64,000 nucleotides of DNA from Bispira polyomma (lineage: Eukaryota). A program made the position numbers and the translations under genes. This document shows, one piece after another, positions 1 to 64,000 of the stretch. Every line of letters starts with the position of its first letter. Positions within the stretch are counted from its first letter, which is position 1. The DNA is taken from assembly GCA_965649765.1 (NCBI GenBank), contig OZ287751.1, forward strand, positions 62,496,001 to 62,560,000, read 5' to 3'. A model generated the notes under the pieces. The model did no database searches. It worked only from the letters and a program-made list of their open reading frames with translations, and had not been told where the DNA came from.

Positions 1-1729
1 GGTTCTTTTTTTGTTTTACTAAAATAAAAGTATACTTAAATCAGTGCGCATGAAGAACCTGATGTAAAAGAACTTCCTATATAAAAGCTGTCGACTCTTA
101 TCTCACAATGTTATTTCCTGTGATATTTAGTAAATTACAAGTGTATCATGTTTTTGGTAATGAAAAAGGGGGAGGGGGAGGGGGGGGGGGAGCCTGAGGT
201 AAATGTAGATTTTTAACATCAACAAACATGCTAGTATCAGTTAAAAGACTCCATTCGTGGTTAATACAACCACCTGCAGTTTATAACAACCATAACAGAT
301 ATTTTGTAAAAACAGAAGGTTAAACTGGGCAACTAATAAAAGACTGATCTGTGTATAGTTTACGTATGTGGAATCAGGTACGTGTTTGTTTGTTTGTTTG
401 TTTGTTTTTTGTTTGTTTTTTTTTTTTTATTTGTACTCTCTTCTGATAAATAACAACAAATTGAGAAAAGTAAAAACATAACACATGTTGCCTGCTAATA
501 AATCAGAACCCTACATTCCTGCATTGATTTCAGTTGAATTAATTAATATCCCAGTCGGAGTTGAATACATGTCGAGTAATTTATGACCACCAAACTGTCA
601 CATGGGAAGGACATGTGTTTTTGTATAGGTTTGACCACTGCTTATGTACGTGTACAGAGCTATTGTTTCAAGAATCACAGAATCTGAAATTATATTCAAA
701 GCCTACCTCACAGTCATAGACTGGGGTACAATTCTAGATCCTTCTCGTGGAGAGAAACTTTGGTATAACCAGTAACCCATTTCTTGTAGAATCCCTTGTC
801 TACCCTCCTGATGACCACATTCTCACAATATCAAACAAAAGAGGGATATCCTGGTACAACCTAAAGTTACCATGGCCTGTAGCCCATTCAATGATTTATT
901 ATATAAAGCTGACCACTAACCCTGCCAATAAAATAGCATGTATCTGTGGCCCACATCAAAGGCTACCATAAAGTCGCCACTGTAGTCGAGATAACCAACA
1001 ACCCACCCCAAAGTGTGGTTACCTGGTCAAGGGTTAATGTAACATGACATTGACATATATGACCTACATTCTTTAAAGGGCAACATATGCAACTTGCCAT
1101 TTGACCTGAAAAAAAAATAATTCAAATAACCCAATCAAGGGCTATAATAAAGATGACAAGATAGTCCAAACTATTAATCTTTTACTTGGATGTTTACTCA
1201 TTAAATACTTTCCATGCACCAATACTCACTGCAATATACATCACATTTTAACTTTCCAATAATTTGTAAGAGTGACAAGGGACAAAGTGAAGATTATGGT
1301 GGGCATTAAACCTGAGAAACAAGGTTCATCAATGGAAATAGTCTTAGGTAGAGTAGTAGCAGTGTTTACTAAGACGAAGTTTCGAGGATGAAGAAATGTT
1401 ACTTGTGGTTGCAGTGGTGGTGGTGATTGTTGTGGGGAAGGCTGGGTGGATGCCTTTATCACACTGGAGTCGACCCTAGTTCGGGGTTCGAAGGTACAAG
1501 CAGATATATATTGGCTTGGATGGTCTCTTAAAATGCTGGTCTTCTGTCACTGGGTCCTATCATCAGTGATAAGTTAAAGATGCTAGGTCATGTTCATAAA
1601 TGGTTATCCTAAAGCTTCTGTCTTCAGATAGGAGAGTGACAGTTACTGATTCTGGTTGGCTGTACTGGAGTATTCAAGAAAAGTTAATTAGGGGTTTAAA
1701 TACCAGACAAGTGGTTGTGTATTAAATTG

Positions 1730-1854
1730 CAGTCAGAATCTCGCCCAGGGGTAAAATATAACAAAGGAAAGAGTTTGCGACTTGGGATTCTATTTTTATT
1801 AATCTCTAACAGTTAGTTCTAGCATATGGTTTACAAACAAGGGGAAAATAACCC
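1730..1854 (-). repeat. Terminal direct repeat B2 of Ngaro element
   Basis: Near-identical to 2187-2311 (cagtcagaatctcgcccaggggtaaaa...ggggaaaata). Confidence 0.92.
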
Positions 1855-2186
1855 CAATATAAGTAGCTAAAACACTTAAAATGACATGTGGTTAACACGT
1901 AAGAGGAAAGATAGCCCCACATAAAACAATACTTCAATTCATAACCCAATTCAATAAGAAACTAAAACACATGTAAAACACATCTTACATATTATAATCA
2001 CTTGGTGGCAAAGCACCAGGAACAGGGTGGGTGTGGTCTGGGATTCAAATAGTTCAAATAAAATTCAATATAATGAAGTGGAGGAGCAATGCAGTGGTTT
2101 ATATATGGGGTGGTCAGCCCCCATTGGTCAAGAGTGGACGAGGAGATTCTGACTGAAGGTAATAAGCTTTACGTTTATTACCCCCA

Positions 2187-2311
2187 CAGTCAGAATCTCG
2201 CCCAGGGGTAAAAGATAACAAAGGAAAGAGTTTGCGACTTGGGATTCTATTTTTAGTAATTTCTAACAGTTAGTTCTAGCATATGGTTTACAAACAAGGG
2301 GAAAATAGCCC
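2187..2311 (-). repeat. Internal direct repeat B1 of Ngaro element
   Basis: Near-identical to 1730-1854; directly follows the YR stop codon on the minus strand. Confidence 0.92.
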
Positions 2312-2328
2312 AAGCCCAAAAGAAGCAT

Positions 2329-3290
2329 TTATGTAGGAGGATTTAGTAAACTTTGGAAAGTAAGGGGAACAGTGTTACTCTGTGAGGTATGGGTACTAAT
2401 ATAAGACCAGACTGCATCGCGCCTCCAAGTACCATGCATACATATGCTATCCATGTCTACATTGACATCATATGTCAGGGTAGCCGCAGAGCGGTGAAAT
2501 GTATGAAACCCATGCCCTAACAATGGCACCTGCATTACTCTGAGAATTGAGGCTAACCTGCGCCTAAGCATAGACTGTTTCAACAACTCATAGTTATCAG
2601 TAATAAGGAGAGGATCCTGGGGTGAGAACTTGAATTATTCCAGCAGTAACTTAAGGGTCTGCACAGGGCACATAAGATGGTTCTGTATGGAAGGCAATTT
2701 GATGACATGTGGTTGGTTGGGGGCCTGCAAGTTTTTGGCCCATTTCAAGGAGATGTGGGCCCCAGGGTATTCAAATGTGACATCCTGCCTACAAATATTC
2801 CTGGTGGGATCATATTGGGTGCTGGAGGCTGGAGCAATATTCGATATCCTAAGAAAGCCATAAAAGGCAAGTAGGAAGGCAGCATGGTATGTGAATGAAC
2901 ACTACAGAGCTGTGAGATTTCTTTTATTTGGTGAAGTGAGAAAATACCTTTACTCCTTACAGGACGAGGTCCTGTGAGCATGAGGGACTCGAGGAATTTC
3001 TTGACCATAGGTGCCACAAACACCATGTATGGAAGAGAATACTTTATAAAATGGAATTTTACTGTTAAAATGTAATTCAAGGCCACCCTATAGGTGACAC
3101 TTTGGGATGCCAGAAACTCGAGAAACATGAGAATTGTTGCTTCTGAAGACCAATCGTTAATTCGATGGGCCACCTTAAATGCTACAAACAACCTGAACTG
3201 ACTCTTATACTGCCTTTGTGTATTAAGACCCACAGCATGCTGAGATATCTGCATTGCTGCATCCAACATGGGTAGCAGATGAGGTGACAC
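2329..3290 (-). pseudogene. Tyrosine recombinase of Ngaro element (frameshifted)
   Basis: N-terminal T..QY..QFRLF SAM-like region; catalytic-end motifs FHTFHRSAAT and HGTWRRDAVWSY. Confidence 0.85.
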
Positions 3291-3298
3291 ACCTACAA

Positions 3299-5343
3299 TT
3301 AAAAATCAAACAAGAACATCATGTCCCTGTGTACACAATCTATAACACTTTGACTGAAATCCCTTTTGACTTGCATTTGGCTACAACGAGACAACTTGTC
3401 TGCCACTTGATTCAATTTACCTGGTATATGGGACACTCTCAACTTAATATTGTATTTTGCTACTATAAGCCAAATATTTCTAAGGACTAATGCCAGAAAG
3501 GCATCCTTAGTTTTGCCAGTAGTGACTACACTGACTGCACTTTCATTATCACAATGAATATGGATGGCCGAATTTTCCCACTGTGTGCCCCACAAACGCA
3601 GGGCCACCAAAACATTGTCAATTTCATAATGGGTAATGGACAAAATATTCAAAATTGGAGGGGAATGGGGACAGTATACACATGCTCATTCCATACACCA
3701 CCTAGCCTTGACAATGTAGCGTCTACAAAGACCTCATCAGAACGAGATTCACGCTGGTAAAACACTTTACCATTAAAATTCTGTAAGAAAACTATAAACC
3801 ATAGAATGTCTCCTCTGTATGCTTCGTCAGCAGTGAAAATTTTCTTATCCTTATTTGCCCTAAGTAAGGCCAGTAACCTATTTACAAAATCTTGTGATCC
3901 AGGAACACATCTAGATATGTATAACAATTTGCCCAACAGTTATTGAAGTGACACCTTAGTTGCTTGGTGGGCTATGATACTACTCTTACAAATGGTCATA
4001 ATGTCTTCATTTTTTTCAGGGGAAATACTAAACTCACGTTTGACTACGTCAACTTGTATGCCCATGATGGTAATACACTTAGTGGGGGAAACAATTTTCT
4101 TTGGGTTTAGAGGAAAACCTAGTGATTTAATGACTGAAAGTAGAGTTTCAAAAGCAGTTTCTGAGTGATCCTTATGGCAAACTGCATAAATATCATCGAT
4201 ATAATTATAGACTGTGTATCCATGTAAGCTCATGATGTACCTTATAAAATCCGAACAACGCTGAAAGATAGAAGTGCCATGGACGGCCCCAAAGGGCAAA
4301 TTTCAATCCAGATAGTACTTCCCATCCCATGAGAGGCCCAGATGTAAGGCATCAGCAGGGTCCATTCTGATGTTACGAAATGCTCTAGAAATATCTGCCT
4401 TATATAATCTAGCTTGATCCCCTAGGTGAACAAGCTGTGGGACAAGATCATTGATATGGGGGAGAACTAAGGTGAAATCAACGCCGTCATATTTGTCCTT
4501 ACACGTGGCTTTATTGACTGAGGTGTCCCCATAAGAAAGGTCTAAAATTACCCTTTTTGCAGAGCCCCTGTCTTTATCCCTGGTCATTAAAGGGGCCCAA
4601 GTGAACTTCTCGTGGGGAGTTTCACCAAAAGGACCTAAGAAAGCTCCCTCTTGCAATTCAGTAGAAATATACTTCTCTATGGCTGTGGGTTCACACTTAG
4701 CAGAATGGTGGTTTTCCAGTGCAGTACTGGTGATTTGATTACCTGTGGCTAAACCCAAGGGAAACCCATATTTGATGTAACCAAAAAGCCTCTGGTCATG
4801 ATAACCCGTTCTATATTTACACCACTCCTGCCACTGCAGGCCTGAGGGGAGGGGGAATCTGCAACCTTTATAGTTGGGGACACCTGAGGTTCTGATTTGC
4901 TCAGCCACATATGTGTAATGTTCTAATTTATCTATGTCCATTTGTGGCCCTTCGGGGGCATATACTGCAGAAGTATCACCTGCTACAAAGCCAAGCTTTC
5001 TATTAAATGAAACTTTATTCTTGAATATAACATTCTTGTCTGAGCCCCAGTGTACGGGAGACCTGCTCTGCCGACGTGTGCTCTGGGGTGTATGGCCTAA
5101 AAGACCATTTGCTAAAAGACCATTTGCTACGGGCTGTGAGCTCGTGACATTACAATTACACAAGTTAAATTTGACACATTCGGGGGTACAAAGTCTAAAG
5201 AGGGGAGTCCCCACAAATGCACTCACTTTTACATCTTTAACGTTATTATATGGTCCGTACTTATGAATACTAGAAATAAGGTTATATGATTCATTAACTG
5301 ATAGTCTCATGCCTGTACTAATACGAATACGAGATGAGGCCAT
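3299..5343 (-). pseudogene. Reverse transcriptase/RNase H of Ngaro element
   Basis: RT motifs KADISRAFR, LPFG, NYIDD; RNase H motifs FVDAT, HYE, HCDN, HIPGKLNQVADKLSR. In-frame stops at 4303-4305 and 3940-3942 and a frameshift near 3650. Confidence 0.9.
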
Positions 5344-5464
5344 TGTACAAGTAGAACACCCGCCACCACTAAGCTTAACTAAATTAGAGTCTCGTTGTGA
5401 TAAATCAATGCAGCCATGCTGTCCCTATTCTGTGTCAAACTTCTTCTTGTTCTGGCATTCTGGT

Positions 5465-6205
5465 TCAGTGTGGTTGTGCCCCACGTTTCAGCACTTTGAA
5501 GCAATAATAACAAACGTGTTTAAACAACGTTTGGTCTGAGCTGTCGTGATGATCACTAGAATGAGAGCATGAGCCCTCATTCCACCATTTACATGCTACC
5601 TTCTTACTGGTGGATGACGTGGAAGAAGTGGTTGCAGGGGTGGGTTTCGACAGCGTGACCGACCCACTAAAAACGGCAGACTGGGAATAGGTAAGTCTAT
5701 TGTCCCCCAGGATGCGCGTATCAGTCCAGTTGACAGAGCCATCCTCAATCTGGTGCATGCTTACAGCAAAAGCCCCTCTGCCAATATACCATGACAGATT
5801 CTCCCCAAGTTTGATTGTTTCCCTCATTTCAATTAACATAGCCCTGCTAATGGTGGGATCGGGTGTGTCCAAAATGTTCTTTACCTGGCCTATTACAAAG
5901 TTACCCATGGATAAATCGTCAAAAGTTTGGCGTTTCCCATTCGGGCCTGTTAGGCAGGCTTCATTTGGCCATCTCATATGGGCAGAGACATGAGAGGTTT
6001 CAGTGATGTTATACCCACCAGTCTTACGACGACACCCACCTTGTCCAATTTCTAGCTTGACTCGCGCTTCCAAGGCAGCTATGCGCTCATCAACCAGCAT
6101 CTGGACCACTTCCAGGGCACGTTTCCTCTGGTCACCTACTGGCGTGTGCGTGGTAGTACAGGTCGGGTACTGTGATTGTACCTGGACAGGTCGTCCAAAC
6201 TGATC
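5465..6205 (-). pseudogene. Gag-like ORF of Ngaro element (N-terminus missing)
   Basis: C-terminal Cys/His finger CKWWNEGSC...HVCYYC...H; lies immediately upstream of the RT. Confidence 0.7.
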
Positions 6206-7288
6206 TCTGTGTGTAATACAGTAGAAGACACGTTTATACTGCAATTAAAATATTTGCAGTCCTTTGTAAACAATGATAAAGATGTTTAACTGTCTGCAAA
6301 TATAAATATGCAAAAATGTAAAAGGGAAAAAAACATTTGCAGCATATCGATGTTTAAATAATGAAAATCTCACTTTATTTGGATGTTAATTTCATCATTG
6401 TCTGCTGGTTTGTTTGTTTGTTTGTCACCAGGTTTACACACAGACTACTTAACCAGTTACATGACTTTTTAAAAAACGTTTTGGCACTTCAGGGGAGGTA
6501 TGCACTCTACTGGGTGTTCTTCTACTTTCAATAATATTATTATTATTACATTTATGCATGCAGTCCTGTGTCTGACTAATGCAGTTATCACTAACCAACA
6601 CCCCCCCCCCTCTCCCCTCCACATAACCCCCCCCCCCCCCCCCCCCCTCACAAACACACACACTCACACAATGCTAATTCCACAAACACCTTTGCAGAGA
6701 CAGATAAATGGGGTTTATTCTTTCAGTAAGCTGACCCTTCCTGGTCACTGAATAATTCACAGCTCCCAGTCAGAACTTCCCCATTTACACTAGCTCATCA
6801 AAAAAAGAGGACTAGGGCTTAATCCAATATCCGCTCCAGACACAGAGCAAAATTCTAGGTTTTCACAAGAGAAACATCCACCATAATTTTGTCACAATAC
6901 AGAACCAAAATCCAATCACCTGAAACCCCATGCCCTCTAAAATCTATGGCTTAGCCTTTCTTATGCCCGTGTTTGTACAGATGTATGGCGGTGCTTTATT
7001 TTATTTGGGGTACTGACTGAAGTGGTAATGTATCCATAATTATTTGTATTACACTGGCGTCTAATTTTATAAAATAAACATAAAGAACAATATGTGGATG
7101 CAAATATTACAAAATTAATTAAAATGGGTTTGACAATTGGCACCAACACATATTTAACTAATGAAAACAATAGTGAATTGTCAAATCCTGCCAGATATTT
7201 TAAAGATGTATACTATAGCTTGTATAACACTTGGCAAGATATGCTGTTTATGACAGTTATGACAAGTAAGTTTTTCTATATTTCATTT

Positions 7289-7550
7289 AAGGGGCGTAGG
7301 CGGCTTGGTGGTTAGAAAGCGCTGGCTTTACAATCATTGGTCTCTCACAAGTGCTTTACAATCACTGGTCCCTCACCAATGTGGGTTCGAATTCCGCGTG
7401 TTTCCGTCATGTGGTAAAGTTTGTTAGGTACTTGCCATAGGTCGGTGGTTTACAATGCTTCAGCACTGGTTTTTTCCATCACTAATTTGGTCGGTTGTGA
7501 TTCGACCAAAGCTGTTAAGAAAACGACCTAAAACCCAACTAATTTCAAAA
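7289..7550 (+). mobile_element. tRNA-derived SINE, family B
   Basis: A-box-like ggcttggtgg and B-box-like ggttcgaattcc; body catgtgg..aaagtttg...ggtcggtggttt and tail accaaagctgtt...aaaacccaa are shared with the copies at 44560, 45590 and 59580. Confidence 0.75.
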
Positions 7551-9557
7551 TTGAATCCATCATATCCCATGTCACTGTTGTCAACATTTGTACTTGCAGT
7601 GCACTCGCTGGAGGACGGTGGTATGTATAGCAAAACCTCAACAATTAAACTATCTTGTCCTGATTTCCTCCACCAGTGAACTGTCCGTCGTTATAACGCA
7701 TGATTTAAATCGTTTCGCTTTTTGGATACCAGCTCCTTGGCGCTTTATAAATGTTTCAATTATTATTATAAAACATGTTAAAAGCTATCTTAAACCACCT
7801 CCACCACCCACTTCATCAGCCCTCCAGAAATAAAAAAAAAACATACAGATAGAAAAACTAAACCCTTTTGGGGGGGCTTTTGACCTGTTTGCGCCTTGGA
7901 GAAAGACTTAATGGTCCCTCTGTGCAGTCCCTGAATGACTCTTCTGACCTCAATAAATATCACCACCAACCCAGATTGCAGACACAAGTACACACACAGA
8001 GACACACCCACAAACAACCATACATACAGAGAGAGGGGTGAGAGTAACAAAACCAGAGAAAATTGGGTCATTTAATAGTAATTACCTGTATTGATCTAAG
8101 TATTGTACACTCACCTGCCACATAAAGACAGGGTTCCGTCCCCACAGCACGTTAAACAGGTTCCTGTTTCTCGGCAGGGGTACATCTGTGTGTGTGTGTG
8201 TTTGTTTGTCGTTTAGCCAGATCGTTGATTATTAATTAGGGCGACAAAGGCTGTGCTGCATATATATGGTAGAAAAAGAATATTACCCCTCCCCCATTCT
8301 ATGTTGACATATTTGTTGAACCTGGAAACAACCCGTGTGGGCGAAAACTAACGAATTTGTCATCTTTAATGATACTTTTGTATCACCAATAAACCTCTAG
8401 ATTGGGGAGCACACAGGACGAGTCATTATATGTAAAAAAAAAGTAGTGTAGGTCTGTGCACTTTCATTACGAAACATAAAAGACAAAACTACAAAAAAAA
8501 TGTTGCACTGCTTCAAAAGACTTTGTGTTTTAATGGCACCACAGTTGTTGTATCTTTATTAGTAAAATGACTGCTTGGCAGTATATATTGATTCTGATGC
8601 CGCCTAGAAGGCATTAGAAAACATTCTCTGCTTCCCCCCCCCCCACCCCCCAATTACACACATAGCTACTGCCATTTGTGTATAAAAAACCACAAACAGC
8701 TGATTATTGTGTGGCAGTCAAAGATAGCCACTAAAAAGGTAGCTACATTATTATTATTACTATGATTGGAGCTTGTGGGGGAAATGGGAGGAGGTGGATA
8801 AATGGGGGGCGACGAGCTCAGACACAGGGAAACCTAAATCCCTTTTTTCACCCCCCTATTCTCACCGTACACTCACATACGTACACACACACACACACAC
8901 ACACCAAGCAACGGGTTTTCCTGCCGAACTCTCGCTGATACTGTTTCTCCTCTTGTTTCACTCTCTGTCTCTCTCTCTCTCTCCAAGGAAGATAAATTAA
9001 TAGTTTGGCAGAATTGCAGAATGGAATAACACACAGTGGGGAGATGGAATGTGATGGAGTAGGAAATGTATAATAAATAGCATATGATAACGTGCAGGGA
9101 TTTTAGGGATATAAACGGTGACTCTTGTGAACGATGATGAGTGAACAGTGTTTATTCTGCCACTATAGCTAGCTAGTGTGCTGGGGTGCCTGTCTATAAT
9201 AATATAAAGGTGCTATCATTTGGTGGGCAACATGCACTGCCTGAGTATATTAATGCAGTGTTTTGTGGAGCAGGGTATATGGATATACATGTGTGTGTGT
9301 GTGAGATATGATGAAATGAGTATGCTATCATCAGCATATTAATAAGAGACAGAAGACATGCATTTTAACAATTTGTATGTGTGGACACACCTGTCAAACA
9401 GAAAAAGGGTGGGTTTGTGTGTTATTCTAATTTGACGTCATCTAGTATATATCTGTGCTATGTAATAAAGATTCATTTGACAGCAACGAGAATAATAATG
9501 GGATATTATACTGACTTCAAATAAGATAAAATAACAATAATTAAAACTGATAAATAT

Positions 9558-9558
9558 G

Positions 9559-9635
<77 letters not shown>
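9558..9635. repeat. (TA)n microsatellite
   Basis: Long TA run flanked by TATG units. Confidence 0.95.
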
Positions 9636-9637
<2 letters not shown>

Positions 9638-10431
9638 AGAGTATACAGTCATGAAATAGTTGCTATGTATGTTGTTTCCTACTACTAGGAAATGCAGCTT
9701 GAAGGAAGAAAAATCATTAATGGGCTCGCCGCTTGTGACTGGCTTTCTGTTGTTTTTAAATGTACCAGTCCTATTGCTAATAACGAGAGCATTGATTTTT
9801 AACTCAAGATAGCCATTATATAACGGTGTGTGTAAACCTATAGTGGTGGGAAAGGGAGAAGGAGTCAGCTGTGAGCAAAAAGATGTGTGGCATTGCACAC
9901 AACAAAAGAACAATATATAGAGAAAAACAGGAACCAATATATAGGCTTCTTAAATTACACATCTTCTGTGAGTATTATAACTGATGGCTGTATGGATATA
10001 TACAAATATGGCAATACTAACATTTTATAAAATGACATAATCATAATTGTGGAAATACAATGAAACAGAAAATGGGAATTGCAAACTGAAATAGAAAAAC
10101 TGGCAAGGTTGTGTAAGAACTGTACATATATGTATATATATATATATAATACATGTACATATATATGTGCCAAAAGGACACAACAAGGATAGAAAAAACA
10201 ACCCCCGAGTCATCTGGCTGGCCAGAGTGCAATCAATGCAGTTTTACAAGGTTACAGTTTGGTAATGGTTTGACGGTGCCATGATTGAGCGACACATCTA
10301 TCACCCCTATTTCTCTGACTACAGTATGGCTACAAGCATCGACAACCAGCCTAATGTTATTAAGAACTGTCCCATGGACATCATTAGCACTGGCAGAGAC
10401 TAGGGCAGTCGGTAGGTAGAGTGCCAATACT

Positions 10432-10660
10432 ATGTCCTCGGGGAATCATTGCCAGGGGATTGGGACGGAGGAAACTCTGGTCCATGATCAGGATACACCA
10501 TTGATGTCAGGTGACAAGACTCCGGCCAGCCAGAGCTGTGTCCAGATGGAGTTTCCAGAGAGTGAGGGATCGAATATTAAAGTGGATATTCCGGATAAGC
10601 CGGAGAGCGATGGATCTTCATCAACTCAGAGTACAGAGGAGGAAGAAAGTGGAGAAGAAG
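10432..10660 (+). CDS. Cav3: Predicted coding exon 1 of T-type Ca2+ channel (acidic N-terminus)
   Basis: ATG at 10432 opens MSSGNH...STEEEESGEE. Donor AAG|GTGAGG at 10660/10661 is phase 1 (229 nt), matching the phase-1 acceptor at 12693 and giving ...EEEESGEEG-HSDLPYPGY, the acidic stretch expected before the LPYP motif of Cav3. Confidence 0.75.
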
Positions 10661-10680
10661 GTGAGGAAGAATTTGTGGTT

Positions 10681-11469
10681 AGAACCTCAGTTATCTGAAC
10701 TATGTTGACTAAACAGTTTATATACAGTAGAACCTCGGTTATCTCAAATATGTTGACTGAACAGTTTATATTCAGTAGAACCTCGGTTATCTCAAATATG
10801 TTGACTGAACAGTTTATATTCAGTAGAACCTCGGTTATCTCAAATATGTTGACTGAACAGTTTATATTCAGTAGAACCTCGGTTATCTCAAATATGTTGA
10901 CTGAACAGTTTATATTCAGTAGAACCTTGGTTATCTCAAATATGTTGACTGAACAGTTTATATACAGTAGAACCTCGGTTATCTCAAATATGTTGACTGA
11001 ACAGTTTATATACAGTAGAACCTCGGTTATCTGAACTCCATTGACTGAACAGTTTATATACAGTAGAACCTCAGTTATGTGAACTACATTGACTGAACAG
11101 TTTATATACAGTAGAGCCTCAGTTATCTGAACTCCATTGACTGAACAGTTTATATACAGTAGAACCTCAGTTATCTGAACTCCATTGACTGAACAGTTTA
11201 TATACAGTAGAGCCTCAGTTATCTGGACTATGTTGACTGGACAGTTTATATACAGTAGGACCTCAGTTATCTGAACTACATTGACTGAACAGTTTATATA
11301 CAGTAGAACCTCAGTTATCTGGACTATGTTGACTGGACAGTTTATATACAGTACAACCTCAGTTATCTGGACTATGTTGACTGGACAGTTTATATACAGT
11401 ACAACCTCGGTTATCTGAACTTTGTTGACTAGACAGTTTATATACAGAAGAACCTCAGTTATCTGAACT
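10681..11469 (+). repeat. 48-bp minisatellite, about 16 copies, in the Cav3 intron
   Basis: Unit agaacctc(g/a)gttatct(caaatatg/gaactcca)ttgactgaacagtttatat(a/t)cagt; appears as a 16-aa periodicity in ORF 10702-11034. Confidence 0.97.
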
Positions 11470-12693
11470 TGTCCTGTTTCCTGAACTGTCTATATAATGA
11501 ACAAAATACCAGTCTCTTTCATAATCATATCTTTTACCTAGTGTTGGCAGGCCAATGTCTGTGTACCAATAAACGCCCACCCTGATTAGAAAAAGTGGAT
11601 ATCTTTTTTTAGGAATATCTATTTCAAACATACTTTTGGTAATGCAAATATAATAATGTTATAACTGTTTATAAACTAATTTAGTTGTTAAAGTTCTATT
11701 TGCTTTTCTGTTTTATTGACTTTGTTTTATCAGAACAAAAAATTAGTGTGTGGATACAATGAGGTTCTGTGACGGAATTAAAATCCCTTAATTGTAATAA
11801 ACTAATGTTTCTAAAGTTGTCTCTATTTTCAAAAAATATAATTAATTTTTCCATCTTTTATTGATCAAACTGACAACTATGTTTTACAATATCATACAGT
11901 AAATAAATGGGTTACAATTAAGAATAGAGCTAAATCTTTTGTGGTAACACATAGAGTAAAAATAATGTACAACCCAGTACTGAATCACACCTGTTAAAGT
12001 AGAAATCTCTTTAGTCAATTTCCATTTTATGTGGAGAAATACAAGTATTTTCACAATGGCCATTACCATTAAAATCTACAATGTTTATTGGAAATCCTGC
12101 TTAAGTAGAGATTTCTCCTGCTAGACTCCTGGTCTCTTGAGATGTGACTTCTAGGGCTTCAACTGTGTGATATTTCTTTTTGTTATGTGCACAGGCTTGT
12201 TGAGCAGATTAATAGATAGTATAGCTGTATCACACCTTTTGTCCCTACTGTCTTTTAGCTTTTCAACATAGAAAGAGGTGGCAATAAAATGACTCTACAT
12301 TCATAAAAGGGGAGATTGTTTTACCCCTTACTTGGGTTTTAAACTGTGATTTTAAAGTTCGCTGTACAGTCCACAATATCTAGAAAGCAGTGGTTATCTC
12401 AACCACTTTGAGTAGAACCTCCAAGAAACATGAAATGGAAATTGACAGAATAGAGTTCTACTTATAGGGGTAGAATAAAAAACTTAAAAGTATGTTTGCC
12501 TATAGATAAACTTTTGTTATAACTTCAGGGAATAATTTTCTTGTATTTTTTTTTGTATTTTTGAGTTTCTTTTTCTTTTTCTTTTAGTAACAAGAAAGCT
12601 TACAGGTAAAACGTCATACTGGTTGTTGAATATGGCATGTATTTCATGTGTTAGATTTCACGTTTTTACTACACCATCCCTTTTTACTTCCAG

Positions 12694-15600
12694 GACATTC
12701 TGACCTGCCGTACCCAGGTTACGTTGCTGTGGCTTTCCGTTTCTTCAAGCAGGACTCGCGACCTCGCTGTTGGTGTCTGAAGATTATCTCGTGTCCCTGG
12801 TTTGAGCGTGTCAGCATGAGCGTGATCTTACTGAACTGTGTTACCTTGGGCATGTATCAGCCTTGTGAGGATGAAGTCTGCGAAACCACCAGGTGCAAAG
12901 TCCTCGAAGGATTCGATCACTTCATCTTCACCTTCTTTGCACTCGAAATGATTATAAAGGTGCTCGCCATGGGACTCTATGGAAAGTATGCCTACTTAGC
13001 AGAAACCTGGAATAGATTAGACATGTTTATTGTGTTAGCTGGTGCATTTGAATACATGTTAAATACTGACAACCTCCGGCTGTCTGCAATTCGAACGATC
13101 CGCGTGCTGCGCCCACTACGGGCAATCAACCGGATCCCCAGCATGAGGATTCTGGTGATGTTATTGCTGGATACTCTACCTATGCTCGGCAATGTCTTGC
13201 TTCTGTGTTTCTTTGTGTTCTTTGTCTTTGGAATAATTGGTGTACAACTCTGGGCGGGGTTGCTGCGACAACGCTGTTTCTTCAATCTGCCAGAGAATGT
13301 TACTATTCCTCCAGAAGCCAATATTACAGATTACTATTTCACCGACAGAGATAAGGATTACATCTGTACTACACCTGGCGATGGAGGTATGTCGTTTTGT
13401 CATTCTGAGGCACACCCACTCCCCCACTACAAGTACCGAGATCTGGATATGGGGCGATGCAATGAATCAGCTCAGCCGTTTTCTAGTAATTTAGCTACAA
13501 ATTCATCCTGCGTCAATTGGAATCAGTACTACACAGATTGCAGGGCAAAAGCACCAAATCCATTCCAAGGGGCCATTTCATTTGATAACATTGGTTTGGC
13601 ATGGGTGGCTATATTCCAGGTAATTAGTTTAGCAGGGTGGGTAAATATAATGTATCACATACAAGATGCCCACTCCTTTTGGGATTTTCTTTACTTTGTG
13701 AGTCTTATTGTGATCGGTGCATTCTTCATGATTAACCTATGCCTGGTTGTCATAGCAACACAGTTTTCAGAAACAAAGAAACGAGAGACAGAAAGAATGG
13801 TTCAAGAGAGGAAGCGGTTCTATTCCAGTAGTACCCTTGCCAGTGTATCTGAACCCGGTGGCTGTTACGATGAGATTGTAAAGTATATATCCCACCTATG
13901 CAGGCGCTTCAAGCGTAAGTTTAATCGCCACTTTAGAAATGCTCAAGGCCGACGACAACAAAAAGTGACTCCGGAAAAGGGGATATCATTGAGTCGAAAG
14001 AAGAGGAAAAAACTTCAGACTGTACATTTGCATCATCACCATCACTTTCATCATCACCATTATCACATTAGTAACAGTGTCAACACTGATGCAGTCAAAC
14101 TGCAGGCACCCAGAGCCAGTCCAGATCCCTCAGATATCGATCCCATGCCGTCACCTCTCAGACCAAGTGTTCTCATTATTCCACACTCAGAGATTCAGTA
14201 TGACCTCTCACGAGACTCCTTACAACATGCAAACCAGAACCAAACTCTTCAGCCGATAAATTCTGTGATAGCAAACACCCGGCACTGTGCTCACTGTGAC
14301 ACACACACTGAGCCCAATTCTCAAGTCAGCAAGCATCCGGCTTCATGTAAATGTCCCAGAGAAGCCTTTAGTGAGAACTACATCTGTTCTACGAATCGTC
14401 TGACTAGGGCATCATCCTTAAATCATAGGCGCAGTTCGGATAGCTACCGTCGACGGAGGAAGATGAGCGAGGGACATGTTCATTGTCACGAGGAGAGAGA
14501 GCAAACCAATTATGTAATGCTAGAACTATTAAAATGTCAGAACAGGAAACCAATGGTCCTTACAACACAGGTACCGCAAATACAAGAAGCTTCCGTGATT
14601 AATGAACAAATCAATTTGTTATCATCTGTGGACAGTAATAAGATCCATGAAAAGCCCAAACCTCCCAACTCTTCTAGTAAGCAAAACAGCATTATGTGTG
14701 CAGTACATAATTTAGAATTACACAATTGCAATGACCAACCACCCCATGAAAATAATAACCAGGTGAATGGAGATGAATTATACTCTCATTCCAATTGTGC
14801 ATTGCATGATGTTGAAGCTCGTGCACACCATCATTGCGTAAGCAAGTGTCACTCACACTGTTCTGAATATGAATATTCAGCTTCTGACGATAATTCCGAC
14901 GATTCGACTGATTACGAGACTGTAAAGCAAAAGCAGAAGCCGAATTGCTGGAATAAATTTCAACACGGTTTGAAGAGACTGGTAGATAGTAACTACTTCA
15001 CTAGAGGCATTCTAGGAGCAATCGTCATTAATACTTTAAGTATGGGAATTGAACACCACAATCAACCTGATAAACTGACATTGGTGCTGGAATATAGTAA
15101 TCTGTTTTTTAGTCTCCTCTTTGCCTTAGAGATGTTGCTCAAGTTGGTAAGTGAGGGAATTTTGGGATATATTAAAAATGGATTCAATGTGTTAGATGGG
15201 GTCATTGTAATATTGGGTGTTGTTGAGTTGTTCCAAGGAGGCACAAGTGGCTTAAGTGTACTGAGGACATTCCGTTTGCTAAGAATTCTGAAACTTGTGA
15301 GGTTCTTACCCGCCTTACGGTATCAACTGGTTATCATGCTTAGAACAATGGACAATGTAGCAACCTTTTTTGCACTTTTAGTGCTCTTCATCTTTATATT
15401 CAGTGTTTTGGGAATGCATTTATTTGGTGGTAAGTTTACCACTCATCCGGTCACAGGAAATAGGTGTACATGCCAAGAAATTAAGAACGAAACCATCGCT
15501 TGCAAAACAGAGCGTAAAAACTTTGACAGTTTACTTTGGTCTCTAGTTACAGTGTTCCAAATCCTGACACAAGAAGATTGGAATGAAGTCTTGTATAACG

Positions 15601-18587
15601 GAATGGCTAAAACCTCAGCCTGGGCCGCACTCTATTTCATTGCACTAATGACCTTTGGAAATTATGTGCTTTTCAACTTACTAGTTGCTATTCTAGTGGA
15701 AGGGTTTTCAACTGAAGGAGATGAAAAAAAATCAAAAGATGGTGACGCCAGTGGTAAAGATAATAAATCAAGGAAAGCTTTAAAAGGGAGTACAAGAAAG
15801 ACACCAAAGAACAAGAATATAAACAAACTAGCTGAAGAAAGAGACTGTTTAATTAAAAAATGCAACTGTCATTTGAAATATCATCCCAAAGAACCATATC
15901 TGTGCTCAGTTAATAGTGTTAATGATGTTAAGAATAACAAGGAGAAAGAGAGAAAGCTATTGGGCATTGTCACTACCCCACCACCACCTTGTCATGAAAG
16001 GGAGGTAATGAGTGCAACCTGCAGTCTAGAACCTTTAAATCCTCCATTAATAACGCATACAGCAGCAACCCCTATGCCAACACCACAGGGCTCGTCCAGT
16101 GAGATCTATGGTACTCCATATCAGGATCCACAGAACTTTTTGACTGTAGAATTCCCATATGAAAGAGATGTGTTGTCTGTAGAAAGGCCAAGAGGGTCAC
16201 GAAACAATCTGTTGTCTCCTCACTTCAGCTTTAAAGACAGTAGAAGTTCATGGTTTGGTCAGACCTTACCTAACACTGACGATCACTTGCCAAATGGAGA
16301 CAGCGAGTTTGGTACGAGTTTGAAAGTAGAAACCAGCTTCCAACAAGGCACACCATTAAATAACCAGCGAGTAATACGCCAGCAGTCATTTGGTAGGTCT
16401 GACCAGAGTCTGCATCCTAATTCATACAGCTGTAGCTCCTCTAAATCTAATATCAATCTTAGCAGAGCTTGCAGTCAGTCCAGGTCCATCACCCTGAGTC
16501 GTGAAAATAGTTTGAAATCTGAGCGGAGTACCCTGAGCCCTCAGAACTCTTTTGGCTCTACACCCCATGAGGAATACAAACAGAACAACCTGGCTGAACC
16601 TCCAGAGTCAAACGGCGATGAAAATACAGAATCCGAGGATGATATTCAGTGCAGATATACATGGTGTCCAGAACCAGTAGGTTGCTGTTTGAATCGAATA
16701 GACTACGCACTCTTTGCACTGTCTCCGGAAAATAGGATCCGTAAACTCTGCCAGAATCTTATTCGTAAGAAGAGTTTTGATTACACAGTGTTATTATTTA
16801 TCGCACTCAACTGTATAACCCTAGCCATGGAAAGACCTGACATACCGGATTACAGCACAGAGAGGAAGTTCCTTTCTATATCCAATTACATCTTCACCAC
16901 AGCATTTACCTTGGAAATGACTGTAAAGGTGATAGCCCAAGGCTTTGTCGTAGGTAAAGGTACATACCTTAGGAGTGGATGGAACGTTATGGACGGTTTT
17001 CTCGTGTTTATTTCTCTACTTGATTTGACCATCTCCTTGACTGCCTCAACCAGTCCCAGAATCTTTGGCATCCTGCGTGTGTTCAGACTTCTAAGAACTC
17101 TAAAGCCGTTGAGGGTAATAAGCAGAGCACCAGGTTTGAAGCTAGTGGTCCAAACACTTTTGTCATCTTTGAGACCTATTGGAAACATAGTTCTCATCTG
17201 TTGTACATTCTTTATTATATTTGGTATTTTGGGAGTGCAGTTATTCAAAGGGAAGTTCTACTATTGCGATGGCACAAACATAGTGGGAGTACTTAACAAA
17301 ACAGACTGCTTAAACAAAGGGCCCCCTTACAGGTGGGTTAACCGGAAGTACAACTTTGACGACCTTGGCCAGGCGCTCATGTCCCTGTTTGTGCTGGCCT
17401 CAAAAGATGGTTGGGTGAGCATTATGTATACAGGACTGGATGCAGTTGACGTGGATATGCAACCACAGGTGAACTACAGCGAATGGCGACTTCTCTATTT
17501 CATATCATTCTTGCTCTTAGTTGGATTTTTTGTGCTCAATATGTTCGTGGGTGTGGTGGTGGAAAACTTCCATAAATGTCGTGAAAGTCAGGAAAAAGAA
17601 GAACGAGCCAGACGAGCAGCCAAGCGGGCTAAGAAGATGGAGCGGAAAAGGAGACATAAAGGCCAGCCTCCTTACTGGGCTGAATACAGCTGGATCCGTA
17701 AATTTATCCACACCGTCACAAGTAGCAAGTACTTTGATCTCGCTATAGCAGGGGTTATAGGGCTGAACGTGATCACAATGGCTCTGGAGTACTACATGAT
17801 GCCCAAGGAGTTGATGTTTGCCCTGAAGATCTTTAACTATTTCTTCACATCCGTTTTCATTCTGGAGGCGGCAGTGAAGATGATAGCCCTGGGGTTTGTC
17901 CGGTATATGAAAGACAGGTGGAATCAGCTGGACGTGATCATCGCCATTCTGTCCATTGTGGGCATCGTCCTGGAGGAGATGAAATCCGGAGTCATTCCTA
18001 TCAATCCCACTATCATTAGAGTGATGAGGGTGTTAAGGATAGCCAGGGTATTGAAACTCTTGAAAATGGCAAAAGGGATACGAGCATTGTTGGACACGGT
18101 CATCCAAGCGTTACCTCAGGTGGGTAACCTGGGTCTGTTGTTTTTCCTGTTGTTTTTTATTTTTGCCGCTCTCGGTGTGGAACTCTTCGGTCGCTTAGAA
18201 TGCTCCGACTTACACCCGTGTGAGGGCCTCAGTAAACATGCTCACTTCAGAAACTTTGGCATTGCTTTCTTGACGCTCTTCCGCGTAGCTACGGGTGATA
18301 ACTGGAATGGGATCATGAAGGACACTTTGCGGGAGGACTGTGATAACGACGTGAACTGTATCCAGAATTGCTGCGTTAGCCCCATCATTTCTCCCATGTT
18401 CTTTGTGGTATTTGTACTGATGGCCCAGTTTGTACTGGTCAATGTGGTAGTGGCGGTATTAATGAAGCACCTAGAGGACTCACACAAGCAGATTCACGAT
18501 GACGCTGATTTAGAAATCGAATTGCAAAACGACTCGGACGAAAGCAATAACTGTGAAGAGGAGCAGAATACACCGAGGGGGGATTAA
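12694..18587 (+). CDS. Cav3: Voltage-gated T-type calcium channel alpha-1 subunit (Cav3, CACNA1G/H/I family); single 5.9 kb exon encoding domains I-IV
   Basis: Uninterrupted ORF with four S4 sensors (IRTIRVLRPLRAINR, LRTFRLLRILKLVR, LRVFRLLRTLKPLRVISR, IRVMRVLRIARVLKLLK) and four pore loops (SLAGW, TQEDW, SKDGW, TGDNW). Cav3-specific gating brake PGGCYDEIVKYISHL, poly-His, APRASP and TAATPMPTP motifs are present. Acceptor tttttacttccag| ends at 12693. Confidence 0.97.
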
Positions 18588-20571
18588 TTTTTTGAGCGCA
18601 GAATATCTAGCAATTGAAAATGCCAGATATATCTAAAATTCACTAAAATATTAACAAGAGAAAAATGAAATCATTGAAATAAGAAATTAGTAAAGGACAA
18701 TCAACAAAAAATACCACTATTTTCACCCAAATATACAGTTTCAAAAACCAGAAAGCATTTTTTGAAGGATATAGAGCTAGTGAATTTTAGATATATGATG
18801 CATTTGTTGTATATTATTATTGTATATGTTAAATAGGGATAATCTTTTAAGTAAGAGATAGATTGTAAATACCAGCTATTTGTACATGTATAAGGTAGAT
18901 ATTGGTATGTTTACACGTCATGCATTAGATATAGCGAGAATTTGCACAAAGGTTTGTGATAAATATATTTACTATTTTGTACAACAGCTTCTGAAGATCT
19001 AACTAAAAATTCTATTATCCATATTTCTGTTATTTGACAAGACCATTTAAATATAATATATTTGTACCCTCCACAAAGTTATATTTTCTTATTGGTTTGT
19101 AATATGTAACCAGTATTATTTCAGGAATATTTTGATATTTATTCAAAAAATTCTTTTGACAGTTGTTTGGATAATACGGTTTTCTACTTCAAAAAATCTT
19201 AGTAAAAGCTTTTATTGTAGATAGTGTGACGTTGTTCAAAATCTGTTTGTAAGCACGACTTCTTTTTCAAAATAGTTGAATATTGTAAGAAACACCACCC
19301 ATCTGGTTCTGTGAACCAGTATTATAATGTTGTTTGAAGTACAGAGTACATAATGATAATGTCAAACTTAAAAAAAAAATGAAACCAATAGATTGTTTGT
19401 CGAGCAAAATAACACCAGTAGAAGATTTAAGTTGAATATCAAGGGACCAAAATAGACACAATATTTCCACTTTGTAAAAGGGTAGATTATAAAAGTAATG
19501 GTTATGGCACATCTTTCTCAACATAAGAGGGGAATTGACTGAAAGTTCTACTTATTAAAGGGTTTTAACTACTGTGATTATCTAAATAAATGGCCCCACC
19601 CTGCAGGCAATATGTGTGTTGTGGTGAATGGATGGCTGCTATTTGAGAACAAAGATTGAGGCCTAAGTCTGGTGAGCAATAAGAAAAGTCAGCTTGCACT
19701 TACCAACAAATATCCTTATAACCAGTGCCAATGTTATCTATAGATACCCAGATTAGACACGAGATGCATTGTTTATGTTACTTTTTGTTTCAAGTCCATT
19801 TTTTTTTTGGTAAAAAAAAAACAAATTTTGTTTTGGCAAAGATTGTTGCCTCACAAAGTGGTAGATACTAAAATGCAAAACAAACGAAAATGGTCCAAAC
19901 CAGTCCACAATTTTCTCCAAATGTGATGTTAGAAACAAATGTAACAGATAAAAGGGGTAATTTATTATAGAGCAGACGTTTATACAGAAAACTGCAGTAC
20001 ATATCTTTGATATATACAATGTATGGTAAAAAGGGTTTTGTTACACTGAGCAAGATATAGGGGTACAATCAATAGTTTGTATTCTTCAACTGTTTTATAG
20101 GATACTTTACCAAAGATTTATTTTATGCAGAGTAAAAAAAAAAAAATTATGATACAAATGACCCAAAAAAGATGAAAAATAAGATGTTGTAGGAAATGTT
20201 TGACAAGATCTATACCACCTGGTTATTTATGTTCAACACAGGGTCCAATGCTTTACAGCTAATTATAATTCCTCTTGCACCCTTTTGTCTGATATTTTAC
20301 CTATTACATTGTATATGTATGGTGTGTATGTATATTTTTTTATTTTGATTTGCTGGTTGTATTGGTATTTTTTTTCATAAATTTTGGTTCTATTGGTATT
20401 TTTTTTTTATAAATTTTGAAAATGGTCCATCACTCACAGTAGATGGTATTTGATGAATGAAAGAAAAGGAAACCTTTTGTCATTCACAAAGTTAGTGTAC
20501 TTGTTTAGCCGCTAATTAACTTCCCACATCACAAGGTGCTACTGTGTCTTCTGGTAAATGGTTGATGATTA

Positions 20572-20767
20572 CAGTAGAACCTCTATTGTCTGACAGTTAC
20601 ACAAATTGGGAGAGTCAGAATCTTGTTTGGATATGAGAAAGGTTTGTAAAATAGAAGATGTGTATCTGTATAAAACAATAGGAAAGCATTAATTTTGAGA
20701 GGGTGGAAATGAGTTCATGAAATTGAATATTCAGAAAAGCAAAAGTTGGATAATGGAGGTTCTACTA
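20572..20767. mobile_element. MITE family 1 (Tc1/mariner-pogo type, CAGTAGAACCTC termini)
   Basis: ta|cagtagaacctctatt ... taatggaggttctact; opposite orientation to the 22598 copy. Confidence 0.75.
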
Positions 20768-21422
20768 AAAGTATGTAAAATGTTTCATGCAACTGATGAG
20801 TAAATGCAAGATTATCCTTATTTAAAATGGTGAGCTATATTTTTGTTATGTGTACAAGGAATTGCTATTGTCACTGAAATGAGTAAACATTTATGTACTT
20901 CTGGGTGAGGTCAAAATTCCAGTCAAATCCTATTTTTTTATACAAAGCATGAATATTGTCAAAATGATTTCATTACTCTGCAAGTAAATGATCATCCTAC
21001 CACTAGCATGTGTTTCCAACAATAGCTTTCTGTTGTTAAGTTTTGGAGACAACATAAGTTAATAGTGTGACATTTGTGGCCAATGTGGCTCACAATGTCT
21101 CTGCCGCTGTGGTCTTTTGTGGGTAACAAACTCACTTAGGAAGGCAGAGGCCCTGGGTTTGATCCTAGCTCGGGACACGTGCAATGACAGTTTACATAGT
21201 GGCTCAGATGATCACATATCACTTAAATTGATCGTCCTCTGGTCATTGCATCCAATCCCCAGTGACAGGCAAAAAAATAAATTGTCACCCTCATGGTCTA
21301 GCTAACTGTCTAGGTATAGTGATACAATTCACACATAAAAACAAGGTATTAATAAATAAGCTAAAAAAAACCACCCATTGATTTAAAAGTTGTTACGGGT
21401 AATGTCATGACATAAAATAGTA

Positions 21423-21649
21423 GAGTAAGGAATATGAAATTCACCACTGTATCTGAAATTTGCCCCCTAAAAAATGTTGTGTTTTTGGTAGAATTGTGGG
21501 TAACATTTTCTGAAATTGGGATTTTTCTAACTATTTTGCCATACTTGCCTAAATGCCGGTTATTTTTTACCCAGTTTCTATTGATTTGGCTTGAAATTGT
21601 AGGTGGTGGCGAATTTTAGATACAGTGGCAACTTTTAGGTTCCTTTCTC
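21423..21649. mobile_element. MITE family 2 (GAGTAAGG...CCTTACTC, long TIRs)
   Basis: About 45-bp imperfect TIRs containing aaattc(a/g)ccactgtatct, flanked by TA; homologues at 23331, 24399 and 25435. Confidence 0.8.
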
Positions 21650-21929
21650 TACACTTGTGACACTCTTGTTTAAATACAAAAAAAATTGTATCAATCACCT
21701 TTTTGTTGTCACAGGTTGTTGGAGTGTTATTTCATACTCTTTTGAGCCCAATAAAAAATGAATGAAAAACATTTTGTTACATAAAAACTCTTATTACACT
21801 ACCATTCACATAGTTCCTGGAGACACATGCATATATGTGTATATATCTATACATAAGGCATGTTGATTCTGGAGATAACTTGACAGTGTATTTTGTTTAT
21901 CAATTATAATTGTCATATTTCTCAACTAT

Positions 21930-22095
21930 NNNNNNNNNNNNNNNNNNNNNNNNNNNNNNNNNNNNNNNNNNNNNNNNNNNNNNNNNNNNNNNNNNNNNNN
22001 NNNNNNNNNNNNNNNNNNNNNNNNNNNNNNNNNNNNNNNNNNNNNNNNNNNNNNNNNNNNNNNNNNNNNNNNNNNNNNNNNNNNNNNNNNNNNNN
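21930..22095. other. Assembly gap
   Basis: Run of 166 N. Confidence 1.
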
Positions 22096-22196
22096 ATATC
22101 GTAAAAATATCATGCATTGTTAGAATTATGCCCAAAATTGAACATTTGAATGTTCTGTGCAATTTATGTGGTAACTTTGTGTATCAAGAAACTCTG

Positions 22197-22236
<40 letters not shown>

Positions 22237-22597
22237 GGTTCCCAAATTGATATTTAGTCTGTAAAAAGTGGTTGTATATAATGTACATGTAACAATATTG
22301 TCATGACATTGCACAGAAAATGTTGTATGGATTGTTTCAGTCTCTAGTCTTAATGATTTTGAAAATGGTTTAATGGTGATTCAGCCTTTTATAGTATTTA
22401 GATAGTTATAAATTAGTTATTTGCTGCAAAGATTTCTAGATAAATGTATATATTTGTATATATGTATATATTAGGGAATTCAAACAAGTGAACGGCAAAC
22501 TTGAAAGTTTAGTAGACAAAAATATTTTGTGATATTTTACTTATAATTTATTTAACTTTGAAGTTTTTAATTTGTCAAAATCATTATGTTTTAAGTA

Positions 22598-22785
22598 CAG
22601 TAGAACCTTTATTATCCAAAACTTCAATTATCAGAATATTCGATTATATTAACTCCTTTCCACTCTTTCAAATATTTCATTTCCGATAGTTTTATACAGA
22701 AAAGCCTTTTCTAAGGTTTTAAACCCTCTATTATCCGAACAAAATCTGGCTCTCCCTGCCTGTTCGGATAACAGAGGTTTTACTG
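22598..22785. mobile_element. MITE family 1, best-preserved copy
   Basis: TA|cagtagaacctttattatccaaa ... ttcggataacagaggttttactg|TA: TIRs plus TA TSD. Confidence 0.85.
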
Positions 22786-23330
22786 TATTTATTTCAAGAT
22801 TTAATACATGCAATATGAGCTCTGATGACATAACTGTAATCTGTCTGTGTGTATGATGTAAGATGATAAAAATCTAAAACATAAAGGCTTGAAAGTAGTT
22901 TAAATGTGTATATGGCATTGCATAAAGGATTCACATAATCGTTGCCAGTTTTAGTACTATTAACATAATTACCCCTGGAATGTATATTAGCTTAACTGAG
23001 TAGCAATCTATGAAGTAGCAAGATCAACAATTACATACCTTTGTGATATATATTTTTCATGCTGCAAGAAATGTAGTCCAATATTCATTTTGTCTCATGT
23101 TTTTTGACCAAGAAATGTTCCATATTGGTCTGATAATGGTTTATGTGTAAATGATTTCTGTTGTGCATTATATCTGTGGCTCCAAAAAAGTAACAGATAA
23201 GTGCTTTAGCTTAGATTAAAGATTAGATTATGGTTTGATAAATACACTTCTACAATCAGACATTTTGCATATTGTAGAAGTTTGAGGTGAACAATAAGAA
23301 AGTATGTTCAGATTAAATAGACTTCTGGAA

Positions 23331-23555
23331 TAGAGGAGGGGTATTAATGTACACCACTATAAAAGATATCTCAAATTTGCAACTTAGAAAATGTTGTGTT
23401 TTTGGAATAATTGTAGGTAATATTTACTGAAATTGAGATTTCTCTGACTATTTTGCCTTATCTTACCTAAATTCTAGTTATTTTTCACCAGTTCTTATTG
23501 ATTTGGCTTAAATTTAAGGGGTGGCGAATTTCAGATACAGTGGCGAATTTTAGAT
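23331..23555. mobile_element. MITE family 2, degraded left end
   Basis: Internal sequence and right arm ggcgaatttcagatacagtggcgaattttagat match 21423-21649. Confidence 0.7.
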
Positions 23556-24097
23556 TTAAATTTTAAATATGTCTTTCTTGCTTCCATTAATTTTTCTTAT
23601 TTTGGTTAATAATGGACCAAAGTTTCAGTTATTATGCAAAATAACTGGAAGATTTACTCATTTCACAAAAATGATTTGTGTTCTGGGGCATAACGTAAAT
23701 GACAAACATTTCACAGGTTGACTGTAATATACATATATATTACTAGAAATTACATGTATTATGCACAGATATAGTGTCATTTAGTGTATATATATATGTC
23801 ATGGGGGAGGAGTCAAATGGAAGGGAATTACAGATTTCATATAGGCAAGATTCCTATTGTGATTTCTGACGGGAGGATTCAAGTACTTGTCAAATCTATA
23901 GCAAATTACCATGTAATCATTTAAAAGTTAAAATTTGAAAACAAAATGTAAAACATTGGACTGAGCAACAAGCCCCCCCCCCCCCCCTCTCCAACACCCT
24001 CTAAATATGGCACTGTGTATTTTTTTACTGATACCCTCCTCCCCATTTCTTAATCCACTCCCATCTCTTGTAAAGAGATCCACCTGTGTAGAACAAA

Positions 24098-24275
24098 CAT
24101 TAGAACACTCTATTATCCAAACTTCTGTTATCCAGATATTCAATTTTTAAAACTCTCTGTATAGCTTCCTATTGTTTTTATACTAAAATCTATTAATGCA
24201 ATCTATTGTATGAACACTTTATTATCCAAATGGATTATCATTTTACCCAAAAATGTTCATATAATAGAGGTTGTT
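24098..24275. mobile_element. MITE family 1, degraded
   Basis: tagaacactctattatccaaacttctgttatccagatattc ... ataatagaggtt. Confidence 0.65.
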
Positions 24276-24398
24276 TTGTAATTGGTTGTGAGATAAGAAA
24301 ACTCTCTTTTGACCATGTCAACTTTTTAAGGCTGTTCAGTTTAACCGTTAAAAAGAAATGTAAAAACCTGGATAACCTGTACAAGGTTAAAGAGCGTA

Positions 24399-24622
24399 GA
24401 GTAAGTAATCTCAAATTCGCCACGGTATCTGAAATTCGTCACCTCCACAATTTTAGTGAAATCAATTAAAACTAGTTGAAAAATGACTAAAATTTAGGTA
24501 CTTGAGGGAAAAAAGTCACAAAAATCTCAATTTTAGCAAAATATTACCAACAATTCTACCAAAAACAGATTTTCTAGGTGGCGAATTTCATGTACAGTGG
24601 CAAATTTATAGATTCCTTACTC
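24399..24622. mobile_element. MITE family 2, inverted relative to the other copies
   Basis: TA|gagtaagtaatctcaaattcgccac ... gattccttactc|TA; interior is the reverse complement of the 21423 copy. Confidence 0.8.
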
Positions 24623-25434
24623 TATTTGTAATATTACTCTAGAGAGTGATTTGGTTGAAGAAGGTTAATGTGCAGTTGAATATTCTACATCCATAGGATT
24701 TTAGTAGTAGTTGTGGCTACTGGAATCTAATTTAATATTAGCCATTTAATATCATGTTAGACAACAGAATTGTTTCTATTTAAGCAGATATTTGACTTAT
24801 CAAGTGGGTCTTATGAATATAGTCTAACTGTATTCAGTGTATTGATTAAAATAAAGAGAATTTCGAGACAGAAGCACATATAGGATGTTGCAATGTTTGA
24901 GGATTGTTTCTTATTTGCTGACAAAGTATCGCTGCACAAACTTGAACTTTTTGGGGGGGCAAACGTAAATAATTAATTTGATAATTGATTTACATTACAA
25001 TGTATTGTATTCACATATCATTATGAATGGTATGTGTAATTTCAAATTATAATTATTTGACCAAATCATTTCTTGTATTAAAATTTGTCACTATATGACA
25101 GAAATATATCAAGTACAGTCTGCATTTACTTTATATTCACATGTGTATTAATGTACAAAATGTTTCTCAGATAAGTATTTGTGAACAGATGACAATAAAC
25201 AATTATTTTATACAGTGCAATAATTTCAGAATGTGTAAAAAAGGACACATGTTTTATTGGTGAATTTTTTCTTAGTGCTTCAGGTGATGAAATGAAATCA
25301 ACATCCATAACAACGAAACTAAGGTGACGTTATGTACGTGTTTGTATTGTGTTCAAACTAATACCAGGCTTAATGTAAAGGAAAACCAATGAAATAAACT
25401 GCATTACTTGGTGGCACTATATTACAATTATATA

Positions 25435-25679
25435 CAGTAAGGAATCTAAAATTCACCACTGTATCTAATATTCGCCACTGTATTGTAAATTCGCCACCTG
25501 GAAAATGTTGTGTTTTTGGTGAAATTGTGGGTAGTATATGCTGAAATTGTAGGTAATATTTGCTGAAATTAAGATTTTTGCCACCATTTTGCCTAACTGA
25601 CCTAAATTTTTATTGATTTGGCTTAAATTTTAGAGGTGGCAAATTCCAGATACAGTGGTGAATTTTAGATTCCTTACTC
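25435..25679. mobile_element. MITE family 2
   Basis: agtaaggaatctaaaattcaccactgtatct ... agatacagtggtgaattttagattccttactc. Confidence 0.8.
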
Positions 25680-25689
25680 TCTATAAATA

Positions 25690-25866
25690 ATGGAACCTCT
25701 ATTATCCAAACTTCTACTGTCTAAATATTCGATTTTACAAACTCTTCTAATCCCAAGTTTTTCTGCTGTTTTATACAGAGATATGCCTCTTCTATTTTAT
25801 AAACTTTCCTATTATCAGAACAAAATGTACCTCTCTTAAAATGTTTAAATAATAGAGGTTTCACTG
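25690..25866. mobile_element. MITE family 1
   Basis: ggaacctctattatccaaac ... aatagaggtttcactg|TA. Confidence 0.7.
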
Positions 25867-26508
25867 TATATATTATATGATGACCCTTTTAAGTTCTGGA
25901 ATAGATTCCCTATGCGTTTATACTGTGCAGTTTGTGTGGTGGATATAATGATGGATATTGTGAACTTGTGAGATATGTAATTATTTATAGATATGCGTGA
26001 TCACTTAGTACTTCAATCAACAATTATACCAAGCTTTTTGAAAAACTTTACCAATGCACTACTTGTATCAGTATTTTTGTTGCTTATAGGAAAATTTAAA
26101 GTCTTATTCTGTAAAAGAATATTGGTTTTATGTTATTAGATTTATTTATATCAATTTATTGTTATATTTGTATAAATATAAATGTACAGAAATAATACAT
26201 GGAACTGACACATATATTAACTGTGTTTTTGTTTATTTTAAAAAGGTTGAAAATCAGATTAAATATGCATGTTATTATTGTCTATATTTAGAGGTGTAAC
26301 TGTCTAGTGAAGTAGTTTGTCCTATAACCAGTTAATGGTGACCTTGACTTTTAAATAACTTGTGTAGATTAAAAATCAGGAACCAGATATTGGGCATATT
26401 TTATACTAGATATTCAATATAATTGTCTAACCTGGGTTTTAACCTTAAAATTTTGACCTTTACTTTAAAACTCCTGTATGTACTTATATGTCATATTAAA
26501 CTGTTAAT

Positions 26509-26700
26509 GGGGCCGCGGTGGCCTAGTGGTTAGCAAGTATTGCGCTTCACAATCACTGGTCTCTCACCTCTGGGTGGCGTGAGTTCAAATCCCGGCGATG
26601 CCTATGTGGGAAAGGTGGTAGTTCCTTACTGTGGGCCACTGGTCTCAGTGCAGAACCTTGATCAACTGTATGCAGTGTTTCCTCCAGCATTTCCAACTAC
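26509..26700 (+). mobile_element. tRNA-derived SINE, family A, 3'-truncated
   Basis: ggggccgcggtggcctagtggttagc (A box) ... gagttcaaatccc (B box); highly similar to 52820-53076. Confidence 0.85.
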
Positions 26701-27669
26701 ACACAAGAATCTTTAAGCCTGTTGTCAAAGTTTGCATATTATAACTTCTGCTATAAGGCACAATAACTATGATGAAACTTGAACAATTGTAAAACAGCTT
26801 ATAAGATTAGTTTGGCTTTAATACGTTGATTTTCTGTAACAGTTTGATGTTGGAGGAAATCAGAGCAGGGTAGTTGGTCAATATTGATGTTTTGCAAACC
26901 ATAGCCATCAGCATGTCTACTACCATCTTTTTCACTTACACAACCAGTGCCCTAATTCAAACCCCAATTGCAAAGTTGTGAGTTGTGTGATCATCTTACT
27001 ACATTACCATCAAGGCCTCCAACAACTTTTAGGTAGTAGTAATTTGTGTATAGTGAACAGACAATATCCAACAGACACAAAAATACAGCAAAATCCTCAG
27101 TTATCTAAACTTCTATTCTCTGAAAAGATGGCTGCTGTAGCCACCAACGTAAAAACGGTTTCCGTTAATTTAAAGAAAAACTATTGCAGGTATCTTCAAA
27201 AAATTTATTACATGGGGTATAGTTTCCTTGGGATTGATTTTGAGCCTCAACCCTAAAACAAGATGGCTGCCATAGGTGCCGGTGTCAAAACAGTTTCTGC
27301 AGAAAAAGGCTTCAATATATCTTAACATTTACTACATAGGTTCAGCTCGGGTTTAGGGTTGTTTAGGATTGATTTTGTTGCTGCCATTGTCTGAAAAGGG
27401 AAAGGGTGACCATTGACAAATGTTAATGTGTACCATTTTTACCCCAAAAACAAGTCCCAATGCTAAGAGCTTGTGCGGTATTATGTCCAATTTTTGATGG
27501 CCTGCGTCGAGTTGGCACCATTTCTAGTTTAACAATACAGCTGCCAAAGCCATAGTACAGGTTTGTGTGACGCAGAAAAATACAGACATATGAAGTTTGC
27601 AATTAGACATCACATGACAAGATAAATAGCTGTATGATTCATAGCTTGTTTTATCTTTGATATATATAA

Positions 27670-28569
27670 TTGTATCCACCGATGCGGTGGATACTTTGGT
27701 TCAGCGTTCGCTGCGCCGCATCTGCAGCCACAGATTTATCTTTTTCTACTGGCTGGTTTTCATAACTAGAAGGTTGAATCTCTTCATAGGTGATATGTAT
27801 AACATATATATATATGTCCTCTGCAAGCTTGCAGACATTTGACCTTGAAGCTCTTCATTTAAGGTCATCCACGAAGTGCCAAAATACCCCAAGAAGCAGA
27901 CTTTAAAAGTGCCTATATCTCCCTTATTATTGGTCCTAGGGGTTTGGTATGTATAGCCCACCTATAGGAAATCATAGGCTGGGAATCTTCTGATGTGGTC
28001 AGGTTTGACCCTGAGCCCCTCATTCAAGGTCAAACTAGGATAGCCAAACTTAAAAGTGTGTTAACTCACTTATTATCGGTCCTAGAGGTTTGCAATGTGA
28101 AACCAACTTATAGGTAACCATGGGCTGGGAATCTTCTGATGTGGTCAGATTTGACATTGGACCCCCATCAAGGTTAGACGAGGGTAGCTAAAATAAAAAG
28201 TGCTTATAACTTGCATATTATCGGTCCTAGAGGTTTGCAATGTGAAACCAACTTATAGGTAACCATGGGCTGGAAATCTTCTGATGTGGTCAAATTTGTC
28301 TTTGGACCCCTCCATCAAGGTCAGATGAGGGTAGCTAAACTTAAAAGTGCTTATAACTCTCTTATTATTGGTCCTACAGTTTTGAGATGTGAAACCAACC
28401 TATAGGAAATCATGGGCTGGGAGTCTTCTGGTGTGGTCAGATTTGGCCTTGGGCCCCTCCTACAAGGTCAGACGAGGGTAGCCATAGCTCGGGTGCTTCC
28501 TAGCTAGGGTGCTTTGTCTTTCTGGTAGATACAAATATGCATCGGTTTTCCAATGCGCCAGGTCTAATT
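27670..28569 (+). mobile_element. Non-autonomous Helentron-like element (HINE/DINE-1 type) with internal ~146-bp tandem array
   Basis: 5' subTIR ttgtatccacc with adjacent inverted copy ggtggatac; 3' subTIR ggtagatacaa (28524-28534); 3' hairpin gcatcgg..ccaatgc; TT at both ends; repeat anchors at 27932, 28078, 28223 and 28370. Confidence 0.75.
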
Positions 28570-31319
28570 ACATATATGTATTCTTAACAAAATATTTCTG
28601 AAAGCAGCCATAACTACATAAGACTTCTGCTTCTACATCACTTGAAGTATTATTTTTAGCATGAAAACATCCAATCTTCGTAATATTCATTAAATAGTTT
28701 ACCAAAAAATACCTACGTAGGATCAGCAAGGAAATCTGAGCCACGCGATAGAGAAAAAAAATAGCATTTAAAACACTTAAATGTCAGATACTTTATTAAG
28801 GAAGTTCATGTGTTTTTTGACTGTTTAAATCGTATATAATGTTACCCAGCAGGTAAAACACAGGGCAATGAAACCCAAACAAGGGACCTTCACTATAATT
28901 CCATCTTCCCCCAAAAGCATGTACATATTTCTAATACAAATTACAAAGAAATTGTATTCAAGGGCATTTTTTAGTTTGCAATTAATTTATGTTTATCCAA
29001 TTTTATTTTCACCATTTTTCTGCAACAATTTTTAAAGCTTACAAGAGGGTAACCTTCTGTTAATGAAACATGATCTGTTAATGACTCAGTATCATTACAT
29101 TTCTTTACTGACAGCAACACTCTTTCCCTATTGTTATCTCCTTGGCCTCACCTTGTAGAACTGATAGGTTTTAATGCAATATATAAGGTATCCTTTTATT
29201 GAATGAATTAATCAAATTTAGTACTACCTTACAAGATTCTTGAAGAGTACTAGCAATAACATAATTGACACGCATTTGCTGGAAACAAAGCTAATTAATG
29301 GTTATCTTCTGATTAGTGTATTGGCATCTAAATGAATTAATGCTTTGGATAATGGTAAAAGTTCATTACCGAAATGACACTACATTGTACTGCAATGAGC
29401 TAATCATTGATGGGAGCATACAGCTGTAATCGGATTTTAGAATAAATAGGTTTTTCTGTAGAAGTTGCCCTACCAGCACTTGAATGAACACTGACACCTT
29501 TCTTGTGTTTTATGTCAGTAACATCTATTCAAGTTTGATAAAAAAAATATTATGGCAGGACACATTTGAAGTACAGTAATTGTGGCACACAGGATCAGTC
29601 TTAGAACAGTTTCACCACCACCGCTGGCCGCTAAAAAAAATTTATTTATTTACTATTCTTGCACTTAAACTGTAATAGACGCTATCTCTACACCAAAGTA
29701 CTCAGGCACTTATGAGAATATTTTGCTGTTGCAACTTGATATCCTCAATCTCAAAAACACAATGACCTATTGGAAATGAGCTGTAATATACTCACCAAAG
29801 TAATTATTTAATTTTTAATAAAAATATCGGGTTTTTGTCAAATACATTGTTGACTTGACATCGTGTTGGATACTTCGAGTTTTGAATGCTCAACAAAATG
29901 AGTATTTCTAGTGTAACTGTCTGAGTCTTTTTTTAAAACACATATAGGTTGGCCAACATCGTTTAATACAGTACAATTTAGCAAATGTTCCAGCAGAAGT
30001 GTTAGAGGTTTCATTTGTAGCTAAGTGAGTACTGGCTACTTCAGGTATTGCAGACAAACCAAATTCTGAGCATTGCCTTAATGTTAAAAACTGATATGGT
30101 GCAGGTGATTTTTTTTTCAATAAGGTTCTTCGGCTACTTTTTGGTTAGCCACAATATAAGAACCCTGAGTCTGTTATTAAGTGGATACTGCCTACTTTAG
30201 GTAGTTCTTAAGTTTTACTTGAAAACTACAATACCGCCTCTGGACAGTCTCTACAAGTTATATAAGGATGTAGGTACATGGGCTTAACTTATATCCTATG
30301 TATATTAAGATGGATACTCTGAGATGTCTCTAAAAGTTATATAGGTACATGTGCTTAACATGCAGCCTCTTCTTTTAATTATATGGCGACTACCGGATTT
30401 TGTATCCAGCATCTAAAAGTTCCTATTATTAAGCATGTTTTTTTACCGAGTTCAGACAATTTTGTCCATCATTTCCATTATTGCTCACTGTATACGTGTA
30501 TAAAAAGTCTAATAATTCCCAATGGTCTCTAACGATCATTGACGATATTAATAAATGGTAATCTTTTTCTTCAGTTAGAGGAACGATAGTAAACTCATAC
30601 TGGTTGGCTGTTGACAGTCAAATAAAGGTTAATCTAGTGCTAATTATGAGCATAAATTTAAGTACAATACAATGGTCTGAGCTCTAATGATAGGCTATTG
30701 GAGAAATTGGAGGGTCTGGCTTGGGTTGTAGATAAGGCTCTTAACACACAATTGTCTAAAGCTATTTTACTATAGATGGATACCATCTCTTGTTGAGGTT
30801 GCTTAATACCAGTGAGACCAGTAATTAAAACAGGAGACAATGACCACTAGGACAACTGAAGCAGCAGGTAAATAAGTTTATTATACCTCTGCCAATGACG
30901 TCATGGTTTTTCCGATGTCCATGCCCAGGATTGCACAAACTTTGCATAAGATTTAGTTAGGGATAGGGGGTTTTCGTAAAATACAAGGTTTGAGAGGTTA
31001 AAGTACATAGCTGAAAGAGTACTGGGTACTTAATGCATATTTGCATGTGTAAATTAACCAGTAGCTTTCAAACTTTAAGCAATTGGGTGCTTTTGTGAAG
31101 TAAGTGAAGCTAGTTTTTCTTGTGCAACAATATGGCAAACTTTCAAAGGAAAGTGAAAAAGTCTTGCTAAGTGACTACTAAATATTTAATGTTTACTAAA
31201 GTGAGTAATTACCCTGTATCTTACAAATCATTGGTAAATTTTCTTGGTCAGCTACTTTGTGATGCACTACAACATAATTATTTTTAAATATAACCTCCTT
31301 TTGTTCAAAGCTATATAAC

Positions 31320-31540
31320 TCAACCATCTCCTTTGCTTGTCCTCAGTGATTAGGTCAGTAGCCTTCCTAAACGAAACCGCATCTCCATTTCCTCAATTCG
31401 ACCAAATCAGCAGGCGCTGCATTGCTGCTGCGGCTCCTGTTGAATAGAACAAGCATCCACAGACGGTTAGATCACAGGATATAATCACTGGTTCCAGAAG
31501 CCATTTTAAAACTTACATTTTCAGACTGGCCTACCCTGTA
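31320..31540 (+). mobile_element. L2/CR1-type LINE 3' fragment
   Basis: Degenerate GRRC..AAAAP..*N...FKTYIFRLAY type terminus, similar to the end of the 36976 element. Confidence 0.5.
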
Positions 31541-34500
31541 TATTTAAAAAAATTAAACATTATAATATTTTAAAAAATATCCTTGGTCTTTTACCTGGCG
31601 GATGCCTTTCGGTAATGACCTTTAGCTTATCCTTGGACCTTCCCTTTTTGGACATCAGCACCTTCTCATAAATTTGGCGCTTTAAAAATCCTTCAATTAT
31701 GATTTATATTTTAATTATATGGGTGAGTGTGGTCAAGTCATTAATAAAATATCTAACCAATAAATATGCAGAGTCGTCAATGTCTTCTATGGGGATAAAC
31801 ATGCATCTGGTAAGTTCTAATTTTAGAAGTCTTTACATTACACTTTGGAACTCGTGACGAAAAATATATATTCCTTGAGATAAAAGCAAATATACAATTA
31901 AAGAAAGCAATATTTCATACATTTATCATTATTCAAAGAGAAATAGGATATAACCCTGCACAATTACTAAGAGGTGAAGGTCAGCAACAAATCCTCAAAG
32001 TAAATATATCCTACAGAAGTTGATGTAACTTACAATTCACTAATATATTGTTTTAGTTCCAACTTTATCTTATCAACAAGTACATTTTTTAGTCTGTGTT
32101 TCATTCTATTTTCACCAGAAACTGTTAAAAGTTATTAAACTTGTCATATTGTTGTATTTCTCTTACATTTATCCTGTGACTTATGTCTGTAAAGCACATA
32201 TTATATAAGTGGAAAACGTTATGTGCACTAAATAACTTTGAATAAAGTTTATTGAAGAATTTTTAAATGCAAATACAATAAAGTTTAACTTCACATCAAA
32301 CTTTACACAAAAATTATGAACAATAAAAAGAGTAATAATAACAATTAAGACGATATTATGTTTTTGACCAGTTTAGTTTGTGATTGTTTGTCATTATAAT
32401 TATTCATAAGCTACTAAATAAATTTACAGGAAGTTTCCTGGGGGTATGAGGGACTGGAGGAAGCCATTGAATTTTTGAGCGAATGCAAGTTGAAGGGCGG
32501 ATCAAGGATTTGTTTTCCTTTTTTGACACTTTGTTGCAAGTGTGTGCTCTGCCCTTTTAATTCATAACATAGCATTGATAATATAAGGCATTTCATTTGT
32601 TTACAAGCATGTCGTATAAATGACCAATAGATAACCTTCATCCCATTACTGTAAATGGGAAGTATTTTAGTTATTAAGGTAAAAAGAGTGCTCACAACAT
32701 AACCTATTATATTTACTATTGACCTATTTACTATTAAGCTGTTGCTTGTGCTCTTAGATGATTTAATGTGCAGTAATTTATATTTTGTTAAATCTAAATG
32801 AGTTGGGCAGTTGCAATATGGGGTCACACATTTAACATAGTGTATATGTTTGTGTTCATTCTACTGCATCGTTCATTTCAGTCAGAAGCCATCTGGAATA
32901 TTGTGACGTAGTGGGGTATTTACTTGGACAGAAAACCTGGGCCAAATCTGAGTAGAAGCAATAAATAGTGACAAGACTGACCTTTGAAAATGTGATGTTA
33001 ATAAATGGGTATCGTCAGGTATATATAAATATCTTGAATATAAATTTAGATCATTCCAACTAGTAAGAGGGCTTCCATTGGCGTTCCGTATTTATCCATT
33101 ATACACCACTGCATGACTCCTATATTTAAACAAATCACTTCAATTTCAAATAAATCCATCTAAATGACAAAACAACTTGCTCAATTGGTATTCATTTTTG
33201 ACGATGTCCTTGATTTTGATTGGCCCACAGCATATTCTTATAAACACTTAATATGATTCATAATTTTTACTTAAAAGTTTGAAAAAAAATTAAGTTAACT
33301 TTGTTCAAGCCCTATAGTAAAAATAATGTTTTCCTCCTTTGTGACATTTGATCCACAAAAGACATTACTGGACAAATGTGAAACAAATATAGCCACATTA
33401 CAAGTGTAAAAAAGGAATTATAACAGTTTCAGCTGATATTGGTATTAACAAAACCACAGTATAAAAAAATAGCACATTGATAAGCTGAAATTTGATAACA
33501 ACAAAACCTGTCAGTGGATTATTAGTTGTGATACATTTATATTATTCGTCTTTATACTCAGCGCATATAGCTACCTTCATCTGGTATTCAGAGGGCTAAT
33601 TAACCCTTTCACGACTGTAACAGTCAACTGCATCAGTTACTTTCATTACCCTAACTGAAAAGAGATCCTTGAGGATGGTCATTTATCCACCAATGAAACT
33701 AGATGCTGATACCAAAAGTAGAACCCGAAACCATTTTATCATTAGGCCAGTTCCCTAAACACTAGACCATGGGGCACCATGCGAGCATTTATTGCTGACT
33801 TTTATTTCACCGACCTCTGATTGTGTGGGTGATATTCTATTAAATTAAGCTAAATTCTAGCAATAAGTTGTACCTTGTCGTATAGTCACTCTTTTATTAT
33901 GATGTCAGAAGGGCAATTTTTAACAGCAGTGTAAGTAGAGACCTTTTGAATATATGTGTGTATTATATAAGTAATGAAGGACTCAGGCGGTTTTAAACTC
34001 ATTCAATGCTAGTTTATCATGTCTATATCACGTGAGAGGTGCCAGTTATACCTGGCAGCACTAGTTCACCTTTACATGACATTTGCATGTGGGAAGAAAA
34101 GCACAGAGAATAATAGATACATTTTTGAGTAATCAAATATAGATTAGACATGTATATCACATATTGAGCTTACTTGCTTCATTATTTTGACCTTCTGGTT
34201 TTATCATCTGTGTATGTTCAAATTTGTGACCAAAGATTAAATAAGTATTCCCTCTGCAAAAGTGCACCGTATCAATGCAGTGTGTGTCTGTATATGTATT
34301 GTTTTGCAGATAACACTACCATAATGGCTTACAGAAATCTAACTGAAGTTATAAGTAATAAATAGACATAGTTCCTGTGACCACCAAATTTCACTAAAAA
34401 AGCTGAACTACATACAAGTGTAGCTATAAAATGTGAAAGTTATTGGGTGTTTTTTTTTTTTTTTTGTGGGGGCTTTCTTTAAATAGATTATTTCTTCAGC

Positions 34501-36975
34501 TGATTATGGACAGAACAGTAAATAAAGGCTAAATTGATAGTGCAGGTGAACCAGTTGGTAGTTATATGTGGCAAACTAATTGTAAAACAATCTTTACACA
34601 TTTAGCAATCTTATTTACTTAAGCTAACATCTCATTGTTGGTTTTACTGCCAAAACCCAGCAAATGAGATTAGTATCAGATCCTAACCAGTTGTACAGTC
34701 GCGATTTATCTATTGCAAAACTAGAAAGTGAATGTTGGTTTTACACATCACTTTCAACATCTTTGGTCATTGGTGTGGCGGTCAGATTTGTTGGTCTAGA
34801 AAAAGAGTACTGGAAATCACCAACCTGCAAACAAGTACCTGGCCATCTTTCCCACAAGAAAGAAGCTTTGTGATTCCACCCTACTGTCTTGAGAGGATGG
34901 TGACATTAAATCATCAGATGCTTATAACTACTAGGCCACTGCAACACCATACAAAACTGGAATGTAGACATGTAGACTAGACAGTTACATTCTTCTTTCC
35001 ATTAATGCGAAACATGTGTTTTTTTCAATTATTGGTATCACACTCTTAGTATGTATACTTGGACATTTATTGTTGATTCCTCACAAACAGGCAATTTAAA
35101 CCCTAATAATTACTTTTTAATATACAGCTATTTGACAAAGATTGGTATTGCAGCCTATGTAAGACATTCAGAGATTGCACATGGCACACCCTCAGTTGTA
35201 TGATCAAGATCCAATGTTTTTTTTTCTTCTCCATTTATCATGTTAGGAAAAAAACACCTGTTTAAACCTAGGCAATAATGAGCCTTTTAAAATAAATGGG
35301 TATGACCTTTTTTTATAAACATGTTAGCTTCTTCGTAAATGGTGGGGAAACTAATTTTTATTGCTTTCCCCTAAAAAAAGAAAATAACAAAATGCAGATT
35401 TGTTTCTGTGTCTGTGTGTGATTAAATTAGTTATATAATCGCAGAGACATGTTCAATAGACTTGTCTCAGATCTCAAGGGAATTCTCTGATCCATTCACA
35501 TTTTGCAGACGGAATCATGCCATAGACTCCTATCTGTTTAAGTCCAGACACCGGCCTTGTTTTTATCCAGAACACAGATCAGAGATGACCTGACCATAAC
35601 TTCCAACACGGACCATTCAATCCATCCCCAAAATAGTTCTGTTACTTGCATTCATTCGTAAGTCTACATAAAGTCTTTACTCAAAACAGATATATATATA
35701 TTACTATTACAATACACATATATAGTTTGTTTTAAATATGTATTTTATATATATTATATCGTGTAATCATTTCTACATAAATGACTCTTTAGTAGTGTAT
35801 GTCTGTGCATACAGCATAACCTGAGATGCCAAAAAGGTTGGTTTTGCTGCTATATTAAAGGTTTATGTCACTTAAGCTGAATATCTCGTGACAAACTCTA
35901 CCATTATGCTGAGCTTTTTTCTGCCATTGACGTAATCTGGGTTTCTGGGGCCTATTTGATACATGGGAAGTAGTAAGGTCTTATAATATTGCTTACAGTA
36001 GGTTTTGTCTCAATACACTTTGCTGTTTTATTTCATTACTGATTTCTTAGATGACTGCATCCTCCTTTACACCTGAACTCAGAAATTAGTTGTTGCAATT
36101 ATTTTACTTCAGACATAGACAACTAGCAACATGTTTTGTGAAAAGCTCATTTCAAAGTGCTAATCACATAATAAGCAAAAAAAAGTTTGGTTATTTTTAT
36201 TTACCTAATGATATTTTTGAGCTGAAATAGACTCTACATAGATCCTAATCAGAATGAGAGGTTGCCAACAGTTACAGTCGTTGAACAAAGCCCTAAAACA
36301 CTGACTTGTTCAGTTTTTTGCTATTGCTTTTCTCTCCCCTACGGAAGGTTCCTATCAAAGCTTTCCTTTATATACTGAAAAGGCTGCAAACTTCAGTATC
36401 AATTATTTTATAATGGGATCATACAAAATATATCATTTATTTTGTTCCTACATTCTAGAATATAGGAACTTTAGAATAATATCAAAAATACAAATTATGA
36501 TTTTTTCTTCGTCTATTATTTTATAAGAGATTATGCAGTTTACAGATTAAATTAATTACACTCTGTGTTAACCATGCAAATTAGTTAAACTCAAAGGTTT
36601 GGTATTTTCAGTAAACTATCACAATTCACATTAACTATCATTTATTATATTAAATACAAGTATGATTAATAAAAGGGTTTTAGGAATCTTGGCCATGGCA
36701 TATATGTGGGAGAGTGGGCAGTAGACTAACTGAAAACCGGTGGTTTGTAAAGCAAGAAAATCCCAGACAAACTACCTTGCTCTGATCTCATCCACCAGTG
36801 AAACTGTTCATAGTGATAAGACACAAGACATGTTGAAAGCAACGTTTAACCCAAAATACATAGATATAAGGGGTGCCAGGATCATAGTCCGGCAACGGTA
36901 TCTTGCAATGGTTTGTTTTCTATTTGTTAGACAAGGTACCAGTCTATTAAAATTGGCGATATTCTATCTCACTTA

Positions 36976-37960
36976 GAAATGCTTAAATTTGGTGTGCTGC
37001 AAGGGACTGTGCTTGGACCACTCCTATTTTCATTATACACTACACCCCTTAGCCAAATTATTTCCTCCTATTCTTCTCTGAAGTATCACTTCTATGCCTA
37101 TGATACACAGATCTACGCGCACCTTACTCCAAGCACATCAATCGGTGCCCTGGAAGTCCTTCAGAAATGTTTAGCAGGTGTTCAAAATTGTATGGCGCTT
37201 AATAAGCTCAAACTGAATCCGGATAAAACCAAATTCAAATTTTTTGGCTTGCGCACTCAACATGCTGAACTGTCAAATTATTTTCCAGTAAACATTCTGA
37301 AGACACTGTTATCCCCAACTGGTAAAGCGAGGAGCTTGGGAGTTTTGTTTGATATTGATCTTTTCCTTTTCCAGTCATATCTAATCAGTGTGTAAGTCAT
37401 GCTTCATGGGTCTTAGAGACTTTAGGAGAATCAGGAGGTACTTTCTAAAAGCGGTTGAAATAACTGCAGCAATGGTAGGCAGCAAACTGGATTAGTGCAA
37501 TTCATTATTTTGCAGTTTGACTAAAAAGGATCTAAACAAATTACAATGCATCCAGATCCAGAATTCATCGGCACATCTGGTCAGTTGTTCTGCTCAGCTT
37601 TCACATGCCTTATCGATTCTAAAGTCACTCCACTGGTTCGTAGTAGGTATTGGTGTGCTTTTAAAACTGCCACAATAGTATATTGTGTCAATCAAGTTTC
37701 TTGATTCGGGTTTGTCTAAATACTTAAAACCACACTTGTGTTACTATATAAATACCAGGCGAGCTGCTCCCAAAAATAGATTACTTCTTGTTCCACAATA
37801 TAAGTCCAAAGTACACAGGTCAAAGGTTCACTTTGATAAAAGTTTTGCAAATTGAATAGTTATTGAATGGTTTACCTCAACACATTAGGATAGTTCCGTC
37901 CCTGTATTTCTTCCGGTGCAGTTTAAAGACCTATCTGTTCAATGATGCATTCCGAATATA
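36976..37960 (+). mobile_element. L2/CR1-clade LINE, 5'-truncated RT pseudogene
   Basis: [27 protein letters not shown] (decayed YADD), [15 protein letters not shown]; frameshifted continuation ending in LKTYLF. Confidence 0.88.
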
Positions 37961-38935
37961 GTCTCTTTCCTGTTCTTGGTGGACGTATTGATGACGCCTT
38001 CCTTCTGTCAATCAACAATGATTTTCGGTTCTGGGTGTGGTTTTTTGCAATAAGGTCAAAAAGTCTGGTGTGCACAGCTAATTTGCATGTTTATAAACTT
38101 ATGTGACAGAGTGAACCTCTAAAATTCTGATGGGAGGAGCCTTTTCATATTTTTTTCTGGAGACTCACTTTTGGTACATGAATTTAAGGATAGATTCAAA
38201 GCGTAATTGTAATAGACATATAATACAAGGTCATGTTTGAACAATTCATTTTATGTTGTTTTGTGTTTTTGTACTTATTATTTTTTTTCCTTTCACAGAA
38301 ATAAGAACCAACTGATGCTAAACATCAGGTAATTAACGTGACACAGTGACTCCAACCTAAATGGTTTTATCTGTTAGCTATTCTGACTACAAAGGAACAA
38401 GGCTCAGGCTGTTTCTGTTATTATCCTATAAATCTTTCCATGGGTTTTTTAATATCTACAGCAGGAAGCTTGCTTAATACGTTTTATCTAGAAGTACAAG
38501 CCATTCCTAAGTCATATATATATTAATAACACATCTGTCTTACAATAATTTTTGCTATAATCTGTGTATTTGCTCTAAATCTTTGAGAGGGTTATGTAAA
38601 ACTTATATATATATGAAAGGATGCTGTTCTTGTAATGTGAATTATCCCAGTATACAAGTACTAGTCAGTTTACTCTGAGCACAAGACACACACCACTACA
38701 CACAGGAAGTTTATCTTTCGATAATAAAAATGTCTCAAGATTTTTTTTAATGTAAGGAGGTAACATGTAGTATTTAGTAGAGACGTTAGTACAATAAACC
38801 ACTGCTAACTTCAAAGTACTTTCCTCTAGAAACCATCAGAGAAGGAGAAACACAAACGGTTGTGTGTGGGTTATAAAAAGTCAGGGTTTTATGAATAGGT
38901 TAAAGTGCAAGTTTCTGTTCTGTCTCTTTACTTAA

Positions 38936-39523
38936 TGTGGCAGTCACACTGTTCACGTTCTCGGGGCTGTTTAATCTTGATGTGAAGGACTTGTGTGAAC
39001 TGGCGTAAACGTCCAACATCTTGGCATAAACTGGGCATAAACTGGTGAGATCAGCAAGAAGAGGAGGGGAAGCCCGCAATTTAGAACATATTCAAAACTA
39101 CTGTGGTGGTCGGCTCTTAAAGCACATCTTGAGAAACCTGGAGAAAATGGGGTGTGGTCGGAGCATAAATAAGGCATAAGCAGGACTTAAAGTGCTCAGA
39201 ACTTGTATAAACGGGACTTAAACTGCTCAGAACTTGTGTGATCTGACAAGAACTGGAGTTATTTGCTGTAATCTGGAGCAAACATTACAAGAACGTGTGA
39301 TGAACTGCTTAGATATGGTCTGGGCATAAATTTGTCATAAACTGGTGAGATCTGGTCAAAACTGGGGTTATTCTGGGCATAAATGGGGCATAAACGGGAA
39401 ATGCAAATATAAGCAAACGTGAATGAACATTTTACCCCCATTCTCTCCCGACCAGCCAAGTTCTAATGGTCCAGAGTAAACTGGTATAAACGTGGCGAAA
39501 ACTTGCACAGTGTGACTGCCACA
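38936..39523. mobile_element. PIF/Harbinger-type non-autonomous DNA transposon
   Basis: TAA|tgtggcagtcacactgt ... acagtgtgactgccaca|TAA: perfect 17-bp TIR and TAA TSD. Confidence 0.85.
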
Positions 39524-54800: not shown

Positions 54801-55530
54801 TGATCTAAATTAATGAAACATATTGCATTTCATATCAACAGAGTTTCTGCATCGAATGAGGAACTCGCAACCACATCAACCAAAAATGTTGTGGAAATAA
54901 ACAGATCAATTGCCCCAATTGCACCAGAAAATGAACCATGCTCTACTTGTAATAGACACCCACATCCAGTAGGCTCCGTCAGGAAGCTGCCTCCAGAATT
55001 AGAGTTGAATTTTCCAAATTCACAGCCTTCTGCATCACAAAGCTCACGCCCTTCTGTCAGGACCAAGTCATCAAGGATTGTGAGGCCAAACAGGTGGTGT
55101 TTTTGTAAAATATAAATATCTTGAAAGCCGTACAATTTTACACTCATGATCAACTTGTGGGATGAAATGTTTTATGTGATTCTTTAATGTTACACTTCCT
55201 CAATTTGTAGGAGATGGCCACAAAACAGACAACCGTAGAAGCTGAAATGTCCTGTTCACCAGCTGAACATGTGGTGCCCATTGATCCTGAGGAGGGAATT
55301 AAGCACATTCCAGTAGATGACTCATTGTGTTTTATTTGTCTGCATGAGGTTCCTCCAAATTTAGAGAAAGGGAAGGGGGGAAATGTAAACCTAAGAAAAA
55401 AGCAAAAAACCTAAATCGGACATAGATTGGGTTTTCTGTGACTTCTGTAATAAATGGTTACATTGCCTGTGTGAATCAGTGTCTGTGTAATTTGCAAGAC
55501 ACATACAAATGTTCTGTGTGCCAAAATAAA
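51873..55530 (+). pseudogene. Multi-exon pogo transposase (psq-HTH, CENP-B HTH, DDE_1 DD35D, C-terminal PHD-like finger), inactivated
   Basis: Exons read MPRNK/GLRCQYDKGDLVKAV..AARQFGIPRTTISD, GPSDQWFRSFEKRNP, IFNCDESG, ITVMMCVSAFG, GYMDKEIF..LLLMDNHDSH, PENTTHLLQHLDVGIF and CFIC..WVFCDFCNKWLHCLC, with GT-AG boundaries. There is a stop at 52311 and a SINE in exon 3. Confidence 0.88.
52820..53076 (+). mobile_element. tRNA-derived SINE, family A, full length with 14-bp TSD
   Basis: TSD cccacaaaccatgg at 52806-52819 and 53077-53090; (aaattc)n tail. Confidence 0.93.
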
Positions 55531-56170
55531 GGTAAATGATTACTATGTTTTTTTGGGGTGCACTCAACCATTGCTAGAATTTGAGTGCGATTTCCTAATT
55601 AGTTTCTTGTTGGAAATGTAAATGTTCAAGGGATGTCAGGTTTCTTGGATATCCACAAATACTTCACAACAGTTACTGGCCAAGGACATTCAGTCCAGAA
55701 AAACCCAACAAACAGAATTTTTAATAGTAGGTTATAAGATATTATTATACATAAGATTGTTACATATCCTTCTGTTTTATTAGTTTCCTCATTTGTATGA
55801 CATTTTCAATGCTGCCCACTAACCCCAATTAGTTACCATTGGACATTACCTTCTGGTCAGTATTGGCAGAACATTTTACATTTTAGTATTCACCTTTTTT
55901 GGCATCACACAAGGTTAAACGAATGAACATCTTCAATTTAGCAGTTTTAAATAAATTAACGCCTATTTTAGCGGTAAGTGGCAACTACATATATGGTTGA
56001 ATTATATCTTTTCATTTGTAACTTCATTTTATGATGTTTGCACAAATTTTCGGGGGTGCCGACAGTGTCATTTGTTTACTTTGTACAAAAGTTAGCGATA
56101 ATCGCATACAGTTGTTTAATATATTTGTTATAAGCAATGACTATTTACCGTTCTCGTGAAAACATTCATA

Positions 56171-58220
56171 TTGATATTAAAGGCATAACAATAGGAAACC
56201 AAACAATTAAACTTACACAATTTGCAGATGACACCACCTTAATACTAGATGGTAGTAGACGTTCTTTGCAGGCAGCTTTGAATACAATAGAGATATTTGG
56301 AAATTTATCTGGGCTAAGAATGAATAAAGAAAAGACAAAAGTTATTTGGATTGGCAGTAAAAAGCTTTCCAAATATAAGTTAAATGTTTCATTAGAACTA
56401 CACTGGGGAGATCATGATTTTTCACTTCTGGGATTAGAACTTTCAACCAATTTAAATAATATCCCATCTATAAATTATGATAAGGTGTTTGAAAAAGTAA
56501 AAAATATTCTCAAGTCGTGGAAGTACAGGATACTAACCCCCATTGGAAAAATAACTGTGATCAAAACACTGATCCTATCAAAATTTAATCATCTCTTTTT
56601 AACAATCCCTGTACCTAAAAGTACCCTTGAAGACTTAAATAAGCTTTTATACCACTATTTATGGGATGGAAAACCAGATAAAATTAATAGGAAGACCATA
56701 TGTAAAAGTTACTCAGAAGGAGGGTTAAAAATGATTGATGTCTTCCAATTTGAAAAATCACTAAAAGTTAGCTGGCTGAGAAACATTATCTCTGAGAAGC
56801 CAAAATTATGGTATACACTTCTTCATGACACTATTGGAGAATTTAAAAACCTATGTATTCTAGGGGGTGAATGGTGCTTCACTTTTTTACACAAATTAAA
56901 CCCATTTTGGAAAGCGGTATTTACACACTGGATAGAAACATGTAGAGTAAAAAAAATCCACTCAAATAATGACATCATGCATAGTTGTATCTGGTTTAAC
57001 AAGAACATCTCCAGCAACAAACTTTATTTTTCAAACTGGTCTAAAAGAGGCATTAACACAATTGGGGATCTTTTAGATTCAAATGGTCAAATGATAAGTC
57101 TAGAAGATCTAAAACTTAGGTATAAGTTAAACATTAACTTTCAAAATTACCTTACAGTGAAGCAACTCATTAGTCTATATATAAATAGTAACAAAAAAGG
57201 GGATAACTGGAAAATGGTACGACCATATATTCCTTTCCACATATCATTATTAATCAGCTGTACAAAAGGTAACAAAGATGTATATGATGTATTGTATCAT
57301 TCTGAAACGTACAATAGAAAGAACCAGTTAAAATGGAATCAAGAACTTAACATTAGAAGTGAAAAAGAGATGTGGAAATCAATATATAATGCGTGCTTCT
57401 ATTCAATATTAGATAATTCATATATATGGACTCAATTTAAAATTATACACAGAATAATTGGCACTAAAGAATATATGCACAAATTAAAAATATCAAATTC
57501 AGATTTGTGTAGAATTTGTGGAGAAAACAGTGAAAGTATTTTACATATTTTTTCAGAGTGTTCTGTTGTTAAAGAATTGTGGAATAATGTCAAATCTTGA
57601 ATTGAATTGAAAATAGATGTGAATCTAGAACTGAATCAGGCCACTCTTATATTGAGATACTGGTACCGAGATAAAATATAATGGCCTTTAAATTTTGTTT
57701 TAATAATAACTAGGCAATACATATTTACATGTGCCAAAAATAACCACAATTTAAATATATATTGATTACAAAAGATAATAAAGGATAAGTATCTAGAACA
57801 AGAATATGTATCTATAACAAACCACTCATTTGATTTTTTCAAAAAGAAATGGTCAATTTGGAAAAATATAGTTTTAGATATCTAAATCATAACAAACACA
57901 ATCCAAGATTTAACAATTAACAAATAACCTATTAAAATCTACAATAATGTATTTTGTAAAGTCAAAGTAATTAACCCATTTTTTTAGACAATATAAGAGA
58001 GGTTTATGTTATCCTTATTTGGATTTATGTAACTCATGAGCAGCTAATTATTGGTTCTTTTTTTAAAAATGTTCAGAAGAAACGTCTTATAAATGTAACA
58101 ATGCATGTCATATTTACAGTAACCGTAGCAACATTATTATTTATAGCACATTATTGTACTGCACTGCATCTGTACTGTAATATATTAAAGGAACTAAATG
58201 TTTTTTGGGGGAAAAAAACA
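56171..58220 (+). mobile_element. L1/Tx1-clade LINE, 5'-truncated, with 12-bp TSD
   Basis: QFADDTT RT motif, GKITVIKTLILSK, GGLKMID, zinc knuckle CRIC...HIFSEC; A-rich tail; TSD aaaacattcata at 56159-56170 and 58221-58232; premature stops from 57598. Confidence 0.93.
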
Positions 58221-59076
58221 AAAACATTCATAGGTGTGGTTTGATGCATTGCCTTGCTAGGTATTACAAATTGTCATACAGTAATATTCGAGATTGAATG
58301 TAATATACACCGTCGTCCTCCGATAATGCCTCGTAAGGCAGTAGGCCTAGTTTTCTGTCCTCGACAATGCTTTGATTTACTGATGGCTCATGGCGAGGAC
58401 AAAATCTTGTTACTGTAAGAACAGCCTTACAGGGAGCGTGGCAAGGTAACACATTTAGTTGTATTCAAATATATACTTGGCACATTTATCCACACATTTT
58501 CTGGTATTGCAGAATCTCTATTATCTGAACTTCTATTCTCAGAATATTCGATTTTACGAACACGCTTTCATTCTCTCCCAAAGTTACATTTTCTAATGAA
58601 GTCCAAGTTAAACTTTTTGTGAGGCACCTGCGTTAGAGACCGGTGGTTTACAATGCATCAGCAGTGGTTTCTGTGATATGTATTGAATGTTTTCGTTCTC
58701 TCGATGTTTGTGTTGTCTACTGGAGCTGTAACAGTTAAGGCCCTCTATCAGTTAAGGGCCCATCCTGAAATTAATGGTTATTGTCTGATAGGCATCGATA
58801 TTTAAACACGAATAATGTGATATTGAAAACAAAATGCCACACTAAATGGACAGACTTAGGCTTAAATCAATATACTTTTGTGCTAAATTTAAGCCTAAGA
58901 CTTGGCTAAGTCCCTTCAGGTGTATTGAAAATATATTGAAAAGCAATATTTAAACATTTATCTTCACTAATACAATGGGTGGGCCTTAACTGAATGTGGG
59001 CATTACCTGTTACAGCAGCTGTAAGCAAATTAGCAACTTTTGTGTGTGGTAACTGAGGCTGTAACAAAATATAGAA

Positions 59077-59324
59077 TTTGAATTTGGATATTTAACGTCC
59101 ACTCTAGTACCTGTTTAGGTTATATTGGGATGGGTAGTTGGAAACTCTGGAGGAAACACTGCATACAGTTGATCAAGTTCTGCACTGAAACCAGCGGCCC
59201 ACAGTAAGGAACTACCACCTTTCCCACATGGGTATCGACGGGGTTCGAACTCACGCTGCCTAGAGGTGAGAGACCAGTGATTGTGAAACGCATTGCTTGC
59301 TAACCACTAGGCCACCGCGGCCCC
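59077..59324 (-). mobile_element. tRNA-derived SINE, family A, full length
   Basis: Reverse complement of family A; imperfect TSD aacaa(a/t)atatagaa on both sides. Confidence 0.9.
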
Positions 59325-59579
59325 AACAATATATAGAAAAACCCAATGTATCCCAACAATATGAGTTTTTCAAAACAATAATATTGCAATACAAAAATTG
59401 GAACAGCAGTATGTATTGGCTATTGCTTACTTCTTTGTATTAAAGTATGAGAGTGTACAGGATATTTGTCAGCAACAGTATTAAACAAAAAGCAATGGAT
59501 GCAATGTCCATTGAATTAATTCAACATTACTCTAATATTGATCATTTCTTATAGTTTGTTTACTTCCAATAAATATTGG

Positions 59580-59752
59580 GGGTGGTGGTGACATAGTGCT
59601 TACAAGCGTCTGCTTTCACACCTCTGGGAAACAAATCCCGTGGATTCCTTCTTCATGTGAGAAAGTTTGTCAGGTTTCCCCCACCACTAATCCTGGCCAT
59701 CGCAATATGACCAAAGCTGTTGAAAGCAACGAAAAACCCAAATAAATTCAAA
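59580..59752 (+). mobile_element. SINE family B
   Basis: ttccttcttcatgtgagaaagtttg ... accaaagctgttgaaagcaacgaaaaacccaaataaattcaaa. Confidence 0.75.
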
Positions 59753-61569
59753 GTCAATCCAACCAAGATGACTCGTTCTTGTTAATACTGCACAAGTATT
59801 TTGTGCATGAGTAGAAACTGATTGGATTTTGAAACTTTCTTTATTTCCAAATGTATTGCTGGAAAATGAACCGGTATATTAATTTAAAATGTATAATATT
59901 TCAGTGAATGTGAAAAGTACAATATTTCAGTGAATAAAAAGTTGAAAGTTGTGCAAAGACGAGTGGTCATTGTCAATTCAGATATTGAGGTCCAGGTGTA
60001 ATAAAGCAGTAGAACTGATTAATTGCTTTTTCACCCCTTTCACTTGGCCAAATTTATGTTTCCCTATTCCTGTGGGCATCATTCTTCTATTTTGCAAACC
60101 TATTCTTTTCCAAATAAAATATTGCTCTCTGAATATATTCAGACCATAGAGGCTTTATTGTAATAATTTGAGACATTTGTATTGGCATTTTGTAGGATAG
60201 TGACAGTCTTAGACGAAAAGTGCCTGGGAATGTTCTTCATGAGGAGATGCCTAGACACTTTCTGCAGGACCTTGACACAGTCTCTGACAGTGAGAGCCTA
60301 GATATCATGGAGGTGCCTGGACACTATAGAAAGTACACATTATTCAGATGGCCTGAATATCAAAGTTATGTGATATTTAGTTTTCTATTTTCTACTATTT
60401 ATATCAAATAACTCTATTTTGACCATGAATGCTGTACAAGCCTAGGGTCATTCTTTTACTTCAACTTTTAAACTTATTTACGACTTTGATGTTAAGGTTG
60501 TAACGTGACTTTAATGGTCTGTTTTGCATTCTTGTGAAAACTGATCATTCATCTTCACAGTTTTATGTTCTATGTTGTTAGGGTGTCACATGATTAAGTA
60601 CTGTCCAATAAAAGTATTGGATGTCGCATAATCTAGTCCTGTCCATGAAAGTATTCGGTGGCACATGATTTAGTCTTGTCCAATAAAGTATTGAAAACAT
60701 TAATTTGTTAATTTTTTTCTAGGTTAGGTACCAAGGTGTCTGGAGATCTGGAGCCAGGCATTAATTAACCCTCATTGTTTTTTATTGTACCTCAGTTCTG
60801 GGCCTGGATTCTCTAAAGAAACTCAAACTTAGACAACTTAAATCGAGACTTATCTGTTGTTTCACTGTTCATGAAAATAACCTCTATGTGTAACCATTCA
60901 TTTTAATAGAGCTTTCAGCACTGAATTCCAATATATATTTGACCTACCTTTCTTAGAGCAAGAGAGATCTGTTAACCTTCAATTTGAGTCTGAGTTGAGC
61001 TAAGAGTACAGGCCCCAGAAGCTTTTGGACAATTGCATGTATTACAAGTTGTACTAATTGACACACTAATATTGTATAATGTGATGGCATTGGTCATTGT
61101 GGCAAGATATTTAAAGTAACTCGGTCGAAACGAAAAATTCTGAAACTATCTAAGCCGAGCCCCTTTAGCACACACGATTATACAGGGCACAGGTTACGTG
61201 ACTGCACACCAAGCGGACTTCCGCCTATTCATTACAAAATTGTAGACGCTACCCCTGAGAAGATGTTGATGCGGGATGGTGGGTCGGGAAGTACGATTTG
61301 TTAGGAATTGATAGGAATTTTACTAACAAAAATTCCAATTACAATAAAATTGGAAATTTTATTGCGTAAAATGTACCTATCAATTCCTAACAATTGCTGA
61401 ATACAGCCTTGGAGGATCTGGAGGAAAATGTCTTCTCCCTGACCCAAAATTGCATTGTGACTGTAAGTATAGAAGCATAATGAGTAAGAAACCGCCTTAT
61501 ACATCTGAAGTCTCGGAGTTACACAAAGCAACATTTGCAAACACTCCGAACATGTTTAGAAAAGGAAAA

Positions 61570-62270
61570 ATCAGAGTCGAAGACGGGTCTATGAGTCAAG
61601 GTGGTCATTATTTAAACAATGGGCAGATGAGAGTCAGATGGACGTCTCAAAGCCTTCTATCCCTCAAATAGCGGATTTTCAGTTGCATTTATTTCAGCAA
61701 CAAGATTTGAAGCCTGCTACTGTGGCTTGGTACTGTACAGATGTTCGAGCACTAGCCATAGATGCATTCAACATCTCTTGGAAGGGTCTGGACGGCTATG
61801 CTTTTTGTCCAGTGGTATTAATACCCAAGCTAGTTCATAAAATGTTGTGGTATCGTTGCTGTATGATGGTCCTAGCCCCAGGATAGCCAGGGATGACTTA
61901 GTTTTGGAATCTCGTAGACCTGTCAGTAAGACCTCCATTGTTGATCCCTTAGTGGCCTCATCTGTTAAGACAGCCATTCAGTGTGAAGTTTCATAAAAAT
62001 CTCAAGTACCTGAATCTGCAAATATGGTAACTGGAATCAGATCTGACACAGAACTCACTTTCTCACAGTCAGTGGAAGATGGAATTAAGGCACCTCAGAG
62101 ACCGTCCTCAAAACGGCTATATGAATTAAGGTGGTCCTTATTTAAACAATTGGCAGATGAGAGTATCAGAGCCTTCTATCCCTCAAATAGCGGGATTTTC
62201 TGTTTTATTTATTTCAGCAATGAGCTTTGAAGCCTTCTACTGTGACTGGGTACCGTACAGCTATTGCTGT
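61570..62270 (+). mobile_element. DIRS1-like retrotransposon remnant (methyltransferase-like domain plus YR N-terminus)
   Basis: ALAIDAFNISWKGLDGYAFCPVVLIPKLV..LAPG*PGM..FW is the DIRS1 MT signature (YAFPP-like); FSQSV..IKAPQRPSSKRLYELRWSLF and PSIPQIADF..LKPATV..Y match the YR N-terminal domain. Confidence 0.75.
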
Positions 62271-62809
62271 ACGAATGAATGGTCATCCTCGAGCACCTCG
62301 GCGCCCATAGTGGCTGCCCATGAGGAAGTGCATTTAAAAGGACGCTGTGTTCTGTAAGTGCGCTATAGCAAATGTACTTTTTCATTTTCATTTTATCTGC
62401 ATGCTTTCTTGGGAAATTTGGTACATCAGCCCTCGCTGAAGGCTAACCTCACCTTTGTGAGAGGTGTCTTTTTCGTTCATCCCCATTGTATATATATATC
62501 ACTGTCTGAATTTAAGCTAAAATTTGTGCCCCAATTCAAAAATGATGTTTGAAGTATGATCAATAGTTCAAAAGTGAGTAAGTTAAACCTGTGATGGAAA
62601 TGATAGGTTGGTCTAAAGGTGGTTGGCTAATAGGAATAAGAGGAGTTGTAGCGAATTCACATTTTAGGGTGGACAGAGGTTCCAGGTGATATTTTGCCGT
62701 GACTATTACACTAAAAATTGTAGAATTGTGCATGGGCACCCATTCGTCTCAAAACTGGTATCAGGCCAAGTACTGATGAGTTAACAAAACCTTATTAATA
62801 ACGTACCTT

Positions 62810-62995
62810 GCTACTCATCTTTCCTGCAATAACCTTAAGAGCGAAAACAAATTCTGTGTTCTGTAAAACCCACAAAAGGGCCAGGTCTGCAGCTTTCTCT
62901 ATCACAGCCTCTATGTGATGGAATAGTCTCCCACTTGGACTTAGATCACTATAAACACTTGGTTCAAAAGAAAGCTGAAAACCTATCTCTTACCC
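62810..62995 (+). mobile_element. L2/CR1 LINE 3' fragment
   Basis: AFSITA...WNSLPLGLR...FKRKLKTYL type terminus; a similar fragment lies at 47130-47255. Confidence 0.55.
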
Positions 62996-64000
62996 CCTTT
63001 CGTGTCCCTCCCTGTACACCCCAACATCCTTCCTTATGACCTTGTTTTTTTTGGACTGATAGATTTGGTTAATTGATTCATCTGAAGAATGCAAAATCAA
63101 TACAATTTTAACATTAAATTTGGCTTACCTGTAAATTAGTCATAATGACCTCATGTAATGTTAGCAAGCCTAAAACCTTAAGTATTTTATCTATTTTAGT
63201 TATTGTAACCTTAATTTTACTTTAACCATGGTAAGCTTAGTTAAGTAATTAATTTTATTTAAGTCTTTTTTTTATTGTGTAGTACTAATTAACTATAGGC
63301 TTTGTAAGTATTATAGCGGTGGAACGTAACTCATAAATTTCATTTGAACATTGCAACTTCTAATTTGTATTTATTTATTCAATGTTCGTACAATGGGCAC
63401 AATAATTAAAAACAAATACAATGTTTACATATAAGGTAAAAGACCAAAAAAATACAGTATATAAATGGTGAACTATATACAGTCACTGCAGATGGACCTA
63501 GGTTATGTCACTCAACACAGAGATTATTGATCATATATGTTAACTCGTGATTACATAAGCTGGTTGATCTTTTAATACAGTCTGATAATACTAGATATAT
63601 TTTTATCAGACTAAATGGAGTTTTCTGTGGCAATAACTAAAACTTTTATCAAGTGAAAAGGCTCAATTTTCACTAACTGCAGAAGTACTGCATTGGATAG
63701 CTAGCCTACTGCACAGTGAAGACACTTCATAGTGATCATTCATGGCACTCACTATAAATTAATTTAACAAAACGTTTTGCTAGTTTAAACATTAAGTTAA
63801 ATTTTGTCACCAGGACTGTTGAGTCATTTTGTGAAATGAATAGTGGTCACAGGCATTATGCAAAATGACAGATATTTTAGAGATTTGCCTTTAATGATTG
63901 TTTTTGTAAATTGACTGCAACATATATATAGTACTTTTTTTAAAAAGGTTGTAGGATCTTCCGATTTTATGAGATGTCCTAGTTTTTGTATCATAAAATT

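Follow-up and report, generated by a model that had tools for sequence, protein, structure and literature searches.

The window analysed here, a stretch of 64,000 nucleotides from the fan worm Bispira polyomma, carries a Cav3 channel gene whose coding sequence is broken by a single intron, which raises the questions of whether such a locus is real, whether the fan worm has another Cav3, and whether the introns were removed where the gene stood or the gene was copied from a spliced mRNA. The first question can be answered plainly: a Cav3 gene nearly devoid of introns does exist, and it is both old and conserved.

The long exon (Table 1) encodes the four Cav3 domains, all in one piece, together with the stop codon. 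It belongs to a stop-free + strand frame of 1,985 codons (12630-18584), closed by a TAA ending at 18587, in which Pfam recognizes four Ion_trans domains (E 2.9e-238); its conceptual translation has four six-transmembrane domains with S4 sensors; the S4 segments number four, as do the pore loops. Joining the GT at 10661 to the pyrimidine-rich AG at 12693 keeps the frame in phase 1 and gives a predicted protein of 2,040 amino acids. Both the uninterrupted exon and the phase 1 coding intron had been proposed in the first-pass annotation, and both have held up, the former in the open frame, the Pfam domains and the DNA unitigs, the latter in that the join works and a second species has the acceptor at the same codon. 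The long exon served as the query in database searches, the joined translation being used only for local alignments, the tree and the locus comparison. Predicted exon 1 is single-copy in the genome and resembles other Cav3 N-termini in composition; in 10310-10431, a short upstream ORF and a run of pyrimidines that closes with CAG at about 10324 suggest that a non-coding exon may precede it. The unit of the 48-bp array at the start of the intron resembles, as we take it, the end of a pogo/Tigger-type transposon, and the raised read depth there points to related repeats at other sites in the genome.

Table 1. Features of the Cav3 locus and of the alternative pore exons of its relatives (window coordinates unless another locus is named)
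Feature	Position	Strand	Remarks
Predicted exon 1	10432..10660	+	76 codons, Ser/acidic N-terminus; best upstream ATG-to-GT phase 1 candidate
Only coding intron	10661..12693	+	GT-AG, phase 1, non-ancestral position; acceptor common to the second species
48-bp tandem array, 16.5 copies	10680..11469	+	Start of the intron
Long exon	12694..18587	+	5,894 nt; frame, translation, Pfam
Ancestral U12 AT-AC intron site, precisely removed	12795..12797	+	Pro codon; junction 12796/12797
Domain I pore segment	13620..13712	+	Corresponds to the 93-nt Capitella 'A' exon (SLAGWVN); Ala codon GCA 13632-13634
APRASPD motif, optional exon 8b included	14106..14126	+	Alignment; PMC3376122
Domain II turret, 53 aa, exon-12b type	15402..15560	+	HPVTG common to Capitella 12b; PMC7382465, PMC9694082
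Domain II filter Glu and the next, 'beacon' Asp	15573..15578	+	Both intact
Domain III filter Asp	17406..17408	+	
III-IV linker, short, 56 aa, without exon 25c	17562..17729	+	Alignment
Domain IV filter Asp	18297..18299	+	
Acidic C-terminal tail, ca. 36 aa	18477..18587	+	Relatives 429-790 aa; stop aligned in the second species
Single-copy non-coding element	25966..26204	+	74% identical to a stretch downstream of the second-species orthologue
Capitella domain I pore exon pair, filter E/A	26501-26593 and 26667-26759 (Capitella locus)		
Tubulanus domain I pore exon pair, filter G/E	48181-48273 and 48339-48431 (Tubulanus locus)		

Short-read DNA unitigs from three runs of two samples cover 12083 to at least 16106 without a break and with zero letter differences from the assembly, and in two of the three runs they reach 16250, the limit of the stretch tested. 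They cross the border between the intron and the long exon without mismatch and extend at least 3.4 kb into the exon, which makes the locus genomic DNA and not a cDNA contaminant. Elsewhere in the window, three open frames of 186, 373 and 259 codons on the minus strand (2748-6244) have no Pfam match and are possibly, by our assumption, a decayed DIRS-like element; partial LINE reverse transcriptase frames lie at 36931-37392 and 56134-57597, and an N gap occupies 21930-22095.

The closest protein, P0001, comes from the second species (92% identity in domain I, 89% overall) and is likewise encoded by one open frame. All top homologues are Cav3 proteins, and a Cav3-only FastTree tree places the pair beside Capitella Cav3 (support 0.994), with no long branch. 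Measured against this equally intronless orthologue, dN/dS is 0.04 overall (membrane domains 0.01-0.04, long linkers 0.04-0.07) at a dS of ca. 1.5, so that the gene is under strong purifying selection, as had been expected from the sequence. The linkers, initially described as divergent, are so only in comparison with other phyla, being 82% identical between the two species. The non-coding element downstream of the gene has its counterpart at a similar distance, 7-9 kb downstream in both species; it appears to mark an orthologous site, possibly as the end of the 3' UTR, and since both species have it, the two Cav3 genes probably occupy the same genomic site. No exon 1 was found within 9.8 kb of the second-species gene. 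A 147-bp tandem array of 4 copies is situated at 27903-28482 in the window, and a related repeat near the second-species orthologue.

The Cav3 genes of relatives span 34-190 kb and comprise at least 28 exons in Capitella and at least 33 in the nemertean Tubulanus. None of the 21 intron positions common to these two is occupied in the fan worm; 17 of them align without gaps, and the remaining 4 fall in variable loops. Altogether roughly 30 introns would have been lost, a U12 intron among them. In the same genome Nav1, Nav2, Cav1 and Cav2 are still multi-exon genes over 45-75 kb; judged from these comparisons, the intron loss is wholesale, precise and specific to this gene. The first coding intron of Capitella Cav3 is the U12 AT-AC intron in D1S1, which is described as present across nearly all Cav and Nav genes by conservation (PMC6259924). 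Loss of the minor spliceosome from the genome was considered as a reason for its absence and ruled out by two U12 snRNA genes and by the fan-worm Cav2, which keeps a U12-type acceptor at the D1S1 site. The surviving intron lies ca. 33 codons upstream of the U12 site, where the Capitella frame is uninterrupted; having no Capitella counterpart, it is a lineage-specific gain under any model. The suggestion of the first-pass annotation that 3'-biased loss had spared the first intron thus finds no support, the ancestral D1S1 intron being gone and the surviving one non-ancestral. The public Capitella Cav3 model reads through the U12 donor (Capitella locus coordinates 10186-10194), and several mollusc, nemertean and Owenia models begin after the U12 intron, so that their N-termini are probably mis-annotated.

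The selectivity filter reads A-E-D-D and not EEDD; reviews describe the Cav3 filter as 'always EEDD' (PMC10120453) or 'universally EEDD' (PMC6259924). Domain I has SLAGW in the fan worm, in the second species and in an Owenia model, and E in the 217 other proteins retrieved. The gene is thus a Cav3 by descent and, as read from its filter residues, not a canonical EEDD calcium channel. Sequencing error and a novelty of the retrocopy were both rejected as sources of the alanine, the same codon being present in the second species, the Owenia model and a Capitella exon. In Capitella Cav3 the domain I pore segment is encoded by two tandem 93-nt exons with AG/GT ends, 73 nt apart, one with E and one with A (SLAGWVN), and a comparable pair in Tubulanus, in the order G, E, is separated by 65 nt; only one exon is present in Lymnaea and in a rotifer. 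By this comparison the A residue is that of an ancient alternative exon. Both exons together would duplicate the pore helix, so their use in Capitella and Tubulanus is presumably mutually exclusive, as the genomic structure indicates. In the literature searched, of which coverage was incomplete, neither an AEDD Cav3 nor a domain I filter exon pair was found described.

Other splice choices are frozen as well. The 53-aa turret was considered as a product of exon 12a and assigned to 12b by its length, its GGK start and the HPVTG that it has in common with Capitella 12b; Tubulanus Cav3 holds both 12a and 12b, and the fan worm only the 12b type. Cysteines 1 and 5 of the turret are replaced by Thr, a joint loss specific to this lineage, and a Lys is encoded at 15516-15518. 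A III-IV linker without 25c is the embryonic-type form in Lymnaea (PMC3376122). The tail of ca. 36 aa is another lineage-specific change; a hidden downstream exon restoring a long tail was rejected, as the stops of the two species align and no remnant was seen in 21 kb downstream here or in 10 kb in the second species. Retention of one exon from each tandem pair is the mark of an mRNA template and, together with the precise absence of at least 21 shared introns, bears out the mRNA origin proposed from the sequence alone. As its exon structure would have it, the gene is frozen on one isoform, with exon switching in pore and turret impossible.

The fan-worm Cav3 lies on C4, at 62.5 Mb. Nine single-copy marker genes were taken from the human 16p and 17q regions that carry Cav3 genes, a linkage drawn mostly from human gene maps: seven are on C6 (RBBP6, TBL3, TSR3, TSC2, two LUC7 genes and NDUFB10), CBP is on C1, MYCBPAP on C3, and none on C4. 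The neighbour of Cav3 in Tubulanus is, as we take it, RBBP6-like, and that in starfish is SPATA20, presumably also a neighbour of human CACNA1G. SPATA20 and SoxE were not placed in the fan-worm genome, and MGAT3, a multi-copy gene, was discarded as uninformative. KDM5 and PBX served as controls: the former is on C4 like Cav1, the latter on C9 like Cav2, both Cav genes being intron-rich; the other Cav families reportedly occupy paralogons separate from that of Cav1 (PMC3826523). The marker genes suggest that Cav3 is no longer at its ancestral locus and has moved from the C6 linkage group to C4. By our own estimate this shift favours retroposition about four- to five-fold; it is no proof, because two of the nine markers have also moved. 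A search of the literature for Cav3 marker linkage found nothing. In the same genome, the MGAT3-like glycosyltransferase family is expanded on C11, C7, C13 and C1 with several long single-frame copies, the PBX gene (C9:18141729-18145396) has the exon for PBC positions 119-181 twice, 3.5 kb apart, and the mitochondrial genome (C75) is 15,503 bp in size with protein genes on both strands, which is unusual for annelids. Its ND5 shows 58% identity to that of Sabella spallanzanii and 46-48% to those of the other named annelids compared, which very probably makes the animal a sabellid from a genus other than Sabella.

The probable explanation, in our judgement, is an orphan retrogene: a retrocopy reached C4, gained a 5' intron and replaced its parent, which was lost. 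In the common ancestor with the second species, the mRNA of one Cav3 isoform would have been spliced with the 'A' pore exon, 8b and 12b, without 25c and with a short tail, then reverse-transcribed and inserted on the Cav1-bearing C4. The copy would have obtained its promoter and its single N-terminal intron in one of two ways, through an insertion into the N-terminal sequence that had been copied or through being spliced to a new 5' exon. The parent, rich in introns and situated on C6, the ancestral linkage group, would then have disappeared. That the gene moved by retrotransposition, and that the copy is expressed and functional, is what we infer. Of the traits that characterize orphan retrogenes, three are found here: introns precisely absent relative to outgroups, no intron-rich parent in the assembly, and purifying selection. 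Visual inspection of the 1 kb that follows the gene showed no poly(A) remnant or target-site duplication; at a dS of 1.5 none would be expected. The composition of predicted exon 1, being like that of the ancestral N-terminus, also fits a native 5' end and counts against a retrocopy.

That composition is equally one of the points that speak for loss in place, an unlikely course of events in which the native gene acquired an intron within exon 1, was translocated to C4 at the DNA level and lost all its downstream introns through recombination with cDNA that spared the 5'-most one. The surviving intron is indeed the most 5', as 3'-biased loss predicts, the frozen exon choices are predicted here too, a single copy needs no separate gene loss, and two of the nine markers lie off C6. 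This course would, however, require an independent translocation, and 5.9 kb would have had to replace a gene of the size seen in relatives with zero introns left over; the other four-domain channels keep their introns, and Cav1 and Cav2 their linkage partners. Moreover, no ancestral 5' intron is kept, the U12 intron being gone and the one that survives absent from Capitella. The first-pass annotation had held that loss in place would be preferred if this were the only Cav3 and stood at its ancestral locus; the first half of that premise stands as far as the assembly goes; the second, as the marker genes suggest, probably does not.

Retrogene replacement implies that no parent is left, and the earlier suggestion of a functional second paralogue, i.e., of an intron-rich EEDD parent that exists and is missing from the assembly, was found to be very improbable. 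Six queries were used (three parts of the gene, the whole Capitella protein, the Capitella E pore exon and Tubulanus domain IV), and nothing Cav3-like turned up in the assembly beyond the locus at 10432-18587, yet the same searches do pick up small exons of other channels at 35-50% identity. All 37 candidates were scored, the best of the rest showing 23-47% identity and belonging, as far as could be assigned, to other channel families, and the Capitella E pore exon matches this gene only. A dN/dS of 0.04 also fits a sole copy. In favour of a missed parent it may be said that assemblies have gaps, that the search scores the best candidates only, and that the loss of every EEDD isoform is surprising. 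As far as the assembly goes, the fan-worm Cav3 is its only T-type channel gene. Channel matches in long frames elsewhere were examined as a second Cav3 and rejected as single-domain CatSper-like or Kv genes. Two of the CatSper-like genes lie at C2:62072189-62073412 and C2:15119669-15120709, the former, with one 408-codon frame, being perhaps another intronless copy; at a Nav1-like locus (C2:10393068-10395775) the long domain IV/C-terminal exon is present in two tandem copies with frames of 357 and 358 aa, possibly alternative terminal exons. Finally, a processed pseudogene or an assembly artefact, the outcomes against which the first reading had guarded, has next to no probability and is already largely refuted: the C-terminal tail is short, but the frame is open in two species across a dS of ca. 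1.5 with a dN/dS far from 1, and the DNA unitigs join the intron to the exon.

The protein encoded by the fan-worm gene is predicted to be a low-voltage-activated channel, and, as its filter is one carboxylate short, we incline slightly towards expecting it to select Ca2+ less strongly and to pass more Na+ current than EEDD channels do. An Ala-to-Lys swap at one turret position makes Lymnaea 12b sodium-permeant (PMC9694082), and the fan-worm turret has its Lys at that position, as placed by the motif and the numbering in PMC7382465; this argument is weak because the vertebrate and Capitella 12b turrets carry the same Lys. Going by the filter, a conventional T-type calcium channel may be lacking in the fan worm. 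A wider proposal is put forward tentatively, and we are inclined to doubt it more than to accept it: annelids and nemerteans would tune T-type selectivity by exclusive domain I exons (E versus A/G), and the replacement would have fixed the neutral exon and removed EEDD, making the sole low-voltage-activated channel mainly sodium-conducting or non-selective.

If the replacement is true, this is an unusually large orphan retrogene and, within the literature searched, the first case in a four-domain voltage-gated channel, no retrogene of such a channel having been found in that incompletely covered literature. It would mean that neither a deeply conserved minor intron nor any pore and turret splicing is indispensable to a channel gene, and that the rule of an invariable EEDD in Cav3 has natural exceptions. 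Capitella and Tubulanus would possess a further splice switch, located in the filter and apparently not described before; it lends itself to a direct test, since patch clamp can compare the E isoform with the A isoform within one natural channel. What seems to be new is replacement of this kind for a four-domain channel gene of 6 kb, together with the lost minor intron in D1S1, an animal with AEDD only, and the domain I exon pair.

Retrogene replacement is known but uncommon. The fan-worm gene resembles the orphan retrogenes described by Ciomborowska (2013; PMC3548309) and Carelli (2016; PMC4772013) and amphioxus SYCP1 (PMC5803294) in its intron-free coding sequence, the absence of a parent, strong purifying selection, an apparently new location, and an added 5' exon or intron. 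It differs from SYCP1 in the length of the coding sequence (5.9 kb versus ca. 3.2 kb) and in the loss of some 30 introns including a U12 one, and from known orphan retrogenes in being a four-domain voltage-gated channel in which functionally important alternative exons were frozen. With invertebrate Cav3, as represented by Lymnaea LCav3 (PMC3376122, PMC7382465, PMC9694082), it shares the four domains, the pore motifs of domains II-IV, the beacon Asp, the APRASP motif, a turret of 12b length, a short III-IV linker and its status as a single gene; it is set apart by AEDD, the absence of pore and turret splicing, turret cysteines reduced to 3 of 5, the short tail and the absent D1S1 U12 intron. 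The tandem Cav3 exons of Capitella and Tubulanus are like NALCN exons 15a/15b and 31a/31b (PMC4436565) in swapping one filter residue, although the channel and the domain are different, the change is from an acidic to a small neutral residue and not from Glu to Lys, and for Cav3 we infer exclusivity from genomic structure.

What the first reader, a model, noticed from the sequence alone, without database searches (positions are those of the whole stretch)
13590..13660. T-type channel with a non-canonical A-E-D-D selectivity filter
Seen: the four filter positions are Ala (GCA 13632-13634, FQVISL-A-GW), Glu (15573-15575, TQ-E-DW), Asp (17406-17408, SK-D-GW) and Asp (18297-18299, TG-D-NW). Known: Cav3 channels carry EEDD, and neutralising filter carboxylates lowers Ca2+ affinity and favours monovalent permeation (compare Nav2 DEEA, Nav1 DEKA, NALCN EEKE). 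Inference: with intact S4 sensors and gating brake, this could be a low-voltage-activated Na+-preferring or non-selective cation channel built on the Cav3 scaffold. Caveat: GCA is one base from GAA, so a consensus error or private variant is possible. A-to-I editing cannot restore Glu.
Basis: partly seen in the sequence, partly recalled or inferred. Interest (0 to 1): 0.92.

Follow-up and report, generated by a model that had tools for sequence, protein, structure and literature searches.

The report
Worm calcium channel with altered filter
A fan worm's only T-type calcium channel gene has alanine in place of one of the four pore acids that published reviews call invariant, and other worms keep both versions on twin swappable exons, so these animals probably have an undescribed way to let more sodium through this channel.

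Summary
The gene is the genome's only detectable Cav3 (T-type) channel, with filter A-E-D-D in one 5.9-kb coding exon. Three DNA runs match at the codon. An orthologue from another assembly keeps Ala at dS about 1.5 (dN/dS 0.04), and the Owenia model also reads AEDD.

The alanine comes from an unannotated alternative exon. Capitella and six other contigs carry tandem 93-nt domain I pore exons, Glu (GWVD) then Ala (GWVN), 45-113 nt apart. The nemertean Tubulanus has Gly then Glu. Eighteen intron-containing contigs hold only the Ala exon. This genome, probably a sabellid fan worm, fixed the Ala form in a nearly intron-free gene, probably through a cDNA.

Reviews state that Cav3 is always EEDD, and I found no paper on AEDD or GEDD. 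The likely effect is weaker Ca2+ binding and a larger Na+ share at low voltage (about 60%). It is untested, and no RNA was available.

The parts
10432..10660 (+). Candidate first coding exon: ATG, 76 codons ending in an acidic run, phase-1 GT donor at 10661
   Evidence: Donor phase matches the acceptor at 12693, and the acidic run resembles the Capitella N-terminus before LPYPG. Not found in the 10 kb upstream of the orthologue L005; no RNA. Inferred.
10661..12693 (+). The only detected intron (2033 nt), holding a 48-nt tandem array at 10680-11469; pyrimidine tract and CAG acceptor
   Evidence: The orthologue L005 has an acceptor at the same codon position, and DNA similarity starts there.
12694..18587 (+). 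Single 5.9-kb coding exon with all four channel repeats; stop TAA at 18585-18587, only about 45 residues after IVS6
   Evidence: dN/dS 0.04 against L005, whose stop falls at the same codon.
13083..13133 (+). Domain I S4 voltage sensor, intact
   Evidence: identical to Capitella, Owenia and molluscs.
13620..13712 (+). The 93 nt that equal the Ala-type alternative pore exon of other annelids, here fused exactly to both neighbouring exons
   Evidence: boundaries from AG/GT-flanked exons in L133, L038, L057, L086, L136, L137, L138.
13632..13634 (+). Domain I filter residue Ala (GCA) in place of Glu
13644..13646 (+). Asn at filter +4; the Glu-type exon has Asp here, so the Ala form lacks two domain I carboxylates
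   Evidence: Molluscs also have Asn at +4 with Glu at the filter.
13848..13907 (+). Start of the gating-brake helix in the I-II linker
   Evidence: Aligned to human Cav3.1; coordinates.
15255..15302 (+). Domain II S4, intact
15432..15527 (+). Domain II turret: homologue of Capitella exon 12b with the first and last of five Cys replaced by Thr; Lys at 15516-15518, 20 residues before the beacon Asp
   Evidence: The spacing equals K1067/D1087 of snail LCav3-12a (PMC9694082), but human Cav3.1 has the same Lys.
15573..15578 (+). Domain II filter Glu and beacon Asp, both retained
17067..17126 (+). Domain III S4 (one Arg to Lys, shared with the orthologue and Helobdella)
17406..17408 (+). Domain III filter Asp
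18009..18065 (+). Domain IV S4, intact
18297..18299 (+). Domain IV filter Asp
18324..18374 (+). Domain IV L6 loop with four Cys, the invertebrate two-disulfide type reported as needed for high Na+ permeation
   Evidence: PMC9694082.

Best explanation
This is the working, single Cav3 orthologue of an annelid (probably a sabelline fan worm), with an AEDD filter. Shown: an annelid ancestor duplicated the 93-nt exon coding the domain I filter and P2 helix; the downstream copy carries Ala at the filter and Asn at +4, and several lineages keep both copies. Inferred: the two copies are spliced either/or, giving EEDD or AEDD channels from one gene, as NALCN does with EEEE/EKEE. Shown: in this lineage the gene has one giant coding exon holding only the Ala form, with no second Cav3 found. 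Inferred: a reverse-transcribed AEDD mRNA replaced or outlived the intron-rich parent. Inferred function: the three-carboxylate ring binds Ca2+ less tightly, so Ca2+ blocks Na+ entry less and the low-threshold current is a mixed cation current with a larger Na+ share than the EEDD form. It would depolarise near rest with less Ca2+ load. I put the genomic history at about 0.9 and the functional step at about 0.65.
For: Orthology: best solved relatives Cav3.1-3.3 at 1728-1804 bits against at most 578 for other channels; groups with Capitella Cav3 at 99%. Conservation: dS 1.5, dN 0.06 against L005 with Ala kept; Owenia AEDD; all four Ala codons among 50 distinct Ala-type exon sequences. Exon pair: AG/93 nt/GT tandem Glu-then-Ala exons in Capitella L133, L038, L057, L086, L136, L137, L138, and Gly-then-Glu in Tubulanus L135. 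In five of these loci both flanking exons are on the contig. Single Cav3 in this genome. The exact fusion of the Ala exon to both neighbours implies an Ala-spliced mRNA once existed. Function: single Ala substitutions in the Cav1.2 EEEE ring weaken Ca2+ block about 10-50-fold (PMC2233694). Invertebrate Cav3 already pass much Na+ and switch selectivity on small charge changes near the filter (PMC4436565, PMC9694082). The turret Lys and the two-disulfide IV L6 loop linked to Na+ permeation are present.
Against: No electrophysiology and no RNA run. The beacon Asp of domain II is intact. A block constant of tens of micromolar would still be saturated in sea-water Ca2+ (own knowledge, about 10 mM). 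The turret Lys is also in Ca2+-selective human Cav3.1. Three of the seven annelid-type pairs are not frame-protected differently from the rest: four pairs (L038, L057, L136/L138, L137) would stay in frame if both exons were included, so exclusivity is inferred. The metagenome pattern could only return Ala exons, so it cannot count Glu-only paralogues. The structure model was unreliable at the pore.
Confidence: 0.6

Rival explanations
1. The AEDD channel is real and used, but it remains mainly a Ca2+-carrying T-type channel in sea water. The Ala/Asn exon tunes kinetics, conductance, or block by protons, Mg2+, heavy metals or toxins rather than the Na+/Ca2+ ratio.
For: Beacon Asp kept. Single Ala changes shift Ca2+ block only 10-50-fold in Cav1.2. 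Changing the domain I Glu of Cav3.1 to Asp alters activation, inactivation and recovery and lowers current density (bioRxiv 10.1101/626069). It is this genome's only Cav3, so it may have to supply T-type Ca2+ entry.
Against: Two carboxylates are lost at once. A small neutral residue arose at the same site in annelids (Ala) and a nemertean (Gly), and other known filter-exon pairs swap the selectivity residue (PMC3557258).
Confidence: 0.28
2. The Ala form conducts poorly and serves as a voltage sensor, scaffold or brake on T-type current; fan worms have in effect given up T-type conduction.
For: Domain I filter mutants of Cav3.1 lose current density. The C-terminal tail is cut to about 45 residues.
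Against: The pore helices and the other three filter residues are under strong purifying selection (dN/dS 0.02-0.04). Several Ala-only paralogues are kept within single metagenomes. Even the AAAA Cav1.2 mutant conducts monovalent ions.
Confidence: 0.08
3. Assembly error, private allele or processed pseudogene.
For: GCA is one base from GAA; the gene lacks introns; no RNA evidence.
Against: 0 differences in three DNA runs; same codon in an orthologue at dS 1.5 with an open frame and dN/dS 0.04; Ala exon in Capitella, Owenia and about 85 other contigs.
Confidence: 0.02

Closest known systems
Cav3 T-type channels (human Cav3.1-3.3; snail LCav3)
   Same: Four-repeat architecture, S4 sensors, gating brake, Glu-Asp-Asp in domains II-IV, beacon Asp, no IQ motif; orthologous by score and tree.
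   Different: Domain I filter Ala instead of Glu; reviews say EEDD is present in all known Cav3 (PMC4436565, PMC10120453). Nearly intron-free gene, very short C-terminal tail.
NALCN alternative filter exons 15a/15b and 31a/31b (PMC3557258)
   Same: Tandem duplicated pore exon, Glu copy upstream in annelids, second copy changes the filter residue, and one copy is lost in some lineages.
   Different: Different channel family and domain (Cav3 domain I); the change is to a neutral residue (Ala or Gly), not Lys; the channel is voltage-gated rather than leak.
Lymnaea LCav3 exon 12a/12b switch and cnidarian Cav3 with beacon Asn (PMC9694082, PMC10120453)
   Same: Natural Na+-permeable T-type variants made by splicing or gene duplication.
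   Different: Those leave the EEDD ring intact and act on the domain II turret or beacon; here the ring itself changes. Capitella has only exon 12b (PMC4436565; one turret exon seen), so the domain I pair may be the annelid substitute switch.
Nav2 (DEEA filter)
   Same: Three acids plus Ala, no Lys; described as non-selective for Na+ and Ca2+ (PMC10120453).
   Different: Ala is in domain IV, there is no beacon Asp, and the lineage is separate; this genome has its own Nav2-like gene (L011).

Membership tests
Cav3 (T-type) alpha1 subunit | Four Ion_trans repeats in one chain | tested here: met
   Pfam PF00520, 4 stretches.
Cav3 (T-type) alpha1 subunit | Orthology to Cav3 rather than Cav1/2, Nav or NALCN | tested here: met
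   PDB scores 1728-1804 bits against at most 578; tree with Capitella Cav3, 99% SH-like (that tree holds Cav3 rows only).
Cav3 (T-type) alpha1 subunit | EEDD filter ring | tested here: not met
   AEDD. It is a Cav3 orthologue by descent but not a canonical EEDD channel.
Cav3 (T-type) alpha1 subunit | Beacon Asp after the domain II Glu | tested here: met
   15576-15578.
Cav3 (T-type) alpha1 subunit | Gating brake in the proximal I-II linker; no C-terminal IQ motif | tested here: met
   Alignment to Cav3.1; tail of about 45 residues with no IQ motif by inspection.
Cav3 (T-type) alpha1 subunit | Low-voltage activation, transient current, Ca2+ permeation | not testable with these tools
   Needs patch clamp.
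Mutually exclusive selectivity-filter exons (NALCN type) | Tandem homologous exons of equal length and phase with canonical splice sites, differing at the filter residue | tested here: met
   Met in relatives L133, L038, L057, L086, L136, L137, L138, L135.
Mutually exclusive selectivity-filter exons (NALCN type) | Both copies present in this genome's gene | tested here: not met
   Only the Ala form; no Glu exon elsewhere.
Mutually exclusive selectivity-filter exons (NALCN type) | Each copy seen alone in mRNA | not testable with these tools
   No RNA run held. Indirect only: Capitella and Tubulanus models use Glu, the Owenia model uses Ala.
Functional retrogene / cDNA-mediated intron loss | Precise loss of ancestral introns | tested here: met
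   About 20 exon blocks over 34 kb in Capitella are one exon here, fused in register.
Functional retrogene / cDNA-mediated intron loss | Intron-containing parent gene elsewhere in the genome | tested here: not met
   None found; in-place replacement or parent loss cannot be told apart.
Functional retrogene / cDNA-mediated intron loss | Poly(A) remnant or target-site duplication | tested here: inconclusive
   None seen by eye after the stop; the event is old (dS 1.5).
Nav2 (DEEA) | Nav orthology, gap at the beacon position, Ala in domain IV | tested here: not met

The most novel reading that the evidence does not exclude
Annelids and, independently, nemerteans evolved a splice switch in the Cav3 selectivity ring itself (EEDD to AEDD or GEDD) that turns the T-type channel into a low-threshold Na+-dominated channel. 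Several lineages then fixed the neutral form, and this fan worm has no conventional T-type Ca2+ channel left.
Probability: 0.35. Interest if true: 0.92.

Novelty: new variant of a known kind. Interest (0 to 1): 0.85.

Why it matters
The EEDD ring is described as invariant from choanoflagellates to humans, and that invariance has been used to argue that T-type selectivity is tuned only outside the ring. A natural, conserved EEDD/AEDD (and EEDD/GEDD) exon pair breaks that rule. It gives two isoforms of one gene that differ by a few residues, a ready-made test of what the domain I glutamate does for selectivity, block and gating. It would be a third route to Na+-permeable T-type channels, after the turret exon and the beacon change. 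It also shows that genome annotations of Capitella and Tubulanus miss a pore isoform. An almost intron-free four-repeat channel gene that froze one splice form is unusual in itself.

Tried and rejected
Error or private allele: rejected. A hidden EEDD paralogue in this genome: protein and pattern searches found only Cav1, Cav2, Nav1, Nav2, NALCN and one-repeat channels. The five look-alike ITLENW hits on C5 and two others are non-coding chance matches. Doubled Glu pore segments in arthropod and fish models (P0002, P0094, P0158, P0159) are identical or near-identical repeats and look like model artefacts. Both Helobdella Cav3 genes have only a Glu exon. The AlphaFold model of domains I-II had pLDDT under 50 at both pore loops, so it was not used and no fold search was run. 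The 93-nt exon tree is poorly resolved: it groups the two Tubulanus exons together (90) but does not prove one origin for annelid Ala exons. Mollusc genomic loci could not be fetched. The Owenia locus came back withheld and was not pursued. Sample accessions of the unnamed contigs were not found in papers. The first tree run timed out. Paper searches for AEDD or GEDD with Cav3 or selectivity filter returned nothing. The N run at 21930-22095 was left alone. The spliced model was examined exon by exon; the joined exon 1 + exon 2 protein was not built or searched.

Full report
Observation. They lie in one open frame of 1985 codons, 12630-18587. Pfam finds four ion-transport repeats. The best solved relatives are human Cav3.1, 3.2 and 3.3 (1728-1804 bits; next family 578), and the Ala aligns on the domain I Glu. 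S4 segments, gating brake and the domain II beacon Asp are intact.

It is not an error. Contigs of three DNA runs cover 12083-15800 with no differing letter at depths 13-77. These are probably the assembly's own data, so the stronger evidence is comparative. An ENA contig (L005, P0001) encodes an 89% identical, equally intron-free orthologue with GCA at the same codon. Between the two, dS is 1.5, dN 0.06 and dN/dS 0.04, and 0.024 in the pore segment. The Owenia fusiformis model is also AEDD. Of 157 long homologues, 146 are EEDD and 2 AEDD; the other 9 are incomplete but have Glu in domain I.

The organism. The assembly's mitochondrial contig has annelid gene blocks, with cox1-3 and nad3 on one strand and eight protein genes with positive GC skew on the other. 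That matches the type III pattern described within Sabellinae fan worms (PMC13602327). The channel groups with Capitella Cav3. The family assignment is an inference from the mitogenome.

Where the alanine comes from. A DNA pattern for the Ala motif hit 98 metagenome contigs, most of them Cav3 exons. Three carry two copies of the pore exon in tandem. I then fetched annotated genomes through their Glu-type proteins, which avoids the pattern's bias. Capitella teleta has a Glu exon and, 73 nt downstream, an unannotated Ala exon, between single flanking exons. The nemertean Tubulanus polymorphus has a Gly exon followed 65 nt later by the annotated Glu exon. A profile-free search gave three more unnamed loci with the Glu-then-Ala pair. 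All copies are 93 nt, flanked by AG and GT, and the introns between them are 45-113 nt. The Ala copy has Asn where the Glu copy has Asp four residues on, so it removes two acids. Eighteen contigs have both flanking exons and only the Ala exon, 17 with Asn and one with Lys at +4. Single metagenomes hold three or four distinct Ala exons, 67-78 of 93 nt alike. I recall those sample series as gutless marine oligochaetes, but that is from memory and untested, and the scan could not see Glu-only paralogues. All four Ala codons occur. Both leech (Helobdella) Cav3 genes have only Glu. Either/or splicing is inferred from the layout, the short introns and the fact that two pore segments would not fit the fold. 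Four of the pairs would stay in frame if both exons were kept, so RNA is needed.

This gene. Searches with domain I, domain III and N-terminal segments and three DNA patterns found no second Cav3 in the genome; the other hits are Cav1, Cav2, Nav1, Nav2, NALCN and one-repeat channels. These searches are lower bounds. Where Capitella has about 20 exon blocks over 34 kb, this gene has one 5.9-kb exon with the Ala segment fused exactly to both neighbours. One intron remains at the 5' end, with its acceptor at 12693 conserved in L005. The tail ends about 45 residues after IVS6 in both orthologues, against 460-630 in Owenia, Tubulanus and scallop. The simplest account is that a cDNA of an Ala-spliced mRNA replaced the gene or survived its parent. 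The domain II turret is the Capitella exon-12b type but has lost its outer Cys pair. It carries Lys 20 residues before the beacon Asp, the spacing of the Na+-switch Lys in snail LCav3-12a (PMC9694082), although human Cav3.1 has that Lys too. I examined the spliced model exon by exon and left the joined protein out.

How it probably works. Ca2+ selectivity rests on tight Ca2+ binding in the carboxylate ring, which blocks Na+. Single Ala substitutions in Cav1.2 weaken that block about 10-50-fold (PMC2233694). Invertebrate Cav3 channels are only weakly selective to begin with and flip towards Na+ on small charge changes (PMC4436565, PMC9694082). I therefore expect a low-threshold mixed cation current with a larger Na+ share (0.6). 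The main rival (0.28) is a channel that still carries mostly Ca2+ but gates or is blocked differently: the beacon Asp is kept, and a Glu-to-Asp change at this site in Cav3.1 alters kinetics and current density (bioRxiv 10.1101/626069). A poorly conducting regulator (0.08) and an artefact (0.02) are unlikely. The structure prediction was too weak at the pore to help.

Comparison and novelty. Two reviews state that every known Cav3 has EEDD (PMC4436565; PMC10120453). Searches for AEDD or GEDD with Cav3 or selectivity filter gave no paper, and a search for annelid Cav3 mutually exclusive pore exons returned only the NALCN and exon-12 papers. The library lacks most subscription papers. The arrangement works like NALCN's exon 15a/15b filter switch (PMC3557258) but in another family and domain and with a neutral residue. 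The protein is a Cav3 by descent and fails the EEDD criterion. I class it as a new variant of a known kind. It is surprising to a channel specialist and directly testable, but function and splicing are unmeasured. Interest 0.85.

Noticed in passing
L135:40181-40431 (Tubulanus polymorphus Cav3): Tandem domain I pore exons in the order Gly then Glu, both with Asp at +4; probably an independent duplication giving a GEDD channel. The Gly exon is not in the protein model.
   Followed up: partly
L133:18667-18759 (Capitella teleta Cav3): Unannotated Ala-type pore exon with canonical splice sites, 73 nt after the annotated Glu exon.
   Followed up: yes
L036, L068, L093; L082, L090, L105, L124: Three or four diverged Ala-only Cav3 pore exons within one metagenome, suggesting an expanded AEDD paralogue family (or pooled animals).
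   Followed up: partly
L122:5107-5199: Ala-only pore exon with Lys at filter +4, adding a positive charge to the outer vestibule; organism unknown.
   Followed up: no
window 18470-18587: C-terminal tail only about 45 residues after IVS6 in this gene and its orthologue, against several hundred in other Cav3.
   Followed up: partly
window 15432-15527: Exon-12b-type turret that has lost its first and fifth Cys together and has Lys at the exon-12a switch position.
   Followed up: partly
L031/L032 (mitochondrial contig C75): 15.5-kb mitogenome with genes on both strands, two trnM calls, and the GC-skew pattern described as Sabellinae type III.
   Followed up: partly
L014 and L016 (G000:C2 near 10.39 Mb): Two near-identical copies of the Nav1 domain IV/C-terminal exon about 2.2 kb apart, differing just after the filter (GWH versus GWN), a site linked to tetrodotoxin sensitivity in my recollection.
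   Followed up: no
P0011-P0157 mollusc proteins: Mollusc and rotifer Cav3 have Ser rather than Gly after the domain I Glu and Asn at +4; their genomic loci could not be checked for a second exon.
   Followed up: no
window 10680-11469: 48-nt tandem array, 16.5 copies, inside the channel's only intron; high-copy elsewhere in the genome by read depth.
   Followed up: no
window 56134-57597 and 36931-37392: Reverse-transcriptase fragments of non-LTR retroelements.
   Followed up: no
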